Origin: Escherichia coli
GTDB lineage: Bacteria; Pseudomonadota; Gammaproteobacteria; Enterobacterales; Enterobacteriaceae
Assembly (NCBI RefSeq): GCF_003018255.1
Contig: NZ_CP027440.1
DNA length: 64,000 nucleotides
Direction: 5' to 3' (one strand)
Shown: piece after piece, positions 1-64,000 of the stretch
Numbering within the stretch: the stretch's first letter is position 1
How the letters are laid out: each line of letters starts with the position of its first letter
Notes under the pieces: model-generated
What the model saw: the letters and a program-made list of their open reading frames with translations, nothing else
Databases searched by the model: none
What the model was told of the DNA's origin: nothing
Translations under genes and position numbers: made by a program

Positions 1-814
1 AGGCAATCCATAACGCTCCTACACCGAACAACTGCACTACAATTTTTGGAAGCGATGCTGCCGCCGCCATTTTTTCACCATAGGCGTCGAAGTGTAAGAC
101 GACTACCGTACATCCCCAGTAGACTAATCCTGCCAGCAGCAGACCAATCATCAAAGCACGAGGAAAATCACGCTCTGGATTTTTAAATTCCGAGGCGAGA
201 TGGGCAAATGCCTCCAGACCGACAAAACACCAGAACATCACTGATAACGCAGCAAATAACCCGGTAAGTTCGATATTACCAGGTGCCGGGAAGGGGATAT
301 TCGCAGGTTTGATATCGCCCGCCCACCAGATAGCGACAATCAGCGCGACGATAAGTCCGGCAATAACGGTTTGTAGATTTGCACTGGAACTGGCACCGCG
401 AGTACCGATATACCACACCAACGCCAGCGTACCGAGTTCTGCCAACAACAGTTGCCAGCTATGCCAGCCAAACATTGCCTGGCCGAACCCGGCGGCAATT
501 TGTAGTGCGGCAGGCAAACCCACGGGAATGACCGATAAAAACAGCCAGCCGGTGACTCGCTCAAGCCGCGAACCAAACGCCATACCGACGAAGTGCGCGA
601 CGCCGCCTGCGCTGGGATAGTGGCGACCCAGAATCGCAAACACAATCGCAATCGGGAACACTAAGATAATCAAAACGGGCCACGCCCACAGGCTGTTATT
701 GCCCGCTACCAGTGCAGCTAACGCAGGAACGGCAAACACGCCAGTGCCTAATAATGACGTCGATAGCAGGCCAATGCCCTGGGCCAGCCCCAGTTCTTGT
801 TTGAGTCCACTCAT
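1..814 (-). CDS. yjeH: Amino-acid exporter YjeH, N-terminal ~270 codons; gene runs off the window start
   Basis: Minus-strand frame open from ATG (revcomp at 812..814) to window edge; translation MSGLKQELGLAQGIGLLS... recognised as YjeH; not in ORF track because no stop lies in the window. Confidence 0.85.
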   Translation of the reverse strand, partial: MSGLKQELGLAQGIGLLSTSLLGTGVFAVPALAALVAGNNSLWAWPVLIILVFPIAIVFAILGRHYPSAGGVAHFVGMAFGSRLERVTGWLFLSVIPVGLPAALQIAAGFGQAMFGWHSWQLLLAELGTLALVWYIGTRGASSSANLQTVIAGLIVALIVAIWWAGDIKPANIPFPAPGNIELTGLFAALSVMFWCFVGLEAFAHLASEFKNPERDFPRALMIGLLLAGLVYWGCTVVVLHFDAYGEKMAAAASLPKIVVQLFGVGALWIA

Positions 815-974
815 GGGTTGATGTCCGATTGCGCCCAAATTTTGGGCAACTGCGTAGATTTTCGATGGTAGCACAATCAGATTCGCTTATGACGGCGATG
901 AAGAAATTGCGATGAAATGTGAGGTGAATCAGGGTTTTCACCCGATTTTGTGCTGATCAGAATTTTTTTTCTTT

Positions 975-1012
975 TTCCCCCTTGAAGGGGCGAAGCCTCA
1001 TCCCCATTTCTC
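975..1012 (+). promoter_or_regulatory. sigma32 (heat-shock) promoter of groESL
   Basis: cccccTTGAA (977..986) and CCCCATTT (1002..1009) match the sigma32 consensus, about 80 nt upstream of groS. Confidence 0.6.
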
Positions 1013-1038
1013 TGGTCACCAGCCGGGAAACCACGTAA

Positions 1039-1383
<345 letters not shown>

Positions 1384-1414
1384 TCCGCGCACGACACTGA
1401 ACATACGAATTTAA

Positions 1415-3073
<1,659 letters not shown>

Positions 3074-3099
3074 TTGCCCTGCACCTCGCAGAAATAAAC

Positions 3100-3136
3100 A
3101 AACCCCCGGGCAGAAATGTCTGGGGGTTTTTCTTTT
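3100..3136 (+). terminator. Rho-independent terminator of groESL
   Basis: GC hairpin ccccc(3103..3107)/ggggg(3122..3126) followed by T-tract. Confidence 0.8.
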
Positions 3137-3210
3137 GGTCATCTTTCTAGTATAAGATTCAGACACGGACGACGCGAGTGGCGTCCAGCTCATTGATTAT
3201 GGGGAATAAC

Positions 3211-3564
3211 ATGCACGTAAAATACTTAGCAGGGATTGTCGGTGCCGCGCTACTGATGGCGGGTTGTAGCTCCAGCAACGAATTGAGTGCTGCCGGTCAG
3301 AGTGTACGCATTGTGGACGAGCAGCCAGGCGCAGAGTGCCAGCTGATTGGTACTGCGACAGGTAAGCAAAGCAACTGGCTTTCCGGGCAACACGGAGAAG
3401 AAGGCGGTTCTATGCGCGGCGCAGCAAACGATCTGCGCAACCAAGCGGCTGCAATGGGCGGTAACGTGATTTATGGCATCAGCAGCCCGTCGCAGGGAAT
3501 GTTGTCCAGTTTTGTCCCGACGGATAGCCAGATTATCGGCCAGGTATATAAGTGCCCGAACTGA
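3211..3564 (+). CDS. yjeI: Lipoprotein YjeI (DUF4156)
   Basis: ORF track frame; start moved to internal ATG 3211 (MHVKYLAGIVGAALLMAGCSS, lipobox) giving 117 aa. Confidence 0.85.
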   Translation: MHVKYLAGIVGAALLMAGCSSSNELSAAGQSVRIVDEQPGAECQLIGTATGKQSNWLSGQHGEEGGSMRGAANDLRNQAAAMGGNVIYGISSPSQGMLSSFVPTDSQIIGQVYKCPN

Positions 3565-3613
3565 TGTGATCCAGAGGCTGGATACTTCCAGCCTCGTAGT
3601 AAAACAGATGGGA

Positions 3614-4483
3614 TTATTTCGCCTGTGGTGCAGTTTTGCTGGTGGATTGAACACGTAAGTGATGCAGCGCGCGTAAGCATTGATCCTGGGTTAGCGGTTG
3701 GGCGTTATTTGCCGCTACGGTGCGAACATAGACCTGACATGGCACACCCGCGAGTTTTTTCAGTCGGGGGCTGAAATCAAGCATTCGGCGAGTGATCGCC
3801 TCCACTTCTTTACCCGGCGTTGCTTCACGCGTTTTCACCACTGCGCCGCTAAATTGTTCTTTGCCACTTTCATCTTTAAAGCGGTAAAGCACCGCCAGAT
3901 AATGGTTGAACAAGTTATGTTTCCATTCCGGTTGGGAATAGGTGTCATATTCCAGATTGCCATTGTCCTGGCAGTCAACGTCGTATAACGGCAGGAAATC
4001 TAACAGTGAAGTAATACGTAATGCCAGTTCACGCATTTCCGCATTATTAATTGCATGAATGATTGCTCGCGCCAGCATTTCAATCTGTAATTCATTGATG
4101 ACTAACTCACATTTGCTACCGTCATGTAGTGTTAATACGAAGGTAAGATTTTCGCCCTGATTATCGGTAAGTTCCAGCGTGTTAACCCGACGATTAATAT
4201 CGGCATTTTTAAGCTCATCAACCAGAATTTCTGGGATATTTTCTGCCATTTTCTTAATGACTTTATCGCGAGCTTGCTCATACTGAAGGCGTGCAGCAGC
4301 ATCCAGTTTATGCTTTTGATGCAGACGGCTTTCCAGCGCAATCAGCAGGTCGCGCAGTTCCATGACAGACAGAAAGAACAACGATTCTTTATTGCGAGGC
4401 TCTTTAATTTTCAGCGCCAGTGCAATGAAATTATTGCTCTTGCGAATAACACCGGTATTAACACCCTTGATGCTTATGGCCAT
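3614..4483 (-). CDS. yjeJ: Uncharacterised protein YjeJ
   Basis: ORF track 3614..4513; start taken at MAISIKGVNTG (ATG revcomp 4481..4483), 289 aa; AT-rich gene. Confidence 0.8.
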   Translation of the reverse strand: MAISIKGVNTGVIRKSNNFIALALKIKEPRNKESLFFLSVMELRDLLIALESRLHQKHKLDAAARLQYEQARDKVIKKMAENIPEILVDELKNADINRRVNTLELTDNQGENLTFVLTLHDGSKCELVINELQIEMLARAIIHAINNAEMRELALRITSLLDFLPLYDVDCQDNGNLEYDTYSQPEWKHNLFNHYLAVLYRFKDESGKEQFSGAVVKTREATPGKEVEAITRRMLDFSPRLKKLAGVPCQVYVRTVAANNAQPLTQDQCLRALHHLRVQSTSKTAPQAK

Positions 4484-4717
4484 GTAGGTTCTCCCTAACC
4501 ATTTCTCAATCAAATAATTAATTTTAATTTATAAGCCAGATAAATGGGCTTGGTAGTAATAGTTGTTAAAATAACATAAATAGCCGTGCTCACTCTATAT
4601 AAACAGAAAAGAAAGGTTAATTATTGGTGTTGGTTATATAAAAAGTAATAACAGCAATGTATATGAATAATTAAAGGTTATGCAACGTGCAAAGATTAAA
4701 CTTCCCTGTTTAATCAG

Positions 4718-5746
4718 TTACTGCTGGCGTAGCTGGAGATCCAGCGGCGTTTTGCTGGGTTCGCCGCCAATTTCTCGCGCCAGTTTAGGCACCAGATATC
4801 CCGACACCAGTGTCAGCAACTCACGCATAATCTGCCGTGCTTCGTCATCACTCACCATAAAATGCGCCGCGCCCTGTACTTTATCGAGCACATGCAGGTA
4901 ATACGGCATCACGCCCGCATCGAACAACGCATTACTCAGGTTTGCCAGCGTTTGCGCGTTATCGTTCACACCACGTAACAGAACGCTCTGGTTGAGCAAA
5001 GTAACGCCTACCCGGCGCAACTTAGCCATCGCCTGACGGAATGTTTCATCTACCTCATTGGCATGGTTAATGTGATTCACCAGCAAGATTTGCAGCGTAG
5101 AATGAGAAAAGCGTTCAACCAGCGCATCTGTGATGCGTGCCGGGATCACAATCGGCAGACGGCTGTGAATCCGCAGACGTTTGATATGCGGGATGGCTTC
5201 CAGTTGTGTGAGCAACCAGTCCAGCTCGTGATCTTTCGCCATCAGCGGATCGCCGCCGGAGAAAATCATCTCGTCCAGTTCCGGATGCGCAGCAACATAC
5301 TCAAGTGCAGTCTGCCAGTTACGCTTGTTGCCCTGATTTTCGGCATAGGGGAAGTGGCGACGGAAGCAATAGCGGCAATTTACCGCGCAGCCGCCTTTGA
5401 CCAGCAAAAGCGCCCGGTTGTGGTATTTATGCAACAAACCTGGCACTACGCTGTGCTGTTCTTCCAGCGGGTCGGTGGAGAATCCGGGCGCGACAACAAA
5501 CTCATCTTGCGAGGTAAGTACCTGACGCAAAAGCGGATCGTTCGGATTGCCTTTCTCCATGCGATCGATAAATGAGCGGGGCACACGCAGGGCAAACAGC
5601 TTTTTGGCGCTGCGCCCGGCCAACAGTTTTTCGTCCGCGTCTATATTCAAAAGACGCAGAAGTTCATCAGGATCGGTCACAACATCGGCAAGTTGCGTTA
5701 ACCAATCTTCTCTGGATGGGGTATTTAGGGTTACAATATGCGCCAT
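4718..5746 (-). CDS. epmB: EF-P beta-lysylation enzyme, lysine 2,3-aminomutase-like radical SAM protein EpmB
   Basis: ORF track 342 aa; CAVNCRYC radical-SAM motif; recognised as YjeK/EpmB. Confidence 0.93.
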   Translation of the reverse strand: MAHIVTLNTPSREDWLTQLADVVTDPDELLRLLNIDADEKLLAGRSAKKLFALRVPRSFIDRMEKGNPNDPLLRQVLTSQDEFVVAPGFSTDPLEEQHSVVPGLLHKYHNRALLLVKGGCAVNCRYCFRRHFPYAENQGNKRNWQTALEYVAAHPELDEMIFSGGDPLMAKDHELDWLLTQLEAIPHIKRLRIHSRLPIVIPARITDALVERFSHSTLQILLVNHINHANEVDETFRQAMAKLRRVGVTLLNQSVLLRGVNDNAQTLANLSNALFDAGVMPYYLHVLDKVQGAAHFMVSDDEARQIMRELLTLVSGYLVPKLAREIGGEPSKTPLDLQLRQQ

Positions 5747-5787
5747 TTTGTGGCTTAGCTACCAATTAACAAATTTCAGAGGGCCTT

Positions 5788-6354
5788 ATGGCAACGTACT
5801 ATAGCAACGATTTTCGTGCTGGTCTTAAAATCATGTTAGACGGCGAACCTTACGCGGTTGAAGCGAGTGAATTCGTAAAACCGGGTAAAGGCCAGGCATT
5901 TGCTCGCGTTAAACTGCGTCGTCTGCTGACCGGTACTCGCGTAGAAAAAACCTTCAAATCTACTGATTCCGCTGAAGGTGCTGATGTTGTCGATATGAAC
6001 CTGACTTACCTGTACAACGACGGTGAGTTCTGGCACTTCATGAACAACGAAACTTTCGAGCAGCTGTCTGCTGATGCAAAAGCAATTGGCGACAACGCCA
6101 AATGGTTGCTGGATCAGGCAGAGTGTATCGTAACTCTGTGGAATGGTCAGCCGATCTCCGTTACTCCGCCGAACTTCGTTGAGCTGGAAATCGTTGATAC
6201 CGATCCGGGCCTGAAAGGTGATACCGCAGGTACTGGCGGCAAACCAGCTACCCTGTCTACTGGCGCTGTGGTTAAAGTTCCGCTGTTCGTACAGATCGGC
6301 GAAGTCATCAAAGTGGATACCCGCTCTGGTGAATACGTCTCTCGCGTGAAGTAA
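5788..6354 (+). CDS. efp: Elongation factor P
   Basis: ORF track 188 aa; [25 protein letters not shown]... recognised as EF-P. Confidence 0.97.
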
Positions 6355-6405
6355 TGCGGTTGTGGTGCGGCCTGCAGGCTGCACCATCACTTATTCAGGT
6401 CAGAG

Positions 6406-6531
6406 ATGATGAAACGCCTTATCGTTCTTGTTTTGCTTGCCAGTGCGCTGCTCACGGGCTGTAACACCGCTCGCGGTTTTGGTGAAGACATTAAACATCT
6501 CGGCAACTCCATCTCCCGCGCTGCCAGCTAA
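6406..6531 (+). CDS. ecnA: Entericidin A small lipoprotein
   Basis: 41-codon ORF MMKRLIVLVLLASALLTGCNTARGFGEDIKHLGNSISRAAS read directly from sequence; below the ORF-track size cutoff. Confidence 0.85.
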   Translation: MMKRLIVLVLLASALLTGCNTARGFGEDIKHLGNSISRAAS

Positions 6532-6641
6532 TTTTTCTTCTCCTCCGAAAAATCATCAGATTTCCATCATTTTTGGCGATGTTGTCTATTATTAATTTGC
6601 TATAGGCAAACATAAATAACATTACCTAAAAGGAAGACGTT

Positions 6642-6788
6642 ATGGTGAAGAAGACAATTGCAGCGATCTTTTCTGTTCTGGTGCTTTCAACAGTATTAAC
6701 TGCCTGCAACACCACGCGTGGCGTTGGTGAAGACATTTCTGATGGCGGTAACGCGATTTCTGGCGCAGCAACGAAAGCGCAGCAGTAA
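6642..6788 (+). CDS. ecnB: Entericidin B small lipoprotein
   Basis: 48-codon [51 protein letters not shown] with RBS aggaag; below ORF-track cutoff. Confidence 0.85.
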
Positions 6789-6796
6789 GCAATAAC

Positions 6797-6832
6797 GGTA
6801 CGACAGCTGTGTCGTGCCGTTTGTTTTTTTTG
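6797..6832 (+). terminator. Rho-independent terminator after ecnB
   Basis: 9-bp stem (6797..6805/6810..6818) followed by long T-tract. Confidence 0.75.
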
Positions 6833-6900
6833 CGATAGTCACAAAGGTAATAGTTGAAATTCCCCTGCCACCTGGCAAAATATCCGTTCAACCATCAGCT

Positions 6901-6945
6901 TTGCAGGACGACCTGCAAACGCCTCTTTTCACCGGGGACGGCCCC
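6901..6945 (+). promoter_or_regulatory. Guanidine-II riboswitch (mini-ykkC motif) in the gdx leader
   Basis: Two short hairpins with ACGR loops: gcaggACGAcctgc (6903..6916) and ggggACGGcccc (6934..6945), 18 nt before the gdx start. Confidence 0.8.
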
Positions 6946-6963
6946 AATTCTCCGGAGCCTGAT

Positions 6964-7281
6964 ATGTCCTGGATTATCTTAGTTATTGCTGGTCTGCTGG
7001 AAGTGGTATGGGCCGTTGGCCTGAAATATACCCACGGCTTTAGTCGTTTGACGCCAAGTGTTATTACTGTGACGGCGATGATTGTCAGTATGGCGCTACT
7101 TGCCTGGGCGATGAAATCGTTACCAGTAGGGACGGCTTATGCCGTGTGGACGGGTATTGGCGCAGTCGGCGCGGCCATCACCGGCATTGTGCTGCTCGGC
7201 GAGTCCGCTAACCCGATGCGCCTGGCGAGTCTGGCGTTAATCGTATTGGGGATTATTGGTCTGAAACTCAGCACTCACTAA
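6964..7281 (+). CDS. gdx: SMR-family guanidinium exporter Gdx (SugE)
   Basis: ORF track frame; start at internal ATG 6964 ([22 protein letters not shown]), 105 aa. Confidence 0.93.
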
Positions 7282-7815
7282 CTAACTACCGGGCTGCTGT
7301 ACCCAAATAAACTTACTGACATCAAACCCTTCCCGGGTCGCGACTGCCAGCATCTCCTGTTTCACTTCGTCAGAAATGGTTGGCGTGCGGGAGAGTATCC
7401 ACAGGTAGTCGCGGTCCGGACCGCAAACCAGCGCATGGCGGTATTCCCGATCGAGTGCAATAACGTTATAACCGCCATAGAAAGGACCAAAGAATGACAC
7501 TTTCAGCGCAGCGCGAGTTGGTGCGCCGGTAAAGTACGCTTTCCCTTCACTCTGCTGCCACATTTCTCTGTCAGGGTTATAGCCTTTATTAATGACATTC
7601 AGGCCGCCGTCATCACGCAGGCTGTATGTTGCGGTGACTTTTTCCAGTCCACGTTCAAAACGGTGATCAAAACGGGCAATCTCATACCAGGTACCGAGAT
7701 AGCGTTTAGCATCGAAATTATTCACTACGGTCACGCCACGGGGCGGCGTAGGAGAACTGCAGGCAACGACCAGAAATGCAGCTGTCGCTGCGGCAACGAG
7801 AGGGAGCAGGCGCAT
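7282..7815 (-). CDS. blc: Outer-membrane lipocalin Blc
   Basis: ORF track 177 aa; MRLLPLVAAATAAFLVVACSS lipoprotein signal; recognised as Blc. Confidence 0.93.
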   Translation of the reverse strand: MRLLPLVAAATAAFLVVACSSPTPPRGVTVVNNFDAKRYLGTWYEIARFDHRFERGLEKVTATYSLRDDGGLNVINKGYNPDREMWQQSEGKAYFTGAPTRAALKVSFFGPFYGGYNVIALDREYRHALVCGPDRDYLWILSRTPTISDEVKQEMLAVATREGFDVSKFIWVQQPGS

Positions 7816-7903
7816 AAATGTTTCCTTACTGGTTTTTTTCTAAGTGTAGATGACAGCAAGGAAAAGCGGAGAAAAGGTCCAAAAATTCGGACCCGATGAA
7901 ATT

Positions 7904-9459
<1,556 letters not shown>

Positions 9460-9469
9460 CTCAGGCTCC

Positions 9470-10602
<1,133 letters not shown>

Positions 10603-10610
<8 letters not shown>

Positions 10611-12411
10611 TCGCCTTCTCCTTCTTATTGGCTGCTTCCGCCTTATCGGCTGCATCCGCTTCGCCACCGTAAACACGTTTAGCTGGCGGCAGCGTAGTAA
10701 TCTTCACGTCGCTGTACTCCAGGCGAGTTGTGCCATCAGCATCGCGGAAGGCGAGGGTGTGTTTGAGGAAGTTGACGTCGTCACGCTCGGTGCAACCTTC
10801 GTCCAGACGCTGGTGCGCGCCGCGGGACTCTTTACGTGCCATTGCGGAGTGCGCCATACATTCAGCAACGTTCAGACCGTGGCCCAGCTCAATGGTGTAG
10901 AGCAGGTCGGTGTTGAACACGCTGGAAGTGTCGGTGATGCGCACGCGCTTGAAGCGTTCCTGCAGCTCTGCCAGCTTGTCGATGGTTTTCTGCATCAGTT
11001 CCGGCGTACGGTAGATACCGCAGCCTTCTTCCATGGCCATGCCCATTTCGTCGCGGATCTTAGCCCAGTTTTCGCCGCCATCCTGGTTAACCAGATCTTT
11101 CAGGCGCTGTTCAACGCCAGCAACCTGAGCATTGATTGCTGCATCGTTGCCATTACCGGCAGTAGATGCGCGTTCCATAGCTTGCTCACCGGCCAGACGA
11201 CCGAAGACCACCAGTTCCGCCAGCGAGTTGGAGCCCAGACGGTTCGCACCGTGCAGACCAACAGAGGAACATTCACCCACGGCGAACAGACCTTTAATGC
11301 GGGTTTCACAGTTCTGATCGGTTTCGATACCGCCCATGGTGTAGTGTGCGGTCGGACGTACCGGAATCGGTTCTTTAACCGGATCGACGCCAACGTACGC
11401 TTTCGCCAGTTCGCAGATGAACGGCAGACGTTCATGCAGTTTTTTCTCGCCGAGGTGACGCAGGTCGAGATAAACCACATCGCCACGTGGCGTGGAGATG
11501 GTGTTGCCTTTACGCCATTCGTGCCAGAAGGCCTGAGAAACTTTGTCGCGTGGACCCAGTTCCATATATTTGTTTTTCGGCTCGCCCAGCGGAGTTTCCG
11601 GGCCCATGCCGTAATCTTGCAGATAACGGTAGCCATTTTTGTTGACCAGAATACCACCTTCACCGCGGCAGCCTTCTGTCATCAGGATACCGGAACCGGG
11701 CAGACCGGTTGGGTGATACTGAACGAATTCCATGTCACGCAGCGGAACGCCGTGGCTTAGCGCCATACCCATACCGTCACCGGTAACGATGCCGCCGTTG
11801 GTGTTGTAACGATAAACGCGACCCGCACCGCCGGTAGCCATAACGACCGCGTTAGCACGGATCTGCACCAGCGTGCCTTCCATCATGTTCATTGCTACCA
11901 GGCCGCGAACATGACCATCATCAACCAGAATATCCAGCACGAAATGTTCGTCAAAACGCTGGATCTGCGGGAATTGCAGAGAGGTCTGGAACAGCGTGTG
12001 CAGCATATGGAAGCCGGTCTTATCGGCGGCGAACCAGGTGCGCTCGATTTTCATGCCGCCGAAGCGACGTACGTTGACGCTACCATCCGGGCGACGGCTC
12101 CATGGGCACCCCCACAGTTCCAGTTGGGTCATTTCGGTTGGGCAGTGGTGGACGAAATAATCCACGACATCCTGCTCACACAACCAGTCGCCACCCGCTA
12201 CTGTATCGTGAAAGTGATATTCGAAGCTGTCATGATCCTGCGCGACAGCGGCGGAGCCCCCTTCTGCAGCAACGGTATGGCTACGCATCGGGTATACTTT
12301 TGAGATTAGTGCGATTTTTGCATTTGGATTTGCCTGCGCGGCAGCAATTGCAGCACGTAATCCCGCGCCACCGGCGCCTACAATGGCAAGATCGGCTTGA
12401 AAGGTTTGCAC
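10603..12411 (-). CDS. frdA: Fumarate reductase flavoprotein subunit
   Basis: ORF track 602 aa; [21 protein letters not shown]... recognised as FrdA; overlaps frdB start by 8 nt. Confidence 0.97.
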
Positions 12412-12735
12412 GACATTCCTCCAGATTGTTTTTATCCCACAGCCCCGTACTTCAGGGTAAGTGCCTGAAAGTTACGGTCTGCGAACGCTATTCCACTGCT
12501 CCTTTATAGGTACAACAGTATAGTCTGATGGATAAGTCTGAAATTTGACGAGATCGATTTTTTTAGTGCGCAAGAGGGCTAAATTATCACTGAAGATGAT
12601 TAATTTAATTACTAAACCATCAGATCGTGCTTTTTTTAGTCACTGCCCACCCTTGTTTGATTCCTGCGTAAAATTTGTCTCGCCGTCGCGTTGCGAGTAG
12701 ACTTCGTGCCCTTGTCAAAAACTGGAGATTTAACT

Positions 12736-13713
12736 ATGAGCGAAACGGCATCCTGGCAGCCGAGCGCATCCATTCCTAACTTATTAAAACGCGCGGCGAT
12801 TATGGCGGAGATCCGTCGTTTCTTTGCCGATCGTGGAGTGCTGGAGGTGGAGACGCCTTGTATGAGCCAGGCGACGGTAACCGATATTCATTTGGTCCCG
12901 TTTGAGACACGTTTCGTAGGCCCCGGGCATTCGCAGGGGATGAATCTCTGGTTAATGACCAGCCCGGAATACCATATGAAACGCCTGCTGGTTGCTGGTT
13001 GTGGGCCGGTATTCCAGCTGTGCCGCAGCTTCCGTAATGAAGAGATGGGGCGTTATCACAACCCTGAGTTCACTATGCTTGAGTGGTATCGACCGCACTA
13101 TGATATGTACCGGTTGATGAACGAGGTGGACGATCTCTTGCAACAGGTGCTGGACTGTCCGGCAGCAGAAAGCCTTTCTTATCAACAAGCTTTCTTGCGT
13201 TATCTGGAAATTGACCCACTCTCTGCCGACAAAACGCAACTGCGGGAAGTGGCAGCGAAACTGGATTTGAGCAACGTTGCCGATACTGAAGAAGACCGCG
13301 ACACGCTTCTACAATTGCTGTTTACCTTTGGCGTAGAGCCAAATATTGGCAAAGAAAAACCGACCTTTGTGTACCACTTTCCAGCCAGCCAGGCATCACT
13401 GGCGCAAATCAGTACCGAAGATCATCGGGTCGCTGAACGCTTTGAGGTTTATTATAAAGGTATTGAGCTGGCGAATGGTTTCCATGAATTGACGGATGCC
13501 CGTGAGCAGCAACAACGCTTTGAACAAGATAACCGTAAGCGCGCGGCGCGCGGTTTGCCGCAGCACCCCATTGACCAGAATCTGATTGAAGCCTTGAAAG
13601 TCGGTATGCCTGACTGTTCCGGCGTGGCATTAGGCGTTGATCGTCTGGTGATGTTGGCGCTGGGCGCGGAGACACTGGCTGAAGTCATCGCCTTTAGCGT
13701 TGACCGGGCATAA
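12736..13713 (+). CDS. epmA: EF-P lysine-lysyltransferase EpmA (PoxA/GenX)
   Basis: ORF track frame; start at internal ATG 12736 ([17 protein letters not shown]), 325 aa; class II aaRS-like. Confidence 0.93.
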
Positions 13714-13931
13714 TTCTGAAAAATTACTGAATTAACCGCGAAGAATGGCGTGATAAGCGCCATTCTGTAGCATATGTTTTCATTTTTCCGCTAAAGGCCA
13801 CAATTTAAGACTGGATATTTGATATCATCCAGGTATCAATTCTGTATTGGTTTTTACGCTGCCCGCTCAATGTTGGGCAGTGCAGTTCAGTGGGCGCGTT
13901 TTATACACGCGCTGAAATGAAGGATGTTTTC

Positions 13932-15434
13932 ATGCCTCACACGATAAAAAAGATGAGTCTGATAGGACTCATATTGATGATCTTTACTTCCGTATTTGGA
14001 TTTGCCAATAGCCCATCGGCTTATTACTTAATGGGTTATAGTGCGATTCCCTTTTATATATTTTCTGCATTGTTATTCTTTATTCCATTCGCCTTAATGA
14101 TGGCTGAAATGGGAGCTGCTTATCGCAAAGAAGAAGGCGGTATCTATTCCTGGATGAATAATAGTGTCGGACCACGTTTTGCCTTCATTGGTACGTTTAT
14201 GTGGTTTTCCTCTTATATCATCTGGATGGTGAGTACCTCCGCGAAAGTTTGGGTACCGTTCTCAACATTCCTCTATGGTAGCGACATGACCCAGCACTGG
14301 CGTATTGCCGGACTGGAGCCTACGCAGGTGGTTGGTCTGCTGGCAGTGGCATGGATGATTCTGGTCACCGTCGTTGCTTCAAAAGGGATTAATAAAATTG
14401 CCCGCATTACTGCGGTGGGCGGTATTGCAGTAATGTGTCTGAATTTAGTATTGCTGTTAGTAAGCATTACTATTTTGTTATTAAATGGTGGGCATTTCGC
14501 GCAGGATATTAATTTCCTTGCATCACCGAACCCAGGTTATCAGTCCGGTCTGGCAATGCTATCGTTTGTGGTATTTGCTATTTTTGCCTATGGTGGAATT
14601 GAAGCGGTTGGTGGTCTGGTCGATAAAACGGAAAATCCAGAAAAGAACTTTGCCAAAGGTATTGTTTTTGCCGCTATTGTTATTTCAATCGGTTATTCGC
14701 TGGCAATATTTTTATGGGGCGTCAGCACAAACTGGCAGCAGGTATTAAGTAATGGTTCCGTTAACCTCGGCAATATTACCTATGTGCTGATGAAGAGCCT
14801 CGGGGTGACGCTGGGTAACGCACTGCATTTGTCACCTGAAGCGTCATTGTCGCTGGGCGTATGGTTTGCGCGTATTACCGGACTTTCGATGTTCCTCGCT
14901 TATACCGGTGCGTTCTTTACGCTTTGCTATTCACCGCTGAAAGCCATCATCCAGGGGACGCCGAAAGCGTTGTGGCCGGAACCGATGACGCGCCTGAATG
15001 CGATGGGGATGCCGTCTATCGCCATGTGGATGCAGTGCGGGTTGGTTACTGTCTTCATCCTGCTGGTTTCGTTTGGTGGCGGTACCGCATCGGCGTTCTT
15101 TAACAAGCTGACGCTGATGGCGAACGTGTCTATGACGCTTCCTTACCTGTTCCTCGCGCTGGCTTTCCCATTCTTTAAAGCACGTCAGGATCTCGACAGA
15201 CCGTTTGTGATTTTCAAAACGCATATGTCGGCAATGATTGCAACAGTGGTTGTCGTACTGGTGGTGACATTTGCGAACGTCTTCACCATCATTCAACCTG
15301 TGGTTGAAGCTGGAGACTGGGACAGCACATTGTGGATGATTGGCGGCCCTGTCTTCTTCTCGCTGTTAGCGATGGCGATTTACCAGAACTATTGCAGTCG
15401 CATGGCGAACAAACCTGAGTTAGCTCTCGACTGA
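13932..15434 (+). CDS. yjeM: APC-family amino-acid transporter YjeM
   Basis: ORF track frame; start at ATG 13932 (MPHTIKKMSLIGLILM), 500 aa, polytopic membrane protein. Confidence 0.88.
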   Translation: MPHTIKKMSLIGLILMIFTSVFGFANSPSAYYLMGYSAIPFYIFSALLFFIPFALMMAEMGAAYRKEEGGIYSWMNNSVGPRFAFIGTFMWFSSYIIWMVSTSAKVWVPFSTFLYGSDMTQHWRIAGLEPTQVVGLLAVAWMILVTVVASKGINKIARITAVGGIAVMCLNLVLLLVSITILLLNGGHFAQDINFLASPNPGYQSGLAMLSFVVFAIFAYGGIEAVGGLVDKTENPEKNFAKGIVFAAIVISIGYSLAIFLWGVSTNWQQVLSNGSVNLGNITYVLMKSLGVTLGNALHLSPEASLSLGVWFARITGLSMFLAYTGAFFTLCYSPLKAIIQGTPKALWPEPMTRLNAMGMPSIAMWMQCGLVTVFILLVSFGGGTASAFFNKLTLMANVSMTLPYLFLALAFPFFKARQDLDRPFVIFKTHMSAMIATVVVVLVVTFANVFTIIQPVVEAGDWDSTLWMIGGPVFFSLLAMAIYQNYCSRMANKPELALD

Positions 15435-15496
15435 TCATATGAAATCCTGCAACTCATCGTCTCTCCGGCGATGAGTTGTCTGGAAAGGAAGACGTT

Positions 15497-15811
15497 ATGG
15501 ACGACGCTAGTCGGGATCCAGTGATAACCGAAGATGAAATCAGGGAGCTGCAATTTTCTGCCGGGGATGTGGCGGAAATAGAGCAAACGGTCCTCTCTTT
15601 TGTCGATACCCGCCACACCCGCAAAGTAGCGATGGTGGTGGGTAACACTATTAATACCCTCAAAGAGCGCGATGGTCCGCGGTGGGGAAACCTGCCGGAT
15701 ATCTATTGCGCTTATCTTATTAGATGTCTGGTTTTTCGCGGAGAATTAGTGGGATACGGCGATTTGTTTCGTATGCGCTATAGCGAAATTAAGCGACCGA
15801 TTATCTCATGA
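15497..15811 (+). CDS. yjeN: Uncharacterised small protein YjeN
   Basis: ORF track frame; start at ATG 15497 with RBS aggaag, 104 aa. Confidence 0.8.
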   Translation: MDDASRDPVITEDEIRELQFSAGDVAEIEQTVLSFVDTRHTRKVAMVVGNTINTLKERDGPRWGNLPDIYCAYLIRCLVFRGELVGYGDLFRMRYSEIKRPIIS

Positions 15812-16122
15812 GTGCGCGCATGTTTATCTTGTGCTGCATCTGGTTTATTGTGGCGTTCCTCTGGATAACCATCACTTCCGCGCTGGACAAAGAGTGGATG
15901 ATTGATGGACGCGGGATTAATAACGTCTGCGATGTGCTGATGTATCTCGAAGATGACGATACCCGTGATGTCGGTGTGATAATGACGTTACCGCTCTTTT
16001 TCCCTTTTCTCTGGTTCGCTTTGTGGCGAAAAAAACGCGGCTGGTTTATGTACGCCACCGCGCTGGCTATTTTCGGCTATTGGCTGTGGCAGTTTTTTCT
16101 GCGCTATCAGTTTTGCTTATAA
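15808..16122 (+). CDS. yjeO: Uncharacterised inner-membrane protein YjeO
   Basis: ORF track 104 aa; start overlaps yjeN stop (ATGA). Confidence 0.8.
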   Translation: MSARMFILCCIWFIVAFLWITITSALDKEWMIDGRGINNVCDVLMYLEDDDTRDVGVIMTLPLFFPFLWFALWRKKRGWFMYATALAIFGYWLWQFFLRYQFCL

Positions 16123-16142
16123 GCCGGATGGGTTCATCCGGC
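16123..16142. terminator. Palindromic hairpin between convergent yjeO and mscM
   Basis: gccggatg-ggtt-catccggc perfect 8-bp stem in the 30-nt convergent gap. Confidence 0.5.
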
Positions 16143-16152
16143 CACAAAGACC

Positions 16153-19100
16153 TTACAAACTTCCCGCCTGACGACCTTTGCCCGCAGAAGTTAATGTTCT
16201 CCCCGTTTGCTTACCATTCAGGCTTTCCAAACGCATCTGGAAGGGCGGGAATGGCATATCAATACCGTGGGCATGGAATCCTGCCAGAATTAGCTGGTGA
16301 ATCTCATGGCGTAGTGGCATACGGTGACCCATCTCAGCGGCGTAAATACGCAGCTCGAAAATTTGAATCCCCTGTTGCAGATCCACCAGGAAGACTTCCG
16401 GTGCTGGGTTATCGATTACCAGCGAGCAGCGACGCGCTGCGGTGAGCAGGATTTCCGTCACTTCTTCACTGTTGGCATCGGCAGGGGCCGGAATCGTCAA
16501 CACCACGCGCGTGACCGAGTCAGAGAGCGACCAGTTGATAAACTGCTCGGTAATAAACGCCTTGTTCGGCACGATAATTTCTTTGCGGTCCCAGTCGCTG
16601 ATGGTGGTGGCGCGGGTGTTAATTTTCGTCACACTACCGGTAAGATCGCGGATCGTTACCGTATCGCCAATGCGAATCGGTTTTTCGAACAGGATAATCA
16701 GGCCAGAGATAAAGTTGGCGAAAATTTCCTGCAAACCAAAACCGAGACCAACACCGAGCGCGGCGACCAGCCACTGCAATTTCGACCACTCAATACCAAT
16801 CATCGAGAAGCCGACCAGCCCGCCAATCAGCATCAGCAGATATTTGGTGATGGTGGTGATGGCGTAGCCCGTACCCGGCGTTAAATCCAGGTGCTGCAGA
16901 ATCGCCAGTTCCAGCAGCGCGGGCAGGTTGCGCACCAGCTGCGTGGTGATGATAAACACCAGAATGGCAATCAGCACCGCACCGAGGGTAATCGGCTCCA
17001 GGCTTTCTACGCCCTGTACCGTGGAAGTGACATCCCACAGCGAAATATTTTCGAGGAAGCCGAAAGCGGAATGGATTTCTGACCACAGCACAATGACCGA
17101 AAGCAGGGCGATCAACATCAAAATTGAGCGCACCAGCCGCAAGGATTGCGCACTGATGGCATCGAGATCGACTTCGCTTTCATCGACTTCAATTGCTCCT
17201 TCCGGGCTACTGTGATGATGCGCTTCCTCTTCGCCACGCGCACGCTGCGCTAACATCTCTGCCCGGCGATGCTTCGCCCGGTCAAACGCCAGCCTGCGGC
17301 GCTGGATCAGCATCCAGCGGCGGATAACGTGATAAACCACCAGTAGCAGGAACCAGATGGCAACCGAGGTTTCAAGCCTCGCTAACAGCGCCTGCGCCGT
17401 TGCCAGATAACCCACCGCCGACGCCAGAATGGCAACCAGCGGTGCGCCAATCATCATGTTCCACAGCATATGGTTGGTAATGTTGTCGCCGCTGCCTTCT
17501 TTGTTGAGATACAGCGGGATCCCGGCCTTTTTCAGACTGAGAGTGACCACCGCCAGCGCACCGCAAATGAGGATAAAGCAAAGCCGTCCCAGCGAACCGG
17601 AGAATTCACGGTCGTCGAGGTTATCGAACATCATCAGCGCCATAATCAGCGGCACAATAAGCCCGATGCTCATCAGGTAGTAGCGCATCCCACGGGAAAC
17701 CCGTTCGCGCGGCCAGCCAAAATGAGCGATAAACAAGCCGTTCGGGCGGGCAAAGGTGGCGCAAATCATCACTACCCACAGCAGCGGCACGGTGGCTGTT
17801 ACGCCATCACCAATCGCGACCGCCAGCGGATAAGGCCACGCCTCGCGCAAGCCGTAACCCAGCGTCATCCACAGCACAGGCAGCGGTGACGCGACGAGAA
17901 TCGACCAGAAAAGAGTGCGTAACGTCAGCCAGAAGTGATCCTGAGTCACTTTGCCGACTTTCGCCGCCGAACGTTCAAGAAAACGGGTGAAATAGCGGCG
18001 CGAGTAAATACTGCAACCGACCAGAATCAACGCGCCAAACAGCGGCAAAATCGTCTCTTTACTGGTCAGCATCATTACACTGGCTTTGCCCAACTGACTG
18101 AAGGTGTCCAGCGAAATGAGACGACGCAGATCCTGGGCGATTTCCAGCGGCCAGGCGATGGTCATCGGGCGCACGTCAGAGGTCCAGAACAGATAGCGGT
18201 GCGTCGCTTCATTCACCTCTTTCAGCGCATCCTCCAGTTGCCCGTTGGAGACTTTCAGCTTGGTCAGTTCCAGTAGTAGCGTGTCTCCACCCTGCAACAA
18301 TGAGTTCAGCAACTCACGCTGAGTGCGTAGCTGTGCTTCCAGAATACGGTTTTGCTCGGCGGTCAGCGGCTGACCGTCGGCCTGATGGATTTGCCGTAGC
18401 AGCGGCTGTTTATTTAGCAGATCCTCATAACGTAACCGTTGCACACGCAACTGCGCCATTTCGGTATCAAGCTGTTGTGGTTTTGGCATTTCCGGTAGCC
18501 GTGCCACCTGCGCCCGCAACGCTTCGCCGAGCAGGTTGGACGAGCCCAGCCATTGCGACTGTTCACGCAGCGTATTCAACGCCTGCCGGACCTGTAACGT
18601 CTGGCTGGCAGCCTGACGCTGTTGCGAGGCAACGAGATCCATCCGCTGCGCCTGTTGATTCAGCGCTGCCGATAGTTCGCGGTTAATTTTGAATTGCGCG
18701 ACGATATCTTTCGGCAAATCGGCACTGTTTTCTGCCAGTAATTCGGTACTTTCCAGCGCCCGCTCCGCCTCAAGCTGACGTTGGCTGTTCAACTGATTAC
18801 GTAAGGCCTGCAAATACGCATCCAGTTGCTGGCTCTCTTTTTCCGCCAGCTCTGAGCGTAAGCGCGCTAATTCCTGACGGTTATTGGCAGACAGCTGCGC
18901 CAGTTCCAGTTCATCGACGAGCGCTTTCAGGCGTGCGGAGTCAGACTGCAACGCGAAATTTTGTGCCTGATTGAGCGGGGAATTGCCGGTAAGCGTCCCC
19001 AGGCGGCGCTCGATTTCATTTAACTGACGGCGGGCATCGGTTTGCTGTTGCGGCAGTTGATTCAGCGAATCGGCAATCTCGCGGGCGCGTTCCTGCTCTT

Positions 19101-19476
19101 GCTGGGCCTGACGGCTTTTATCCAGCAACTGGCTGCTGACCTGGAGAATTTCCTGATTCAGCGCGTCGGTAGACATTCCCGGTGACACGCTGCGCGGTTC
19201 GTCACGCATGTTGTTTAATTGTGCGCGCAGAGTAGCGGAAAGTTTCGGGTAATTATCAATGACTTCTTGATATTGCTTGATGCGCTCAAGGGAACCTTTT
19301 CGTTCCTCAAGCGCATTTAAGGCGGACTGGAGCGCCTCTACGACTTCCGGCTGCGCGGGTTTCGCCGCTTTTGCCTGCTCCAGTTCTTGTGAGATTTGTT
19401 TGCTATCGGGGGCCGTCGCGGCGTACGCCCCCCAACTGAGGCACCAGGCCATCAGAAAAGTGATAATCAGGCGCAC
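16153..19476 (-). CDS. mscM: Miniconductance mechanosensitive channel MscM (YjeP)
   Basis: ORF track 1107 aa; signal peptide, long coiled-coil periplasmic region, C-terminal MscS-like channel domain. Confidence 0.93.
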   Translation of the reverse strand: MRLIITFLMAWCLSWGAYAATAPDSKQISQELEQAKAAKPAQPEVVEALQSALNALEERKGSLERIKQYQEVIDNYPKLSATLRAQLNNMRDEPRSVSPGMSTDALNQEILQVSSQLLDKSRQAQQEQERAREIADSLNQLPQQQTDARRQLNEIERRLGTLTGNSPLNQAQNFALQSDSARLKALVDELELAQLSANNRQELARLRSELAEKESQQLDAYLQALRNQLNSQRQLEAERALESTELLAENSADLPKDIVAQFKINRELSAALNQQAQRMDLVASQQRQAASQTLQVRQALNTLREQSQWLGSSNLLGEALRAQVARLPEMPKPQQLDTEMAQLRVQRLRYEDLLNKQPLLRQIHQADGQPLTAEQNRILEAQLRTQRELLNSLLQGGDTLLLELTKLKVSNGQLEDALKEVNEATHRYLFWTSDVRPMTIAWPLEIAQDLRRLISLDTFSQLGKASVMMLTSKETILPLFGALILVGCSIYSRRYFTRFLERSAAKVGKVTQDHFWLTLRTLFWSILVASPLPVLWMTLGYGLREAWPYPLAVAIGDGVTATVPLLWVVMICATFARPNGLFIAHFGWPRERVSRGMRYYLMSIGLIVPLIMALMMFDNLDDREFSGSLGRLCFILICGALAVVTLSLKKAGIPLYLNKEGSGDNITNHMLWNMMIGAPLVAILASAVGYLATAQALLARLETSVAIWFLLLVVYHVIRRWMLIQRRRLAFDRAKHRRAEMLAQRARGEEEAHHHSSPEGAIEVDESEVDLDAISAQSLRLVRSILMLIALLSVIVLWSEIHSAFGFLENISLWDVTSTVQGVESLEPITLGAVLIAILVFIITTQLVRNLPALLELAILQHLDLTPGTGYAITTITKYLLMLIGGLVGFSMIGIEWSKLQWLVAALGVGLGFGLQEIFANFISGLIILFEKPIRIGDTVTIRDLTGSVTKINTRATTISDWDRKEIIVPNKAFITEQFINWSLSDSVTRVVLTIPAPADANSEEVTEILLTAARRCSLVIDNPAPEVFLVDLQQGIQIFELRIYAAEMGHRMPLRHEIHQLILAGFHAHGIDMPFPPFQMRLESLNGKQTGRTLTSAGKGRQAGSL

Positions 19477-19497
19477 GTCAGCGTTTCCTTTGATGGA

Positions 19498-20466
19498 TTA
19501 GACCTGGTCTTTGTTGTCGTCAACCAATGGGTTGGCGTCGTGTTCTGCTTCGATCTCTTCAGCAGGAAGCGGGGCCGGTTCAGCGTCTGGTGTAACAAAG
19601 GTTTCGGTAGATACTGCCAGCGGCTGGCCAATTTTCGTGACAGACAGGCTTTCCAGTTGCTCAACCAGATTCACTTTACCCGGTGCAAACAGGTTGATAA
19701 CGGTGGAACCGAGTTTAAAGCGACCCATTTCCTGGCCTTTCAGCAGTGCCACAGAACCGTCGTTTTCCCCGGCAGGCCAGGTCCAGCGCTTGATGATACC
19801 TTCGCGCGGCGGCGTAATGGTGCCCGCCCAGACCGTCTCAATGCTGCCTACAATCGTCGCCCCGACCAGAATCTGCGCCATTGGGCCAAATTCGGTATCG
19901 AACAGGCAGATCACGCGTTCGTTACGGGCAAACAGATTCGGCACGTTCTGAGCGGTGAGATGGTTAACGGAAAAGAGATCGCCCGGCACGTAGATCATCT
20001 CACGCAGAATACCGTTGCACGGCATGTGTACGCGGTGGTAGTCACGTGGGGAGAGGTAAGTGGTCACAAACGTACCGTTGCGGAACAGGTCCGCCATCAG
20101 ATAGTTGCCAGCCAGCAGGGCTTCGAGGCTGTAGTTGTGGCCTTTGGCTTGCAGGATTTTATCTTCTTCGATTTTACCCAACTGGCTGATAACGCCATCG
20201 GCAGGCATAACCAGTACATTCGGATCGGTATCGATTGGGCGTACTTCGTCACGCAGCGGACGGACAAAGAATTCGTTAAAGGTGCGGTAGCTGGCGGTGT
20301 CCGGCTTTTGCGCCTCTTTCATATCGACCTTGTAGTATTTAACGAACAGATCGATAACCAGTTTTGTCAGCCATCCTGCCCGCTTGCTTGCGCCCCAACC
20401 CGCCAGGCGAGTAAGCCATAGTTTCGGCAGAATGTACTGTAGCGAAAGTTTAAATGAATTTAACAA
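19498..20466 (-). CDS. psd: Phosphatidylserine decarboxylase proenzyme
   Basis: ORF track 322 aa; [24 protein letters not shown]... recognised as Psd. Confidence 0.96.
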
Positions 20467-20498
20467 GGTAGCCTCCAGGCCATTGTTTTGTCGTTCCT

Positions 20499-20520
20499 GA
20501 TCCGGCCTACATGCCGGATC
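20499..20520. repeat. REP-like palindromic unit between rsgA and psd
   Basis: gatccggc-ctacat-gccggatc inverted repeat resembling REP core. Confidence 0.4.
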
Positions 20521-20562
20521 CTGAAAAAAAGGGGACGATTCTAACGACGGTTAGCTTAATTG

Positions 20563-21615
20563 TCAGTCATCCGTATCAGAAAAGTTTTTACGCGTTTTTA
20601 CCTGCGCCATGCTTTCCAGAATACGGTGATAGTTTTCGAAACGGGTTTCCGCGATTTTTCCTTCCTCAACCGCTTCCCGGATAGCGCAGCCCGGATCGGT
20701 ATCGTGTTTGCAATCGCGATATTTACACAGACCTAAGTAGTCATGGAATTCGACAAAGCCCTGAGTGATTTGTTCCGGCTCCAGGTGCCAGAGGCCGAAC
20801 TCACGCACTCCTGGGGAGTCAATCACATCACCGCCGTGCGGGAAGTGATACAGCCGAGCGGCGGTCGTGGTGTGCTGACCGAGACCCGAGTTGTCAGAGA
20901 CATCGTTGGTCAGGATCTCTTTTTGCAGACCCAGCAATGCGTTCAGCAGGCTGGATTTGCCAACGCCAGACTGCCCGGCAAAAATGCTGATGCGCCCGGT
21001 CAACGCCTCTTCCAGCGGTTTCAGCCCATCCTGAGTATGACTGGAAACCATCAATACGCGATAACCGATATTGCGGTAGATATCCATCTGCTCGTTGACG
21101 AATGCCATGCCTTCGTCGTCCAGCAGGTCTATCTTGTTGAGCACAATAATCGGCTCAATCTGCAAGGTTTCGCAGGCCACCAGGTAACGGTCGATAATAT
21201 TGAGCGACAGCTCCGGCAAAATGGCGGAGACAATGACAATCTGGTCGATGTTGGCAGCAATAGGTTTCACACCGTCGTAAAAATCCGGGCGCGTCAACAC
21301 TGAGGTGCGCTCATGCACCGCTTCCACGATCCCTTTGACATTTACGCCTTCCGCCGCTGGTTTACCCGGACGCCAGACTACGCGGTCGCCGGTCACCAAC
21401 GAACGGATGGTACGGCGAATATTGCAGCGGTGAACGTCGCCATCGGCGGATTCCACATCAGCGTGCATACCAAAGCGGCTGATGACGATACCTTCATCAG
21501 GCTCGCCAAACAGATTGTCGTCGTAGTCGGGCTTCTCCTTAGACGTTTTAAGACGACGCTGGTGATTGGCGTTCACGCGGCGCTGCTGGCCTTTGGAGAG
21601 TTTATTTTTACTCAA
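20563..21615 (-). CDS. rsgA: Ribosome small-subunit biogenesis GTPase RsgA (YjeQ)
   Basis: ORF track frame; start taken at TTG (revcomp 21613..21615) giving [13 protein letters not shown], 350 aa; GTPase motifs. Confidence 0.9.
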
Positions 21616-21709
21616 TCGTACAGACTCCTGGTCGCCCCTGATGGGCAAAACATCTATGATACACGCAATTGTGGATCAATATAGTCACTGTGAATGGGTG
21701 GAAAATAGC

Positions 21710-22255
21710 ATGAGTGCCAATGAAAACAACCTGATTTGGATCGATCTTGAGATGACCGGTCTGGATCCCGAGCGCGATCGCATTATTGAGATTGCCACGC
21801 TGGTGACCGATGCCAACCTGAATATTCTGGCAGAAGGGCCGACCATTGCAGTACACCAGTCTGATGAACAGCTGGCGCTGATGGATGACTGGAACGTGCG
21901 CACCCATACCGCCAGCGGGCTGGTGGAGCGCGTGAAAGCGAGCACGATGGGCGATCGTGAAGCTGAACTGGCAACGCTCGAATTCTTAAAACAGTGGGTG
22001 CCTGCGGGAAAATCGCCGATTTGCGGTAACAGCATCGGCCAGGATCGTCGCTTCCTGTTTAAATATATGCCGGAGCTGGAAGCCTACTTCCACTACCGTT
22101 ATCTCGATGTCAGCACCCTGAAAGAGCTGGCGCGCCGCTGGAAGCCGGAAATTCTTGATGGTTTTACCAAGCAGGGGACGCATCAGGCGATGGATGATAT
22201 CCGTGAGTCGGTGGCAGAACTGGCTTACTACCGCGAGCATTTTATCAAGCTGTAA
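21710..22255 (+). CDS. orn: Oligoribonuclease
   Basis: ORF track frame; start at internal ATG 21710 ([20 protein letters not shown]), 181 aa. Confidence 0.95.
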
Positions 22256-22465
22256 AATTTTTCCTGGTCACGTAAGCGCCGGAATCCACTTGCGGCGGCG
22301 TGATTTTGACGCTAAATTGAACGTCTTGCTGATAATTTCAGCACTTGAGATAAAAACTCAAAAAAAATTTTTTAGGGGGGTTGCAGAGGGAAAGATTTCT
22401 CGTATAATGCGCCTCCCGTAACGACGCAGAAATGCGAAAATTACGAAAGCAAAATTAAGTAGTAC

Positions 22466-22541
<76 letters not shown>

Positions 22542-22698
22542 AAATTTGAAAAGTGCTGCAAAGCACAGACCACCCAATCGCAGTATTTCGAATTGCGACA
22601 AGGCGGCAACTGAACGAATCCTTGGGAACTTACAAAAGTAAGTGACTAAGGTGAGTGAAGGCAGCCAAGGCAGTAGCGGTTCGAAAGACGAAGATTAA

Positions 22699-22774
<76 letters not shown>

Positions 22775-22809
22775 AAATTTGAAAGTGCTGTAAAGCACAG
22801 ACCACCCAA

Positions 22810-22885
<76 letters not shown>

Positions 22886-23154
22886 AATTCTTCTCTCAAT
22901 AAAATATCCACAGCGACGCGATGCGTTATTGCTGGTTTTTGTTGTCTCTGACAAACTCTTGTAAACAGAGTTATCCACAGCCTCAGGCCGTAATCTTAAT
23001 TTCAAAGAAACTTCGCACGGTGAATAGTATTTTTTTAACCTATTGATAGATAAGTTAAAAATTAAGATTTCGTTTTGTCGAGTCGATCACTTGACGATTT
23101 TATTCGTCTTGAATTGCAATGCGTTTTTATTTTTATTCACAAGCTGTGGATGAA

Positions 23155-24292
23155 TCAGGCGTCACGCGGTAACCCTTTTTCAATCACCCGAACCAGACGC
23201 TGTTTTTTGGGTAATTGCACTTCGACCACGCACGCATTTCGCCTCTCGATTTGCTGCGCAATCGCCCACGCTATGTGCTCATCAAGAAGTGGGTGCTCAC
23301 CTTTACGACTTTCCAGCGCTGTCAAAATCGTTTCATCCCAGGGGGCATTGCCTAATGCTACGGCGATATTACGCAGCCAACGCAGGTGACCTATACGGCG
23401 AATCGCCGAACCTTCCGTGACTTTTAAAAACTTCTCTTCACTCCAGGCGAATAACTCAATGAGTTCCGGTGCGTGTAGCGGCTTACGCGGGCTGAAATCG
23501 TCTTCTGTAGTGAGTTGCGAATAGCGATTCCACGGGCAGATAAGCTGGCAGTCATCGCAACCGTAAATACGGTTTCCCATTAACGGTCGCAACTCTTCCG
23601 GGATCGCCCCTTCCAGTTCGATGGTGAGATAAGAGATACAGCGGCGAGCATCGACGGTATATGGCTCGACGATGGCACCGGTCGGGCAAATCGTCATACA
23701 GGCCACGCATTTACCGCATCCTTCCTCGACTGGTTGATCCACGGGCAGCGGAATATCGACCAGCAATTCGCCTAAAAAGAAGAACGAACCGGCCTCGCGA
23801 TTGAGGATAAGTGAGTGCTTACCTGTCCAGCCAAGACCTGCTTTTTCAGCTAACGGGCGCTCGAGAATAGGCGCAGAATCGACAAACGGTCTAAAATTCA
23901 GCGAAACACAATGTTGCTGAATCATCTCGCCCAGCTTTTTGAGTCGGTTGCGCAGAAGCTTGTGATAGTCACGGCCCAGCGCATAACGGCTAACATAGCC
24001 GAGTTTGGGATTTTTCAGCGTGCTGGCAAATGCGGCGTTAGCAGGAAGGTAATTCATCCGAACGCTGATCACGCGCAGCGTACCGGGCAATAATTCGTGA
24101 GGACGAGCACGCAGCATACCGTGACGCGCCATCCAGTCCATTTCGCCGTGGTATTGTTTGTCCAGCCATGCTTGCAGTTTGGGCTCGGACGCGCTGAGAT
24201 CGGTATCGGTAATACCTACCTGCTGAAAGCCCAGTTCCAGCCCCCACTGTTTAATATTTTGCGCTAATTGATTGAGATCGAGGGGCTCTGAC

Positions 24293-24294
<2 letters not shown>
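23155..24294 (-). CDS. queG: Epoxyqueuosine reductase QueG
   Basis: ORF track frame; start at MSEPLDLNQLAQNIKQWG (ATG revcomp 24292..24294), 379 aa; ferredoxin-type Cys motifs. Confidence 0.9.
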
Positions 24295-26273
<1,979 letters not shown>

Positions 26274-26291
26274 CCTTTGAAAGGTGGCGGG

Positions 26292-27629
26292 ATGATGTAT
26301 CGCATCAGAAATTGGTTGGTAGCGACGTTGCTGCTGCTGTGCGCGCAGGTGGGTGCCGCGACGCTCTCTGATATTCAGGTTTCTAACGGTAATCAACAGG
26401 CGCGGATAACGTTGAGTTTTATTGGCGATCCTGATTATGCGTTTAGCCATCAAAGCAAACGCACCGTGGCGCTCGATATCAAACAAACGGGCGTGATTCA
26501 GGGACTGCCGTTGTTGTTCAGCGGCAATAATCTGGTGAAGGCGATTCGCTCTGGAACGCCTAAAGATGCACAAACGCTACGGCTGGTGGTCGATCTTACC
26601 GAAAATGGTAAAACCGAAGCGGTGAAGCGGCAGAATGGCAGCAATTACACTGTCGTCTTTACGATTAACGCCGATGTGCCGCCACCGCCTCCTCCGCCGC
26701 CTGTGGTTGCGAAACGCGTTGAAACGCCTGCGGTTGTCGCACCGCGCGTCAGCGAACCGGCGCGCAATCCGTTTAAAACGGAAAGTAACCGCACTACGGG
26801 TGTTATCAGCAGTAATACGGTAACGCGTCCGGCAGCGCGTGCGACGGCTAACACTGGCGATAAAATTATCATCGCTATTGATGCCGGACACGGCGGTCAG
26901 GATCCTGGCGCTATCGGCCCCGGTGGTACGCGGGAGAAAAATGTCACCATCGCCATCGCGCGTAAATTGCGTACTTTGCTCAATGACGATCCGATGTTTA
27001 AAGGCGTTTTAACCCGTGACGGGGATTACTTTATCTCGGTGATGGGGCGCAGCGATGTGGCACGTAAGCAAAACGCCAATTTCCTCGTGTCGATTCACGC
27101 TGATGCCGCACCGAACCGCAGTGCGACTGGCGCTTCCGTATGGGTGCTCTCTAACCGTCGCGCCAACAGCGAAATGGCCAGCTGGCTGGAGCAGCACGAG
27201 AAACAGTCGGAGCTACTGGGCGGAGCGGGCGATGTGCTGGCGAACAGTCAGTCTGACCCCTATTTAAGCCAGGCGGTGCTGGATTTACAGTTCGGTCATT
27301 CCCAGCGGGTAGGGTATGATGTAGCGACCAGTATGATCAGTCAGTTGCAACGCATTGGCGAAATACATAAACGCCGACCAGAACACGCGAGTCTCGGCGT
27401 TCTGCGTTCGCCGGATATTCCGTCAGTACTGGTCGAAACCGGTTTTATCAGTAACAACAGCGAAGAACGTTTGCTGGCGAGCGACGATTACCAACAACAG
27501 CTGGCAGAAGCCATTTACAAAGGCCTGCGCAATTACTTCCTTGCGCATCCGATGCAATCTGCGCCGCAGGGTGCAACGGCACAAACGGCCAGTACGGTGA
27601 CGACGCCAGATCGCACGCTGCCAAACTAA
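26292..27629 (+). CDS. amiB: N-acetylmuramoyl-L-alanine amidase AmiB
   Basis: ORF track frame; start at ATG 26292 ([22 protein letters not shown]), 445 aa; contains an 8-Pro linker. Confidence 0.93.
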
Positions 27630-27638
27630 GGACGATTG

Positions 27639-29486
27639 ATGCCAATTCAGGTCTTACCGCCACAACTGGCGAACCAGATTGCCGCAGGTGAGGTGGTCGA
27701 GCGACCTGCGTCGGTAGTCAAAGAACTGGTGGAAAACAGCCTCGATGCAGGTGCGACGCGTATCGATATTGATATCGAACGCGGTGGGGCGAAACTTATT
27801 CGCATTCGTGATAACGGCTGCGGTATCAAAAAAGACGAGCTGGCGCTGGCGCTGGCGCGTCATGCCACCAGTAAAATCGCCTCTCTGGACGATCTCGAAG
27901 CCATTATCAGTCTGGGCTTTCGCGGTGAGGCGCTGGCGAGTATCAGTTCGGTTTCCCGCCTGACGCTCACTTCACGCACCGCAGAACAGCAGGAAGCCTG
28001 GCAGGCCTATGCCGAAGGGCGCGATATGGACGTGACGGTAAAACCGGCGGCGCATCCTGTGGGGACTACACTGGAGGTGCTGGATCTGTTCTACAACACC
28101 CCGGCGCGGCGCAAATTCCTGCGCACCGAGAAAACCGAATTTAACCACATTGATGAGATCATCCGCCGCATTGCGCTGGCGCGTTTCGACGTCACGATCA
28201 ACCTGTCGCATAACGGGAAAATGGTCCGCCAGTACCGCGCCGTGCCGGAAGGTGGACAAAAAGAGCGCCGTTTAGGGGCGATTTGCGGCACCGCTTTTCT
28301 CGAACAAGCGCTGGCGATTGAATGGCAACACGGCGATCTCACGCTGCGCGGCTGGGTGGCAGATCCGAATCACACCACGCCCGCACTGGCGGAAATTCAG
28401 TATTGCTACGTGAATGGTCGCATGATGCGCGATCGCCTGATCAATCATGCGATCCGCCAGGCCTGCGAAGACAAACTGGGGGCCGATCAACAACCGGCGT
28501 TTGTGTTGTATCTGGAGATCGACCCGCATCAGGTGGACGTCAACGTACACCCCGCCAAACACGAAGTGCGTTTCCATCAGTCGCGTCTGGTGCATGATTT
28601 TATCTATCAGGGCGTACTGAGCGTGCTACAACAGCAACTGGAAACGCCGCTACCGCTGGACGATGAACCCCAACCTGCACCGCGTGCTATTCCGGAAAAC
28701 CGCGTGGCGGCGGGGCGCAATCATTTTGCTGAACCGGCAGTTCGTGAGCCAGTAGCTCCGCTTTACACTCCTGCGCCCGCCTCAGGCAGTCGTCCGGCTG
28801 CCCCCTGGCCGAATGCGCAGCCAGGTTACCAGAAACAGCAAGGTGAAGTGTATCGCCAGCTTTTGCAAACGCCCGCGCCGATGCAAAAACCAAAAGCGCC
28901 AGAACCGCAGGAACCTGCACTTGCGGCGAACAGTCAGAGTTTTGGTCGGGTACTGACTATCGTCCATTCCGACTGTGCGTTGCTTGAGCTCGACGGCAAC
29001 ATTTCACTTTTAGCCTTGCCAGTGGCAGAACGTTGGCTGCGTCAGGCACAATTGACGCCGGGTGAAGCGCCCGTTTGCGCCCAGCCGCTGCTGATTCCGC
29101 TGCGGCTAAAAGTTTCTGGCGAAGAAAAATCTGCATTAGAAAAAGCGCAGTCTGCCCTGGCGGAATTGGGTATTGATTTCCAGTCCGATGCGCAGCATGT
29201 GACCATCAGGGCCCTGCCTTTACCCTTACGCCAACAAAATTTACAAATCTTGATTCCTGAACTGATAGGCTACCTGGCGAAGCAGTCCGTATTCGAACCT
29301 GGCAATATTGCGCAGTGGATTGCACGAAATCTGATGAGCGAACATGCGCAGTGGTCAATGGCGCAGGCCATAACCCTGCTGGCGGACGTGGAACGGTTAT
29401 GTCCGCAACTTGTGAAAACGCCGCCGGGTGGTCTGTTACAATCTGTTGATTTACATCCGGCGATAAAAGCCCTGAAAGATGAGTGA
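27639..29486 (+). CDS. mutL: DNA mismatch repair protein MutL
   Basis: ORF track frame; start at ATG 27639 ([23 protein letters not shown]), 615 aa. Confidence 0.96.
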
Positions 29487-30429
29487 TATCAGTAAGGCGA
29501 GCCTGCCTAAGGCGATTTTTTTGATGGGGCCGACGGCCTCCGGTAAAACGGCGTTAGCCATTGAGCTGCGTAAAATTTTACCAGTAGAGTTGATAAGCGT
29601 TGATTCTGCCCTTATTTACAAAGGGATGGATATCGGGACGGCGAAGCCGAACGCTGAAGAGTTACTCGCCGCGCCGCACCGATTGCTGGATATTCGCGAT
29701 CCGTCGCAGGCTTACTCGGCTGCTGATTTTCGCCGCGATGCGCTGGCGGAAATGGCCGATATCACCGCGGCGGGGCGGATCCCACTGTTAGTGGGCGGTA
29801 CGATGTTGTATTTCAAGGCATTGCTGGAAGGGTTGTCGCCGCTACCGTCGGCAGACCCGGAAGTGCGGGCCAGAATTGAGCAACAGGCGGCAGAGCAAGG
29901 TTGGGAGTCATTGCATCGTCAACTTCAGGAGGTAGATCCGGTTGCGGCAGCAAGGATTCATCCAAATGATCCACAAAGGCTTTCCCGGGCACTGGAAGTT
30001 TTTTTCATTTCGGGTAAAACTTTAACGGAACTGACGCAAACGTCAGGAGACGCTCTACCGTATCAGGTGCATCAGTTCGCCATCGCCCCGGCGAGCCGTG
30101 AACTGCTCCATCAACGAATTGAGCAGCGTTTTCATCAGATGTTGGCTTCAGGTTTTGAAGCAGAAGTCCGGGCGCTTTTTGCCCGAGGAGATTTGCATAC
30201 GGATTTGCCTTCCATTCGTTGCGTGGGTTATCGCCAGATGTGGTCTTACCTTGAAGGCGAAATCTCATACGATGAAATGGTTTATCGAGGTGTTTGCGCC
30301 ACGAGACAGTTGGCGAAGCGGCAGATAACCTGGCTGCGTGGTTGGGAAGGGGTTCACTGGCTTGACAGTGAAAAACCAGAACAAGCGCGTGACGAAGTAT
30401 TACAGGTTGTTGGTGCTATCGCAGGCTGA
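29479..30429 (+). CDS. miaA: tRNA dimethylallyltransferase MiaA
   Basis: ORF track 316 aa; P-loop GPTASGKT; overlaps mutL stop. Confidence 0.96.
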
Positions 30430-30502
30430 ATGTGTACAATTGAGACGTATCGTGCGCAATTTTTTCAGAATCGAAAGGTTCAAAGTACAAATAAGCATAT
30501 AA

Positions 30503-30843
<341 letters not shown>

Positions 30844-30899
30844 ACACGGGGAGCCAGCGATCCTGCGTTCCCCGCTGATCTATTTAGAGGGTTATACGC

Positions 30900-32180
30900 T
30901 TGTTTGACCGTTATGATGCTGGTGAGCAGGCGGTACTGGTACACATCTATTTTACGCAAGACAAAGATATGGAAGACCTCCAGGAGTTTGAATCTCTGGT
31001 CTCTTCCGCCGGTGTCGAAGCATTGCAGGTGATTACCGGTAGCCGTAAAGCGCCGCACCCAAAGTATTTTGTAGGTGAAGGTAAAGCAGTTGAAATTGCG
31101 GAAGCTGTCAAAGCGACGGGTGCTTCGGTCGTTCTTTTTGACCATGCCCTGAGCCCGGCGCAAGAGCGTAACCTGGAGCGTTTGTGCGAGTGTCGTGTTA
31201 TCGACCGCACCGGCCTTATTTTAGATATTTTCGCCCAACGTGCGCGTACCCATGAGGGTAAGTTGCAGGTTGAGCTGGCGCAGCTGCGCCATCTGGCTAC
31301 GCGCCTGGTGCGTGGCTGGACCCACCTTGAAAGACAGAAAGGCGGGATAGGTTTGCGTGGTCCGGGTGAAACCCAGCTCGAAACCGACCGTCGTTTGTTG
31401 CGTAATCGCATCGTGCAGATACAGTCGCGCCTGGAAAGAGTTGAAAAGCAGCGTGAGCAGGGGCGGCAATCGCGTATCAAAGCCGACGTTCCTACTGTTT
31501 CGCTGGTGGGATATACCAACGCCGGTAAATCTACCCTTTTCAATCGCATCACCGAAGCGCGGGTCTACGCGGCAGACCAGTTGTTTGCCACCCTCGACCC
31601 GACGTTGCGGCGTATTGACGTCGCAGATGTCGGTGAAACCGTGTTGGCAGATACCGTAGGGTTTATTCGCCACCTGCCGCACGATCTGGTGGCGGCATTT
31701 AAAGCCACGTTACAAGAGACGCGGCAAGCCACATTGCTGCTGCACGTCATTGATGCGGCGGATGTGCGTGTACAAGAAAACATCGAAGCGGTGAATACGG
31801 TTCTTGAAGAGATCGACGCTCACGAGATCCCAACCCTGCTGGTGATGAACAAGATCGATATGCTGGAAGATTTCGAACCGCGTATTGATCGGGACGAAGA
31901 GAACAAACCGATCCGTGTCTGGCTTTCCGCACAGACCGGAGCGGGGATACCACAGCTTTTTCAGGCTTTGACGGAGCGGCTTTCCGGCGAGGTGGCGCAG
32001 CATACATTGCGTCTGCCACCGCAGGAAGGGCGTCTGAGAAGTCGTTTTTATCAGCTTCAGGCAATAGAAAAAGAGTGGATGGAGGAGGACGGCAGCGTAA
32101 GTCTGCAAGTTCGTATGCCGATCGTTGACTGGCGTCGCCTCTGTAAACAAGAACCGGCGTTGATCGATTACCTGATCTAA
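30900..32180 (+). CDS. hflX: Ribosome-associated GTPase HflX
   Basis: ORF track 426 aa with TTG start at 30900; G-domain motifs GYTNAGKST and DTVGF. Confidence 0.93.
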
Positions 32181-32265
32181 CGGCGTAGCGTCTGAAGCGT
32201 GGAGTCATATCCTCTGGCGTCGAAAGACAACAGGGATCACCGCATAACAAATATGGAGCACAAAC

Positions 32266-33525
32266 ATGGCGTGGAATCAGCCCGGTAATAACGGACAAGA
32301 CCGCGACCCGTGGGGAAGCAGCAAACCTGGCGGCAACTCTGAGGGAAATGGAAACAAAGGCGGTCGCGATCAAGGGCCACCTGATTTAGATGATATCTTC
32401 CGCAAACTGAGCAAAAAGCTCGGTGGTCTGGGCGGCGGTAAAGGCACCGGATCTGGCGGTGGCAGTTCATCGCAAGGCCCGCGCCCGCAGCTTGGCGGTC
32501 GTGTCGTTACCATCGCAGCGGCAGCGATTGTCATTATCTGGGCGGCCAGTGGTTTCTATACTATTAAAGAAGCCGAACGTGGCGTGGTAACACGCTTTGG
32601 TAAATTCAGCCATCTGGTTGAGCCGGGTCTGAACTGGAAACCGACGTTTATCGACGAAGTCAAACCGGTGAACGTGGAAGCCGTGCGTGAACTGGCCGCT
32701 TCTGGTGTGATGCTGACGTCGGACGAGAACGTAGTGCGCGTTGAGATGAACGTGCAGTACCGCGTCACCGATCCGGAAAAATATCTGTATAGCGTGACCA
32801 GCCCGGATGACAGCCTGCGTCAGGCTACCGACAGCGCCCTGCGTGGGGTTATCGGTAAATACACCATGGACCGCATTCTGACGGAAGGTCGTACCGTGAT
32901 TCGTAGCGATACTCAGCGCGAACTGGAAGAGACGATTCGTCCGTATGACATGGGTATCACGCTGCTGGACGTCAACTTCCAGGCAGCTCGTCCGCCGGAA
33001 GAAGTAAAAGCGGCGTTTGACGATGCGATTGCCGCGCGTGAAAACGAACAGCAATACATTCGTGAAGCAGAAGCGTATACCAACGAAGTTCAGCCGCGTG
33101 CGAACGGTCAGGCGCAACGTATCCTCGAAGAGGCGCGTGCGTACAAGGCCCAGACCATCCTGGAAGCTCAGGGTGAAGTGGCGCGCTTTGCTAAACTTCT
33201 GCCGGAATATAAAGCCGCGCCGGAAATTACTCGCGAGCGTCTGTATATCGAGACGATGGAAAAAGTGTTGGGCAACACCCGCAAAGTGCTGGTTAACGAT
33301 AAAGGTGGCAACTTGATGGTTCTGCCGTTAGACCAGATGCTGAAAGGTGGTAACGCCCCTGCGGCGAAGAGCGATAACGGTGCCAGCAATCTGCTGCGTC
33401 TGCCGCCAGCCTCTTCCTCCACAACCAGTGGAGCAAGCAACACGTCGTCCACCAGTCAGGGCGATATTATGGACCAACGCCGCGCCAACGCGCAGCGTAA
33501 CGACTACCAGCGTCAGGGGGAATAA
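32266..33525 (+). CDS. hflK: FtsH modulator HflK (SPFH/band-7)
   Basis: ORF track 419 aa; recognised as HflK. Confidence 0.95.
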   Translation: MAWNQPGNNGQDRDPWGSSKPGGNSEGNGNKGGRDQGPPDLDDIFRKLSKKLGGLGGGKGTGSGGGSSSQGPRPQLGGRVVTIAAAAIVIIWAASGFYTIKEAERGVVTRFGKFSHLVEPGLNWKPTFIDEVKPVNVEAVRELAASGVMLTSDENVVRVEMNVQYRVTDPEKYLYSVTSPDDSLRQATDSALRGVIGKYTMDRILTEGRTVIRSDTQRELEETIRPYDMGITLLDVNFQAARPPEEVKAAFDDAIAARENEQQYIREAEAYTNEVQPRANGQAQRILEEARAYKAQTILEAQGEVARFAKLLPEYKAAPEITRERLYIETMEKVLGNTRKVLVNDKGGNLMVLPLDQMLKGGNAPAAKSDNGASNLLRLPPASSSTTSGASNTSSTSQGDIMDQRRANAQRNDYQRQGE

Positions 33526-33527
33526 CG

Positions 33528-34532
33528 ATGCGTAAGTCAGTTATCGCGATTATCATCATCGTGCTGGTAGTGCTTTACATGTCTGTCTTTGTCGTCAAAG
33601 AAGGTGAGCGCGGTATTACGCTGCGTTTTGGTAAGGTACTGCGTGACGATGACAACAAACCTCTGGTTTATGAGCCGGGTTTGCATTTCAAGATACCGTT
33701 CATTGAAACGGTGAAAATGCTCGACGCACGTATTCAGACCATGGACAACCAGGCCGACCGCTTTGTGACCAAAGAGAAGAAAGACCTGATCGTCGACTCT
33801 TACATCAAATGGCGCATCAGCGATTTCAGCCGTTACTACCTGGCAACGGGTGGTGGCGACATTTCGCAAGCGGAAGTGCTGTTGAAACGTAAGTTCTCTG
33901 ACCGTCTGCGTTCTGAAATTGGTCGTCTGGACGTGAAAGACATCGTCACCGATTCCCGTGGTCGTCTGACCCTCGAAGTACGTGACGCGCTGAACTCCGG
34001 TTCTGCGGGTACAGAAGATGAAGTTACTACCCCGGCGGCAGATAACGCCATTGCCGAAGCGGCAGAGCGCGTAACGGCTGAGACGAAGGGCAAAGTTCCG
34101 GTCATCAACCCGAACAGTATGGCGGCGCTGGGTATTGAAGTTGTCGATGTGCGAATTAAGCAGATCAACCTGCCGACCGAAGTGTCTGAAGCGATCTACA
34201 ACCGTATGCGCGCCGAGCGTGAAGCGGTAGCGCGTCGTCACCGTTCACAAGGTCAGGAAGAAGCGGAAAAACTGCGCGCGACTGCCGACTATGAAGTGAC
34301 CAGAACGTTGGCTGAAGCTGAGCGTCAGGGCCGCATCATGCGTGGTGAAGGCGATGCAGAAGCAGCCAAACTGTTTGCTGATGCATTCAGTAAAGATCCG
34401 GACTTCTACGCATTCATCCGTAGCCTGCGTGCTTATGAGAACAGCTTCTCTGGCAATCAGGACGTGATGGTCATGAGCCCGGATAGCGATTTCTTCCGCT
34501 ACATGAAGACGCCGACTTCCGCAACGCGTTAA
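33528..34532 (+). CDS. hflC: FtsH modulator HflC (SPFH/band-7)
   Basis: ORF track 334 aa; recognised as HflC. Confidence 0.95.
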   Translation: MRKSVIAIIIIVLVVLYMSVFVVKEGERGITLRFGKVLRDDDNKPLVYEPGLHFKIPFIETVKMLDARIQTMDNQADRFVTKEKKDLIVDSYIKWRISDFSRYYLATGGGDISQAEVLLKRKFSDRLRSEIGRLDVKDIVTDSRGRLTLEVRDALNSGSAGTEDEVTTPAADNAIAEAAERVTAETKGKVPVINPNSMAALGIEVVDVRIKQINLPTEVSEAIYNRMRAEREAVARRHRSQGQEEAEKLRATADYEVTRTLAEAERQGRIMRGEGDAEAAKLFADAFSKDPDFYAFIRSLRAYENSFSGNQDVMVMSPDSDFFRYMKTPTSATR

Positions 34533-34561
34533 TATAACGACTGCGGTACAGGTCAATAAAG

Positions 34562-34598
34562 CCACCGCATCCTCAGGGATGTCGGTGGTTTTATTTTT
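34562..34598 (+). terminator. Rho-independent terminator after hflC
   Basis: Hairpin ccaccgcatcc-tcag-ggatg(t)cggtgg followed by ttttattttt. Confidence 0.75.
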
Positions 34599-34613
34599 CT
34601 ATAAGGATAATGA

Positions 34614-34811
34614 ATGAATTCGACAATCTGGCTGGCGCTTGCCCTGGTTTTGGTACTGGAAGGTTTAGGGCCGATGCTTTACCCGAAGGCATGGAAGAAG
34701 ATGATCTCTGCGATGACCAATTTGCCCGATAATATTTTACGTCGTTTTGGCGGTGGACTTGTGGTTGCGGGCGTTGTGGTCTACTACATGTTGAGGAAAA
34801 CGATTGGCTGA
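34614..34811 (+). CDS. yjeT: Small membrane protein YjeT (DUF2065)
   Basis: ORF track 65 aa, two hydrophobic segments. Confidence 0.8.
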   Translation: MNSTIWLALALVLVLEGLGPMLYPKAWKKMISAMTNLPDNILRRFGGGLVVAGVVVYYMLRKTIG

Positions 34812-34911
34812 ACAAAAAATAGACTGATCGAGGTCATTTTTGAGTGCAAAAAGTGCTGTAACTCTGAAAAAGCGATGGTAGAATCCATTTTTAAGCAAAC
34901 GGTGATTTTGA

Positions 34912-36213
<1,302 letters not shown>

Positions 36214-36417
36214 TTCTGGTACGCCTGGCAGATATTTTGCCTGCCGGGCTAACAGTGTGATACATTGCTGTGTCGGTTAAGCCATTACGCTATCCGACAC
36301 AGTGTTAAATCCTCGCTTTTTTCCTTCCCCGAACTGAAATAAATTAGCGACACAGCTTGTGGCTGGTTTATCATCAATATAAATGTATTTTTCCCCGATT
36401 TCCCTTTTGAGGTTGAT

Positions 36418-36843
36418 GTGCAGTTAACGAGTTTCACTGATTACGGATTACGTGCGCTGATCTACATGGCGTCATTGCCAGAAGGGCGGATGACCAGTAT
36501 TTCTGAAGTGACTGACGTCTACGGCGTCTCCCGTAATCATATGGTCAAAATAATCAATCAACTTAGTCGTGCCGGCTACGTGACTGCTGTTCGTGGAAAA
36601 AATGGCGGCATTCGCTTGGGTAAACCGGCGAGTGCGATACGTATTGGTGATGTGGTGCGCGAGCTGGAGCCCTTATCGCTGGTGAATTGCAGCAGTGAGT
36701 TTTGCCACATTACACCTGCCTGTCGGTTGAAACAGGCACTTTCTAAGGCCGTGCAAAGTTTTCTTACGGAACTGGATAACTACACGCTTGCCGATTTGGT
36801 TGAAGAGAATCAACCGCTTTATAAATTATTGCTGGTGGAGTGA
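36418..36843 (+). CDS. nsrR: NO-sensing Rrf2-family repressor NsrR
   Basis: ORF track 141 aa with GTG start at 36418; Rrf2 HTH and three Cys. Confidence 0.93.
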
Positions 36844-36881
36844 CGAAAATCTTCATCAGAGATGACAACGGAGGAACCGAG

Positions 36882-39323
36882 ATGTCACAAGATCCTTTCC
36901 AGGAACGCGAAGCTGAAAAATACGCGAATCCCATCCCTAGTCGGGAATTTATCCTCGAACATTTAACCAAACGTGAAAAACCGGCCAGCCGTGATGAGCT
37001 GGCGGTAGAACTGCACATTGAAGGCGAAGAGCAGCTTGAAGGCCTGCGTCGCCGCCTGCGCGCGATGGAGCGCGATGGTCAACTGGTCTTCACTCGTCGT
37101 CAGTGCTATGCGCTGCCGGAACGCCTCGACCTGGTGAAAGGTACCGTTATTGGCCACCGTGATGGCTACGGCTTTCTGCGGGTTGAAGGGCGTAAAGATG
37201 ATTTGTATCTCTCCAGCGAGCAGATGAAAACCTGCATTCATGGCGATCAGGTGCTGGCTCAGCCGCTGGGCGCTGACCGTAAAGGTCGTCGTGAAGCGCG
37301 TATTGTCCGCGTACTGGTGCCAAAAACCAGCCAGATTGTTGGTCGCTACTTCACCGAAGCGGGCGTCGGCTTTGTGGTTCCTGACGACAGTCGTTTGAGC
37401 TTCGATATCTTAATCCCGCCCGATCAGATCATGGGCGCGCGGATGGGCTTTGTGGTGGTGGTTGAACTGACCCAACGCCCGACTCGCCGTACCAAAGCGG
37501 TGGGTAAAATCGTCGAAGTGCTGGGCGACAATATGGGCACCGGCATGGCGGTTGATATCGCTCTGCGTACCCATGAAATTCCGTATATCTGGCCGCAGGC
37601 TGTTGAGCAACAGGTTGCCGGGCTGAAAGAAGAAGTGCCGGAAGAAGCAAAAGCGGGCCGTGTCGATCTGCGCGATTTACCGCTGGTCACCATTGATGGC
37701 GAAGACGCCCGTGACTTTGACGATGCAGTTTACTGCGAGAAAAAACGCGGCGGCGGCTGGCGTTTGTGGGTCGCAATTGCCGACGTCAGTTACTATGTGC
37801 GTCCGCCAACACCGCTGGACAGAGAAGCGCGTAACCGTGGTACGTCGGTGTACTTCCCTTCGCAGGTTATCCCGATGCTGCCGGAAGTGCTCTCTAACGG
37901 CCTGTGCTCGCTCAACCCGCAGGTAGACCGCCTGTGTATGGTGTGTGAGATGACCATTTCGTCGAAAGGTCGCCTGACGGGCTACAAATTCTATGAAGCG
38001 GTGATGAGCTCTCACGCGCGTCTGACCTACACCAAAGTCTGGCATATACTGCAGGGCGATCAGGATCTGCGCGAGCAGTACGCCCCGCTGGTTAAGCACC
38101 TCGAAGAGCTGCATAACCTCTATAAAGTGCTGGATAAAGCCCGTGAAGAACGCGGCGGGATCTCGTTTGAGAGCGAAGAAGCGAAGTTCATTTTCAACGC
38201 TGAACGCCGTATTGAGCGTATCGAACAGACCCAGCGTAACGACGCACACAAGTTAATTGAAGAGTGCATGATTCTGGCGAATATCTCGGCGGCGCGTTTC
38301 GTTGAGAAGGCCAAAGAACCGGCACTGTTCCGTATTCACGACAAGCCGAGCACTGAAGCAATAACCTCTTTCCGTTCAGTGCTGGCGGAACTGGGGCTGG
38401 AATTGCCTGGCGGTAACAAGCCGGAACCGCGTGACTACGCGGAACTGCTGGAATCGGTTGCTGACCGTCCTGACGCAGAAATGCTGCAAACCATGCTGTT
38501 GCGCTCGATGAAACAAGCGATTTACGATCCGGAAAACCGTGGTCACTTCGGTCTGGCATTGCAGTCCTATGCGCACTTTACTTCGCCGATTCGTCGTTAT
38601 CCTGACCTGACGCTGCACCGCGCCATTAAGTATCTGTTGGCGAAAGAGCAGGGGCATCAGGGGAATACCACTGAAACCGGCGGCTACCATTATTCGATGG
38701 AAGAGATGCTGCAACTGGGTCAGCACTGTTCGATGGCGGAACGTCGTGCCGACGAAGCAACGCGCGATGTGGCTGACTGGCTGAAGTGTGACTTCATGCT
38801 CGACCAGGTAGGTAACGTCTTTAAAGGCGTAATTTCCAGCGTCACTGGTTTTGGCTTCTTTGTTCGCCTGGATGACTTGTTCATTGATGGTCTGGTCCAT
38901 GTCTCTTCGCTGGACAATGACTACTATCGCTTTGACCAGGTGGGGCAACGCCTGATGGGCGAATCCAGCGGCCAGACTTATCGCCTGGGCGATCGCGTGG
39001 AAGTTCGCGTCGAAGCGGTTAATATGGACGAGCGCAAAATCGACTTTAGCCTGATCTCCAGCGAACGCGCACCGCGCAACGTCGGTAAAACGGCGCGCGA
39101 GAAAGCGAAAAAAGGCGATGCAGGCAAAAAAGGCGGCAAGCGGCGTCAGGTCGGCAAAAAGGTCAACTTTGAGCCAGACAGCGCCTTCCGCGGCGAGAAA
39201 AAACCGAAGCCGAAAGCAGCGAAGAAAGACGCGAGAAAAGCGAAAAAGCCATCGGCGAAAACGCAGAAAATAGCCGCAGCGACCAAAGCGAAGCGTGCGG
39301 CGAAGAAAAAAGTGGCAGAGTGA
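36882..39323 (+). CDS. rnr: Ribonuclease R
   Basis: ORF track frame; start at ATG 36882 ([20 protein letters not shown]) with RBS ggagg, 813 aa; Lys-rich C-terminal tail. Confidence 0.96.
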
Positions 39324-39413
39324 TCATTACCCTCTTCAAACAGAAGAGGGTGAATTATCCGTAGGCCGGGCAAGCGTGGCGCTCCCGGCAAAACGTAAAT
39401 AACGAGTACATTA

Positions 39414-40145
39414 ATGAGCGAAATGATTTACGGCATCCATGCAGTGCAGGCCCTGCTGGAGCGCGCCCCTGAACGTTTTCAGGAAGTCTTTATTTTAAAA
39501 GGCCGTGAAGATAAACGTCTGTTACCGCTGATTCACGCCCTTGAGTCTCAGGGCGTGGTTATCCAGTTGGCAAACCGCCAATATCTCGACGAGAAAAGCG
39601 ACGGTGCCGTGCATCAGGGCATTATCGCTCGTGTGAAGCCAGGACGGCAGTATCAGGAAAACGATCTGCCGGATCTGATCGCTTCGCTCGATCAACCGTT
39701 CCTGCTGATCCTCGACGGCGTAACCGATCCGCACAACCTCGGCGCGTGCCTGCGTAGCGCGGACGCCGCTGGTGTTCATGCGGTGATTGTGCCGAAAGAT
39801 CGCTCCGCACAGCTCAACGCCACGGCGAAAAAAGTGGCCTGTGGTGCGGCAGAAAGCGTTCCGCTGATTCGGGTGACTAATCTGGCGCGCACCATGCGTA
39901 TGTTGCAGGAAGAGAATATCTGGATCGTCGGTACGGCAGGCGAGGCGGATCATACACTCTATCAGAGCAAAATGACCGGACGCCTGGCGCTGGTGATGGG
40001 CGCGGAAGGTGAAGGTATGCGTCGCCTGACCCGTGAACATTGCGATGAGTTGATCAGCATCCCAATGGCAGGAAGTGTTTCTTCCCTGAACGTTTCGGTT
40101 GCAACCGGAATTTGCTTATTTGAAGCGGTTCGTCAGCGCAGCTAG
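39414..40145 (+). CDS. rlmB: 23S rRNA (Gm2251) 2-prime-O-methyltransferase RlmB
   Basis: ORF track 243 aa; SpoU/TrmH family, recognised as RlmB. Confidence 0.95.
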
Positions 40146-40160
40146 TTCCTCTGAATTATG

Positions 40161-40192
40161 AAAAGCCATCCAGATTTGGATGGTTTTTTTTT
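40161..40192 (+). terminator. Rho-independent terminator after rlmB
   Basis: Hairpin ccatcca-gatt-tggatgg followed by 9-nt T-tract. Confidence 0.8.
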
Positions 40193-40271
40193 GTCTATAG
40201 CTGGTAAGATAATTACGTACTGCAAATATTCATTTTATTAATATTTAAACTTAATTTATATGGAATAATAT

Positions 40272-40673
40272 ATGACATGGAATCCGTTGGCGCTGGCGAC
40301 GGCGCTGCAAACTGTACCTGAACAAAATATTGATGTAACAAATAGCGAGAACGCATTAATTATTAAAATGAATGATTATGGCGATTTGCAAATCAATATT
40401 CTATTTACTTCCCGCCAAATGATTATCGAAACCTTTATTTGTCCGGTAAGTAGTATCAGCAATCCAGATGAATTTAATACCTTCTTATTAAGAAATCAGA
40501 AGATGATGCCGTTGTCATCGGTAGGGATCTCCAGCGTGCAACATGAAGAGTATTACATTGTTTTCGGTGCGTTATCGCTTAAATCTTCTCTTGAAGATAT
40601 CCTGCTTGAGATAACCTCGCTGGTAGATAACGCATTGGATCTGGCTGAAATTACAGAAGAATATTCACACTAA
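40272..40673 (+). CDS. yjfI: Uncharacterised protein YjfI (DUF2170)
   Basis: ORF track 133 aa. Confidence 0.85.
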   Translation: MTWNPLALATALQTVPEQNIDVTNSENALIIKMNDYGDLQINILFTSRQMIIETFICPVSSISNPDEFNTFLLRNQKMMPLSSVGISSVQHEEYYIVFGALSLKSSLEDILLEITSLVDNALDLAEITEEYSH

Positions 40674-40691
40674 TTACAAGGACGGGTATTT

Positions 40692-41390
40692 ATGGGAATT
40701 TTAAAAAGTTTATTTACGCTGGGGAAATCGTTTATCTCCCAGGCGGAAGAATCCATTGAAGAAACCCAGGGCGTGCGCATGCTGGAACAGCATATTCGTG
40801 ACGCTAAAGCTGAACTCGATAAAGCCGGAAAATCTCGCGTTGATCTGCTGGCGCGGGTGAAATTAAGTCACGATAAGCTGAAAGATTTACGTGAGCGCAA
40901 AGCCAGTCTGGAAGCTCGTGCGCTGGAAGCGTTAAGCAAGAACGTTAATCCGTCGTTGATTAACGAAGTTGCTGAAGAAATCGCGCGCCTTGAGAATCTC
41001 ATTACCGCTGAAGAGCAAGTGTTGTCGAATCTGGAAGTCTCTCGTGATGGCGTGGAAAAAGCAGTTACAGCGACAGCGCAGCGTATCGCTCAGTTTGAGC
41101 AGCAAATGGAAGTCGTTAAAGCTACTGAAGCCATGCAGCGTGCACAACAGGCTGTAACGACCTCTACTGTTGGCGCATCTTCCAGCGTTTCGACAGCGGC
41201 AGAATCCTTAAAACGCCTGCAAACGCGTCAGGCCGAACGTCAGGCTCGCCTGGATGCTGCCGCACAGTTGGAAAAAGTCGCAGACGGTCGCGATCTTGAT
41301 GAAAAGCTGGCGGAAGCCGGAATTGGCGGTAGCAATAAAAGTAGCGCCCAGGATGTATTAGCAAGACTGCAACGCCAACAGGGCGAGTAA
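40692..41390 (+). CDS. yjfJ: PspA/IM30-family protein YjfJ
   Basis: ORF track 232 aa; coiled-coil rich; recognised as YjfJ. Confidence 0.88.
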   Translation: MGILKSLFTLGKSFISQAEESIEETQGVRMLEQHIRDAKAELDKAGKSRVDLLARVKLSHDKLKDLRERKASLEARALEALSKNVNPSLINEVAEEIARLENLITAEEQVLSNLEVSRDGVEKAVTATAQRIAQFEQQMEVVKATEAMQRAQQAVTTSTVGASSSVSTAAESLKRLQTRQAERQARLDAAAQLEKVADGRDLDEKLAEAGIGGSNKSSAQDVLARLQRQQGE

Positions 41391-41439
41391 TTTTTTGCCA
41401 GCCTCACTGCAAGGCTGGCAACTATTTTAAGGATAAAAT

Positions 41440-42099
41440 ATGTCTGGTTTTTTCCAGCGTCTGTTTGGCAAGGATAATAAGCCTGCTATCGCTCGCGGTC
41501 CTCTGGGACTTCATCTCAATAGTGGCTTTACGCTCGACACGTTAGCGTTTCGTTTGCTGGAAGATGAATTGCTGATTGCGCTGCCGGGTGAGGAATTTAC
41601 GGTAGCCGCTGTCAGCCGCATCGATCTGGGCGGCGGTAGCCAGATTTTCCGCTACTACACTTCAGGCGATGAGTTTCTGCAAATCAATACCACTGGCGGC
41701 GAAGATATTGATGACATTGATGATATCAAGCTCTTTGTCTATGAAGAGAGCTACGGTATCAGTAAAGAGAGTCACTGGCGCGAGGCGATCAATGCCAAAG
41801 CGATGGGGGCAATGACCTTAAACTGGCAGGAAAAACGCTGGCAGCGATTTTTTAATAGCGAAGAACCGGGAAATATCGAACCCGTCTACATGCTGGAAAA
41901 AGTAGAAAATCAAAACCATGCTAAATGGGAGGTCCATAATTTTACCATGGGCTATCAACGGCAAGTGACCGAAGATACTTACGAATATCTGCTGTTAAAT
42001 GGTGAGGAATCTTTTAATGATCTCGGCGAGCCGGAGTGGTTATTTTCGCGCGCGCTGGGGGTCGATATCCCGCTGACATCACTTCATATTATTGGTTAA
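41440..42099 (+). CDS. yjfK: Uncharacterised protein YjfK (DUF2491)
   Basis: ORF track 219 aa. Confidence 0.85.
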   Translation: MSGFFQRLFGKDNKPAIARGPLGLHLNSGFTLDTLAFRLLEDELLIALPGEEFTVAAVSRIDLGGGSQIFRYYTSGDEFLQINTTGGEDIDDIDDIKLFVYEESYGISKESHWREAINAKAMGAMTLNWQEKRWQRFFNSEEPGNIEPVYMLEKVENQNHAKWEVHNFTMGYQRQVTEDTYEYLLLNGEESFNDLGEPEWLFSRALGVDIPLTSLHIIG

Positions 42100-42116
42100 T
42101 TACAAGGACGTTTACG

Positions 42117-42515
42117 ATGCATATACTGGATTCACTTCTTGCCTTTAGCGCTTATTTTTTTATTGGTGTGGCTATGGTGATTATTTTTCTGTTTATCTAC
42201 TCCAAAATTACACCGCACAACGAATGGCAGTTAATCAAAAATAATAACACCGCGGCGGCACTGGCGTTCAGCGGAACATTGTTGGGGTACGTGATCCCCT
42301 TATCCAGTGCGGCAATCAATGCGGTGAGTATTCCAGACTATTTCGCATGGGGCGGGATTGCTCTGGTGATTCAATTACTCGTTTTTGCTGGCGTCAGGCT
42401 TTATATGCCCGCATTAAGCGAAAAAATTATTAATCACAATACCGCAGCAGGAATGTTTATGGGAACCGCCGCGCTGGCTGGCGGTATTTTTAACGCAGCT
42501 TGTATGACATGGTAA
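42117..42515 (+). CDS. yjfL: Inner-membrane protein YjfL (DUF350)
   Basis: ORF track frame; start at ATG 42117 (MHILDSLLAFSAYFFIGVAMV), 132 aa. Confidence 0.85.
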   Translation: MHILDSLLAFSAYFFIGVAMVIIFLFIYSKITPHNEWQLIKNNNTAAALAFSGTLLGYVIPLSSAAINAVSIPDYFAWGGIALVIQLLVFAGVRLYMPALSEKIINHNTAAGMFMGTAALAGGIFNAACMTW

Positions 42516-42524
42516 TGGACGATC

Positions 42525-43163
42525 ATGGCCAGAAAACGCAAATCCAGAAATAACAAAAATATCGGATATGGGGCAATCAGTCGCATTGGTAGACCGCATA
42601 ATCCTTTTGAGCCGCGCCGCAATCGCTACGCACAAAAATACTTAACGTTGGCGCTAATGGGCGGTGCCGCTTTTTTCGTATTGAAAGGTTGTGGCGATAG
42701 TGGCGATGTCGATAACGACGGCGACGGAACGTTTTACGCGACTGTGCAGGATTGTATTGATGACGGTAATAATGCAGACATTTGCGCGCGTGGCTGGAAC
42801 AACGCCAAAGCGGCGTTTTATGCCGATGTTCCGAAGAATATGACTCAGCAGAATTGTCAGTCTAAGTACGAAAATTGCTACTACGACAATGTTGAACAGA
42901 GTTGGATCCCGGTCGTTTCTGGATTTTTGTTAAGCCGGGTTATTCGTAAAGATCGCGATGAGCCGTTCGTCTATAACAGCGGCGGATCCTCATTTGCTTC
43001 GCGCCCCGTCTGGCGCAACACTTCTGGTGATTACTCCTGGCGCTCCGGTTCTGGCAAAAAAGAGTCTTACTCTTCGGGCGGCTTTACCACCAAAAAAGCG
43101 TCAACCGTTTCTCGCGGCGGCTATGGTCGTTCTTCCAGCGCCCGTGGGCATTGGGGAGGCTAA
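42525..43163 (+). CDS. yjfM: Uncharacterised protein YjfM (DUF1190)
   Basis: ORF track 212 aa; N-terminal membrane anchor, Cys-rich segment. Confidence 0.85.
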   Translation: MARKRKSRNNKNIGYGAISRIGRPHNPFEPRRNRYAQKYLTLALMGGAAFFVLKGCGDSGDVDNDGDGTFYATVQDCIDDGNNADICARGWNNAKAAFYADVPKNMTQQNCQSKYENCYYDNVEQSWIPVVSGFLLSRVIRKDRDEPFVYNSGGSSFASRPVWRNTSGDYSWRSGSGKKESYSSGGFTTKKASTVSRGGYGRSSSARGHWGG

Positions 43164-43165
43164 TC

Positions 43166-44329
43166 ATGCTGAGACACAACGTTCCTGTGCGGCGGGATCT
43201 GGACCAGATCGCCGCTGACAACGGTTTCGACTTTCATATCATCGACAATGAAATCTATTGGGACGAGAGTCGAGCTTACCGTTTTACTCTGCGCCAGATT
43301 GAAGAGCAGATCGAAAAACCGACTGCGGAACTGCATCAGATGTGCCTTGAGGTGGTGGATCGCGCGGTTAAAGACGAAGAGATCCTGACGCAACTGGCGA
43401 TCCCGCCGTTGTACTGGGATGTGATCGCCGAAAGCTGGCGCGCACGCGATCCTTCGTTGTATGGCCGTATGGATTTTGCCTGGTGTGGTAATGCACCGGT
43501 TAAGTTGCTGGAGTACAACGCCGATACGCCAACTTCATTGTACGAGTCGGCTTATTTCCAGTGGTTGTGGCTGGAAGATGCCCGGCGCAGCGGCGTTATT
43601 CCGCGCGATGCCGATCAGTACAATGCCATTCAGGAGCGCCTGATTTCACGCTTTAGCGAGCTTTACAGTCGGGAACCGTTTTATTTTTGCTGCTGTCAGG
43701 ACACCGACGAAGACAGGAGTACCGTGCTGTACTTGCAGGACTGCGCCGAGCAGGCAGGGCAGGAGTCGCGGTTTATCTACATTGAAGATCTCGGTTTGGG
43801 CGTCGGCGGTGTGCTGACCGATCTTGATGATAATGTCATCCAGCGTGCATTTAAGCTGTATCCGCTGGAGTGGATGATGCGTGACGATAACGGTCCGCTG
43901 CTGCGCAAGCGTCGCGAGCAATGGGTGGAGCCGTTATGGAAAAGTATCTTGAGTAATAAAGGGCTAATGCCGCTGCTTTGGCGCTTCTTCCCTGGTCATC
44001 CTAACCTTCTTGCATCCTGGTTCGATGGTGAAAAACCGCAGATTGCCGCTGGCGAAAGCTATGTGCGTAAACCGATTTACTCGCGCGAAGGCGGAAACGT
44101 CACCATTTTCGACGGTCAGAATAACGTTGTTGACCACGCTGATGGTGATTACGCCGATGAACCGATGATCTACCAGGCGTTTCAACCTCTGCCGCGATTT
44201 GGCGATAGCTACACACTCATCGGTAGCTGGATTGTCGATGATGAAGCGTGCGGAATGGGGATCCGTGAAGATAACACGTTGATCACCAAAGACACCTCAC
44301 GTTTCGTTCCGCATTACATTGCTGGATAA
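43166..44329 (+). CDS. yjfC: Glutathionylspermidine-synthetase-like ATP-grasp protein YjfC
   Basis: ORF track frame; start at ATG 43166 (MLRHNVPVRRDLDQIAADNG), 387 aa. Confidence 0.88.
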   Translation: MLRHNVPVRRDLDQIAADNGFDFHIIDNEIYWDESRAYRFTLRQIEEQIEKPTAELHQMCLEVVDRAVKDEEILTQLAIPPLYWDVIAESWRARDPSLYGRMDFAWCGNAPVKLLEYNADTPTSLYESAYFQWLWLEDARRSGVIPRDADQYNAIQERLISRFSELYSREPFYFCCCQDTDEDRSTVLYLQDCAEQAGQESRFIYIEDLGLGVGGVLTDLDDNVIQRAFKLYPLEWMMRDDNGPLLRKRREQWVEPLWKSILSNKGLMPLLWRFFPGHPNLLASWFDGEKPQIAAGESYVRKPIYSREGGNVTIFDGQNNVVDHADGDYADEPMIYQAFQPLPRFGDSYTLIGSWIVDDEACGMGIREDNTLITKDTSRFVPHYIAG

Positions 44330-44412
44330 GAATGTTTTAGCAATCTCTTTCTGTCATGAATCCATGGCAGTGACCATACTAATGGTGACTGCCATTGATG
44401 GAGGGAGACACA

Positions 44413-46038
44413 GTGCACTGGCAAACTCACACCGTTTTTAATCAACCTATACCATTAAATAACAGCAACTTATACCTGTCTGATGGCGCGCTCTGCGAAG
44501 CGGTAACGCGTGAAGGTGCTGGCTGGGATAGCGATTTTCTCGCCAGTATTGGTCAGCAGTTAGGGACGGCTGAATCCCTTGAACTGGGGCGGCTGGCGAA
44601 TGTGAATCCGCCTGAATTATTGCGCTACGATGCCCAGGGGCGGCGTCTGGACGATGTGCGTTTTCACCCCGCCTGGCACCTGCTGATGCAGGCGCTATGT
44701 ACCAATCGGGTGCACAATCTTGCCTGGGAAGAAGACGCTCGCTCCGGCGCATTTGTGGCGCGCGCGGCGCGTTTTATGTTGCACGCACAGGTTGAGGCAG
44801 GGTCGTTATGTCCGATAACGATGACCTTTGCCGCCACGCCATTGCTGTTACAGATGTTACCCGCGCCGTTTCAGGACTGGACCACGCCGCTGTTGAGCGA
44901 TCGCTACGATTCTCACTTATTGCCAGGTGGGCAAAAACGCGGTTTGTTGATTGGCATGGGAATGACGGAAAAACAGGGCGGTTCCGATGTCATGAGCAAC
45001 ACCACCCGCGCAGAGCGCATGGAAGATGGCTCTTATCGGCTGGTGGGGCATAAATGGTTTTTCTCGGTGCCGCAAAGCGATGCGCATCTGGTGCTGGCGC
45101 AGACTACGGGCGGTTTGTCCTGCTTTTTTGTGCCGCGCTTTTTGCCTGACGGGCAACGCAACGCGATTCGCCTCGAGCGGCTGAAAGATAAGCTGGGTAA
45201 TCGCTCTAACGCCAGCTGCGAAGTGGAGTTTCAGGATGCCATTGGCTGGTTGTTGGGGCAGGAAGGGGAAGGAATTCGTCTGATCCTGAAAATGGGTGGG
45301 ATGACGCGTTTTGATTGCGCCCTGGGTAGCCATGCCATGATGCGCCGTGCATTTTCGCTAGCGATTTATCATGCACATCAACGCCATGTTTTTGGTAATC
45401 CATTGATCCAACAGCCCCTTATGCGTCATGTCTTAAGTCGCATGGCACTTCAGCTTGAAGGGCAAACGGCGTTGCTGTTTCGTCTTGCTCGAGCGTGGGA
45501 CCGGCGTGCCGATGCCAAAGAAGCCCTGTGGGCGCGTTTATTTACGCCTGCGGCGAAATTTGTGATCTGCAAACGAGGTATGCCGTTTGTGGCCGAAGCG
45601 ATGGAGGTGCTGGGCGGCATTGGTTATTGCGAGGAGAGCGAGCTGCCGCGGCTTTACCGGGAGATGCCGGTAAACAGTATTTGGGAAGGTTCCGGTAATA
45701 TTATGTGCCTGGATGTACTGCGCGTGCTCAATAAGCAAGCGGGTGTATACGACTTATTGTCGGAAGCATTTGTGGAAGTGAAAGGGCAGGATCGCTATTT
45801 TGATCGCGCGGTTCGTCGTTTACAGCAGCAGCTGCGTAAGCCAGCTGAAGAACTGGGGCGAGAGATTACTCATCAGCTATTCCTGCTGGGCTGCGGTGCG
45901 CAAATGTTGAAATATGCCTCTCCGCCAATGGCGCAGGCGTGGTGTCAGGTGATGTTAGATACGCGCGGCGGCGTACGGTTGTCAGAGCAGATCCAGAATG
46001 ATTTATTGCTGCGGGCGACGGGAGGAGTGTGTTTGTAA
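44413..46038 (+). CDS. aidB: Adaptive-response protein AidB (acyl-CoA dehydrogenase family)
   Basis: ORF track frame; GTG start at 44413 with RBS gagggag, giving MHWQTHTVFNQPIPL, 541 aa. Confidence 0.93.
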   Translation: MHWQTHTVFNQPIPLNNSNLYLSDGALCEAVTREGAGWDSDFLASIGQQLGTAESLELGRLANVNPPELLRYDAQGRRLDDVRFHPAWHLLMQALCTNRVHNLAWEEDARSGAFVARAARFMLHAQVEAGSLCPITMTFAATPLLLQMLPAPFQDWTTPLLSDRYDSHLLPGGQKRGLLIGMGMTEKQGGSDVMSNTTRAERMEDGSYRLVGHKWFFSVPQSDAHLVLAQTTGGLSCFFVPRFLPDGQRNAIRLERLKDKLGNRSNASCEVEFQDAIGWLLGQEGEGIRLILKMGGMTRFDCALGSHAMMRRAFSLAIYHAHQRHVFGNPLIQQPLMRHVLSRMALQLEGQTALLFRLARAWDRRADAKEALWARLFTPAAKFVICKRGMPFVAEAMEVLGGIGYCEESELPRLYREMPVNSIWEGSGNIMCLDVLRVLNKQAGVYDLLSEAFVEVKGQDRYFDRAVRRLQQQLRKPAEELGREITHQLFLLGCGAQMLKYASPPMAQAWCQVMLDTRGGVRLSEQIQNDLLLRATGGVCL

Positions 46039-46090
46039 GCGTATACGACGCTGGTTTCGATTAACTCAATGAAATATGTGAAAATTGTTA

Positions 46091-46120
46091 GCCGGACAAG
46101 GCGCTCGCGCCGCATCCGGC
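46091..46120. repeat. REP element
   Basis: gccggacaaggcgctcgcgccgcatccggc matches the REP palindromic unit; in the aidB/yjfN convergent gap. Confidence 0.7.
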
Positions 46121-46145
46121 ATTGTTCATTTGCTGTAGATGACAC

Positions 46146-46421
46146 TCACGCATACAGGATCGCCTGTACGCGCCAGTTATCAGGCTGCTGGTCTTCGTAC
46201 ATGGTAATAATGCGGTACCATGACGCACCTTGTTCATCAGCCTTTAACGCCACGATACGTTCCACGTCCTGCGGATCCCCTGAAATATTGCTAACTGAGA
46301 TCTGACCTATTTCATTCAGGCCTGTCACGCAGTCAGCACTGGCGAATTCTGCAGACTGTGCCGTGGCGCTCGCAGGATAAGTCACTAATTGCAGCGAGGA
46401 TGAGGCAAGGAATTGTTTCAT
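46146..46421 (-). CDS. yjfN: DUF1471-family periplasmic protein YjfN
   Basis: ORF track frame; start at MKQFLASSSLQLVT (ATG revcomp 46419..46421), 91 aa. Confidence 0.85.
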   Translation of the reverse strand: MKQFLASSSLQLVTYPASATAQSAEFASADCVTGLNEIGQISVSNISGDPQDVERIVALKADEQGASWYRIITMYEDQQPDNWRVQAILYA

Positions 46422-46569
46422 CGTCAGCTCCATTTTTCGTTTCCCCACATGTTGCAGGGCATTCCATCGCGGTAATAAACGCCCAGGCTTCCAGCCGGTA
46501 ATTTATTGTGCACAGGTAAACGCATAGGGACGCAAAGCAATGTAAAGCTGACTATGTAAGTTGTCTGAT

Positions 46570-46899
46570 TTATTTACGGTACAAAATGGCTTGTGAATAC
46601 CACTGTCCTGTGACGATGGTTTCGTCCACCATGACGACAACGTAATAATCAGCTTTTGCAGCGACAGCTTTCGCTCTGATTTCTGCTAATGCGTCATCCG
46701 GAGAACCCCGAACCATCGTGCTTACGCTACCTATTCGCTGTAACCCTTGCGTCTGGTCGCGGCGAATCTCTTGCGGATGGTCGGTTACTGGCGGTGCTGG
46801 CTGTGGCGTACCTTGTAGTGCGCTACAGGCACTTAACATCAACACCAATAATAAACTGGCAAACCGGTAAATAACGCTATTACGTTTCCTGCTAACCAT
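46570..46899 (-). CDS. bsmA: Biofilm/stress lipoprotein BsmA (YjfO), DUF1471 family
   Basis: ORF track frame; start at MVSRKRNSVIYRFASLLLVLMLSACS (ATG revcomp 46897..46899), 109 aa. Confidence 0.85.
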   Translation of the reverse strand: MVSRKRNSVIYRFASLLLVLMLSACSALQGTPQPAPPVTDHPQEIRRDQTQGLQRIGSVSTMVRGSPDDALAEIRAKAVAAKADYYVVVMVDETIVTGQWYSQAILYRK

Positions 46900-47080
46900 A
46901 GTGTAGTGCCTTATTAATTTAACTTTGGGGGAATGTTCCCGAATTGTTACCTGGTACGCGATTTTCGAATGAAAACGTGATGAAAGCGTAACCCACATCT
47001 CAACATTATGAACTAATACCGCCAGCAGAAACTTGTGCTAAGGATTTCTTCATGTCATACCAGACAAAAAGGAGAGACAG

Positions 47081-47830
47081 ATGATTGAAATAGAATCACG
47101 CGAGCTGGCAGATATTCCCGTTCTTCATGCTTATCCTGTCGGGCAAAAAGATACCCCGTTACCGTGCGCGATTTTTTATCACGGCTTTACTTCGTCCAGT
47201 CTGGTGTATAGCTATTTTGCCGTTGCGCTGGCGCAGGCTGGTTTGCGGGTGATCATGCCGGATGCGCCCGATCACGGTAGTCGTTTTAGTGGCGACGCAG
47301 CGCGGCGGTTAAATCAATTCTGGCAAATCTTGCTACAAAGTATGCAGGAATTCACTACTTTACGTGCGGCAATAGCCGAAGAAAACTGGCTGCGTGATGA
47401 CCGTCTGGCAGTCGGTGGCGCGTCGATGGGCGCGATGACGGCACTGGGAATTACCGCTCGCCACTCCACGGTGAAATGTACCGCCAGCATGATGGGATCG
47501 GGCTATTTTACATCGCTCGCCCGTTCACTGTTTCCACCGCTGATACCTGAAACGGCAGCACAGCAGAATGAATTCAATAACATTGTCGCGCCGCTGGCAG
47601 AGTGGGAAGCGACAAACCACCTGGAACAACTTGCTGACAGACCTCTACTGCTGTGGCATGGCCTTGACGATGACGTCGTGCCTGCCGACGAATCACTACG
47701 TTTGCAGCAGGCCTTAAGCGAGACGGGACGGGATAAACTGCTAACCTGTTCATGGCAGCCAGGCGTGCGTCACCGCATTACGCCTGAGGCGTTAGATGCT
47801 GCCGTGACATTTTTCCGCCAGCATCTTTAA
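47081..47830 (+). CDS. yjfP: Alpha/beta-hydrolase esterase YjfP
   Basis: ORF track 249 aa; GASMG nucleophile-elbow motif. Confidence 0.9.
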
Positions 47831-48582
47831 ACACGCAGAATGCTGACCCCTTGCGCTTCCAGTTGTTGCAGGATTTCCGGGTTAGCATTTTTGCCGGTGA
47901 TCAGCATATCGATTTGATCGGCACGGCTAAAAAGCATTCCCGCGCGTTCGCCGATCTTACTGCTATCAACCAGTACCACCAGTTTCCCTACCACGCTTAG
48001 CATCTTCTGCTCTGCCATTGCCGTCAGCATATCGGTTTTATACAACCCTTCTGCTGTCAGCCCTTTGCCGCTGGTAAACATCCAGTGCCCGGCATAGAGA
48101 CTGTTTTCGCTGCCTTGCGGGCTTAAAGTGATGGACTGACTTTTGTTGTACTGTCCGCCCATAATGATCACGCTGTCATGCTCCTGATCGATCAGGTAAT
48201 TTGCCAGCGGTAGATAATTAGTGATGATTTGCACTGGCTTGCCACACATTTCCCGCCCAAGCAGAAACGCGGTGGAGCCGCAGTTGATGACTACGCTTTC
48301 GCCCGGATTAACCAGCTGCGAGGCCGCTTTAGCAATACGTACTTTTTCATCGTGATTCTGCGCCTGATGCAGATTCATCGGCGTCCAGCGTGGGCGCTGC
48401 TGGGTAATAGCTTCTGCGCCATTGCGCACTTTTTTCAGTTTGCCGCTTTCGTCAAGTTTATTGATATCGCGTCGCGCAGTGGCAGGCGAAATTCCCAGAC
48501 GCTCAACGACTTTCTCAACGGTCACAAAGCCCAATTGTGCGAGCATTTCCAGGAGGATTTGATGTCTTTGTGCTTCAGTCAT
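47827..48582 (-). CDS. ulaR: DeoR-family repressor of the ascorbate regulon UlaR
   Basis: ORF track 251 aa; recognised as UlaR. Confidence 0.93.
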
Positions 48583-48689
48583 GAGCTATTCCGATAAAAT
48601 TTGATTTTTTTAGATGATATTTGAAATAGCCAGGAAATACTACGCCGGATAGCGCGAACTACTCCACGCTATCCGGTACAAGCGACAGA

Positions 48690-49754
48690 TTACAGGAACG
48701 ACTTGAACGGCAGATCCGGTTCAATAGTGAAGCAATCATCGAAACCACGCGGATAGTGGTACTCGAAGTTGTCTTTATCCAGCGGCCAGGTAAATTTGCC
48801 GCCGACCTGCCAGATAAACGGCTTGAAGCCATACTTCAGGCGATCTTTTTTCATCTCCCACAGCACGCGGATCTCTTGCGGATCGGCCTGGAAGTTTGAC
48901 CAGATATCGTGGTGGAACGGGATCACTACTTTAGCATTCAGCGCTTCGCCCATACGCAAGATATCAGCACTGGTCATTTTGTCGGTAATACCGCGTGGGT
49001 TTTCGCCGTATGAACCTAAAGCCACGTCGATCTGATGCTCGTTGCCATGTTTTGCATAGTAGTTAGAGTAGTGGGAATCGCCGCTGTGATACAGAGAACC
49101 GCCCGGTGTTTTGAACAGATAGTTTACTGCGCGATCGTCCATGCCGTCTGGCAGCACGCCAGCCGCTTTTTGATCCGCTGGTAGGGTGATCAGTGCAGTA
49201 CGGTCGAACGCGTCAAGGGCATGAATTTCAATGTCTTTCACTTTTACGACATCGCCCGGTTTGACCACGATGCAACGCTCTTTCGGTACGCCCCAGCCAA
49301 TCCATAAATCCACGCAGGTTTTCGGTCCGATAAACGGTACGTCATCAGCACAGTTCTGCATCACGGCAGCAGCGACGTTGACGTCGATATGATCGTTGTG
49401 ATCGTGAGTTGCCAGTACCGCGTCGATCTGGCGAATCGCAAACGGATCAAGAACAAACGGGGTGGTGCGCAGGTTTGGCTGCAGTTTTTTCACGCCAGCC
49501 ATGCGCTGCATCTGGTGACCCTGTTTCATCAGCGGGTTACCGTGACTTTGTTTGCCAGTACCGCACCAGAAATCAACGCAAACGTTGGTGCCACCTTCCG
49601 ATTTCAGCCAGATCCCGGTGCAGCCTAGCCACCACATCGCGAATGTGCCAGGGGCGACCTGCTCTTGTTCAATTTCTTCATTCAGCCAGCTACCCCACTC
49701 CGGGAAAGTGCTCAGGATCCAGGATTCTCGGGTGATACTTTTCACTTTACTCAT
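48690..49754 (-). CDS. ulaG: L-ascorbate-6-phosphate lactonase UlaG
   Basis: ORF track frame; start at [12 protein letters not shown] (ATG revcomp 49752..49754), metallo-beta-lactamase HxHxDH motif. Confidence 0.93.
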
Positions 49755-51506
<1,752 letters not shown>

Positions 51507-51521
51507 TAAGGAGTTTTGATT

Positions 51522-51827
51522 ATGACCGTACGTATTCTGGCTGTGTGTGGCAACGGACAAGGCAGTTCCATGATCATGAAAATGAAAGTGGACCAGTTTT
51601 TAACCCAGTCGAACATTGACCACACGGTAAACAGCTGCGCGGTTGGCGAATACAAAAGCGAGTTGAGCGGCGCGGATATCATCATCGCTTCTACCCATAT
51701 TGCGGGCGAAATCACTGTGACCGGCAACAAATATGTGGTTGGCGTGCGCAATATGCTCTCTCCTGCCGACTTTGGCCCGAAATTGCTGGAAGTGATCAAA
51801 GAGCATTTTCCGCAGGACGTGAAGTAA
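51522..51827 (+). CDS. ulaB: Ascorbate PTS EIIB
   Basis: ORF track frame; start at ATG 51522 ([16 protein letters not shown]), 101 aa. Confidence 0.95.
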
Positions 51828-51836
51828 GGACGCGCC

Positions 51837-52301
51837 ATGAAATTACGTGATTCGCTGGCGGAGAATAAATCCATCCGCCTGCAGGCTGAAGCTGAGACAT
51901 GGCAGGACGCAGTAAAAATCGGCGTTGACCTGCTGGTGGCGGCGGATGTTGTCGAGCCGCGTTACTACCAGGCGATTCTGGATGCGGTTGAACAGCACGG
52001 TCCGTACTTTGTGCTCGCACCCGGCCTGGCAATGCCGCACGGTCGCCCGGAAGAGGGCGTTAAGAAAACCGGTTTTGCGCTGGTGACGCTGAAAAAGCCG
52101 CTGGAGTTCAACCACGAAGATAACGATCCGGTGGATATCCTCATCACCATGGCGGCGGTCGATGCCAACACTCACCAGGAAGTGGGCATCATGCAGATCG
52201 TCAATCTGTTTGAAGATGAAGAGAATTTCGACCGTTTACGTGCCTGCCGTACCGAGCAGGAAGTACTGGATCTCATTGACCGCACCAACGCGGCAGCTTA
52301 A
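51837..52301 (+). CDS. ulaC: Ascorbate PTS EIIA
   Basis: ORF track 154 aa. Confidence 0.95.
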
Positions 52302-52314
52302 GAAGGAATTGAAA

Positions 52315-52965
52315 ATGTCATTACCGATGTTGCAGGTCGCGCTGGACAACCAGACTATGGATAGCGCCTATGAAACCACTCGCCTGATTGCCGAAGAAGT
52401 CGACATTATCGAAGTGGGTACCATTCTGTGCGTGGGCGAAGGCGTGCGTGCGGTTCGCGATCTGAAAGCGCTTTACCCGCACAAAATCGTACTGGCAGAC
52501 GCCAAAATTGCCGATGCGGGCAAAATCCTTTCTCGTATGTGCTTCGAAGCTAACGCTGACTGGGTGACCGTGATTTGCTGTGCGGATATCAACACAGCTA
52601 AAGGTGCGCTGGACGTGGCAAAAGAGTTTAACGGCGACGTGCAGATCGAACTGACCGGTTACTGGACCTGGGAACAGGCGCAACAGTGGCGCGACGCAGG
52701 CATTGGGCAGGTGGTTTATCACCGCAGCCGTGACGCACAGGCCGCAGGTGTGGCGTGGGGCGAAGCGGACATTACCGCGATCAAACGTCTTTCCGATATG
52801 GGCTTCAAAGTCACCGTCACCGGTGGTCTGGCGCTGGAAGATCTGCCGTTGTTTAAAGGCATTCCGATTCATGTGTTTATCGCTGGTCGCAGCATTCGTG
52901 ATGCCGCTTCTCCGGTGGAGGCCGCACGTCAGTTCAAACGTTCCATCGCTGAACTGTGGGGCTAA
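52315..52965 (+). CDS. ulaD: 3-keto-L-gulonate-6-phosphate decarboxylase UlaD
   Basis: ORF track frame; start at ATG 52315 ([19 protein letters not shown]), 216 aa. Confidence 0.95.
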
Positions 52966-52974
52966 GGAGCGGAT

Positions 52975-53829
52975 ATGTTGTCCAAACAAATCCCGCTTGG
53001 CATCTATGAAAAAGCGCTCCCCGCCGGGGAGTGCTGGCTGGAACGGCTGCAACTGGCAAAAACGTTAGGCTTCGATTTTGTCGAGATTTCGGTAGATGAA
53101 ACGGACGATCGCCTGTCGCGCCTCGACTGGAGCCGCGAGCAGCGTCTGGCGCTGGTGAACGCGATTGTTGAAACCGGCGTGCGCGTGCCGTCCATGTGCC
53201 TTTCTGCTCATCGTCGTTTCCCGCTGGGCAGCGAAGATGACGCAGTGCGGGCGCAGGGGCTGGAGATTATGCGCAAAGCTATCCAGTTCGCCCAGGATGT
53301 CGGTATTCGCGTGATCCAACTGGCGGGCTACGACGTTTACTATCAGGAAGCCAATAACGAAACGCGTCGTCGTTTCCGTGACGGCCTGAAAGAGAGCGTT
53401 GAGATGGCAAGCCGCGCGCAGGTGACGCTGGCGATGGAGATCATGGATTACCCGTTGATGAACTCCATCAGCAAGGCGCTGGGTTACGCGCACTATCTTA
53501 ACAACCCGTGGTTCCAGCTCTACCCGGATATCGGCAACTTGTCGGCGTGGGACAACGACGTGCAGATGGAGTTGCAGGCCGGGATCGGGCATATCGTCGC
53601 GGTGCATGTGAAAGACACCAAACCAGGCGTCTTCAAAAACGTCCCGTTTGGCGAAGGTGTAGTGGATTTCGAACGTTGCTTCGAAACGCTCAAACAGAGT
53701 GGTTATTGCGGGCCGTACCTGATTGAGATGTGGAGCGAAACGGCGGAAGACCCGGCGGCAGAAGTGGCGAAAGCGCGTGATTGGGTGAAAGCGCGCATGG
53801 CCAAAGCCGGCATGGTGGAGGCGGCATAA
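52975..53829 (+). CDS. ulaE: L-ribulose-5-phosphate 3-epimerase UlaE
   Basis: ORF track 284 aa. Confidence 0.95.
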
Positions 53830-54515
53830 TGCAAAAGCTAAAACAGCAGGTATTTGAAGCCAATATGGATCTGCCGCGCTACGGGCTGGTGACCTTTACC
53901 TGGGGCAACGTCAGCGCCATTGACCGCGAACGCGGGCTGGTGGTGATCAAGCCCAGCGGCGTTGCCTACGAAACCATGAAAGCAGACGATATGGTGGTGG
54001 TTGATATGAGCGGCAAGGTGGTGGAAGGGGAGTATCGTCCGTCTTCCGACACCGCGACGCATCTTGAACTCTACCGCCGTTATCCGTCGCTTGGCGGCAT
54101 TGTCCATACCCATTCCACGCATGCCACCGCATGGGCGCAGGCGGGGCTGGCTATCCCGGCATTAGGCACCACGCACGCTGACTACTTCTTTGGCGATATC
54201 CCCTGTACGCGCGGGTTAAGCGAAGAAGAAGTGCAGGGGGAATACGAGCTAAACACTGGCAAAGTGATTATCGAAACGCTGGGTGACGCCGAGCCGCTGC
54301 ATACGCCGGGAATTGTGGTGTATCAGCACGGGCCATTCGCCTGGGGGAAAGATGCTCACGATGCGGTGCATAACGCGGTGGTGATGGAAGAAGTGGCGAA
54401 AATGGCGTGGATTGCCCGCGGCATTAACCCGCAACTGAATCACATCGACAGCTATCTCATGAATAAACACTTCATGCGTAAGCACGGTCCCAACGCCTAT
54501 TACGGGCAGAAGTAA
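53829..54515 (+). CDS. ulaF: L-ribulose-5-phosphate 4-epimerase UlaF
   Basis: ORF track frame; start at ATG 53829 overlapping the ulaE stop (TAATG), 228 aa. Confidence 0.95.
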
Positions 54516-54572
54516 AACACGCGCTGCGGAGATTTCCTTCTTCGGGAGATAACTGGTCTAAGTCCGCAGCCG

Positions 54573-54603
54573 TTTTTCAAAAAAAGCCCCCTGAAAAGGG
54601 GGC
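54573..54603 (-). terminator. Rho-independent terminator of yjfY
   Basis: Hairpin gccccc-tgaaaa-gggggc (54586..54603) with T-tract on the minus strand. Confidence 0.75.
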
Positions 54604-54643
54604 AAAGCAAACTATGGCAATGTTTCGTTGGTTATACCTGGTG

Positions 54644-54919
54644 CTAGCGATAAATATCCGCGCTGGCGTGCATATTGCCGTTACTCCCCGGTTCCCGCAT
54701 CAGAATCACGTGGTAGTACGTTGCGCCCTGCGCATCTGTCTCTTCATTTAATGCCTGACGCGCTTCGCTTTCAGTGGCGAAATTATGATTGATATAAATC
54801 ACGCCTAAGCTTTGCACATCGTCCATATTTCTGGCCTGGTGGTTATTAATTTCAATGGCTGCCCATGTATTTGCACTTAGCAAAAGCACAGCCAGAAGGG
54901 CTAAAACACGGCTGAACAT
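54644..54919 (-). CDS. yjfY: DUF1471-family periplasmic protein YjfY
   Basis: ORF track 91 aa; signal peptide MFSRVLALLAVLLLSANTWA. Confidence 0.85.
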   Translation of the reverse strand: MFSRVLALLAVLLLSANTWAAIEINNHQARNMDDVQSLGVIYINHNFATESEARQALNEETDAQGATYYHVILMREPGSNGNMHASADIYR

Positions 54920-55228
54920 AGATACCTCCTCGACGGCTGACTTTGTGTGCTCTCCTCTTGTGGTGATCTTCTGATTTAATTTTAATCAATGATAAAGAAG
55001 TGGATGGTGACCATTTCTGATGCAGTTGTTCAAAAAAACACCATGATGAAGTGTGATGAACTTCAAATCAGCGTGTTAGTACGATTTGGTGAAGGATGAG
55101 ATTTATTTGTCGGCTGGCCTTGAGTTTAGCGGGGTATGTCAGTACTATAACGCGTCATTTTTCAGCCGACCTTTAACACGTTCCTTGCCTCCCCGGGATT
55201 CGGCTGACCCAGACAGGAGGCTGAATAA

Positions 55229-55642
<414 letters not shown>

Positions 55643-55648
55643 TTTCTG

Positions 55649-56195
<547 letters not shown>

Positions 56196-56224
56196 TCGGT
56201 CACGGTCCATTAATACGACTTTGA

Positions 56225-56686
<462 letters not shown>

Positions 56687-56707
56687 TTCGTTATTCAACG
56701 AGACGTA

Positions 56708-56740
56708 AAAACGCCGACCAGTGGTCGGCGTTTTGCTTTT
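56708..56740 (+). terminator. Rho-independent terminator of the rpsF-priB-rpsR-rplI operon
   Basis: Hairpin cgccgacca-gt-ggtcggcg (56712..56730) followed by ttttgctttt. Confidence 0.85.
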
Positions 56741-57048
56741 AAGTGATAAAAACCGCAGAAACAGACGTTCCCTCCATAAATCTCTTGCTATTCCTTTTAT
56801 AAAAAGTTCGCAGTACCCATACCTGGCCCCCAGCCTCGCCGCTGGTAGTTCGTGTCATGTTTTTTACGCGTAAAACACGACAAAAGCATCAATACAGCGA
56901 TCGTCTCACTTGTATGATAATAAAAACAATATGTTATATATGAATGTGCTGTTATTTTATTGTTTTTATATATAAAAAGATAAAATACCATCACTTTCGT
57001 AATCTTGAACGCTTTGCAGGTGCGTTCAATCCAATAAATGCTAATATT

Positions 57049-57065
57049 ATGGCTATCATAGCCAT
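57049..57065. promoter_or_regulatory. Candidate operator: 17-bp perfect palindrome upstream of the HTH gene
   Basis: atggctat-c-atagccat with 8-bp perfect arms, 23 bp before the HTH start codon; function inferred. Confidence 0.4.
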
Positions 57066-57087
57066 AAAAAGATAAAATATTATCACT

Positions 57088-57579
57088 ATGGGTAAAAAAA
57101 CAGCACCGTTACTCCCTTATACGAATCAGATGCTTAGTGAATTTGGTGAGCGGCTGAAACTTGCTCGTTTACGACGCAGGCTTACCGCAAAGCAAGTTGC
57201 TGAACGTGCTGGGATGTCGCCAATAACATTGCGCTCTCTGGAGTCAGGAAGTGCAGGGGTCACGATAGGGGCATATTTGTCTGTGATGCAGGTTTTGGGC
57301 CTGGAAACGGATTTAAATAAGCTTGCAGCTGAAGACGACTTAGGGCGTCAGCTCCAGGATTCCCGTTTGATTAAAAAAAGAGGGCTTTCTCGTGCATCAA
57401 GTAAGAATGAAGAAGGTTCTCAGACAGCCTCATTGCAGATGAGGCACGAGAAAGAAGGTCATCTCACCACGGATTTAACAGCACTGGCAGAAGGCTCGAC
57501 GCCATCTATTACAGGAGAAACATCAACCTCTCTTGCAGCACTATTAAAACCGATAAAAAAACCGTTAAAAGGAAATTAA
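57088..57579 (+). CDS. XRE-family helix-turn-helix protein with extended Ser/Thr-rich C-terminal tail; putative HipB-like antitoxin/repressor
   Basis: ORF track 163 aa; N-terminal region ([32 protein letters not shown]) has the XRE/Cro-type HTH pattern; stop lies 2 nt before the kinase start. Confidence 0.7.
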
Positions 57580-57581
57580 TT

Positions 57582-58850
57582 ATGGCATTAATCGGAGTGT
57601 ATGCGGATTGGGAAGGCCTGGATGGTCCGGAGCGGATTGGTTATTTACACAGTCGCCGCACTCGGACGCGTGAGATATTTGAGTTTGAGTACGATAAAAA
57701 GGCGCTTGCAGATCCTTCACTTAATTTCATTCAGTTAGATCCTGAAATAATGTTGTATGAGGGAGCACACTACCCAATTCCTCCAAAGGATAAATTTGGT
57801 GCATTTAGTGATTCCTGCCCGGATCGTTGGGGGCGTATGCTAATGAAGCGTCGTTTTGAGAGGGATATTCGAGACGGGTTATGTGATAAAGACTCCCACC
57901 TTTATGAGTCTGATTATCTACTAGGTGTTCATGATCTTTATCGGGTTGGGGCCCTTCGATACAAACGTGAAGACGCTGGAGAGTTTCTTGATAATCGCAT
58001 TGATGTTGCAGCCCCACCATTTACCGAAATAGCGAGTCTGGAAAGGGCTAGCCGGGCAATTGAAGAAGATCCTGATAATAAAGAGCTAATGGGGCAAAAA
58101 TGGTTAAGAATGCTAATCGCTCCGGGGGGATCATTAGGGGGGGCACGTCCGAAAGCCAGTGTTGTTGATGAAGCTGGGCATCTCTACATCGCTAAATTTC
58201 CCAGTGTAAAAGATGAGTATGATGTTGGTGGATGGGAAATGGCCGTTAATGCACTTGCTGTTGGCTGTGGACTGAATGTTGCACCTGCTCAGGCGCATAA
58301 ATTTGCCAGCAATTACCATTGTTTTATGGTTCGTCGTTTTGACCGCACTAATGCGGGAAGGCGTCTGCATTTTGCTTCGGCTATGACACTAACCAGGCAT
58401 CAGGATGGTGAAGATGCCTCTACAGGTGTGAGTTATCTGGAATTAGCAGATGTTCTTATCAGGCATGGCGCGCAGACTAATACTGATCTTAAGGAACTCT
58501 GGTCCAGGATTGTTTTTAATATTCTTGTTTCTAATACCGATGATCATTTACGCAATCATGGATTTATCTTGATACCAGGAAAAGGTTGGCGGCTTTCTGA
58601 GGCATATGATTTGAATCCTGTGGTCAGGTCTGATGGTTTAAAACTCAATATTACGGAAAATGACAATGCACTTGATTTGGAATTAGCTAGAGAAGTTGCA
58701 GAGTATTTTCGACTTAGTTTGACGGAAGCTGATGACATTATTGCTAATTTTAGAGGGATTGTCAGTCAGTGGCGAATCATTGCCGAGCGTCTGAGATTAC
58801 CTGGTCGTGAGCAAGAGTTAATGGCAGAGGCATTCAGAGCGTCAATTTAG
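57582..58850 (+). CDS. HipA-family serine/threonine kinase (putative toxin)
   Basis: ORF track 422 aa; HipA-like motifs GGARPK (res ~186-191), NTDDHLRNHG (res ~318-327), AYD (res ~341-343) and N-terminal SDSCPDRWGR resembling the HipA N-subdomain; RBS aaaagga. Confidence 0.75.
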   Translation: MALIGVYADWEGLDGPERIGYLHSRRTRTREIFEFEYDKKALADPSLNFIQLDPEIMLYEGAHYPIPPKDKFGAFSDSCPDRWGRMLMKRRFERDIRDGLCDKDSHLYESDYLLGVHDLYRVGALRYKREDAGEFLDNRIDVAAPPFTEIASLERASRAIEEDPDNKELMGQKWLRMLIAPGGSLGGARPKASVVDEAGHLYIAKFPSVKDEYDVGGWEMAVNALAVGCGLNVAPAQAHKFASNYHCFMVRRFDRTNAGRRLHFASAMTLTRHQDGEDASTGVSYLELADVLIRHGAQTNTDLKELWSRIVFNILVSNTDDHLRNHGFILIPGKGWRLSEAYDLNPVVRSDGLKLNITENDNALDLELAREVAEYFRLSLTEADDIIANFRGIVSQWRIIAERLRLPGREQELMAEAFRASI

Positions 58851-58948
58851 AATAGTTATTTCGATATATTCGCTAAATCATAAATTTGCGAAGCAATGCC
58901 AGTAGATACTGAACGTTTTGGAAGAGACGTTTAATTTATGAGAAAAAT

Positions 58949-58981
58949 AGAAACGCTACAAAGCTAAATTATAGCGTTTCT
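58949..58981. terminator. Perfect 10-bp stem hairpin between convergent kinase gene and MFS gene
   Basis: agaaacgcta / tagcgtttct with 13-nt loop; T-rich run follows on the minus strand, so probably the MFS operon terminator. Confidence 0.55.
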
Positions 58982-58992
58982 ATGTAAAATAA

Positions 58993-60270
58993 TTAGCTTG
59001 TCGCTAACTGTACTTGTGGTTCTTCGTCTTTAACTTTGATAAGCATCCACAGCGCAATGGCGCCAATAATGTCAAAGAAAGCCAGGGCAATAAAGAACGG
59101 CGCGAAGCCAATAATGTGAACGAATGCCCCGATAAACAGGTTGAAAATCAACTGACCGCTCCATGCACAGGCTCCTGCCATACCCACAGCGGTAGCTACT
59201 TCGTCTTTTTTGAATAGGTCACCGCCCAGAGTTGCTGCAACAGTAGAAAGACATTGATGCGAGAATGCGCCAATGCTAATCAGTAATACGGCGATGTAGG
59301 GATTTTCGACAATACTCACCAGACCAATCGTCATCATAATGACGGCTGCAATAGTGAAGGTAATTCTTCGTGAGTTAATTAAACTCACGCCGCGATCGTG
59401 GAAGAACTTCGCGACAAAACCACTGGCTAAACAGCCGAGATCGCCCAGCAGGAAAGGTAGCCAGACGAACATGGCAATTTCTTTCAGGCTAAAATGCAGC
59501 GTTTCGACGAAGAAAATCGGTACCCAGAAGTTAATGGTTCCCCATGCCGGGTCAGCGAGAAAACGCGCGATGCCAATCCCCCAGAAATTACGTTGGCTGA
59601 GGATATGCTTGATTGACGTTTTTTCTTTCTTATCTGTTTTAAGATGCTGTTCTTGCCCAGACTCAATATAGTGGCGCTCTTCATCAGAAAGGCGTTTAGC
59701 ATCTTTTGGATCTTTATAACAAAAGAACCAAAATAAAGCCGCGAGTAAAGCAAGGCTACCTGAGACAATAAACGCAAATTGCCAGCTATGAAACATAATG
59801 CACCAGGCAATCAACGGTGGAGCAAGCATCGCGCCGAGTGAGGTGCCCATATTGAAAACACCTGTCGCCACGCCACGCTCTTTTGCCGGGAACCATGTTG
59901 ATGCGGTTTTTACACCCGCAGGAATTGCCGATGCTTCGCTGAAACCCATCAGGGCGCGCATAAATGCCAGACCTGACCATGTTCCTGTCAAGGCATGCCC
60001 CATTGTCGCCAGGCCCCAGATTGCGGCACATATCGCAAAACTTAACTTCAGACCCACGGTATCAATAAAGAAGCCCATTATCGGTTGCCCCAATGTATAG
60101 GCCAACTGGAATGCACTGACAATCCATGAATATTGTTCTTTGGTTATTCCGGTTGTCTCCATAATCGTTGGAGCCGCAATACCTAACGCCGTTCTGTCCA
60201 GATAATTGATTACAGTGATAAAGCATACGAGGGCAATCATATGCCATCGATAATTCTTTATTTTATTCAT
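58993..60270 (-). CDS. MFS transporter, probably anion:cation symporter (ACS) type
   Basis: ORF track 425 aa; about 12 predicted hydrophobic helices; N-terminal NYLDRT motif resembling ExuT/DgoT-type carriers. Confidence 0.75.
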   Translation of the reverse strand: MNKIKNYRWHMIALVCFITVINYLDRTALGIAAPTIMETTGITKEQYSWIVSAFQLAYTLGQPIMGFFIDTVGLKLSFAICAAIWGLATMGHALTGTWSGLAFMRALMGFSEASAIPAGVKTASTWFPAKERGVATGVFNMGTSLGAMLAPPLIAWCIMFHSWQFAFIVSGSLALLAALFWFFCYKDPKDAKRLSDEERHYIESGQEQHLKTDKKEKTSIKHILSQRNFWGIGIARFLADPAWGTINFWVPIFFVETLHFSLKEIAMFVWLPFLLGDLGCLASGFVAKFFHDRGVSLINSRRITFTIAAVIMMTIGLVSIVENPYIAVLLISIGAFSHQCLSTVAATLGGDLFKKDEVATAVGMAGACAWSGQLIFNLFIGAFVHIIGFAPFFIALAFFDIIGAIALWMLIKVKDEEPQVQLATS

Positions 60271-60362
60271 TTTTAAACCTTTTAATTATATTAATAAACC
60301 CTGGTTGTTGGTATTTCCATGTAATAGGCAATAAAAATCAGGTACAGAGGAAATATTGAAAA

Positions 60363-62435
60363 TTATTGTGTGTAAATGTCTCCCTTTAAAAAATCTGGCC
60401 AGTTTTTTTCAAAGTAAATACCGTTAATACACGGTTGCATACGTAAAGACTTTACTTCGGTAATAAAAGAACCTTGCGAATATTGAATTGTTAATTTGTG
60501 ATTTTTGTCTTCAGCGAGTTCAGAGCGAAAACGCCATTCTTCTTTTGCGCCGCGACGAGTTTGTGGTAGGCATTTGCCTTGTGGATCAATAACCATACGC
60601 GCCCCACGGCTACCACCACCAGCATCAATATAATGCGTTAATTGTGTTAATACCGCGGCAGAAGTCAGCGCCATATGCCGCCACATAAACAGCTCGGCAA
60701 CTTCACCCACATGTTTGATTGCCAATCCATGCCGTTGGACAAATTCGTTCAATAGCAGGGCATCACGAGTGGCACGTCGGACTTTATCGGCATGGCAAAT
60801 AAATCCCGCATAGTCAGACATTCGTGCCTGAATTTTTTCTCTCACAACCGACAACGGCATCCCGGTCCCGTTATCGTGCGCCTGAGTAATGATCTCTCTT
60901 ATAGAAGCCAGTGCCGGAGCTACCAGCTGTGCTATATCTCCATCAATATTACGTTTTTGCGTGCAACCAATAAAACGTGCCAGACGAACAGCAAAAACCT
61001 GCCCGGCATTCAATGCCGCACCACCAGGGCGAGTGACGCCGTGTGTGCCAGCAACTTCCCCCACGGCGAAACAGCCGGGCAGGGAGGTTTGTCCCCAGAT
61101 ATCCACTTCAATGCCGCCATTCATATGCTGATTATTCATGGCAAACTGCAAAGGCTGTGTGGTGAGATCGTAACCGTGCATCTTATACAGCGAGATAGAC
61201 AGCGGATTCATTCGTTGCAGCCGTTCGATGGGCGATGGTGCCAGAGCGTCGTTATTTTCCAGATACGCGCGAACGTCGTCGTCCAGTCGATCTAATGAGA
61301 AGGGCAGGTCACCCGGCACCGCTTCAGGATTGCGATTGAAATCCATAAATACCTGACGCCCTGATTGCTGCTCTTGCGCTACAGCCATATCTAACAAGCT
61401 GGAGCCAAACTCCATTACCCGAGTGGCGTGGAACGGCCACTGATAGCCTTTACGAAAAATGTTTGAAGCCAGCTCCTGGGTGGTGCGATAGTAATCCGCG
61501 AGGAAGTTATACTCGTTGCCCCCGGCATCCACGGAATAGATATGTGGGATCACCTGCACATAGGTGCCGGACAAATTCCACGGAAACGTGCTGCGCGGTG
61601 TGCCTATACCAAACTGGCTTTCAGTCAAATTGGTTAGCGTCAGACCTTCTTCCAGCGCCAGCCCCAGCGAGCCGAAACATTTGTGTGGGTACACACTGTC
61701 GCGATAAAGCTCGCCAGGCCCTCCTGTTGCCAGTACCACATTGGGCGCAATCACAATTGCCAGCCCCCATGGGTTATGGACGCGATGACCGGTCGCGAGG
61801 ATAGCCCCCGCCACGCGGTCTTCGCCGTTTTCGTCACGCTGATGCAGCAGTTTAATCACTGTTGCACTGGTCAACATTGGGATAGCAAGACGCTGTACTT
61901 CTTCCAGCAGCACTTTCACCATTAACCTTGAGGTACGTGGCCCACACGAGGTTGCACGCCCGGCTTCGTCATGGTCGGTTTGATAACGAAGAATCGCACC
62001 ATAGCGATCTTCCGGTAATTCCAGACCAAGATATTGCAACCCGCCAAGAGTGTGCAGAGAACCTACCGCTTCGACATAAGCAGTGTCGTGATCCATCGCC
62101 CCACCACTCGCCAGTGCCTCTGCCAGTTTGGTGAAGTTGTCGCCGTTGCCCGCGGTAGCGGCGGTAAACAGCGTCTGTTTATCGGAACCGGAGCAGGCCG
62201 ATGTTCCCATGTATAACCCGGCGGTGGCGATTAACACATTTTGCTGGCGGCGTTTAAGTTCCACAGCTGCACGCAGCCCGGCTGCACCACTGCCGACTAC
62301 CAGGGCATCTGTTTGCCAAAGTGGGTAATCAACACCGTCTACCGTGACAACCCATGCGGGTTCTGCCTGTGCAAAACCCTTTGGGAAAGTAACGTGCGTC
62401 AGCGCATCAAGGATGGTGTCATCAAGCTGACTCAT
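60363..62435 (-). CDS. FAD-dependent oxidoreductase, fumarate reductase/succinate dehydrogenase flavoprotein-like
   Basis: ORF track 690 aa; dinucleotide-binding VVGSGAAGLRAA and FrdA-like segment CFAVGEVAGTHGVTRPGGAALNAGQVF; ATG overlaps the upstream stop (ATGA). Confidence 0.7.
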   Translation of the reverse strand: MSQLDDTILDALTHVTFPKGFAQAEPAWVVTVDGVDYPLWQTDALVVGSGAAGLRAAVELKRRQQNVLIATAGLYMGTSACSGSDKQTLFTAATAGNGDNFTKLAEALASGGAMDHDTAYVEAVGSLHTLGGLQYLGLELPEDRYGAILRYQTDHDEAGRATSCGPRTSRLMVKVLLEEVQRLAIPMLTSATVIKLLHQRDENGEDRVAGAILATGHRVHNPWGLAIVIAPNVVLATGGPGELYRDSVYPHKCFGSLGLALEEGLTLTNLTESQFGIGTPRSTFPWNLSGTYVQVIPHIYSVDAGGNEYNFLADYYRTTQELASNIFRKGYQWPFHATRVMEFGSSLLDMAVAQEQQSGRQVFMDFNRNPEAVPGDLPFSLDRLDDDVRAYLENNDALAPSPIERLQRMNPLSISLYKMHGYDLTTQPLQFAMNNQHMNGGIEVDIWGQTSLPGCFAVGEVAGTHGVTRPGGAALNAGQVFAVRLARFIGCTQKRNIDGDIAQLVAPALASIREIITQAHDNGTGMPLSVVREKIQARMSDYAGFICHADKVRRATRDALLLNEFVQRHGLAIKHVGEVAELFMWRHMALTSAAVLTQLTHYIDAGGGSRGARMVIDPQGKCLPQTRRGAKEEWRFRSELAEDKNHKLTIQYSQGSFITEVKSLRMQPCINGIYFEKNWPDFLKGDIYTQ

Positions 62436-63973
62436 GCATCCTCCATCGGCGTAAACAGGCTACTTTCCATCAGGCGTGGGTGCTTGATAATTGGACGGAA
62501 AGCCATATACGGCAGAATGTCGCGCTCAATCTCCACACCCGGCGCGATTTCAATTAATTCAACGCCTTCTGCCGTTAACTGGAATACTGCGCGTTCAGTG
62601 ATATACAGCACTTCCTGACCACTTTGCTGTGCGTAGGCGGCGCTAAAAGTGATTTTTTCCACTTGGGTAACCAGTTTAGGGATTTGACCTGACTGGGCGA
62701 TATGCAGGCCATCAGGCGTTACATCAATCTTGCTGCCTTTGGCGTCAAACGTACCGCAGAACACCACTTTACGGGCGTTTTGCGCAATTTCGAGGAAGCC
62801 GCCGGGGCCAATGAGATTGCCATTGAGATGGGATACGTTGACGTTACCGTACCGATCCATCTCTCCCATGCCGAGGAAGGTGATATCGATACCGCCGCCA
62901 CTGTAGAATTCGAATTGATCGAGTGATGGAATAATGGCGTCGGCGTTACGGGCGCAGCCGAACAGAGCATCATCCAGCATCATGCCGTTATGTACGCCTT
63001 GCTCGACGCTCATCCATAAACTTTGATAAGGCACGCCTTCGCGCAGCGCAACCCCAGGAATACCGCCCGGAATACCAAAGCCAAAGTTGGTTGAAGCGCC
63101 TGCCACCAGTTCCCGTGCTGCCCGACGGGCAATCAGGCGACGCACCGGATGACTAACCAGTTCAATAGCGTCGTTAGAACTTAGACGGCGATGTTGACCG
63201 CTGATCGTCAGGTCGTAACCGCCAAGATAGGTTTGCGGTTGTTCGCGGTGTTCAACGATACCATCGACCAGAATCCCCGGTAGCTTGACCTTGCGAGGTT
63301 CAATGGCGCCAGCTTCCAGTACATCGCGCACCTGTACAAACACTTTGCCGCCACTGTTGTGTGCTGCCAGCGCCATCGAATAGCTATCCATATCAATCGC
63401 TTCTTCTTCGAGGCTAACGTTGCCACGCGGATCGGCATAGGTGCCGCGCAAAATCGCGTAGTCCACTTTGAAAGGGCGATAGCGGAGTTTGGTTTCACCG
63501 TCGATTTCAATCAGTTCTACCAGGTCGTCGGTCGTGCATTCATTCGACTTACCGCCACCATTGCGTGGATCAACAAACGATCCCAGCCCAACGTGGGTAA
63601 AAAGCCCCGGACGTCCGGCACCGATCTCCCGCAGCAGTGCCTGAATTACGCCACCAGGGAAACAGTAGGCTTCAATAGCATTGCTTTTCACCAGTTCCTG
63701 CATCTTGGGCGACCAGGTAAAATGTCCGGCAATAATGCGTTTGAGCATTTCGGCGTGAGCAAAACGGTTAGTGCCTTTGCTGTCGCGATCGCCAATACCC
63801 AGCGAGTGGATTAATGTCAGATCGCGCGGGTGTCCGGTTTGCAGGAAACGCGCTTCAATGGCGGCCATAATATGGTCAGCTTCCACCATACCGCCGCCGT
63901 TACCGCTAATGGCAATGGTTGCGCCGTCCTGAATTTGCGCCGCCAGTGTCTCGGCGGTTGATAACTTACGCAT
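62432..63973 (-). CDS. Fused two-domain acyl-CoA:acetate/3-ketoacid CoA-transferase (YdiF-like)
   Basis: ORF track 513 aa; strong resemblance to E. coli YdiF along its whole length by recall; RBS aggaaa; promoter lies beyond the window end. Confidence 0.75.
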   Translation of the reverse strand: MRKLSTAETLAAQIQDGATIAISGNGGGMVEADHIMAAIEARFLQTGHPRDLTLIHSLGIGDRDSKGTNRFAHAEMLKRIIAGHFTWSPKMQELVKSNAIEAYCFPGGVIQALLREIGAGRPGLFTHVGLGSFVDPRNGGGKSNECTTDDLVELIEIDGETKLRYRPFKVDYAILRGTYADPRGNVSLEEEAIDMDSYSMALAAHNSGGKVFVQVRDVLEAGAIEPRKVKLPGILVDGIVEHREQPQTYLGGYDLTISGQHRRLSSNDAIELVSHPVRRLIARRAARELVAGASTNFGFGIPGGIPGVALREGVPYQSLWMSVEQGVHNGMMLDDALFGCARNADAIIPSLDQFEFYSGGGIDITFLGMGEMDRYGNVNVSHLNGNLIGPGGFLEIAQNARKVVFCGTFDAKGSKIDVTPDGLHIAQSGQIPKLVTQVEKITFSAAYAQQSGQEVLYITERAVFQLTAEGVELIEIAPGVEIERDILPYMAFRPIIKHPRLMESSLFTPMEDA

Positions 63974-64000
63974 ACAATTTCCTTATTGATTGTGGAAGCT

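Follow-up and report, generated by a model that had tools for sequence, protein, structure and literature searches.

The AT-rich yjeJ segment of Escherichia coli holds a core gene whose relatives close a fimbria-linked microcin cassette

Between epmB and groESL, the Escherichia coli DNA contains an AT-rich segment with yjeJ, a K-12 gene of no known function. The locus raises two questions: whether this composition reflects an old horizontal acquisition inside a housekeeping block, as a preliminary description had proposed, and what the protein may do. We analysed the segment (3614-4717) within a window of 64,000 nucleotides (contig NZ_CP027440.1 of assembly GCF_003018255.1), together with its relatives in other genomes. 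The low GC of yjeJ is unremarkable alone; the cassette context of its relatives, which is the first functional lead for this gene, makes it a testable case. The account we arrived at, in which yjeJ is a vertically inherited orphan of a microcin cassette and has an immunity-type role that we infer, is plausible as a whole but carries somewhat less than even weight with us.

Parts and base composition of the segment

The AT-rich segment consists of yjeJ, a core gene, with its own promoter and leader. The features, by position in the window and strand, are:

3178-3564, plus strand: yjeI, a DUF4156 lipoprotein gene (Pfam PF13698), the right-hand flank of the slot
3574-3595, no strand assigned: G+C-rich hairpin of 9 bp without a U-tract, between the convergent yjeI and yjeJ (RNA fold)
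3614-4483, minus strand: yjeJ coding sequence for a 289-aa protein of the YjeJ family (PF15922), in its orphan clade (ORF listing)
4484-4717, minus strand: epmB-yjeJ spacer, 28.6% GC, bearing the yjeJ promoter and leader
4491-4496, minus strand: Shine-Dalgarno AGGGAG, 7 nt 5' of the ATG at 4483 (read in the sequence)
4592-4620, minus strand: sigma-70 promoter TTAACC-17-TAGAGT, with -35 at 4620-4615 and -10 at 4597-4592 (read in the sequence)
4718-5746, minus strand: epmB, the conserved left-hand flank of the slot (ORF listing and syntenic loci)

The gene had been placed between groESL and epmB; the epmB flank was confirmed, but on the other side yjeI separates groEL from yjeJ. The reported length of 289 aa is correct when counted from the ATG at 4483, where the protein starts. 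Position 4513 is merely an upstream TTG of the mechanical ORF, and the non-coding DNA, previously given as 4514-4717, therefore spans 4484-4717. The Shine-Dalgarno motif ggttaGGGAGaacc is kept in the stand-alone (orphan) copies of Escherichia, Citrobacter, Kluyvera and Phytobacter.

yjeJ is expressed from a constitutive sigma-70 promoter. The TTAACC-17-TAGAGT motif was not called by a simple consensus promoter scan; the identical motif is given for the epmB-yjeJ spacer in a genomic SELEX table, which lists it as a constitutive RpoD promoter and whose spacer row lacks the HNS flag that adjacent rows bear (PMC3946193), and the YjeJ protein was detected by proteomics in LB-grown cells (PMC9508795). 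We considered whether yjeJ, with its AT-rich spacer, is an H-NS-silenced xenogeneic gene, and rejected this in view of the constitutive RpoD promoter and the detected protein, both from the literature. At the other end of the gene, the hairpin (-18.8 kcal/mol, z = -3.6; 0 of 200 shuffles were equally stable) was not called by a terminator scan and is probably the shared terminator of yjeI and yjeJ. Rfam gave no match within or near the spacer. A sub-threshold Rfam match to ctRNA was seen at 3098-3138, probably the groEL terminator.

The segment had been described by eye as AT-richer than neighbouring core genes, and computation agreed. GC was 45.4% for the yjeJ coding sequence, 28.6% for the spacer and 41.8% for 3614-4717 overall, compared with 51.6% for the window and 53-55% for the flanking genes (groEL, 53.0%; yjeI, 55.0%; epmB, 53.2%). 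The overall value lies at the 0.19th percentile among all 1104-bp windows (mean 51.6, sd 3.8). The GC of yjeJ is the 4th lowest among 60 long ORFs of the window, the spacer is the second most AT-rich among 24 intergenic regions (median 44.8%), and the AT-richest 234-bp window in all 64 kb begins at 4489. Within the gene the GC is uneven, with ~51% in the 3' third (3614-3900) and 40-44% in the 5' two thirds. Codon adaptation, proposed as a check on foreign origin, gave values indistinguishable from those of ordinary window genes: the codon distance of yjeJ to the pooled window genes was not atypical (B=0.329, rank 34 of 58), and its codon adaptation index (CAI), calculated with weights after the Sharp and Li table, was 0.337 against a median of 0.327 and 0.312 for epmB. 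Composition alone cannot demonstrate acquisition of yjeJ.

Descent of yjeJ and the cassette of its relatives

Presence of the gene was not patchy, as an islet would have suggested. Of 5426 complete E. coli genomes, 5425 have yjeJ, and a genome scan for syntenic copies, seeded with a 10-sequence alignment, revealed the order efp-epmB-yjeJ-yjeI-groEL in 43 species loci that represent about 20 genera. Salmonella enterica carries an intact yjeJ in the same slot (285 aa, 58% identical), with 44.6% GC against 55.0% for epmB. The GC of yjeJ was below that of epmB in 42 of the 43 syntenic loci; the deficit is therefore a property of the gene lineage and not of a fresh import. No tRNA was found in 1-12000, a repeat search around yjeJ returned only chance-level pairs and no flanking repeat, and the ORF listing contained no integrase, IS or transposase ORF near the gene. 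The orphan yjeJ clade was monophyletic and roughly in step with the species phylogeny in a midpoint-rooted neighbour-joining (NJ) tree. yjeJ is maintained by purifying selection, with dN/dS of 0.03-0.10 within Escherichia, and the 3' 170 nt of the spacer are almost invariant throughout this genus including E. albertii, against which the dS of yjeJ is 0.79. The gene has thus stayed in the slot between epmB and yjeI-groESL by vertical descent since before many Enterobacteriaceae genera split. Because it is core and syntenic, has native codons and is under such constraint, any acquisition predates the radiation of Escherichia, Salmonella, Citrobacter, Kluyvera and Pluralibacter.

The other family members are the last gene of a cassette with the order chaperone-usher fimbriae, glycine-rich double-glycine microcin precursor, membrane-fusion protein (MFP), C39-peptidase ABC exporter (PCAT) and YjeJ. 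This cassette was found in 9 of 9 non-orphan chromosomal YjeJ clusters (50% identity) examined (P0143, P0156, P0165, P0145, P0134, P0153, P0138, P0141 and P0146), which come from Klebsiella, Entomohabitans, Scandinavium, Kosakonia and Budvicia. Usher and adhesin genes lie upstream in all nine, and one or two glycine-rich precursors of the class II microcin type are present, with the leader MKELTVFEMxxISGG|... The cassette yjeJ starts 8-22 nt past the PCAT stop, with a Shine-Dalgarno sequence within that spacer. The cassette genes have 37-47% GC against 55-56% for their flanks.

In Klebsiella, Entomohabitans and Scandinavium the cassette occupies the same slot as E. coli yjeJ; in most cases it adjoins yjeI-groEL, and yjeI adjoins yjeJ or the cassette-borne yjeJ in all slot-type loci. 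In Kosakonia radicincitans it sits at another chromosomal site, so the cassette travels as a unit. K. pneumoniae seems as a rule to carry it, as it was present in 6 of 6 contexts listed for one YjeI sequence (indexed in 53,336 blocks). Scandinavium carries, in tandem, one cassette copy and one orphan-type copy, Kluyvera an orphan yjeJ plus the cassette, and plasmids of Serratia and E. coli bear orphan copies without any exporter. In the window, the neighbours of yjeJ are epmB and yjeI, and no precursor, MFP or PCAT lies beside it. A low-stringency search in the spacers of 19 orphan loci found no relics of PCAT, MFP or microcin, and inspection of PCAT C-termini against the upstream ORF extension in E. 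coli showed no exporter relic. The direction of change, from cassette to orphan or the reverse, rests on the midpoint-rooted NJ tree.

Since the other family members examined form the last gene of the cassette, and the cassette occupies the same slot in three genera, the E. coli gene is an orphan of the microcin cassette, either a paralogue or a relic, and it shares the low GC of the cassette. Of the proposed horizontal acquisition, ancestry in an accessory island remains plausible, because the rest of the family resides in an AT-rich fimbria/microcin cassette in the same slot of other genera; an islet of E. coli does not agree with a core, syntenic gene. The constant pairing of a fimbrial operon with a microcin exporter in Enterobacteriaceae and Budviciaceae points to a functional link between adhesion and peptide secretion, and we found no prior description of this pairing. 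No paper with the cassette peptide sequences was found in full texts or supplements, and the microcin-cassette context was absent from full-text papers mentioning yjeJ. Searches with the identifiers b4145, JW4105 and P39279 returned only unrelated papers, and delta-yjeJ alleles served as linked transduction markers only, without phenotypes (PMC10679819).

The YjeJ protein and its possible role

YjeJ matches Pfam PF15922 (YjeJ-like) over its full length (579 bits, E 2e-174, residues 1-283 to profile positions 1-283 of 283; gathering score 27 bits). This was its sole Pfam match at E up to 1, with no PUR or Whirly family; NCBIfam, PADLOC and PHROGs gave no meaningful match, and PDB sequence and profile searches none. 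The earlier remark that the protein has no recognisable catalytic motif therefore stands against Pfam, NCBIfam, PADLOC and PDB sequences. Family members are 274-294 aa long. YjeJ has no hydrophobic span (maximum 19-residue Kyte-Doolittle value 1.25; GRAVY -0.33), and its AlphaFold model is globular alpha/beta (pLDDT 93, pTM 0.88), with three repeated beta-sheet-plus-helix modules predicted. Seven polar residues (N9, K25, Q133, D162, Y167, Y179 and K217) and W187 are near-invariant in the family, a pattern that suggests a conserved binding or catalytic site, as judged from the alignment.

We consider it possible, though doubtful, that YjeJ is a soluble cytoplasmic immunity-type factor against glycine-rich microcins. 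It would act at the inner membrane face, or on the incoming or pre-export peptide, and E. coli, Salmonella and Citrobacter would retain the orphan as a constant safeguard against producing bacteria, among them Klebsiella and Kluyvera. Self-protection is the sole proposed role that is still sensible in a cell without peptide and exporter. A conserved small hydrophobic or membrane ORF, the classical immunity gene, was not found in five cassettes, which leaves YjeJ as the only spare conserved gene. The small-ORF search in these cassettes returned only alternate-frame artefacts inside the glycine-rich precursor gene. YjeJ is also the fastest-diverging component, with a mean pairwise identity across cassettes of 30% (microcin, 46%; MFP, 66%; PCAT, 76%), which supports immunity, as fastest divergence is described as a pattern of immunity proteins (PMC9746304). 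The orphan copies on plasmids without an exporter also speak for such a role. Verified class II microcin immunity proteins, however, are inner-membrane proteins of 51-216 aa, and YjeJ proteins, with 276-289 aa, are larger and, having no hydrophobic span, are predicted to be globular. The near-invariant residues, and a best structural match to a nucleic-acid-binding fold, also count against immunity.

The divergence of YjeJ across genera correlated with that of PCAT (rho 0.75), not with that of the microcin (rho -0.04). In K. pneumoniae, identity between microcin alleles drops as low as 32-35%, but that of YjeJ remains 80-91%, in step with PCAT (88-97%) and MFP. These patterns speak against immunity tied to particular microcin alleles, and for an association with the export machinery or with a partner that is itself conserved, and our confidence in specific immunity is lowered because YjeJ does not co-vary with the microcin allele. 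One alternative is thus an accessory of export or assembly, either a cytoplasmic holdase/chaperone whose client is the hydrophobic, glycine-rich pre-peptide, or a partner of PCAT or the fimbriae, with the E. coli orphan co-opted for another client. It would fit the co-divergence with PCAT and MFP, the probable translational coupling of yjeJ to PCAT across the 8-22 nt spacer, a soluble protein with repeated modules as modelled, and the family-wide conserved residues, which imply a conserved partner. It is nonetheless unlikely: it is hard to see what such an accessory would do in E. coli, Salmonella, Citrobacter or plasmids that lack peptide and exporter, the orphan is nonetheless under strong purifying selection, and known class II microcin systems require no such factor.

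The best structural match of the YjeJ model is a nucleic-acid-binding fold, at Foldseek E-values of 0.04 or more, and YjeJ might accordingly be a PUR/Whirly-like single-stranded nucleic-acid-binding regulator of the fimbria/microcin locus that stands alone in E. coli and has other targets there. We regard this as improbable. Foldseek searches of PDB and BFVD gave no match at E 1e-3, the sequence resembles neither PUR nor another family, profile-profile comparison detected no homology among the three modules (probability below 4%), and a regulator of a conserved locus would rarely differ as much from cassette to cassette as YjeJ does (30% identity).

Less probable again is that yjeJ is an ordinary weakly expressed, fast-evolving gene whose low GC comes from amino-acid composition and weak selection under AT-biased mutation, the cassette of its relatives being uninformative on its present role. 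GC2 is 0.33 and GC3 only moderately low (0.455 against 0.52-0.60 in neighbour genes), dS is about twice that of the neighbours, the CAI is that of low-expression genes, and the GC gap to epmB is almost gone in Kluyvera and Pluralibacter, all of which suit such a gene; the cassette linkage at the same slot in 9 of 9 clusters and the conserved, exceptionally AT-rich leader are left unexplained. A horizontal acquisition specific to E. coli or close kin, with the donor composition retained, is very improbable and already contradicted: low GC in the gene and above all in the spacer, and family members on plasmids and in a movable cassette, speak for it, but yjeJ belongs to the E. coli core genome and keeps its synteny in about 20 genera and Salmonella, the orphan-clade tree matches species relationships, codon usage and CAI are typical without marks of mobility, and the GC deficit against epmB recurs in 42 of 43 loci.

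The immunity-type reading can be widened. YjeJ may be an unrecognised fifth component of a widespread class II microcin system with fimbriae and glycine-rich peptides, a soluble cytoplasmic ~32 kDa protein of PUR-like repeat fold for self-protection or peptide handling, whose core orphan would protect E. coli, Salmonella and Citrobacter against peptides of Klebsiella, Kluyvera and Kosakonia; we hold this to be rather unlikely. If it is true, screens for new microcins with E. coli as host are blind to the glycine-rich peptide family. Microcin pipelines seek immunity genes solely among small, usually membrane, proteins beside the precursor: cinful keeps candidates of 30-250 aa, and a 2025 survey set an upper limit of 216 aa and required transmembrane helices. 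Pipelines of this kind would overlook a conserved gene for a soluble protein of ~280 aa that follows the exporter.

Comparison with known systems

The window protein is the namesake member of PF15922 ('YjeJ family protein' in RefSeq), a family without functional annotation. With Pur-alpha/Whirly-like beta-beta-beta-beta-alpha repeat proteins (PDB 3k44, 5fgp, 8chv; MRP1/2 2gia), YjeJ shares no sequence similarity, and the Foldseek E-values are at least 0.04.

Class II microcin clusters, as in the five-component model exemplified by microcin V (cvaC, cvi, cvaA, cvaB; PMC9746304), resemble the setting of the yjeJ relatives, which lie beside a double-glycine precursor, an HlyD-type MFP and a C39-peptidase ABC exporter. 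The yjeJ cassettes differ: they lack a small membrane immunity gene, their exporter is followed by a conserved gene for a soluble protein of ~280 aa, and upstream there is always a chaperone-usher fimbrial operon; the window has a stand-alone yjeJ only.

Cytosolic immunity proteins of the LciA/PedB type, which belong to Gram-positive double-glycine bacteriocins, are four-helix bundles of ~100 aa that lock the receptor-bacteriocin complex from the cytoplasmic side. They are a precedent for soluble cytoplasmic protection against a membrane-targeting, PCAT-exported peptide, but differ from YjeJ in fold and size.

Orphan immunity genes are a concept from bacteriocin, colicin and contact-dependent toxin systems; the term occurs for E. 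coli bacteriocins in PMC12546727. yjeJ differs from them in that, rather than varying between strains, it is core and keeps its synteny across genera, its immunity role is putative, and YjeJ does not follow the toxin allele in K. pneumoniae. It is like them in that a cassette-associated gene is kept, conserved and expressed in genomes and plasmids without the toxin and the exporter.

Base composition and conservation of the yjeJ locus

The yjeJ locus in the window is ~97.6% identical to that of K-12-derived strains and contains the features listed here.

Features of the yjeJ locus
1090-1383, plus strand: groES
1427-3073, plus strand: groEL
3178-3564, plus strand: yjeI, encoding a DUF4156 lipoprotein
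3574-3595: stable hairpin between the convergent yjeI and yjeJ
3614-4483, minus strand: yjeJ, 289 aa
4484-4717: epmB/yjeJ spacer, 234 bp
4718-5746, minus strand: epmB
5788-6354, plus strand: efp

The 289-aa YjeJ starts at the ATG at 4483, preceded by an AGGGAG Shine-Dalgarno sequence; the TTG at 4513 was rejected as a start, as it merely bounds the mechanical ORF. GC content is 45.4% for yjeJ, 28.6% for the spacer and 41.8% for 3614-4717 overall, against 51.6% for the window and 53–55% for the genes flanking yjeJ. Just 0.19% of 1104-bp windows match the AT-richness of 3614-4717, yjeJ has the fourth lowest GC among 60 long ORFs, and the spacer, second in AT-richness among 24 intergenic regions, holds the window's AT-richest 234 bp. 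Windowed GC thus bears out the preliminary description of 3614-4717 as AT-richer than its neighbors. The codon usage of yjeJ is ordinary, however: its distance to the pooled window genes ranks 34th of 58, and its CAI (weights from the Sharp-Li table) is 0.337, where the median is 0.327 and epmB has 0.312.

Elsewhere in the window, at 40146-40673, the most AT-rich gene (133 aa, DUF2170, 38.3% GC) lies behind the most AT-rich spacer (24.6% GC). At 57088-58850, plus strand, an XRE-type HTH gene (163 aa) with an AT-rich spacer upstream is followed by a HipA-like kinase gene (422 aa); GC is 44.6–45.9%, GC3 0.34–0.37 and CAI ~0.19, and yjeJ looks far less foreign in codon usage than this toxin-antitoxin-like pair.

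Of 5426 complete E. coli genomes, 5425 carry the yjeJ segment. A synteny scan with one genome per species returned 48 YjeJ loci, 43 of which keep the order efp-epmB-yjeJ-yjeI-groEL-groES (in genera including Escherichia, Citrobacter, Pseudocitrobacter, Kluyvera, Superficieibacter, Trabulsiella, Yokenella, Intestinirhabdus, Phytobacter, Kosakonia sp., Pluralibacter and Atlantibacter). The GC of yjeJ is below that of epmB in 42 of these 43 (mean gap, 7.3 points), and therefore the deficit is a property of the yjeJ gene lineage. Salmonella enterica carries an intact 285-aa YjeJ in the same slot, with 58% identity to the E. coli protein (89% for EpmB) and 44.6% GC (55.0% for epmB); yjeJ is 99–100% conserved within Salmonella. 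Eight Salmonella assemblies have it intact; it appears disrupted only in those of two type strains, subsp. diarizonae, with 97 codons before an in-frame stop (locus L027, 8001-8849), and subsp. arizonae, with 85 codons before a frameshift (locus L043, 8001-8833). Two short contigs labeled 'Bacillus coahuilensis' (L001, NZ_ABFU01000112.1) and 'Bacteroidales' MAG (L015, DAAV01000145.1) carry a 98% identical E. coli yjeJ with yjeI, almost certainly by contamination or mis-binning.

Across the syntenic genera, identity falls to 42% for YjeJ but stays at 83–98% for EpmB, 94–100% for EF-P and mostly 96–100% for GroEL. Within Escherichia, dN/dS of yjeJ is 0.03–0.10 and its dS is about twice that of its neighbors; therefore the gene, though evolving fast, is clearly functional. 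No tRNA, integrase, IS or meaningful repeat was found near yjeJ. Given its presence in nearly all E. coli, the 43 syntenic loci, the Salmonella copy and the ordinary codon usage, the reading of yjeJ as an islet is mostly refuted. As for an old horizontal acquisition, kinship with an accessory island is likely in view of the cassette relatives below, but any acquisition is ancient, older than many genera, and composition cannot demonstrate it.

The spacer contains TTAACC-17-TAGAGT (4620-4592, minus strand), exactly the motif that genomic SELEX assigned as a constitutive RpoD promoter for yjeJ; the HNS flag is absent from the yjeJ row and present on neighboring rows (PMC3946193). Across Escherichia, E. 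albertii included, this promoter and the ~100-nt leader hardly vary. YjeJ protein was measured by proteomics (PMC9508795), one paper lists yjeJ among known Nac-regulated genes decreasing in prolonged nitrogen starvation, and the gene itself contains an RpoH-holoenzyme SELEX peak. In E. whittamii, Escherichia sp. E1V33, MOD1-EC7003 and strain E69 (loci L002, L003, L004 and L009 against window 4700-4717), a ~150-bp insertion directly after the epmB stop carries REP/BIME-type palindromes (gcctgatgcgct...aggcctac) and creates a duplicate of cagcagtaactgattaaacagggaagtt; it is absent from the window, K-12-like strains and E. albertii. The yjeJ/epmB intergenic region was also the start boundary of the ampC amplicon in six independent amoxicillin-selected lines in a 2025 experimental evolution study (PMC12625342), and the extreme AT-richness of 4484-4717 may be relevant to this recurrence.

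YjeJ relatives and the fimbria-microcin cassette

The YjeJ family is tiny, with 341 proteins among 5.8 billion and 99 matches at E up to 0.001 among 1.84 billion 50%-identity cluster representatives; 23 full-length relatives were aligned (274–294 aa, 21–74% identity to the query). When the genomic contexts of divergent clusters were looked up, all nine non-orphan chromosomal clusters examined (K. pneumoniae, K. grimontii, K. quasipneumoniae, Entomohabitans, Scandinavium, Kosakonia radicincitans, Budvicia and two metagenomic lineages) showed one arrangement on a single strand: PapD chaperone, PapC usher, adhesin, one or two ORFs of 101–122 aa, HlyD-type membrane-fusion protein (MFP), C39-peptidase ABC exporter (PCAT) and YjeJ. 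The short ORFs are textbook double-glycine precursors, e.g., MKELTVFEMDTISGG|YSWDF...; their core is hydrophobic and glycine-rich, their DG(T/S)F.PW tail is conserved, and their similarity to Bacteriocin_IIc and MccV is sub-threshold only. YjeJ starts 8–22 nt past the exporter stop, with a Shine-Dalgarno sequence within the gap. Cassette GC is 37–40% for the MFP, 41–47% for PCAT and 38–47% for YjeJ, against 55–56% for the flanks.

In Klebsiella and Entomohabitans the cassette abuts yjeI-groEL, the slot that holds the lone yjeJ in E. coli, and it was present in six of six K. pneumoniae contexts listed for one YjeI sequence (indexed in 53,336 blocks). The yjeJ gene is expressed and conserved, an orphan of a family that is elsewhere associated with a fimbria-linked class II microcin export cassette in this slot. 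In two Kluyvera species epmB-yjeJ is followed by the cassette, and in Scandinavium the order is exporter, YjeJa, FimW-like GerE gene, YjeJb, yjeI. The Kosakonia radicincitans cassette lies at another chromosomal place, so the cassette moves as a block. A neighbor-joining tree groups the orphan slot copies in a single clade whose branching resembles the species tree, with the cassette copies on deep, long branches outside that clade and one Serratia plasmid copy branching separately; as the tree is midpoint-rooted, we infer rather than observe the direction of evolution between orphan and cassette.

The fimbrial operon always immediately precedes the precursor-MFP-PCAT-YjeJ genes and shares their strand (loci L049 1-8864; L053, L055, L057, L058, L059, L061, L069, L047; L062-L067), even at other chromosomal sites (Kosakonia radicincitans, Budvicia), with ushers 42–51% identical across lineages. 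This invariable pairing suggests a coupling between adhesion and the secretion of the peptide. At L053 3362-3598 and 3775-4023, the K. grimontii cassette has a second, unrelated 78-aa double-glycine peptide (MKRLTNEEMGQIEGG|...) and a partial duplicate of the main precursor, broken by an assembly gap.

The epmB/yjeJ/yjeI slot receives other insertions too (L010 6060-7778; L041 8970-10685; also L038 and L048): in C. youngae a gene for a 572-aa DUF4132 protein separates epmB from yjeJ, and in Phytobacter and Kosakonia sp. S29 yjeJ is separated from yjeI by a 571-aa ORF, apparently a methyl-accepting chemotaxis protein, judging by eye from its sequence. Full-length YjeJ genes also occur on Serratia plasmids of 18–57 kb, one of which, inspected in full, had neither exporter nor precursor. 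On pLAU-OXA4 (L052, 6144-7492) and about ten similar ~30-kb E. coli plasmids, a 163-aa protein matches the N-terminal half of YjeJ only (PF15922, sub-threshold, E 7e-4); its gene lies 28 bp past a parF-like ATPase gene and parG and is followed by a RelE/ParE toxin-antitoxin pair.

Possible roles of YjeJ

We tentatively favor the possibility that YjeJ may be a self-protection (immunity-type) factor for the class II microcin system, because a canonical system needs an immunity gene (PMC9746304), because the five cassettes compared have no small membrane ORF in common, and because YjeJ is their most divergent component (mean identity between cassettes: YjeJ 30%, peptide 46%, MFP 66%, PCAT 76%). 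It is also the only proposed role that fits strong purifying selection in genomes and plasmids without peptide and exporter. Against it, YjeJ is large and predicted to be soluble, without a membrane span, and conserved polar residues together with W187/K217 suggest that a binding partner or an active site is conserved. Moreover, YjeJ tracks the exporter rather than the peptide: within K. pneumoniae it retains 80–91% identity while peptide alleles fall to 32–35%, and between genera its divergence correlates with that of PCAT (rho 0.75) and not of the peptide (rho -0.04). Such tracking is what an export or chaperone accessory would show, an unlikely role that fits poorly with exporter-free copies under selection.

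It is similarly improbable that YjeJ is a PUR-like nucleic-acid-binding regulator. The AlphaFold model (24-sequence alignment; pLDDT 93, pTM 0.88) predicts three modules in which a helix comes after a beta-meander, and the highest-probability Foldseek matches were PURA. However, Foldseek against PDB and BFVD returned nothing at E 1e-3 and no mutual sequence similarity was found among the modules; therefore the predicted fold is a lead towards PUR/Whirly-like proteins, not membership. That yjeJ is merely fast-evolving, with the context of its relatives irrelevant, agrees with its high dS but sets aside the uniform cassette arrangement, and we consider it more doubtful still. A recent islet, for which AT-richness speaks, is highly implausible given the shared synteny.

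Relation to known microcin systems

As yjeJ is an annotated gene, the feature is not new in itself; RefSeq and Pfam give a family name only, without function. Delta-yjeJ strains (PMC10679819) were rejected as phenotype evidence, being linked markers only. Microcins are not the subject of any of the 35 full-text papers naming yjeJ, and no paper with the cassette peptide sequences was found, so that, as far as the searched literature allows, neither the YjeJ-microcin link nor the fimbria-microcin pairing appears to have been described. Cole et al. restricted immunity candidates to 30–250 aa, and a 2025 survey sought adjacent, small, membrane-spanning ones. The putative microcins of Cole et al. 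match the cassette in distribution: nearly 100% of the assemblies of K. pneumoniae, K. quasipneumoniae and Pluralibacter have them, as do most of those of Kosakonia radicincitans and K. oryzae. The cassette context leads to a new and testable hypothesis on what the uncharacterized yjeJ does, and it may mark a new variant among class II microcin systems.

Follow-up and report, generated by a model that had tools for sequence, protein, structure and literature searches.

Positions 6406-6788 of the window (the whole 64,000-nucleotide stretch of Escherichia coli DNA analysed here) hold two short open reading frames, which the initial annotation had read as the entericidin genes. The locus raises the question of whether these frames are indeed the entericidin genes and, if so, whether the names given to their products, a bacteriolytic lipoprotein and its antidote, describe what the products do in the cell. 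The first part can be answered almost without reserve. It is essentially certain that the two frames are ecnA and ecnB, which make up the entericidin locus on the E. coli chromosome. These genes are already known, with names, annotation and published work going back to 1998, and the copies in this strain are ordinary. The locus consists of tandem paralogous genes, both on the plus strand and flanked by efp and sugE/gdx, with the following coding features:

6406-6531, plus strand: ecnA coding sequence (entericidin A), from the ATG at 6406 to the TAA at 6529-6531, 41 codons, MMKRLIVLVLLASALLTGCNTARGFGEDIKHLGNSISRAAS
6451-6462, plus strand: lipobox L-T-G-C of EcnA, at the end of the signal peptide (codons 1-18), with the Cys19 codon at 6460-6462
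6466-6525, plus strand: Entericidin domain of EcnA (residues 21-40), within a mature peptide of 23 aa
6642-6788, plus strand: ecnB coding sequence (entericidin B), from the ATG at 6642 to the TAA at 6786-6788, 48 codons
6696-6707, plus strand: lipobox L-T-A-C of EcnB, at the end of the signal peptide (codons 1-21), with the Cys22 codon at 6705-6707
6711-6770, plus strand: Entericidin domain of EcnB (residues 24-43), within a glycine-rich mature peptide of 27 aa with a net charge of -1

The identification as the known entericidin locus was borne out by family and equivalog profiles, synteny, RefSeq annotation and exact-sequence look-up. The two tandem frames of 41 and 48 codons lie at the coordinates first assigned to them, and when we looked for a frameshift or stop codon in this strain, both were found to be intact and of full length. 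Both products match the 20-residue Entericidin domain (Pfam PF08085) over the entire profile (1-20 of 20), with 26.5 bits for EcnA and 30.2 bits for EcnB against a cut-off of 23.3. The NCBIfam equivalog models NF007319 (EcnA) and NF007487 (EcnB) gave 112.7 bits for EcnA (cut-off 86, matching 1-41 of 41) and 121.9 bits for EcnB (cut-off 94, matching 1-48 of 48), whereas the cross-scores were far lower (43.3 for the EcnB model on EcnA and 46.5 for the EcnA model on EcnB). Pairwise alignment of the two proteins yielded 23 identical residues out of 44 (E = 2e-13), and they are therefore paralogues. The shared GxGEDI motif takes the form GFGEDI in EcnA and GVGEDI in EcnB, and the pattern CNT.RG.GEDI...G..IS.A is invariant in all seven aligned sequences, as is the lipobox cysteine. 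One part of the original description has to be corrected: the signal peptides, said to be near-identical, agree at only 8 of 21 aligned positions, with one gap of 3 residues, and are alike in type only. As counted on the same alignment, the mature parts are better conserved than the signal peptides (15 of 23 versus 8 of 21). A profile search of the PDB found no solved relative (best E-value 0.86, on a signal peptide), and a search of Rfam at a permissive threshold found nothing inside ecnAB, its sole match being the guanidine-II riboswitch downstream.

The gene order epmB, efp, ecnA, ecnB, sugE/gdx, blc, ampC, frdDCBA is the same as that in K-12 (b4147-b4410-b4411-b4148), and the order of open reading frames in the window, with ecnA and ecnB in tandem on the same strand, agrees with the annotated order in both JNE23-011 and K-12. 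Three tandem tRNA-Gly(GCC) genes (22466-22885, plus strand) and an RpsF leader (55165-55249, plus strand, 110.1 bits) also agree with what follows ecnAB on a standard E. coli chromosome. Of 5,426 complete E. coli genomes, 5,425 matched a 601-base query covering the locus and one did not match at all; in 5,422, the match spanned at least 80% of the query. Matches in the complete genomes are annotated as 'ecnA: lipoprotein antitoxin entericidin A' and 'ecnB: lipoprotein toxin entericidin B', and the exact EcnA and EcnB proteins are each found under those names on at least 1000 public contigs.

EcnA (b4410) and EcnB (b4411) of K-12 MG1655 have the same position, lengths (41 and 48 aa), spacer, promoter block, Shine-Dalgarno sequence and terminator, and the mean column identity with K-12 over the aligned stretch 6340-6900 is 99%. 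The comparison with the reference proteins proposed as a check showed that EcnB is 100% identical to K-12 EcnB (the gene has one synonymous change) and that EcnA differs by T14A only, in addition to five synonymous changes in its gene. Because residue 14 lies within the signal peptide, in its hydrophobic core, mature EcnA is unchanged; the Ala14 allele is a common one, its exact sequence being present on at least 1000 contigs. In the noncoding parts, the window differs from K-12 by two SNPs in the spacer and one in the T-run of the terminator.

Salmonella and Klebsiella pneumoniae contain the same tandem pair in the same efp-ecnA-ecnB-sugE-blc-frd synteny. Their EcnB proteins differ from that of the window at 2-4 of 48 residues, and their EcnA proteins are 43-44 aa long and 70-78% identical. 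Klebsiella has approximately 58 additional nucleotides after ecnA and is without ampC. In Salmonella, ecnB and sugE are separated by a gene, in the opposite orientation, for a regulator with a LuxR-type C-terminal domain; the E. coli window has no such gene, only a gap of 175 bp. On the Salmonella plasmid pPJT1-452kb, the LuxR-type gene is located at record positions 3420-4007; the whole chromosomal block from yjeI to frd is found on this IncHI2A conjugative plasmid record. Several other PLSDB 'plasmid' records with ecnAB are 0.37-5.4 Mb in size and look like chromosomes or pieces of chromosomes, for example 'plasmid unnamed2' of K. pneumoniae (CP125156.1, 5.37 Mb). In addition, E. coli-type ecnAB with 97.9% identity is found on two further records, one of 5.3 kb from Klebsiella oxytoca and one of 24.5 kb from E. 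coli; these may represent excised amplicons of the ampC region (cf. PMC12625342).

As read from the translations, each protein has a basic N-terminus and a hydrophobic stretch followed by the lipobox (L-T-G-C19 in EcnA and L-T-A-C22 in EcnB), which in both conforms to the pattern [LVI][ASTVI][GAS]C and stands just ahead of the Entericidin domain; the match of EcnA to the Pfam profile LPAM_1 falls below the cut-off (17.7 versus 20). Judging by these features and by how lipoproteins are generally processed, each protein would be synthesised as a prolipoprotein and exported, with the lipobox cysteine becoming diacylglyceryl-modified (Cys19 in EcnA and Cys22 in EcnB); after cleavage by signal peptidase II and N-acylation, lipopeptides of 23 and 27 aa would remain. 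The Lol system should then send both to the outer membrane, because the residue following the cysteine is Asn and not Asp (the +2 rule), a destination to which one proteomics table also points. Cys22 has been cited as the lipidated residue of EcnB (PMC12529367). The mature part of EcnA, which has a net charge of +1, gives a clear amphipathic-helix signal, its best 11-mer reaching a hydrophobic moment of 0.75 (1.3% of shuffles are as high); that of mature EcnB is weaker (0.55, with 8% of shuffles as high).

Translation, whose absence had been named among the observations that would speak against the two genes, is well documented for EcnB, which is routinely detected by mass spectrometry and is among the few small proteins seen in nearly every E. 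coli proteomics study (PMC12529367). Cells in minimal medium contain up to ~70,000 copies of it, and a clpP mutant shows a >100-fold increase (PMC12529367). In Shigella sonnei, EcnB is the most abundant lipoprotein of outer-membrane blebs, accounting for 8.4% of the mass, and is listed as an outer-membrane lipoprotein (PMC4820968). For EcnA, no direct protein-level evidence was found in the literature searched. Atu8019 of Agrobacterium tumefaciens, likened here by description, is likewise a small Entericidin-domain lipoprotein that is exposed at the outer membrane and present on vesicles (PMC7296081). It differs in that it has been studied as a single lipoprotein (53 aa), for which a role in vesicle docking has been proposed (PMC7296081).

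The two genes appear to be expressed in different ways. Upstream of ecnA, one feature stands out:

6358-6391, plus strand: GC-rich hairpin directly 3' of the efp stop codon (6352-6354), without a proper U-tract (CUUAUUCAGG)

This hairpin has a folding energy of -22.6 kcal/mol (z = -3.47), none of 200 shuffled sequences folds as well, and the window, K-12 and JNE23-011 all share it without change. Its probable role is that of a leaky efp terminator or of a stabiliser of the mRNA 3' end. A consensus scan of 6200-6405 detected no sigma-70-like promoter ahead of ecnA, and the Shine-Dalgarno-like site, CAGG at 6396-6399, is weak, with an anti-Shine-Dalgarno pairing of only -3.2 kcal/mol. Given the hairpin without a U-tract, the lack of a sigma-70-like promoter in that scan and the weak Shine-Dalgarno site, we infer that ecnA is probably transcribed, at a low level, by read-through from efp past the hairpin.

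For ecnB, a full set of expression signals can be proposed:

6585-6606, plus strand: ecnB promoter region in the 110-bp ecnA-ecnB spacer, placed from the literature and conservation
6585-6595, plus strand: candidate sigma-S-type extended -10 element, TCTATTATTAA
6598-6606, plus strand: candidate promoter-proximal -10-like pause element, TGCTATAGG
6630-6636, plus strand: ecnB Shine-Dalgarno sequence AAGGAAG, 7 nt from GGA to ATG
6643-6673, plus strand: predicted site of pairing between MicA (nt 1-24) and the ecnB mRNA (codons 1-11)
6794-6831, plus strand: ecnB intrinsic terminator from the terminator scan, a 12-bp stem (6794-6821) followed by TGTTTTTTTT (T8)

The element TCTATTATTAA agrees well with the extended -10 consensus of sigma-S promoters. 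A scan of 6200-7000 with the sigma-70 consensus detected no promoter for either ecnA or ecnB; the ecnB promoter is of the sigma-S type, which such a scan misses, and it was therefore placed from the literature. It has been described as a natural sigma-38-dependent promoter that is poorly recognised by sigma-70 RNA polymerase and that contains a -10-like pause motif with a key A at +5, pausing occurring at +17/+18; OmpR sites overlap this pause (PMC5389655). Applying the published geometry of the pause element (key A at +5) to TGCTATAGG places the inferred transcription start near 6598-6599, with two derivations differing by one. E. coli and Salmonella share the promoter block GATGTTGTCTATTATTAA.TTGCTATA, which in Klebsiella takes the more consensus-like form GTCTATGCTTA. 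Folding of the ecnA-ecnB spacer revealed no significant structure (z = -1.12), and we therefore claim no attenuator there.

The anti-Shine-Dalgarno pairing of ecnB amounts to -5.6 kcal/mol (6629-6635), and the pattern AAGGA.GAC.TTATGGT is kept in Salmonella and Klebsiella. The small RNA MicA represses the ecnB mRNA in E. coli, for which the 5' linear region of MicA is required (PMC3551931). Using the MicA sequence of K-12, MicA being encoded outside the window, RNAduplex gave -18.9 kcal/mol for the MicA-ecnB pair compared with -10.1 +/- 2.6 for 300 shuffled targets, none of which was as good; the exact pairing is a prediction. The terminator folds with -21.4 kcal/mol (z = -5.66), and in Salmonella and Klebsiella both arms have changed such that the stem is preserved. 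Taken together, ecnB would have its own sigma-S-dependent promoter in the spacer, would be repressed by OmpR and MicA, and would end at a strong intrinsic terminator. In this respect it resembles osmB, another small lipoprotein gene under the control of sigma-S and osmolarity, and both genes have been listed as sigma-S genes. Under inhibition of LolCDE, ecnB has been reported to rise 6.7-13.5-fold without ecnA, the cells surviving, and ecnA to rise without ecnB in faeces.

Beyond the terminator, the region contains a guanidine-II (mini-ykkC) riboswitch (6900-6946, plus strand; 50.4 bits versus a gathering threshold of 32) directly upstream of the ATG of sugE/gdx at 6964, which is the known element of this guanidinium exporter gene. 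The mechanically called sugE frame (6814-7281, plus strand), 155 aa from a GTG at 6814, extends through the riboswitch into the tail of the ecnB terminator; in relatives, sugE is annotated with 105 aa from the ATG at 6964. The mechanical ampC frame is likewise over-extended (442 aa versus an annotated gene of 1134 nt).

Type I toxins, such as those of Hok/Sok and TisB/IstR, Ldr and Ibs, are non-lipidated inner-membrane helices that are neutralised by a dedicated antisense RNA. These peptides are, like the entericidins, small, membrane-active and toxic if overproduced, and the ecnB mRNA is likewise lowered by a small RNA, MicA. Unlike in the type I systems, a lipoprotein paralogous to EcnB is the proposed antidote in ecnAB, and MicA, a small RNA of the envelope stress response, acts in trans on many targets (PMC3551931).

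The description of the locus as encoding a bacteriolytic lipoprotein and its antidote stands as the published reading of 1998, which was carried into annotation; the strict dependency that it implies is opposed by later work and by natural variants. As related by citing papers, cells lyse when EcnB is overproduced, an effect that co-expression of EcnA in cis counteracts or mitigates (Bishop et al. 1998). It is from these overproduction results that the toxin/antidote annotation derives, and the label is a disputed interpretation of the 1998 overexpression experiments and not an established physiological role. Doubt about the label is already in print (PMC7296081), and what is new here against it is the natural-variant evidence only.

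We propose instead that EcnA and EcnB would be dose-dependent membrane-active lipopeptides. At native levels, EcnB would be an abundant lipoprotein of the outer membrane and vesicles in stationary phase and starvation rather than an armed toxin, and EcnA would be its weakly expressed paralogue with a modulating effect. That this is a known entericidin locus with the biogenesis, regulation and dose-dependent membrane-active lipopeptide role proposed above is, as a whole, very probably the best explanation. Its parts merit different confidence: we consider the chances about even that EcnB is an abundant envelope and vesicle lipoprotein with dose-dependent toxicity. Slightly below that, and only tentatively, we suggest that the names 'toxin' and 'antitoxin' are a misnomer, with EcnB acting in envelope stress or at the surface, its lysis being an artefact of overexpression, and EcnA being a dispensable, weakly expressed modulator.

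The natural variants bear directly on this issue. Three distinct small indels were found within the first four codons of ecnA (window 6406-6418), namely a 2-nt deletion (TG), a 4-nt insertion (AAAC) and a 2-nt insertion (CG), each of which frameshifts the gene at codons 2-4 with ecnB remaining intact (98-100% identity). The deletion is present in the complete genome of strain RM9387 (NZ_CP009104.1, record positions 521-545), where ATGATGAAAC has become ATGAAAAC at the start of ecnA; this was the only match to the allele among the 5,426 complete E. coli genomes, and a draft genome with a different SNP background carries the same allele. Both insertions are duplications seen in draft genomes, that of AAAC with at least 21 similar contigs. 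Among the 5,426 complete genomes, the 4-nt allele had no match and the 2-nt duplication matched only wild-type sequences (95.9%). Automatic annotation (PGAP) 'rescues' the frameshifted ecnA as a 36-aa product with an ATC start or as a 46-aa product. The strains concerned may make a 36-aa EcnA from a non-canonical start, or their ecnB may be silent. Because the alleles are rare and have such annotation-rescued products, they show that loss of ecnA is tolerated, not that ecnA is useless. By contrast with these alleles, UPEC129 (NZ_CP071522.1, record positions ~4055-4157) is without both ecnA and ecnB as the result of a clean 508-bp deletion between two copies of the 7-bp sequence ACCATCA (window 6383-6389 and 6891-6897), which left efp, the riboswitch and sugE intact.

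The classical alternative is that ecnAB is a true chromosomal toxin-antitoxin module for addiction or programmed death, in which EcnA must neutralise EcnB to keep it from lysing its producer in low-osmolarity stationary phase, and which could stabilise plasmids by post-segregational killing. This is how RefSeq and K-12 annotation name the products ('lipoprotein toxin entericidin B' and 'antidote to entericidin B'), on the strength of the lysis and antidote effects that citing papers report from the 1998 overexpression experiments. That E. coli, Salmonella and Klebsiella all retain both tandem paralogues is also in keeping with such a module, as is the joint loss of both genes from UPEC129 in one deletion. 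However, the EcnB copy numbers given above (PMC12529367), the survival of cells in which ecnB is induced without ecnA, and the existence of a viable ecnA mutant in the Keio collection (PMC7296081) are difficult to reconcile with lethal EcnB held in check by EcnA. Moreover, RM9387 and several draft genomes pair a frameshifted ecnA with an intact ecnB, and the separate control of the two genes (an ecnB promoter of its own and independent mRNAs) is unlike that of a typical autoregulated toxin-antitoxin operon, although transcription may read through from ecnA into ecnB. The Agrobacterium homologue Atu8019 caused neither lysis nor pore formation (PMC7296081). We therefore regard an addiction module as unlikely, with perhaps a modest chance of being correct.

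The coding sequences themselves bear on the remaining alternatives. Substitutions in ecnB at codon positions 1/2/3 number 1/2/21 relative to Salmonella (P = 6e-8; dN/dS 0.017) and 5/1/24 relative to Klebsiella (P = 2e-7 for the excess at position 3; dN/dS 0.020). In the mature part of ecnA, the corresponding counts are 3/0/9 (P = 0.004; dN/dS 0.06) and 5/4/11 (P = 0.04; dN/dS 0.17). These patterns indicate that both genes are under purifying selection, which is very strong for ecnB and less so for ecnA. As ecnA is under such selection, it clearly does something.

A toxin accompanied by a faster-evolving paralogue (dN/dS of 0.06-0.17 for EcnA versus 0.02 for EcnB) resembles a bacteriocin-immunity pair, and EcnB could in principle be chiefly an exported weapon, delivered by vesicles or as a released lipopeptide, that lyses competitors, with EcnA being the immunity factor of the producer. 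EcnB-like proteins occur in vesicles of several genera (PMC7296081) and in Shigella blebs (PMC4820968). In addition, a secreted EcnB homologue of ~3 kDa from Enterobacter sp. C6-6 has been described, in work cited in PMC7296081, as bacteriolytic on Flavobacterium psychrophilum. As far as that citation relates it, this finding supports real lytic activity and counts against our own view that EcnB is not an armed toxin. Nevertheless, EcnB is almost invariant across the Enterobacteriaceae, unlike the diversifying bacteriocins, strains without a functional ecnA keep ecnB, and purified Atu8019 docks vesicles to cells without lysing liposomes (PMC7296081). An exported weapon is thus improbable, and clearly more so than an addiction module. 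Finally, the idea that the two frames are mere chance frames between genes can be given almost no credence: short frames are indeed very common here (55 frames of at least 20 aa overlap 5000-8500), but those of ecnA and ecnB match profiles above curated cut-offs and are paralogous (E = 2e-13), and that of ecnB in particular shows a third-position bias with P down to 6e-8 and a dN/dS of 0.02, has a conserved Shine-Dalgarno sequence, promoter and terminator, and yields a protein seen by mass spectrometry.

The abundant envelope lipoprotein thus remains our preferred reading of EcnB, and its gene was overlooked for a simple reason. As the initial annotation had recognised, the open reading frame list misses ecnA and ecnB because both proteins are shorter than its 60-aa cut-off. 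The only frames of at least 60 aa over ecnB are antisense ones with TTG starts, 6640-6891 (minus strand, 83 aa) and 6696-6878 (minus strand, 60 aa). These were rejected as genes: the 83-aa frame is closed in Salmonella and Klebsiella, and the substitutions fall at third positions of the plus-strand frame. A 60-aa cut-off therefore hides genes that are real and highly expressed, with spurious antisense frames appearing in their place. For ecnA and ecnB themselves, the words 'toxin' and 'antitoxin' that accompany them in annotation should not be read as established physiology.

Follow-up and report, generated by a model that had tools for sequence, protein, structure and literature searches.

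The window analysed here is a 64,000-nucleotide stretch of the Escherichia coli chromosome. The portion of interest carries the gene order epmB-efp-ecnA-ecnB-gdx(sugE)-blc-ampC, in which blc resides downstream of gdx on the opposite strand, and this region is matched in 5424 of 5426 complete E. coli genomes. A preliminary description, produced from the sequence alone, placed a guanidine-II (mini-ykkC) riboswitch in the leader of gdx at positions 6901-6945. The identity that it gave for the downstream gene holds, since the product belongs to the SugE/Gdx equivalog family NF008512 (193.5 bits versus a cut-off of 126), and the K-12 record labels gdx 'guanidinium exporter'. The features recorded between the upstream neighbour and the exporter gene are listed below in window coordinates.

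6642-6788: ecnB, the upstream neighbour, with its stop codon at 6786-6788 (open reading frames, NCBIfam)
6794-6831 (+): intrinsic terminator of ecnB, a 12-bp stem followed by a T-run just past the ecnB stop codon (terminator scan)
6854-6881 (+): predicted sigma-70 promoter of gdx, 9 of 12 consensus matches with a TG element (consensus scan)
6900-6919 (+): P1 hairpin of the guanidine-II aptamer, an 8-bp stem (6900-6907/6912-6919) with the loop ACGA at 6908-6911
6920-6933 (+): linker L1/2 between P1 and P2, 14 nt and pyrimidine-rich, CGCCUCUUUUCACC
6934-6945 (+): P2 hairpin, a 4-bp GGGG/CCCC stem with the loop ACGG at 6938-6941
6946-6953 (+): spacer between P2 and the Shine-Dalgarno (SD) sequence, AAUUCUCC, the site of the natural SNPs T6948A and C6950T
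6954-6957 (+): gdx SD sequence GGAG, read directly, with the ATG 6 nt downstream
6964-7281 (+): gdx (sugE) coding sequence, 105 amino acids, an SMR-family guanidinium exporter (NCBIfam NF008512)

The ecnB terminator is the upstream boundary of the gdx transcription unit. Beyond it, the predicted promoter consists of a -35 element (TTGAAA, 6854-6859), a 16-nt spacer and an extended -10 element (TGgCAAAAT) that ends at 6881. Its hexamers are kept in Citrobacter and plasmid leaders and the spacer between them diverges. This arrangement suggests a dedicated gdx transcript, with a predicted start near 6886-6890 and a leader of approximately 75 nt.

The preliminary description also anticipated that annotation based on open reading frames would miss the element, and the interval between ecnB and gdx indeed carries no annotated feature in either the PGAP RefSeq records or the K-12 MG1655 record. 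A GTG-initiated open reading frame of 155 amino acids (6814-7281, +) extends gdx upstream across the entire riboswitch. Likewise, several public 'SugE' calls of 139-155 amino acids (for example, the protein records P0045, P0039, P0086 and P0091) start upstream and read through the leader, and some of these appear frameshifted near the true start. Confirmation of the element is therefore useful, because RefSeq annotation of E. coli, including that of K-12, lacks the riboswitch and some sugE calls run through it.

Architecture and family assignment of the gdx leader RNA

The preliminary description rested on two hairpins that carry ACGR tetraloops and GG/CC pairs next to the loops. Both are present as it had stated. 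P1 reads TTTGCAGG-ACGA-CCTGCAAA, with 8 base pairs of which two G-C pairs adjoin the loop, and this fold appears in the minimum-free-energy (MFE) structure. P2 reads GGGG-ACGG-CCCC at 6934-6945, such that each hairpin presents an ACGR tetraloop closed by two G-C pairs (..AGG-ACGA-CCU.. and GGGG-ACGG-CCCC). The hairpins are joined by the 14-nt linker CGCCTCTTTTCACC at 6920-6933. For comparison, the linker between guanidine-II hairpins is variable in sequence and usually at least 13 nt long (PMC5486947). A spacer, AATTCTCC, follows P2, and the SD sequence begins 8 nt past the end of this hairpin, with the gdx start codon at 6964-6966. The claim that both hairpins lie upstream of the ribosome binding site at 6954-6957 is thus borne out, and the element occupies the location expected of a guanidine-II riboswitch: the 5ʹ leader of a SugE/Gdx exporter gene, with P2 directly upstream of the SD sequence.

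The check that had been proposed, a covariance-model scan with the Rfam family for mini-ykkC, gave the same answer. The whole window was searched with cmscan against Rfam 15 at gathering thresholds, and a full-length match to RF01068 (Guanidine-II, mini-ykkC) was obtained at 6900-6946 (+), covering model positions 1-48 of 48 with a score of 50.4 bits (E value 5.2e-7; gathering score 32). Each end of the interval originally proposed, 6901-6945, falls within one base of this match. RF01068 was the sole match at this leader, where the same search returned no hits for guanidine-I, -III or -IV. Elsewhere in the window, a full-length match to the RpsF leader (RF02893, 110.1 bits) was recorded at 55165-55249 (+), which is a known autoregulatory leader of the rpsF operon. 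Three tandem tRNA-Gly(GCC) genes with identical Rfam alignments were also found at 22466-22541, 22699-22774 and 22810-22885 (+), and these presumably correspond to the E. coli glyV-glyX-glyY cluster.

Stem-loops of this kind could arise by chance in GC-rich sequence, or could serve as a protein operator with no RNA sensing. In GC-rich genomes, the bare loop-word pattern does often occur by chance. When species genomes were scanned with GGACGRCC-N(8-38)-GGACGRCC, at least 120 loci were returned, mostly in high-GC actinobacterial and other genomes; among the matches listed, approximately 7 of 127 carry real stems around both loops and five (L028, L071, L101, L102 and L104, scored with RF01068) are family members. 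Because so few of these matches have true stems, the pattern is too loose when used alone, and ACGR loop words by themselves are not diagnostic in GC-rich genomes; the assignment depends on the stems and the context. For the window, the same pattern occurs once, against 0.01 occurrences expected from dinucleotide-preserving shuffles (n = 100, of which one contained any two-loop match). This low expectation and a full-length covariance-model match well above threshold argue against chance, as do the retention of the hairpins while their flanks diverge, the covariation of P1 and published biochemistry on an identical RNA. We therefore assign a negligible probability to a chance origin or a protein operator, both of which are effectively refuted by the published binding data, the covariance-model score and the covariation. 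The same evidence upholds the original proposal that the element is a cis-regulatory RNA and not a protein operator. [quoted passage not shown]

One family member recovered in the species-genome scan, from an Afipia sp. metagenome-assembled genome (L028:714-800; guanidine-II match of 37.4 bits), is followed by a perfect hairpin, CAUCUC-CUGG-GAGAUG, that encloses GGAG. A third GGACGG-containing segment, GUCGGGACGGUCGC, also lies downstream of this match. The additional hairpin and segment may represent another expression-platform design or an extra loop.

A further possibility is that P1 and the U-rich stretch beyond it (CGCCUCUUUU) form an intrinsic terminator or attenuator. Our scan for terminator-like structures does flag 6900-6919, with the tail CGCCTCTTTT. 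However, the four U residues start 6 nt past the P1 stem, and the U tract is absent from the leaders of Enterobacter, Cedecea and Kluyvera (CGCAUCUCACACC, CUUAUCGCACUC) despite the presence of P1 in each. The scan reported three sites against 0.9 expected; the remaining two both fall, overlapping each other, on the genuine ecnB terminator, and the guanidine-II class has been described as translational (PMC5558903, PMC12186494). The attenuator explanation is very improbable and was rejected, as the U-run is neither adjacent to the stem nor conserved.

Correspondence with the published E. coli element

The interval from the ecnB stop codon to the gdx start codon is identical to that of K-12 MG1655 save for one base in the T-run of the terminator; the aptamer and leader are identical, and no difference from the K-12 sugE/gdx guanidine-II riboswitch or from its ecnB-gdx-blc-ampC context was found. 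The other difference outside the riboswitch is an extra 4-nt repeat (ACTA/CTAA) at 7277-7285, at the convergent gdx/blc junction. Owing to this repeat, gdx and blc abut in the window, whereas the K-12 pair overlaps by 4 nt. Strain JNE23-011 has its gdx/blc junction arranged as in the window.

The guanidine-II class was reportedly first validated by Sherlock et al. in 2017, using reporter assays and in-line probing. In-line probing of the E. coli RNA in that study is cited in PMC9094411 and PMC7544219. Structural work has employed the RNA found in the window. The 'E. coli P1_8bp' crystal RNA, UUUGCAGGACGACCUG(BrC)AAA, corresponds exactly to window positions 6900-6919 and was crystallised with guanidine (PDB 5NDI; PMC5486947). 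A 49-nt E. coli sugE aptamer was studied by NMR and SAXS, which gave a Kd of 130 uM, new G-C pairs upon ligand addition, and a stronger site at the ACGA loop of P1 (PMC9300104). The linker of that construct is stated to be 13 nt, compared with the 14 nt present here. For a 47-mer, single-molecule FRET revealed an intramolecular kissing state that depends on both ligand and Mg2+ (PMC9094411). A review names E. coli, Salmonella and Klebsiella as carriers of guanidine-II riboswitches (PMC12186494), and the SD sequence GGAG is marked in Fig. 1 of another report (PMC13064478).

The guanidine-I (ykkC), guanidine-III (mini-ykkC-III) and guanidine-IV (mepA) riboswitches respond to the same ligand, function as ON switches and have overlapping regulons that include Gdx/SugE exporters and guanidine carboxylase. 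Their folds are unrelated to that of guanidine-II. The guanidine-I aptamer is large, built from three helices and accompanied by a terminator; guanidine-III folds as an H-type pseudoknot, and guanidine-IV controls transcription through kissing loops.

The proposal made for this locus is thus correct, and the element is already known in atomic detail, since the identical RNA has crystal, NMR, single-molecule FRET and in vivo reports. As a discovery it adds nothing, because this exact RNA is a textbook example, with a crystal structure, NMR data and single-molecule data.

Conservation among orthologous leaders and within E. coli

Orthologous leaders were gathered through homologues of the Gdx protein, a choice that is unbiased with respect to RNA structure. 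The set comprises E. albertii, Citrobacter sedlakii, C. amalonaticus, two Enterobacter, Kluyvera, two Cedecea and the plasmid blaCMY-blc-sugE module, and it reaches only approximately 88% Gdx identity and perhaps three to four independent lineages. Within this range, all ten leaders exceed the RF01068 threshold; the orthologues score 34.7-47.2 bits and the copy in the window scores highest. In every leader, the P2 loop motif keeps a position of exactly -28 relative to the ATG, and all orthologues retain the SD sequence GGAG. The flanks diverge around the conserved hairpins, and the linker likewise varies in sequence between the two retained stems.

Compensatory changes occur at three of the eight P1 base pairs (U-A to C-G, G-C to A-U and A-U to G-C). 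In the P1 alignment, 95% of cells are paired, versus 37-58% when the 3ʹ partners are slid, and the observed covariation score was reached by none of 500 shuffles. P2 is intact in nine of the ten leaders and, apart from this one break, is invariant among the orthologues, so it is uninformative on covariation. The lone exception is an E. albertii isolate (GCA_027565775.1, L124:637-683, GGGUACGGCCCC) with a single G>U substitution at window position 6937, the G that closes the P2 loop and adjoins the ligand pocket. This isolate also carries a G-U wobble in P1, and its leader scores 34.7 bits against the threshold of 32. Its Gdx protein is 102 amino acids long, and an insert of approximately 180 bp that resembles a REP element lies between ecnB and the gdx promoter. 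In E. albertii B156, P2 is intact (the extended call P0045 reads ..IGDGPNSS..).

The plasmid pNDM10505 bears an intact guanidine-II riboswitch (L003:1514-1558, RF01068 score 47.2 bits) within the blaCMY-blc-sugE module, which we take to be of Citrobacter origin. The sugE region is matched in approximately 680 plasmid records at 60-80% identity. P1 and P2 of the plasmid riboswitch are identical in sequence to those of the chromosomal E. coli copy, and the overall architecture is alike. However, the plasmid linker is shorter by 1 nt (CGCUUCUUUCACC), its spacer and SD context (UUGUUCUGGAG) are unlike those of E. coli, and the flanks are approximately 79% identical. The modelled probability that P1 and P2 both form is 0.62 for the plasmid leader versus 0.09 for E. 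coli.

Of 5426 complete E. coli genomes, 5423 contain a 70-nt segment spanning the riboswitch, and in 3154 records that segment is identical to the window. Six sampled variants revealed polymorphisms in the linker (C6923G) and in the spacer between P2 and the SD sequence (T6948A and C6950T), and no SNPs in P1, P2 or the SD sequence were seen among these sampled variants. C6923G occurs in O157:H7 EDL933, and three of the remaining four variant genomes sampled carry it too. With the 70-base riboswitch query, megablast returned nothing for approximately 1,050 genomes, an outcome that would fit a combination of C6923G and C6950T, which leaves no exact 28-mer.

Candidate OFF states and deletions that remove P2

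In the best explanation for this leader, each ACGR tetraloop and its closing G-C pairs form a pocket for guanidinium. With guanidinium bound in the presence of Mg2+, the C and G residues of the two loops pair to create a P1-P2 kissing-loop complex, which would favour a leader conformation in which the SD sequence (6954-6957) and the start codon (6964) are accessible. Gdx would then be made and guanidinium exported, making the element an ON switch. In the OFF state, the weak 4-bp P2 would compete with an alternative pairing in which its 5ʹ strand and ACGG loop pair with the GCC that follows the SD sequence, the AUG and codons 2-3, and its 3ʹ CC with the GG of the SD sequence. Ligand-driven kissing would extract P2 from this sequestering structure. 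Competition between P2 and the SD/start region is the reading of the OFF state that we favour, and we do so tentatively, as a plausible account that falls somewhat short of probable. On this exact sequence, ligand binding to P1 (PMC5486947), binding by the aptamer (PMC9300104) and P1-P2 kissing in cis (PMC9094411) have been shown, and the coupling of kissing to translation is only 'proposed' (PMC9300104, PMC5558903, PMC12186494, PMC9094411). The constructs in all of the published biophysical work span the 47-49-nt aptamer and end short of the expression platform.

Three candidate OFF-state pairings were modelled: a linker that acts as an anti-SD, a helix between the P2 5ʹ strand and the SD region, and a larger alternative structure. 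The first of these holds that the linker between P1 and P2 pairs with GGAG, and that kissing withdraws the linker to free the SD sequence. This is the model proposed for the class and is drawn for E. coli in two reports (PMC9300104 Fig. 1A, PMC9094411 Fig. 1A). For P. aeruginosa, the SD sequence is described as pairing both with the linker and with P1 at its 5ʹ end (PMC5558903). The linker examined here does contain CUCU, which is able to pair with GGAG by using one G-U pair. However, the resulting duplex reaches only -3.5 kcal/mol in E. coli, which is weaker than the mean of -5.7 obtained with shuffled linkers, and it exceeds the shuffles by at most about one standard deviation in all ten orthologues. 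The linker is also a polymorphic site in E. coli (C6923G). We regard an anti-SD function for the linker as rather unlikely, and the deletions described below bear on it further.

For the second candidate, the P2 5ʹ strand CACCGGGGA and UCUCCGG, which overlaps the SD sequence, form a duplex of -11.7 to -12.2 kcal/mol in E. coli versus -7.1 +/- 2.3 for shuffles. The helix is also strong in E. albertii. As a conserved mechanism, this simple helix (CCGGGG with CUCCGG) was rejected, given that it is at control level in Citrobacter, Enterobacter, Kluyvera and Cedecea.

The larger alternative structure corresponds to the competition that we favour. In the MFE prediction for the free leader, alternative pairing replaces P2 in most orthologues, and in the E. 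coli ensemble the alternative structure is approximately 1.5 kcal/mol more stable than the state in which P1 and P2 are formed. When P1 and P2 are locked in secondary-structure models, which cannot represent the kissing complex itself, the cost of opening the SD sequence is lowered in nine of ten leaders (for example, from 5.0 to 4.1 kcal/mol in E. coli and from 7.1 to 3.2 kcal/mol in Kluyvera). The switch effect in E. coli (0.87 kcal/mol) is not unusual, since 15% of controls with a shuffled downstream sequence attain it. Relative to such shuffles it is unusual in only three to four of the ten orthologues (fractions 0.01-0.03), which are not independent of each other. The segments that participate in the OFF pairing are constrained for other reasons, as parts of P2, the SD sequence and the Ser/Ala-Trp codons, and a covariation test of this pairing is therefore impossible. 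Neither the linker anti-SD nor the pairing of P2 with the SD/start region is clearly supported by the comparative and shuffle tests.

A local hairpin is also predicted at 6951-6973 (+), UCCGG.GC / GU.CCUGGA, with a free energy of about -5.6 kcal/mol even when P2 is formed. In it, codons 2-3 pair with the G residues of the SD sequence and with that of the AUG; coding and SD function account for the conservation of these sequences.

Deletions that remove P2 provide a different view of the OFF state. The Cs+-resistant laboratory mutant ZX-1 carries a 20-bp deletion that makes gdx constitutive, with its mRNA up by a log2FC of 6.08, n = 1 (PMC13064478). The deleted sequence, whose reverse complement is CCGGGGACGGCCCCAATTCT, maps to window positions 6932-6951. 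Exposure of the parent strain to 10 mM guanidinium increases its tolerance of Cs+, an effect that the authors credit to the induction of Gdx (PMC13064478). The mutant retains P1, all of the linker except its last two bases (6920-6931 are kept), and the SD sequence. Because ZX-1 is strongly ON while keeping these parts, the repressing element is easier to place in the deleted P2 region. This observation also weighs against the linker as an anti-SD: gdx is up approximately 68-fold although most of the linker and the SD sequence are present, and the anti-SD model would more naturally predict that the loss of P2 locks the leader OFF. The modelled cost of opening the SD sequence is 4.95 kcal/mol for the wild type, 3.1 for ZX-1 and 4.0-4.1 for the natural deletions described below.

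The size of the change in ZX-1 raises the possibility that control is exerted largely through mRNA abundance. By this account, gdx mRNA left untranslated in the OFF state would either be terminated early by Rho or be broken down by an enzyme such as RNase E, a loss that the bound ligand would prevent. Coupling to Rho or RNase E is frequent among translational riboswitches of E. coli. Guanidine-III riboswitches, as cited in PMC12186494 and PMC9094411, are reported to shield their mRNA from RNase E, and a log2FC of 6.08 is large for a purely translational effect. However, the RNA-seq experiment with ZX-1 is a single replicate in which the compared strains carried different plasmids (PMC13064478), and no rut or RNase E site was identified at the leader. 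We consider control through mRNA abundance a genuine possibility, if less than an even one; it adds to the translational model and does not exclude it. The approximately 68-fold change, from one replicate, suggests that control is visible at the mRNA level via coupling to Rho or RNase E.

Clean excisions of P2 were also encountered in nature. Traced from a megablast anomaly, they are present in five of 5426 complete E. coli genomes, which represent three lineages and are all human urine isolates from China or Taiwan. The deletions are as follows.

EC488, NZ_CP109874.1 (L132): 16-bp deletion, window 6930-6945
2020N21-110, NZ_CM125671.1 (L138), and two derivative assemblies: 15-bp deletion, window 6931-6945
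EC5502, NZ_CP092647.1 (L139): 14-bp deletion, window 6932-6945

Each of these alleles keeps P1, most of the linker, the spacer and the SD sequence. The boundaries differ, which argues for independent events, and an assembly artefact is made less likely by the recurrence of the 15-bp deletion in three assemblies. The natural alleles may, like ZX-1, express gdx constitutively.

These natural and laboratory deletions of P2 are ready-made alleles for the step that links kissing to the ribosome binding site, which is still 'proposed'. A bolder reading, which we advance as speculation and hold to be doubtful, is that P2 serves as both sensor and repressor in Escherichia and its relatives, such that its loss would cause constitutive gdx expression, largely at the mRNA level, and the excisions in urine isolates would be selected gain-of-expression alleles. 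If this is true, the EC488, 2020N21-110 and EC5502 alleles were perhaps selected by guanidino compounds or cationic biocides.

Follow-up and report, generated by a model that had tools for sequence, protein, structure and literature searches.

A probable extended -10 promoter and two selected hairpins in the epmA–yjeM spacer of Escherichia coli

The DNA in front of yjeM in Escherichia coli raises the question of whether this gene is preceded by a regulatory leader or by the structured beginning of an otherwise ordinary transcript. In the stretch of DNA analysed here (the window, 64,000 nucleotides of E. coli contig NZ_CP027440.1), a first-pass annotation made from the sequence had taken positions 13768-13931 as a 5' untranslated region (UTR) with three separate hairpins (H1, H2 and H3 in the following), had considered this to be more structure than a simple promoter needs, and had proposed a regulatory leader. 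The observation of three stems could be confirmed in part and the regulatory-leader interpretation is partly supported, with distinct outcomes for the individual hairpins. The coding part of the locus is made up of:

12736 to 13713, plus strand: epmA coding sequence (EF-P beta-lysine ligase), the 5' neighbour; from the open reading frame with its translation, and from the annotation of E. coli RefSeq records that match it identically or nearly so.
13920 to 13924, plus strand: Shine-Dalgarno sequence AAGGA of yjeM, 7 nt 5' of the ATG; from the sequence, with the GGA core kept in all aligned spacers.
13932 to 15434, plus strand: yjeM coding sequence (APC-family glutamate/GABA-type transporter with no assigned substrate); from the open reading frame and RefSeq annotation.

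The epmA–yjeM spacer is 218 nt long (13714–13931) and carries no annotated feature in RefSeq, K-12 MG1655 included. The yjeM start codon is the ATG at 13932, so that the end of the annotated interval at 13931 was correct, and the N-terminus of YjeM (M-P/T/S-H/Q-T/S-I/L-K-K) is kept across genera. Positions in the window are converted to those of K-12 NC_000913.3 by adding 4,369,907. Published data lend indirect support to a yjeM promoter in the spacer: in RegulonDB yjeM forms an operon of its own (PMC4168707), a plasmid clone of K-12 4,383,331-4,385,560, comprising the spacer and yjeM, is a working multicopy suppressor (PMC12003319), and a yjeM promoter fragment was recovered as urine-induced in UTI89 (PMC5404293). 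Likewise, 5' RACE gave the upstream gene, epmA, a separate start at -25 in the Mendoza-Vargas 2009 supplement, which also lists a primer for b4156.

A 501-nt query around the leader is 100% identical to strain RM14723 and found one match each in 5,425 of 5,426 complete E. coli genomes. With one genome scanned per species, 50 enterobacterial loci were obtained in which yjeM directly follows epmA, the two genes being adjacent in every enterobacterial genome examined. The comparisons below draw on 51 aligned spacers (the window, K-12 and 49 others), on a subset of 29 spacers from Escherichia, Citrobacter, Salmonella and Kluyvera that can be aligned end to end (alignment A1), and on 24 UTR sequences from Escherichia, Citrobacter and Salmonella (alignment A2). 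The hairpins of the spacer are, in order:

13742 to 13766, plus strand: H0, a hairpin just 3' of the epmA stop codon with a weak U-tract, outside the interval first annotated (folding, covariation).
13811 to 13832, plus strand: H1, an inverted repeat ctggat/atccag that overlaps the predicted core promoter (folding, covariation count).
13835 to 13851, plus strand: H1b, atcaat/attggt, a weak hairpin with which the predicted transcript begins (folding).
13857 to 13882, plus strand: H2, a stem-loop of the predicted 5' UTR (folding, covariation).
13893 to 13913, plus strand: H3, a stem-loop of the predicted 5' UTR, which ends 6 nt 5' of the Shine-Dalgarno sequence (folding, covariation).

The arms of H1 (ctggat at 13811-13816, atccag at 13827-13832) lie exactly where they had been placed, and so do those of H2 (ctgccc at 13859-13864, gggcag at 13875-13880), the stem of which extends to 13857-13882. 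The gcgcg-ttttataca-cgcgc element of H3 exists, but had been put about 10 nt too far to the left, at about 13883 to 13905; its gcgcg and cgcgc arms are found at 13894-13898 and 13908-13912, and a 7-bp version spans 13893-13913. That no stem is followed by a T-tract was borne out by a terminator scan of the plus strand, which found nothing after any of the three. Two further hairpins, the strong H0 and the weak H1b, had not been listed.

The whole 164-nt interval folds better than its shuffles (z -3.2), but the excess of structure belongs to two of the three hairpins. When folded alone, H2 (-15.7 kcal/mol, z -2.95) and H3 (-11.0 kcal/mol, z -2.48) are equalled by only 2 and 3 of 200 shuffles, respectively, whereas H1 (-6.4 kcal/mol, z -1.02) is equalled by 33 of 200.

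The hairpin that precedes them all, H0, is stable in its own right (-16.0 kcal/mol alone, z -4.31, with 0/200 shuffles as good) and is strongly maintained: in the 29 genomes, where its mean z is -6.25, 6 of its 10 pairs are changed on both sides and 97.6% of the cells are paired. It is the sole terminator-like hairpin of the spacer, and passes the terminator scan in S. arizonae, while failing it in E. coli and C. braakii. H0 is probably the intrinsic terminator of epmA, and its poor U-tract in E. coli makes some read-through into the spacer possible.

Between H0 and H2 the spacer contains its most conserved part, which is also the only block that can be aligned across all genera. With A13835 numbered as +1, the elements of this block are:

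13799 to 13802, plus strand: an invariant CACA at predicted positions -36 to -33 (A, C and A in 51/51 spacers, the first C in 50/51).
13818 to 13828, plus strand: a predicted extended -10 sigma-70 element, with T-17, TG at 13820-13821 and the hexamer TATCAT at 13823-13828 (column counts over 51 spacers).
13835, plus strand: the predicted transcription start, an A 7 nt past the -10 hexamer, equivalent to K-12 NC_000913.3 4383742.

Among the 51 spacers, T-17 and T-7 are found in all, T-15 and T-12 in 50, and G-14 and A-11 in 49, with positions -13 and -10 free to vary. The resulting pattern, TGnTAnnnT, is present at the aligned site in 47 of the 51, a clean version being missing in Citrobacter MGH106, S. 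arizonae, S. diarizonae and Citrobacter 18056. Extended -10 (TGn or TRTGn) sigma-70 promoters form a known class, of which galP1 is an example. The yjeM block resembles them in having a TG one base 5' of the hexamer, conserved T-12, A-11 and T-7, a T at -17 and no recognisable -35 hexamer, and departs from the TRTG form in having a pyrimidine, not a purine, at -16. A consensus promoter scan, which depends on the presence of a -35 hexamer, found no -35/-10 pair in E. coli, S. arizonae or C. braakii. Judged by its column pattern, the shared block is probably an extended -10 sigma-70 promoter of yjeM, with transcription predicted to start at A13835, a column that holds an A in 39 of the 51 genomes. 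A mapped yjeM start was not found in E. coli 5'-end and transcription start site data (e.g. Kim 2012, Ettwiller 2016, Yan 2018, Mendoza-Vargas 2009).

The predicted start divides the annotated interval, since it lies downstream of H1 and upstream of H2 and H3. Only part of what had been called a 5' UTR is, therefore, likely to be transcribed leader, while the part that holds H1 probably belongs to the promoter, and the idea of a structured leader stands for H2 and H3, which lie between the predicted start and the Shine-Dalgarno sequence and show compensatory substitutions, but not for H1. In the 29 genomes none of the six H1 pairs is changed on both sides, all variation consisting of G-C to G-U and U-A to U-G changes and mismatches, and RNAalifold on a plain MAFFT alignment reduced H1 to a 4-bp stub without compensatory change. 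Because it is devoid of such change and straddles the conserved -10 element, H1 is probably promoter DNA, upstream of the yjeM transcript, and not leader RNA; a transcript start downstream of the hairpins, as predicted here for H1, is an outcome that the first-pass annotation had itself named as refuting its reading. The G-C to G-U and U-A to U-G changes of H1 are of the kind that would be tolerated in RNA. Furthermore, any leakage through the weak epmA terminator would yield read-through transcripts that include H1.

Besides the -10 element, the block contains the CACA and a CTGG at -24 to -21 (13811-13814), conserved in 45-50 of the 51 genomes, neither of which is a -35 hexamer, because both are too far from the -10. 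CACA and CTGG may be contacts for a transcription factor, and the yjeM block, with a conserved element that overlaps the -35 region, is in this respect like class II activator-dependent promoters. A sigma-70 promoter alone leaves the invariant CACA and the CTGG unexplained. Comparison by eye with consensus sequences (sigma-54, sigma-E, CRP, FNR, DnaA, marbox, GAD-box, ARG-box, RcsB and IHF) gave none that fits the block, CACA and CTGG being, in particular, unlike the CRP, FNR, sigma-54, sigma-E and DnaA patterns; a possible resemblance to an Lrp-like YAG-N9-CTR motif was the only likeness seen. A search with CACA-N8-CTGG-N3-T gave a single additional match in the 64-kb window, no more than chance would give and, therefore, uninformative. 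On the opposite strand, an antisense promoter was considered and rejected, as the minus strand lacks any conserved -10-like pattern, and so was an antisense terminator, the hairpins having no U-run on that strand.

It is in the light of these elements that H1 can be read as a DNA operator, CTGGAT-N10-ATCCAG, at which a dimeric factor bound to the -10 region would repress yjeM, CACA and CTGG being part of the same site or of a second one. Amino-acid-type transporters are often under Lrp-type control, H1 is a perfect 6+6 inverted repeat centred on the -10 region in E. coli, and in addition to the CTGG the CC at -6/-5 is conserved in 35-46 of the 51 genomes. However, the palindrome decays outside Escherichia (G-3 in 32/51, A-4 in 24/51 and A-20 in 24/51), no factor was found, a literature search gave no ChIP or regulon paper naming yjeM, and the single chance-level match of the CACA-N8-CTGG-N3-T motif in the window does not help. 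An operator at H1 is considered doubtful.

Downstream of the predicted start the picture changes from conserved sequence to conserved pairing, with the exception of the very 5' end. H1b begins at the predicted +1 and is worth only -2.2 kcal/mol; its block, GTATCAATYCTGTNTTG, is invariant or nearly so in the 24 Escherichia, Citrobacter and Salmonella sequences, and since none of its six pairs is changed on both sides, what is conserved is the sequence rather than the structure. Strong sequence conservation extends over the first 17 nt of the predicted transcript, and the invariant UTR columns of the 24 sequences fall within the first 21 nt and the Shine-Dalgarno sequence. The H2 and H3 loops and linkers, instead, vary freely in the same set.

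A hairpin occupies the H2 site in 29/29 Escherichia, Citrobacter, Salmonella and Kluyvera sequences (-8.2 to -16.7 kcal/mol; mean z -2.63, with 21 of the 29 below -2). Seven of its 11 pairs are changed on both sides, and 85.6% of the cells are paired. The stem reads CUGCCC/GGGCAG in the window, UGCCCACC/GGUGGGUA in E. coli E69, CCGCUCUC/GAGAGCGG in C. sedlakii and CUUGUC/GACAAG in Kluyvera, while E. albertii has the same hairpin as E69, written CUGCCCAUC/GGUGGGUAG. Each of the 24 Escherichia, Citrobacter and Salmonella sequences forms H3, at -6.8 to -14.5 kcal/mol, whereas Kluyvera has a weak version of it or none. Across species H3 exceeds its shuffles modestly (mean z about -1.6 to -1.75). 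In the register common to all sequences of A2, 4 of its 8 pairs are changed on both sides; one H3 pair passes through a GC, GU, AU series within Escherichia, K-12 holding the A.C intermediate. Citrobacter can fold H3 in two alternative registers with a common 3' strand, and a change in this strand in the C. gillenii lineage is accompanied by changes in both of the alternative 5' partners.

RNAalifold on the MAFFT alignment found only H0 and the H1 stub. H2 and H3 were missed because indels misalign them, and their pairs were, therefore, set by column and counted. Overall, 11 of the 25 UTR pairs in A2 are changed on both sides and 85.8% of the cells are paired, a value that drops to 29-48% once the 3' partners have been displaced by 1-3 columns, and the observed UTR covariation score was reached by 0/500 shuffles. 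H2 and H3 are kept by selection as RNA structures in the predicted 5' UTR. Conservation across orthologous leaders, by which the first-pass annotation had proposed to judge the hairpins, holds for H2 and H3 in Escherichia, Citrobacter and Salmonella, and for H2, with its compensatory substitutions, also in Kluyvera, but both are missing in the Enterobacter group.

Structures of this kind invite comparison with known classes of regulatory leaders, and each was found to differ in some features. The yjeM leader is like riboswitches and other Rfam leaders in having a 5' UTR secondary structure that is conserved with covariation. It is unlike them in consisting of two independent simple hairpins with no covariance-model match and no conserved junction or loop nucleotides, and in that H2 and H3 are limited to one Enterobacteriaceae clade and absent from orthologous leaders elsewhere. 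The Rfam scan that had been suggested, run against Rfam 15 with permissive filters, gave no relevant family even at E <= 10: only three spurious matches (E 2.6-6.6) were returned, far below the gathering scores and none of them on the plus-strand leader. A riboswitch binding pocket was rejected, as there are no conserved unpaired nucleotides or junction in H2 and H3. G+C-rich leader hairpins 5' of an amino-acid-related gene also recall the attenuators of amino-acid genes, from which the yjeM leader differs in that H2 and H3 have no U-tract, conserved leader peptide or conserved antiterminator alternative. The tails after H2 (UGCAGUUCAG) and H3 (GAAAUGAAGG) are not U-runs, and no terminator-like site was found on the plus strand in 13500-14200, so that a terminator or attenuator was discarded despite the presence of G+C-rich stem-loops. 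The sole ATG-initiated leader open reading frame has 16 codons (13870-13920) and was rejected as a leader peptide, because the window and K-12 alleles alone contain it; a frameshift or loss of the start codon has removed it from other E. coli, from E. albertii and from Citrobacter. An RNA thermometer of the ROSE or fourU type does not fit, as H3 ends at 13913 and leaves the Shine-Dalgarno sequence AAGGA (13920-13924) outside the hairpin. Finally, a REP/BIME-type repeat was excluded by a search with the 74-nt H2-H3 segment (blastn, word size 11, E <= 1), for which 5,425 E. coli genomes gave a median of one site each. The yjeM leader is without evidence for a riboswitch or an attenuator.

These results bear on the original proposal in its full form, i.e. 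that H1, H2 and H3 are transcribed together as one regulatory leader that switches yjeM in response to an amino acid, a protein or temperature. The conserved structure of H2 and H3, the better-than-shuffled folding of the interval, and the alternative H3 registers of Citrobacter, with the doubly matched change of C. gillenii, speak for such a leader. On the other hand, the lack of an Rfam match, U-tract, conserved uORF, conserved alternative pairing and conserved unpaired nucleotides runs counter to a regulatory leader, as do the unconserved loops and linkers, the absence of covariation in H1, which overlaps the conserved -10 element, and the absence of H2 and H3 from the leaders of the Enterobacter, Leclercia and Lelliottia group. 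A single switching leader made of the three hairpins is very unlikely.

The length of the leader differs markedly among the genera that share the promoter block. In Escherichia the TG and the ATG are 111-113 nt apart, giving a predicted leader of about 97 nt, and in most Citrobacter, Salmonella and Kluyvera 116-119 nt (predicted leader 101-104 nt); the spacing falls to 70-80 nt in Klebsiella, Pseudescherichia, Pseudocitrobacter and two Enterobacteriaceae (RIT691 and 89), with a predicted leader of 55-65 nt, and to 40-42 nt in the Enterobacter group, where the predicted leader shrinks to about 26 nt. The promoter block is all that Enterobacter, Leclercia, Lelliottia, Superficieibacter, Huaxiibacter and others have in common with the Escherichia-type spacers, and in Enterobacter, Leclercia, Lelliottia, Superficieibacter and their relatives the promoter is kept and H2 and H3 are both absent. 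As the leaders of about 26 nt of the Enterobacter group are unstructured, H2 and H3 are not needed for basic yjeM expression. The genera that lack H2 and H3 apparently express yjeM.

The short spacers bring into view a different use of the promoter block, in which it would act as RNA. A transcribed CAUCC (13826-13830) would pair over a long range with the GGAUG of the Shine-Dalgarno region, with H1, the 3' arm of which contains the AUCC, serving as an anti-anti-Shine-Dalgarno structure; we regard this as highly improbable. It would be a further part of this model, and an equally far-fetched one, that the hairpins of the inserted 70 nt hold CAUCC and the Shine-Dalgarno sequence close to each other. 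The complementarity of the block to the Shine-Dalgarno region exceeds that of shuffled blocks (-7.96 vs -5.06 kcal/mol). In the Enterobacter and Leclercia types the complement is a perfect 7-8 bp (ACCAUCCG / CGGAUGGU), with the two halves only about 18 nt apart, and Klebsiella and Pseudescherichia can pair CUAUCC with GGAUAG. However, each block pairs no better with its own Shine-Dalgarno region than with that of another species (permutation fraction 0.24) and there is no covariation; the AUCC is degraded in Citrobacter while TGnTAnnnT is kept; and, as no promoter is conserved 5' of the block, only read-through from epmA could supply the RNA. More broadly, H2 and H3 could form a clade-specific cis-regulatory switch of YjeM, operating through the H3 registers or through CAUCC–Shine-Dalgarno pairing and responding to a protein, an sRNA or a metabolite, a prospect that we hold to be remote. 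If it were true, H2 and H3 would be an undescribed leader element and not passive structure.

The explanation that we prefer, and to which we would grant an even chance of being correct, is that of a sigma-70 promoter followed by a 5' UTR of about 97 nt in which H2 and H3 are constitutive structures serving mRNA stability or insulation. According to this scheme, 13799-13834 would be the yjeM promoter, of the extended -10 type and with no usable -35 hexamer, flanked by the conserved CACA and CTGG as possible factor contacts; transcription would proceed from A13835, making 13835-13931 the 5' UTR with H2 and H3, the sequences of which would be left to drift while the pairing is held by compensatory substitutions in Escherichia, Citrobacter and Salmonella. 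Since only the pairing is conserved, and no loop, linker, U-tract, competing helix or uORF, the contribution of H2 and H3 is most likely constitutive and sequence-independent. They may shield the long leader from 5'-end-dependent attack by RNase E and from Rho loading, and may prevent its G/C-rich segments from pairing with the ribosome-binding site, thereby setting the stability and translatability of yjeM mRNA. We infer this stabilising or insulating role, which is the most likely one, by elimination. Known 5' UTR hairpins that stabilise mRNA or bar access to RNase E, such as ompA-type stem-loops and obstacles to RNase E scanning, offer a parallel: as in those, stable stem-loops separate the 5' end from the ribosome-binding site, conservation is of pairing and not of sequence, and a terminator tail is missing. 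The ompA type differs in having its element at the extreme 5' end, whereas at the predicted 5' end of yjeM there is only the weak H1b (-2.2 kcal/mol) and the strong hairpins begin at about +23 and about +59.

Rather than passive stabilisers, H2 and H3 could be a docking platform for an Hfq- or ProQ-dependent sRNA or for an RNA-binding protein. The combination of conserved structure and free sequence is compatible with docking, a U-rich tract (13850-13855) lies directly 5' of H2, and the strongly conserved first 17 nt of the transcript would suit a pairing or binding site. There is, however, no conserved loop motif, e.g. no GGA in a loop for CsrA, and both yjeM and epmA are absent from the 3'-end-mapping supplement data, no mapped yjeM 3' end having been found in E. 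coli transcript-mapping supplements (Adams 2021 among them). Such a platform appears unlikely, and constitutive stabilisation or insulation is retained as the reading of H2 and H3.

With a riboswitch or attenuator removed as a lead, the front end of yjeM is an ordinary, unannotated promoter with a structured UTR, and the biological stakes are modest. For an E. coli transporter without an assigned substrate or regulation, a probable promoter and a predicted start have now been placed, together with two leader hairpins that are under selection in Escherichia, Salmonella and Citrobacter and dispensable elsewhere, which gives reporter and half-life work a concrete starting point.

Variation of the hairpins can also be followed within E. 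coli, where the H2-H3 segment occurs as two major alleles: 2,409 genomes carry the window type and about 2,894 the K-12 type. Four of 74 nt distinguish the two, one of these in the loop of H3 and the other three in the stems of H2 and H3. In the K-12 allele H2 is weaker (-9.9 kcal/mol) and H3 is re-paired, its stability being equal, and the two main alleles fold comparably.

The predicted extended -10 sigma-70 promoter of yjeM (13818-13828, predicted +1 at A13835) lies in the spacer that separates this transporter gene from epmA, and two short sequence elements are kept upstream of it in all the genera compared, as judged from the epmA-yjeM spacers of the window, K-12 and 49 further enterobacterial loci (51 in total):

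13799-13802, CACA, predicted -36 to -33; A, C and A in 51/51 spacers, the first C in 50/51
13811-13814, CTGG, predicted -24 to -21; in 45-50 of the 51 spacers

Since neither element is accounted for by the sigma-70 promoter, the two together may form a transcription-factor site, for which a possible resemblance to an Lrp-like YAG-N9-CTR pattern is a candidate lead.

Conservation continues into the predicted transcript, of which the first approximately 17 nucleotides (GTATCAATYCTGTNTTG; 13833-13851) are near-invariant in Escherichia, Citrobacter and Salmonella. This block includes the loop of a weak hairpin, H1b, and its conservation is one of sequence, not of structure.

Further downstream, the leader occurs within E. 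coli as two alleles, that of the window (approximately 2,409 genomes) and that of K-12 (approximately 2,894 genomes). When window positions 13845-13918 are compared with the K-12 locus (L002, 3753-3826), 4 of 74 nucleotides differ, three of them in the stems of the spacer hairpins H2 and H3 and one in the H3 loop. In the K-12 allele H2 is weakened and H3 is re-paired. The Citrobacter form of H3 (columns 64-91 of the 24-sequence leader alignment A2, homologous to window 13886-13913) has a 3′ strand, CGC, that can pair with either of two neighbouring GCG triplets. In the lineage of C. gillenii, GCG has become GUG in both of these 5′ triplets, alongside the single 3′ change from CGC to CAC, and both pairing registers have therefore been kept.

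In the fold of the 164-nucleotide interval 13768-13931, the region containing the upstream copy of ATGTTTTCAT is paired to the segment GAAAUGAAGGAUG, which holds the Shine-Dalgarno sequence. The 10-nucleotide ATGTTTTCAT is directly repeated, at 13774-13783, upstream of the promoter, and at 13924-13933, spanning the yjeM start codon; the latter copy differs at a single position in K-12. In six Enterobacter/Leclercia spacers (L025, L031, L032, L049, L065 and L072), approximately 40 nucleotides ahead of yjeM, the -10/discriminator region ACCATCCG is perfectly complementary over 7-8 bp to the ribosome-binding site CGGATGGT, with a spacing of approximately 18 nucleotides. No covariation of these two partners was found across species; if transcribed, the complement could sequester the Shine-Dalgarno sequence.

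At the other end of the spacer stands a strong hairpin:

13742-13766, H0, directly 3′ of the epmA stop codon

Covariation is found in 6 of its 10 pairs (29 genomes), and H0 is probably the intrinsic terminator of epmA; its U-tract in E. coli, AUUCUGUAG, is poor. Enterobacter-type spacers have at this position, instead, a REP-like palindrome, GCCGGGTGGCGC...GCTTACCCGGC.

Each of the 50 enterobacterial genomes whose flanks were long enough has epmA and yjeM side by side in the same orientation (window 12736-15434 and loci L002-L077). On this basis the substrate of YjeM might be related to that of EpmA (lysine or beta-lysine). The Firmicutes relatives of YjeM (L051-L081; Listeria, Bacillus, Gottfriedia, Enterococcus and Vagococcus) are encoded without an adjoining epmA. 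They share 58-68% identity with the enterobacterial proteins over the full length, a value unusually high for such distant phyla, which suggests horizontal transfer of yjeM.

A terminator-like hairpin is also present within the first codons of yjeM:

13953-13972, minus strand, ATGAGTC...GACTCAT followed by the T-run CTTTTTT

Terminator-like sites of this sort are no more numerous than the shuffle expectation, and on the coding strand the T-run corresponds to the Lys-Lys codons of yjeM.

Follow-up and report, generated by a model that had tools for sequence, protein, structure and literature searches.

An ERIC-like palindrome against the 5' end of glyX in the tRNA-Gly array of Escherichia coli, and its orthologues in Enterobacteriaceae and Erwiniaceae

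Three tRNA-Gly(GCC) genes stand in tandem in the genome of a strain of Escherichia coli (contig NZ_CP027440.1, assembly GCF_003018255.1), and the two spacers that separate them are of very unequal length. This array was analysed within a stretch of 64,000 nucleotides, hereafter called the window. The question that it raises is what occupies the longer spacer, how this material came to lie at the boundary of a tRNA gene, and whether it could have any role there.

The glyVXY array and the identity of its long spacer

The three genes were located by ARAGORN and Rfam, and comparison of their 76-mers confirmed that glyV, glyX and glyY are exactly identical, as the first-pass annotation had stated. 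The gene ends given by ARAGORN also bore out the spacer lengths, which are 157 nt (22542-22698) for the first and 35 nt for the second. As had been noticed by eye, the first 36 nt of the long spacer are nearly the same as the short spacer, the differences being one extra A and one C/T. The remaining 121 nt, at the place that had been assigned to them, appeared in the alignment with K-12 MG1655 as a single clean indel of 121 bp, whose placement is ambiguous by 2 nt (AA), the element measuring 123 bp if this AA is counted. Outside the indel, MG1655 and the window differed by only one substitution, in the second spacer, plus the alignment end. The statement of the first-pass annotation that K-12 has short spacers at both positions proved correct as well, since they measure 36 and 35 nt in MG1655, where the gene order is orn-glyV-glyX-glyY-yjeV-queG. 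The asymmetric array is confirmed as a real feature and not one of chance.

The native part of the spacer begins with AAAUUUGAAA directly after the CCA of glyV. In the native part of each spacer there is a small hairpin of 5 bp (22553-22566 and 22785-22798; GUGCUGCAAAGCAC), the pairing of which is kept among genera by compensatory changes (GTGCTG..GCAC, GTATCG..GATAC, GTGTCG..GACAC and ATGCTG..GCAT), and this suggests a conserved structural role of the small hairpin in the tRNA-Gly precursor. Upstream of the array, the block TCTCGTATAATGCGC(C/A/T)(T/C)CCCGTA is conserved in all genera examined, and the TATAAT hexamer listed in Table 1 probably serves as the -10 element of the glyVXY promoter. 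The leader of Escherichia is homologous to the element-free leaders of other genera.

Table 1. Features of the glyVXY array in the window, and mini-elements at other loci (locus number followed by positions)
Feature	Coordinates	Strand	Basis or remark
-35-like hexamer TTGCAG	22381-22386	+	read from the sequence
Putative -10 hexamer TATAAT of glyVXY, followed by GC-rich discriminator (GCGCCTCCC)	22403..22408	+	read from the sequence
glyV, tRNA-Gly(GCC)	22466..22541	+	ARAGORN; Rfam tRNA, 69.1 bits; same sequence as K-12 glyV
Native 5' part of the first spacer	22542..22577	+	equals the entire glyV-glyX spacer of K-12
Insert: imperfect palindrome of the ERIC/IRU family, 'gly-type' lineage	22578..22698	+	indel relative to K-12, ERIC alignment, covariance model, fold
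Apical hairpin core, ERIC central inverted repeat, CTTACAAAAGTAAGTGA	22629..22645	+	core match, 0 chance hits; invariant pairs at columns 63-66/71-74 of alignment A2
Right terminus AGAUUAA	22692..22698	+	GATTA(A/T) in every full-length copy and in almost every mini-element; ends at the glyX RNase P site
glyX, tRNA-Gly(GCC)	22699..22774	+	ARAGORN, Rfam
Short spacer, 35 nt	22775..22809	+	element-free allele of the same spacer
glyY, tRNA-Gly(GCC)	22810..22885	+	ARAGORN, Rfam
Mini-elements	L014 5951-6005; L025 9191-9244; L029 1237-1295; L029 1405-1459; L011 14317-14368; L020 2915-2966		covariance model

Judged by its sequence, the insert is a member of the ERIC/IRU family, the MITE-like imperfect palindromes of about 127 bp found in enterobacteria. 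It was aligned with the 127-nt consensus of E. coli ERIC (RU-1) of Wilson & Sharp 2006, as printed in Delihas 2007 (PMC2759123, Table 1a), and in reverse-complement orientation relative to this printed consensus 95 of 125 positions were identical (76%). The score of this alignment was 57, against 4.7 +/- 2.0 for shuffled sequences, of which the highest reached 14. In addition, six generic ERICs of E. coli (puuR-puuC, queA-acpH, ydiJ-ydiK, metE-metR, dxs-yajO and ybhJ-ybhI) align with the insert from end to end, and a covariance model built from the orthologues of the insert matched all six over positions 1-125 of 125 with 88-103 bits. The same approach found a single copy in the 64-kb window, and when 5,426 complete E. 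coli genomes were searched by BLAST with the insert, the median number of related places in a genome was 8, with an identity of about 70-80%.

Terminal inverted repeats of the form (C/T)AATC..GATTA(A/T) are present, and the right end of the insert, GATTAA, directly adjoins position +1 of glyX. The features described for ERIC termini are a 5'-TA-3' at the terminal inverted repeats and a target-site duplication (PMC2229807, Table 1). A terminal TA is found at the left end of the element in some genera (CTAATC) and at the right end in others, as GATTAT; the indel of E. coli is flanked only by the 2-nt AA.

An Rfam 15 scan of 22000-23400 with E <= 1 returned no family within the insert; the three tRNAs were recovered together with two sub-threshold matches overlapping tRNA genes. 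A sub-threshold match to YrlA (Y RNA-like; 22724-22862, 40.3 bits, gathering score 69) spans glyX, the short spacer and glyY, and it is almost certainly due to the tRNA-like module of this family matching real tRNAs. Two open reading frames were discarded. The first, a mechanical ORF of 119 aa on the minus strand (22646-23005), runs antisense through glyX and glyY and is spurious, its repeated peptide coming from the two tRNA copies. The second, a sense ORF of 18 codons (GTG..TAA) with its stop at the end of the element, is excluded by indels of 1 nt and 5 nt among orthologues and by substitutions that are compensatory and not codon-like. On the queG side, 3' of glyY, DnaA boxes of consensus sequence (TTATCCACA and TTATTCACA) lie at 22971-22979 and 23133-23141, and with these boxes and datA so near to glyY the long-spacer allele shifts the distance between a strong tRNA promoter and datA by 121 bp.

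Distribution of the element in E. coli and in other genera

The 157/35 spacing is not a property of all E. coli, K-12 included. Among the 5,426 complete genomes, 1,622 (about 30%) matched a 701-nt query across the array over at least 80% of its length, and 1,605 records held the 121 nt at an identity of at least 95%. The genomes free of the insert include those of K-12, HS and O157:H7. A near-identical 'master' copy was sought by BLAST elsewhere in the E. coli genomes and none above about 90% identity was found, the best match in insert-free genomes having an identity of 60-90%.

Other layouts were also detected within the species. The array of E. coli A39 has two long spacers of 157 nt each (layout LL), and that of E. 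coli EH2252 has only two tRNA genes, with one long spacer between them; similar matches that come in two pieces, such as that of O111:H8 strain 7-54 11A, probably have this two-tRNA layout as well. On sequence grounds, the LL and two-tRNA arrays may be taken as evidence for unequal crossing-over among the identical tRNA genes.

Orthologues were looked for in one genome per species (GTDB r220), the scan requiring the 3' end of a tRNA-Gly followed, 70-100 nt further on, by the ERIC core. The 14 bases of this core had to match exactly, so that the sample is biased to conserved copies, although only as regards those 14 bases. The element was found in 21 species of 12 or more genera, belonging to the Enterobacteriaceae and the Erwiniaceae, and most species representatives do not have it. 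The carriers are five Citrobacter and four Escherichia (including E. whittamii and Escherichia sp. MOD1-EC7003), Klebsiella oxytoca, K. spallanzanii, Enterobacter asburiae, members of Kluyvera, Leclercia, Yokenella, Trabulsiella, Silvania and Pluralibacter and an Enterobacteriaceae MAG, and, within the Erwiniaceae, Pantoea rodasii and Mixta theicola. All 21 matches lie at the syntenic locus between orn and queG. Carriers have from one to three long spacers of 141-159 nt, in the layouts LS, SL, LL or LLL (the K-12 array, with its two short spacers, being SS), and in every one of them the end of the element, ...GATTA(A/T), stands directly against G+1 of the next tRNA. When several copies occur within one array, they are near-identical to each other. 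Moreover, a diagnostic 21-mer that was compared with metagenome contigs without anchoring it to any tRNA gave 14 matches, all 14 in tRNA-Gly spacers and adjoining the downstream tRNA.

The divergence of the element was compared with that of its neighbourhood. Between genera, identity to the window copy was 75-93% for the element, 48-62% for four-fold sites of orn, 50-77% for the leader and 47-87% for the 5' part of the spacer. The distances of the element correlate with those of orn (Mantel r = 0.78 over 120 species pairs; none of 5000 permutations was as high). The mean inter-genus distance was 0.134 for the element, 0.159 for orn overall and 0.464 for four-fold-degenerate sites, which places the divergence of the element about 3.5 times below that of the neighbouring four-fold-degenerate sites. 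Its orthology, this host-tracking divergence and its restriction to one locus argue together that the copies form one old lineage, inherited vertically at a single locus and under constraint, and that they are not recent insertions.

Some of the carrier loci show peculiarities of their own. The copy of K. spallanzanii (L022 977-1110) has 134 nt, because 9 nt of the apical right arm (AAGTGACTA) are present twice in tandem. In K. oxytoca and in Escherichia sp. MOD1-EC7003 the first tRNA-Gly is separated from the end of orn by about 1 kb of extra sequence, against about 210 nt in E. coli. Two Citrobacter genomes have ordinary ERICs, not of the gly-type, within a few kb of the array (L015 4782-4906; L009 2812-2936 and 955-1079), and the gly-type covariance model gave these 65-91 bits, against 140-150 bits for the gly-type copies of the same loci.

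The covariance model also revealed mini-elements of 52-59 nt (Table 1), in which the apical two-thirds are deleted and the termini and the basal stem are kept, still against +1 of a tRNA. They occur in spacers of Escherichia sp. ESNIH1, of UBA7338 and of the metagenome locus L029, and three others are found upstream of the first tRNA, in the transcribed leader of Pluralibacter, of Trabulsiella and again of L029. The deletions do not share their endpoints, which fall at short direct repeats of the two arms (e.g. GGCGGC), and this suggests that they came from independent slippage events. At L029 a full or a mini element precedes every tRNA of the array, a disposition that suggests an ancestral repeating unit consisting of element plus tRNA. 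The basal stem and the GAAAGACGAAGAUUA tail would seem, from these derivatives, to be the part most persistently retained.

The spacer hairpin and its possible processing

The RNA of the 157-nt spacer folds with -50.4 kcal/mol (z = -5.1), and none of 200 shuffled sequences was as stable. In the minimum-free-energy fold of the whole precursor the ERIC hairpin forms an independent domain; the pairing of the identical tRNAs with each other in that fold is an in-silico artefact. An alignment of 24 distinct orthologues (A2) was made with MAFFT, and its consensus structure, obtained with RNAalifold, is a hairpin of 31 pairs in which 97.2% of the cells are paired, whereas only 24-39% are paired in control structures whose partners were slid by 1-3 columns. 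Double changes affect nine pairs (30 cells), and none of 500 shuffles reached the observed values, in a shuffle control that ignores the relatedness of the sequences. Examples of covarying columns are 22:116, with GC in 9, AU in 8 and GU in 7 sequences, and 24:114, with GC in 13 and AU in 9.

Compared with the antisense strand, the sense strand gives the more stable fold in all 24 sequences, by a mean of 14.3 kcal/mol, and several G-U pairs are conserved on the tRNA-sense strand. Both the strand asymmetry and these G-U pairs favour a constraint at the RNA level in the transcribed orientation. However, the generic ERIC consensus has the same asymmetry (-61.8 vs -45.2 kcal/mol), and since hairpin and asymmetry are shared with generic ERICs, they may be traits inherited from the family and not adaptations to the tRNA context. 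Furthermore, conservation is 0.87 in unpaired and 0.91 in paired columns, 26 of the 61 unpaired columns being invariant, and as the unpaired columns are nearly as conserved as the paired ones, RNA structure alone is not the full explanation.

The element lies within the glyVXY unit, between the conserved promoter and glyY, and it is probably transcribed in the strain that carries it. A consensus scan of 22250-23050 gave no intrinsic terminator and no sigma-70-like site that could act as the internal promoter proposed in the first-pass annotation, a scan that also misses the real glyV promoter and is weak in this respect.

RN-WUU is the consensus for cleavage by RNase E. Unpaired motifs resembling it occur twice just after the CCA of glyV (22542-22547) and once at the right end of the element (AGAUU, 22692-22696). 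In the mechanism that we propose, the element would be transcribed inside the polycistronic glyVXY transcript as an autonomous hairpin of about 50 bp, and it would be released by RNase P at +1 of glyX and by RNase E in AU-rich single-stranded segments, the latter cutting in AAAUUU after the CCA of glyV and possibly in AGAUUA at the right end of the element. In K-12, glyVXY is known to give a single polycistronic precursor that RNase E cleaves by direct entry, for which adjacent single-stranded segments are needed (PMC3985628, PMC4191395). The roles of RNase E and RNase P at the right terminus are deduced from this processing of glyVXY and from the RNase E site reported in the 3' terminal inverted repeat of ERIC. 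The most likely role of the element would be that of a co-transcribed and constrained spacer hairpin which both enzymes remove.

As for its origin, the long spacer would be an old allele inherited vertically and not the outcome of recent transposition, and the arrays with short spacers, in K-12 and most species, would have arisen when the palindrome was deleted and when the identical tRNA genes underwent unequal crossing-over or gene conversion with one another. The series of layouts (SS, LS, SL, LL, LLL and two-tRNA) points to unequal crossing-over and deletion. Purifying selection would have acted on the spacer RNA, most plausibly as a cis-acting module for processing or folding of the precursor, and the element could influence in this way the processing or the folding of tandem identical tRNAs. 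Nevertheless, the many lineages without it indicate that it is dispensable, and as about 70% of E. coli and most of the species representatives lack it, any benefit must be small or conditional.

Competing explanations and relation to known elements

Taken as a whole, we consider it fairly probable that the long spacer is best explained by an old, vertically inherited ERIC lineage belonging to the tRNA-Gly array and forming a constrained, co-transcribed spacer hairpin. A bolder proposal is put forward only tentatively, as we would sooner doubt than accept it: an ERIC would have been captured in the tRNA-Gly(GCC) operon before the split of Enterobacteriaceae and Erwiniaceae and kept by purifying selection as an RNA module 5' of tRNA-Gly, either in full (about 123 nt) or as a mini-hairpin (about 55 nt), where it would tune processing by RNase E and RNase P or folding, or would yield a functional spacer RNA.

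Among the alternatives, the one that survives best, unlikely as we hold it to be, is that the excised spacer is a stable trans-acting RNA of about 120-150 nt, whether a sponge, a protein-binding RNA or a regulator. The invariance of so many loop positions, conserved like the stems, would fit such an RNA, as would the covariation with its sense-strand G-U bias, the exclusive presence at one locus and a 3' end that RNase P would define precisely. However, the insert matches no Rfam family, most strains and species do without it, and the recurrent central deletions, which leave only the termini, indicate that the apical two-thirds are not essential.

Slightly less credit still is given to a selfish element that would target the 5' boundary of tRNA-Gly(GCC) genes, being re-inserted repeatedly and conserved as the substrate of a putative transposase. 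Every copy, full or mini, does stand against a tRNA +1, several arrays have 2-3 copies, and the upstream flanks of the leader copies of Pluralibacter, Trabulsiella and L029 are without homology to the spacers. Against this, the divergence tracks the host, no donor copies were found elsewhere either by BLAST in E. coli or with the metagenome 21-mer, and the near-identity of the copies within an array is what duplication of a unit would produce. A fixed resident copy, besides, can persist without being competent for transposition, and we know of no ERIC transposase.

It is quite improbable that the locus is to be explained by an ERIC MITE that entered the glyV-glyX spacer through a recent and strain-specific transposition and has neither history nor function. 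The clean presence or absence relative to K-12, the occurrence in only about 30% of E. coli and the 2-nt AA, which could be a target-site duplication, would be in keeping with it, and polymorphism in the presence of ERICs among E. coli strains has been documented (Wilson & Sharp 2006, as cited in PMC10969869). Nevertheless, E. coli genomes hold no copy above about 90% identity elsewhere, copies of this one lineage stand at the identical junction in 21 species with host-tracking divergence, and it is present in E. whittamii and Escherichia sp. MOD1-EC7003, so that the orthologues may be said to have largely refuted this explanation already. The earlier suggestion of a small insertion at a tRNA boundary is consequently to be divided: a discrete ERIC/IRU element does lie exactly against +1 of glyX, but the recent, strain-specific insertion thereby implied does not agree with an allele that is old across genera.

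The weakest alternative, a duplicated glyV leader or an internal promoter giving glyX-glyY a transcription start of their own, is hardly credible. By the resemblance of CGAAAGACGAAGATTAA to CGAAAGCAAAATTAAG the 3' end of the insert had been likened by eye to the glyV leader, but the similarity of insert and leader does not exceed chance (best local score 17 vs 15.0 +/- 2.5 for dinucleotide shuffles, 214 of 1000 being as good), and this segment has its homologue in the right terminus of other ERICs. The scan gave no sigma-70-like hexamer pair, and the sole TTGAAA box would put its -10 inside the tRNA. The leader of Pantoea does end in ACGAAGATTAT, identical to the end of the element, but what matches in the leaders of Pantoea, Pluralibacter and Trabulsiella is left over from the element itself.

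Returning to the element itself, its likeness to ERIC/IRU/RU-1 (Sharples & Lloyd 1990; Hulton et al. 1991; Wilson & Sharp 2006) includes full-length homology, with the CTTAC..GTAAGTGA core, the form of an imperfect palindrome of about 125 bp, a place between genes in a transcribed region, polymorphism among strains and the same strand asymmetry. However, the gly-type is only about 71-76% identical to the E. coli consensus, its signature is CCTTRGGAGC..GACTAAGGTGAGTGAAGGCAG where that consensus has CCCCAGGAGC..GACTGGGGTGAGCGAACGCAG, and its termini are (C/T)AATC..GATTA(A/T) in place of TATAC..GTATA. In addition, generic ERICs are dispersed, whereas the gly-type occupies one locus, always against the 5' end of a tRNA, and is orthologous across many genera.

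The ERICs of Yersinia are reported to contain a site for RNase E within the 3' terminal repeat and to affect mRNA decay in an orientation-dependent way (De Gregorio 2005, as summarised in PMC2229807 and PMC10969869). Their hairpin is co-transcribed, as that of the gly-type probably is, and the gly-type right end, AGAUUA, fits an RN-WUU-like motif. In contrast, according to the same summaries, they lie 3' of protein-coding genes and exposure of their site depends on ribosomes, while the gly-type would lie in an untranslated tRNA precursor. A further parallel is offered by the Correia/NEMIS elements of Neisseria, palindromes of the MITE type that are transcribed within operons and whose RNA hairpin is the substrate of a processing nuclease (PMC2229807), as may by analogy be the case for the gly-type hairpin. 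These elements are, however, unrelated in sequence, are cleaved by RNase III, carry IHF sites and promoters and are dispersed in hundreds of copies. The 3' external spacer of glyW-cysT-leuZ acts as a sponge of sRNAs. With such functional spacers of tRNA operons the gly-type element would have in common that it is a non-tRNA segment of a precursor, that it would be released by RNase E and RNase P and that its conservation exceeds the neutral; unlike them, it originates in a repeat family, and most strains lack it.

A full-text search of the available literature gave no paper linking ERIC with tRNA-Gly, two apparent matches being first names of authors. Wilson and Sharp are said to have listed, in 2006, 14 ERIC sites absent from K-12, and the glyV-glyX site of E. 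coli may have been catalogued already. What appears to be new is a locus-bound lineage of ERIC that abuts a tRNA, is orthologous across Enterobacteriaceae and Erwiniaceae, is constrained in both sequence and structure and has given rise recurrently to mini-derivatives.

The presence of an ERIC element accounts for a frequent difference in the length of this region, close to the replication-control locus datA, which has consequences for annotation and for PCR across glyVXY. ERICs have been used in typing for more than 30 years, and the cause of their strong conservation is still unexplained. In this respect the gly-type lineage constitutes a natural experiment, as it combines a fixed address, an untranslated and heavily processed transcript, orthologues in many genera, natural deletion alleles in E. 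coli that have no copy, one copy or two, and naturally occurring miniatures. If it is true that an ERIC was captured here and has been kept under purifying selection, it would be the first with a demonstrable, locus-specific conserved function, and it would offer a handle on the conservation of ERICs. Should the constraint reflect a role in processing the tRNA precursor, the function of an ERIC would become directly testable with isogenic strains; should it not, the locus would still illustrate clearly how spacer alleles are shuffled and lost among identical tRNA genes in tandem.

Follow-up and report, generated by a model that had tools for sequence, protein, structure and literature searches.

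Eight consecutive proline codons at the start of the interdomain linker of Escherichia coli AmiB: conservation, length variation and relation to the EF-P genes nearby

The amiB gene and the position of the proline run

The window, by which we mean the whole stretch of E. coli DNA analysed here (64,000 nucleotides), carries amiB on its plus strand. Eight consecutive proline codons lie within this gene, between the parts that encode the two domains of its product. The features of the gene and the protein are listed below; structural statements refer to an AlphaFold2 model that was built from a 53-sequence alignment.

26292-27629, plus strand: amiB coding sequence, N-acetylmuramoyl-L-alanine amidase AmiB, 445 amino acids and the stop codon (NCBIfam NF007751, Pfam, RefSeq)
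26292-26360, plus strand: predicted N-terminal export signal, residues 1-23 (AlphaFold2 helix and sequence; putative cleavage site)
26361-26672, plus strand: AMIN domain, residues 24-127, beta-rich, targets septal peptidoglycan (Pfam PF11741, AlphaFold2)
26673-26864, plus strand: interdomain linker, residues 128-191, predicted to be disordered (AlphaFold2, composition, natural indels)
26679-26702, plus strand: proline run, first element of the interdomain linker (codons, conservation, published footprint peak)
26865-27551, plus strand: Amidase_3 catalytic domain, residues 192-420 (Pfam PF01520, PDB 8c0j, AlphaFold2)

The gene product matched the NCBIfam equivalog model NF007751 over residues 1-445 of 445 with 978.5 bits (cutoff, 532), and the gene showed 100% DNA identity with amiB as annotated in E. 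coli RM14723, in agreement with the RefSeq annotation. The equivalog match and the annotation of the identical gene confirmed that the gene is amiB, as the original prediction had named it. An amiB match was present in 5,425 of the 5,426 complete E. coli genomes, and the gene order tsaE-amiB-mutL, which is given by the RefSeq annotation here, was kept in other E. coli contigs, where the same neighbours were found. AmiC of E. coli (PDB 4BIN) shares the layout of AMIN and Amidase_3 domains with AmiB and has a homologous catalytic domain (E = 7.6e-49); however, it belongs to a separate equivalog, with the model of which AmiB scored 210 bits (cutoff, 700).

The AlphaFold2 model of AmiB begins with a hydrophobic signal-peptide helix at residues 2-17, and we take AmiB to be a non-Tat protein of the periplasm that folds there after export. 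The following AMIN region consists of eight strands within residues 24-127 (pLDDT about 73-90), the last of which spans residues 118-127; the Pfam model PF11741 (AMIN) matched residues 27-112 with a marginal score, 20.8 bits against a cutoff of 20.5. For the catalytic domain, PF01520 (Amidase_3) matched residues 194-413 (E = 2.8e-48), PDB 8c0j aligned to residues 190-422 (E = 5e-143), and the AlphaFold2 model was confident from residue 192 onward, with pLDDT mostly above 80. Between the two domains, pLDDT was below 50 over residues 131-188, a low-confidence stretch of about 58 residues. The sole solved structure of E. coli AmiB, 8c0j, comprises residues 190-422 only. In the cryo-EM study of FtsEX-EnvC-AmiB published in 2023, a linker of about 40 residues between the AMIN and the catalytic domain was left unbuilt and was described as flexible (PMC10214136).

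The run reads ccg cca ccg cct cct ccg ccg cct, i.e., eight in-frame proline codons on the plus strand that specify residues 130-137 of the 445-residue ORF. The original prediction had reported eight consecutive proline codons of amiB at this position, and both the codons and the peptide context were found as it had given them. Its further statement that the tract consists of mixed codons and is not a DNA homopolymer also held, the longest C homopolymer being 2 nt; at most two identical codons are adjacent, which makes the tract an imperfect repeat. In the AlphaFold2 model, the run starts three residues past the last AMIN strand. In the linker that it opens, Pro, Val, Thr and Ala abound; the remainder after the run is rich in Val, Thr, Ala and Arg and does not form a repeating Pro-X motif.

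The proline content of AmiB is 6.3%, and the chance expectation of a run of at least eight prolines in the protein is about 1e-7 (0.063^8 x 445); the run is far above chance and non-random. Six-frame translation of the 64-kb window gave no other proline run longer than four, and all remaining runs of at least three prolines were located in short out-of-frame ORFs. AmiB contains one feature of an EF-P-dependent stalling motif, namely, at least three consecutive proline codons in a genuinely translated ORF.

Two other coding possibilities at the tract were discarded. A 104-residue ORF on the opposite strand (26577-26891, minus strand), which reads RRRRRRW over the tract, is merely the complement of the CCN codons of amiB and was not considered to be a gene. 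The tract contains two CCU-C sequons at which +1 frameshifting could be imagined; the shifted frame stops after 42-43 codons and showed no sign of use.

Conservation and length variation of the run

Conservation was examined with amiB from those GTDB species representatives in which a close relative is encoded, the loci being taken with 3 kb on each side, and 79 Enterobacteriaceae species were usable. In all 79, the run started at residue 130, directly after the sequence FT(I/L)xAD-x. Its length differed among the species: 3 (1 species), 4 (1), 5 (12), 6 (15), 7 (15), 8 (29), 9 (5) and 10 (1) prolines, so that eight was the modal length (29/79). The synonymous codons ccg, cca and cct varied freely among the 79 species, whereas the residues stayed proline. 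Since proline is kept while its synonymous codons vary, selection for proline acts on the protein at this site. The original prediction had claimed the same on the basis of the mixed codons in E. coli, and the constant start at residue 130 together with the free variation of the codons bears it out.

The choice among the proline codons was nevertheless biased. CCC accounted for 2.6% of the codons in the run versus 9.6% of the proline codons elsewhere in amiB, and CCA for 24.6% versus 11.5%, a comparison over the 79 species in which kinship among them inflates the Fisher P values. Krafczyk et al. (2021) reported genome-wide that consecutive proline codons avoid CCC and enrich CCA, in part as a measure against slippery CCC/U-C sequons (PMC8129111), and the codon bias of the amiB run agrees with this general rule.

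More distant homologues were taken from a library of 1.8 billion proteins as the best 150 representatives of clusters at 50% identity, 42 of which matched both the AMIN and the amidase domain with a linker between them. In 36 of these 42 two-domain representatives, the linker contained no more than two adjacent prolines, and runs of three to six prolines were found only in the closest relatives, whose AMIN domains were more than about 70% identical. From these comparisons of sequences, the run is a linker element specific to Enterobacteriaceae. Changes in the linker were also seen outside the run; in AmiB of E. whittamii, a 10-residue duplication directly follows it.

Length alleles were also found within E. 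coli. The second common AmiB allele, as represented in the protein database, has 443 amino acids and reads ADAPPSPPPVV at this site. Its DNA, in every inspected sequence of that allele, is ccg cca tcg cct ccg cca (PPSPPP), which lacks six bases relative to the eight-codon allele and carries a C-to-T change by which Ser comes to lie inside the run. For allele counts, a 141-nt query (eight-codon) and a 135-nt query (six-codon) around the tract were searched against the complete E. coli genomes. The 141-nt query matched 4,554 genomes at 95% or more and 871 below 95%, the latter spanning 135 nt among the matches listed; in the reverse search, the 135-nt query matched 851 genomes at 95% or more and 4,565 below 95%. 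Hence, the 5,425 complete E. coli genomes divide into about 84% with eight codons at this site and about 16% with six. Strains Nissle 1917 and ABU 83972 belong to the six-codon group. Rare alleles encode five (P5, strain N17), six (P6, SCPM-O-B-7615) and 11 prolines (P11, EC42405), the last of which is an apparent duplication of ccg-cca-ccg. The tract of K-12 MG1655 is that of the window except for the last codon, which is ccc instead of cct. In addition, E. coli and Shigella variants of AmiB with 414-420 amino acids keep all eight prolines while 25-31 downstream linker residues are missing.

Variants of this kind raise the question of a hypermutable trinucleotide repeat, i.e., a contingency-type locus that acts at the DNA level and produces AmiB variants. 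In-frame variants with five, six, eight and 11 codons do occur within one species, and P11 resembles a duplication of repeat units. However, the repeat is imperfect, with runs of identical codons and of C no longer than two, and CCC, the source of slippery C homopolymers, is avoided in it. Each sampled allele has one fixed sequence that is shared by many genomes, and the lengths are not scattered but follow a background split of about 84% and 16%. Moreover, all variants seen among the E. coli alleles are in frame and none shifts the reading frame. A contingency locus is characterized by a perfect tandem repeat and by length changes that switch frame or expression, and the tract showed neither. 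We therefore consider a hypermutable repeat to be very unlikely.

The length of 3-10 prolines across the species, the P5, P6, PPSPPP and P11 alleles of E. coli and the plasticity of the linker lead to the conclusion that the number eight is under no visible constraint. What the original prediction implied in this respect, namely, that the eight as such are selected, was consequently not upheld: the species range from 3 to 10, about 16% of the E. coli genomes have six codons, and P5, P6 and P11 exist.

Ribosome pausing and the EF-P genes of the window

The run itself was not new. Martens et al. (Nucleic Acids Res 43:3680, 2015; PMC4402525) described the eight proline codons of amiB as the longest consecutive run of proline codons in E. 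coli and found a sharp footprint peak at it in wild-type profiling data, which they called a "dramatic ribosome pause". Gene, species and number of codons are the same as here (codons 130 to 138 are boxed in their report). Both the run and the pause have thus been known since 2015, and the rescue of polyproline by EF-P is textbook knowledge; a ribosome-profiling pause at the run, which the original prediction had proposed as a check, is already published for wild-type cells (PMC4402525). What the present analysis adds to the work of Martens et al. is the domain context, the length variation at the species and the strain level, and the examination of the linkage to the EF-P genes.

The relief of polyproline stalling by beta-lysyl-EF-P goes back to Ude 2013 and Doerfel 2013, as cited in PMC4402525, and the corresponding statement of the original prediction, that polyproline runs stall ribosomes and are rescued by this factor, is established biochemistry in the terms in which these two studies are cited there. 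In reporters, Val at position -1 was a strong stalling context, and in an efp deletion background six prolines cut the output 3-4 fold more than three prolines; the level of most PPP proteins was unchanged upon loss of efp (PMC4140641). An entry for amiB was absent from the text and supplements of Elgamal 2014 (PMC4140641), Starosta 2014 (PMC4176338), Qi 2018 (PMC5811046) and Krafczyk 2021 (PMC8129111). In the literature searched, to which Peil 2013 and Woolstenhulme 2015 did not belong, Martens et al. (2015) was the only relevant paper that dealt with AmiB together with EF-P or polyproline, and neither the level of AmiB nor pausing in its gene was found to have been measured directly in mutants of efp, epmA or epmB.

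Like the PPP/XPPX stalling class in general, amiB has at least three consecutive proline codons in a translated ORF, and the host has an EF-P with Lys34 together with EpmA and EpmB. AmiB synthesis in vitro was reportedly compared with and without EF-P in papers of 2013 and is said to have been EF-P-dependent.

Three EF-P genes are located upstream of amiB in the window.

4718-5746, minus strand: epmB, lysine 2,3-aminomutase-like EF-P modification enzyme, divergent from efp (TIGR03821 equivalog, 533 bits)
5788-6354, plus strand: efp, elongation factor P, with Lys34 in KPGKGQA (NCBIfam TIGR00038, NF001810)
12736-13713, plus strand: epmA, EF-P-(R)-beta-lysine ligase, adjoining frdABCD (NF006828 equivalog, 604 bits)

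EF-P matched TIGR00038 with 253.6 bits (cutoff, 185.8), and its residues 31-37 form the loop KPGKGQA with the modifiable Lys34; the ORFs of epmA and epmB were intact, with no internal stops. The original prediction had placed efp, epmA and epmB 15 to 22 kb upstream of the run. This was correct for efp and epmB, which lie 20.3-22.0 kb upstream; epmA is closer, at only 13.0-13.9 kb. It had also spoken of a complete EF-P system in the window, a description that fails at epmC (yfcM), the gene for the Lys34 hydroxylase, which was missing from the annotated genes covering the window. EpmC is dispensable for EF-P activity.

If amiB and the EF-P genes formed a co-inherited or co-regulated neighbourhood, with AmiB as the most extreme client of EF-P, their proximity would have a meaning. 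All four genes lie inside 23 kb, and a gene chosen beforehand has, with a genome of 4.75 Mb, a chance of about 1% of lying no more than 22 kb from efp. However, amiB was picked post hoc. It was the only gene with PPP or a longer run among about 66 genes of the window. A genome reportedly encodes about 100 PPP proteins, a figure ascribed to Ude and Peil in 2013. With this figure, about one such protein would be expected within ±22 kb of efp, and exactly one was seen. The 53 exactly mapped annotated genes of the window had 22 PP motifs, located in 16 of them, versus about 26 expected for 53 proteins, so that the observed number was at or below the genome average (K-12 has 2,115 motifs (PMC5811046), in about 4,300 proteins).

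The gene arrangement also counts against a functional neighbourhood. The interval between epmA and amiB contains yjeM, yjeN, yjeO, mscM, psd, rsgA, orn, three tRNA-Gly genes, queG, nnr and tsaE, so that the loci are separated by at least ten unrelated genes on both strands in addition to the tRNA genes. According to the annotation, efp, epmA and epmB are in transcription units separate from that of amiB, which belongs to its own conserved block, tsaE-amiB-mutL, and epmC is located elsewhere. Within the 64-kb window, no shared operon or adjacency of these genes and no enrichment of polyproline clients near efp was found. Furthermore, the run is absent in more distant AmiB homologues, and therefore the neighbourhood was not built around it. 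Taken together, we regard a neighbourhood of functional origin as extremely improbable.

As amiB stands alone with a PPP motif, PP motifs are at background level and ten or more unrelated genes lie between, the co-location is uninformative; it probably reflects ordinary enterobacterial gene order and carries no signal. The original prediction had attached significance by implication to the presence of efp, epmA and epmB in the window of amiB, and this is not supported, in view of the lack of PP enrichment, the separate transcription units and the unrelated genes in between. For calibration, it is of value to note that a window shared with these three genes carries no information.

Role of the run in AmiB

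The whole of these findings is most probably explained by a proline run that is the N-terminal spacer of the AmiB linker, with ribosome stalling as a by-product and with an ordinary proximity to the EF-P genes. The eight prolines would form a stiff segment, possibly of the polyproline-II type, at the N-terminus of the flexible linker between the AMIN domain, which targets peptidoglycan, and the catalytic domain, Amidase_3, of AmiB, a periplasmic amidase that splits the septum. The position and the composition of the run are what suggest such a role. Selection would keep several prolines at the site, and their number would drift through in-frame insertions and deletions of codons. As a by-product, the ribosome slows at the consecutive prolines, and beta-lysyl-EF-P, made via EpmA and EpmB, would speed the formation of Pro-Pro bonds as it does for all polyproline proteins. 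EF-P is a generic trans-acting factor for these bonds and has no specific link to amiB.

The placement of the run has a precedent. Qi et al. (2018) showed for E. coli that polyproline motifs are depleted inside domains and enriched from -2 to +9 residues relative to domain ends (PMC5811046). The AmiB run resembles these boundary motifs in that it lies right after a domain end, inside a linker that is disordered and tolerates indels. What sets it apart from the usual proline-rich linkers of periplasmic and envelope proteins is its length, which for an uninterrupted run is unusual in E. coli.

The same placement is the main argument for an alternative in which the pause at the AMIN boundary is itself functional, whether by keeping the copy number of AmiB low in the manner of CadC, by giving time for folding or targeting, or by making the output report EF-P activity. 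A start three residues past the domain end falls inside the enrichment zone of -2 to +9 (PMC5811046), and it is invariant in the 79 species; the pause is present even in wild-type cells (PMC4402525), and in reporters, stalling grows stronger with run length (PMC4140641). Against a selected pause, the length varies from 3 to 11, and the six-codon allele carried by about 16% of the E. coli genomes was PPSPPP, with Ser inside, wherever it was inspected. AmiB homologues outside Enterobacteriaceae do not have the run although those bacteria need the same enzyme. A co-translational folding pause in the cytoplasm would have little target, because AmiB, as we assume from background knowledge, folds in the periplasm after export. 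The codon usage of the run is also the opposite of a tuning for slowness: the faster CCG and CCA are preferred and the slow CCC is avoided. The PPP motif of CadC has been argued to be regulatory and to set the copy number, whereas the length polymorphism and the lineage restriction of the AmiB run argue for a structural linker. For these reasons, a functional pause seems unlikely to us, and the linker spacer is preferred.

A further possibility concerns the genes downstream. The pause at the eight prolines might serve as a valve, sensitive to EF-P, in the long tsaE-amiB-mutL-miaA-hfq transcription unit if stalling uncoupled RNA polymerase from the ribosome and led to premature Rho-dependent termination. 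Low EF-P activity would then reduce the read-through into mutL, miaA and hfq, and the PPSPPP, P5 and P11 alleles would set differing strengths of coupling. Elgamal et al. (2016) demonstrated such polarity with PPPPPP reporters (PMC5021804); amiB was not among the candidates named in the main text of that paper. When the DNA after the run was scanned for a Rho-utilisation region (rut-like, C-rich and G-poor) by the C/G ratio in 78-nt windows, none was found: the ratio peaked at 1.56, a value near the 5th percentile for the window, and was about 1.0 further downstream, which is not distinctive. The genes downstream of amiB presumably have internal promoters, which also counts against this mechanism. 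We consider that the run has scarcely any chance of acting in this way.

The alleles themselves are of some use. P5, P6, PPSPPP, P8 and P11 of E. coli, together with the lengths of 3-10 in the family, constitute a natural panel at one site in otherwise near-identical genes. With this panel, run length could be related to EF-P dependence, AmiB dosage or operon polarity in the native context.

A translational pause under selection would also be in keeping with the strictness with which the run begins right behind the AMIN domain.

Length alleles and codon choice in the amiB proline run

The proline tract of amiB (window 26679-26702) was found to be polymorphic inside E. coli when it was compared with E. 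coli genomes. The eight-codon length (P8) was present in approximately 84% of 5,425 complete E. coli genomes and a six-codon allele in approximately 16%; the latter read PPSPPP in the sequences inspected, and its carriers included Nissle 1917 and ABU 83972. Rare P5, P6, and P11 alleles were also present in E. coli.

Two CCU-C sequons, cct-cct and cct-ccg (window 26688-26696), were located inside the P8 run. Promotion of +1 frameshifting has been reported for this sequon type (Krafczyk et al. 2021, PMC8129111), and translation entering the +1 frame from the amiB sequons was predicted to terminate after 42-43 codons. Among the amiB genes of 79 Enterobacteriaceae species, CCC was strongly avoided within the proline run, whereas CCU was not.

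Deletions and duplication in the AmiB linker

Natural AmiB variants of 414-420 aa from E. coli and Shigella retained P8 and lacked 25-31 linker residues downstream of it, as follows.

Linker segment deleted in the short AmiB variants
26748-26840 (+), residues ~153-183, region of the deletions in database proteins P0007-P0017

The residues lost included, for example, VSEPARN...RPAAR, and short microhomologies (cgc g / cgt g) were observed at the deletion junctions. Large in-frame deletions are tolerated by the AmiB linker. In Escherichia whittamii, AmiB (455 aa; amiB at L005:3001-4365) carried a tandem duplication of 10 residues, PVVAKRVE(A/T)P, directly after the P8 run.

Other genes of the window

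Genes for translation and RNA metabolism were densely packed in the window.

Translation and RNA-metabolism genes
4718-56686, efp, epmA, epmB, rsgA, orn, three tRNA-Gly genes, queG, tsaE, miaA, hfq, hflX, rnr, rlmB, and rpsF-priB-rpsR-rplI

Even so, PPP or a longer run was found in just one gene of the window; the sequence of EF-P itself contained a PP motif (TPPNF, residue 127).

The HipA-family toxin gene (57582-58905, +), which adjoins an HTH gene (57088-57579), was frameshifted, with a length that was not a multiple of three and two in-frame stops; in RM14723, which was the best-matching genome, this gene likewise bears a frameshift annotation. The frdA (10603-12411, -; 602 codons) and yjfL (42117-42515) genes were intact in the window, whereas both carry frameshift annotations in RM14723, whose amiB is 100% identical to that of the window; either the window comes from a different assembly, then, or the frameshifts result from errors of assembly.
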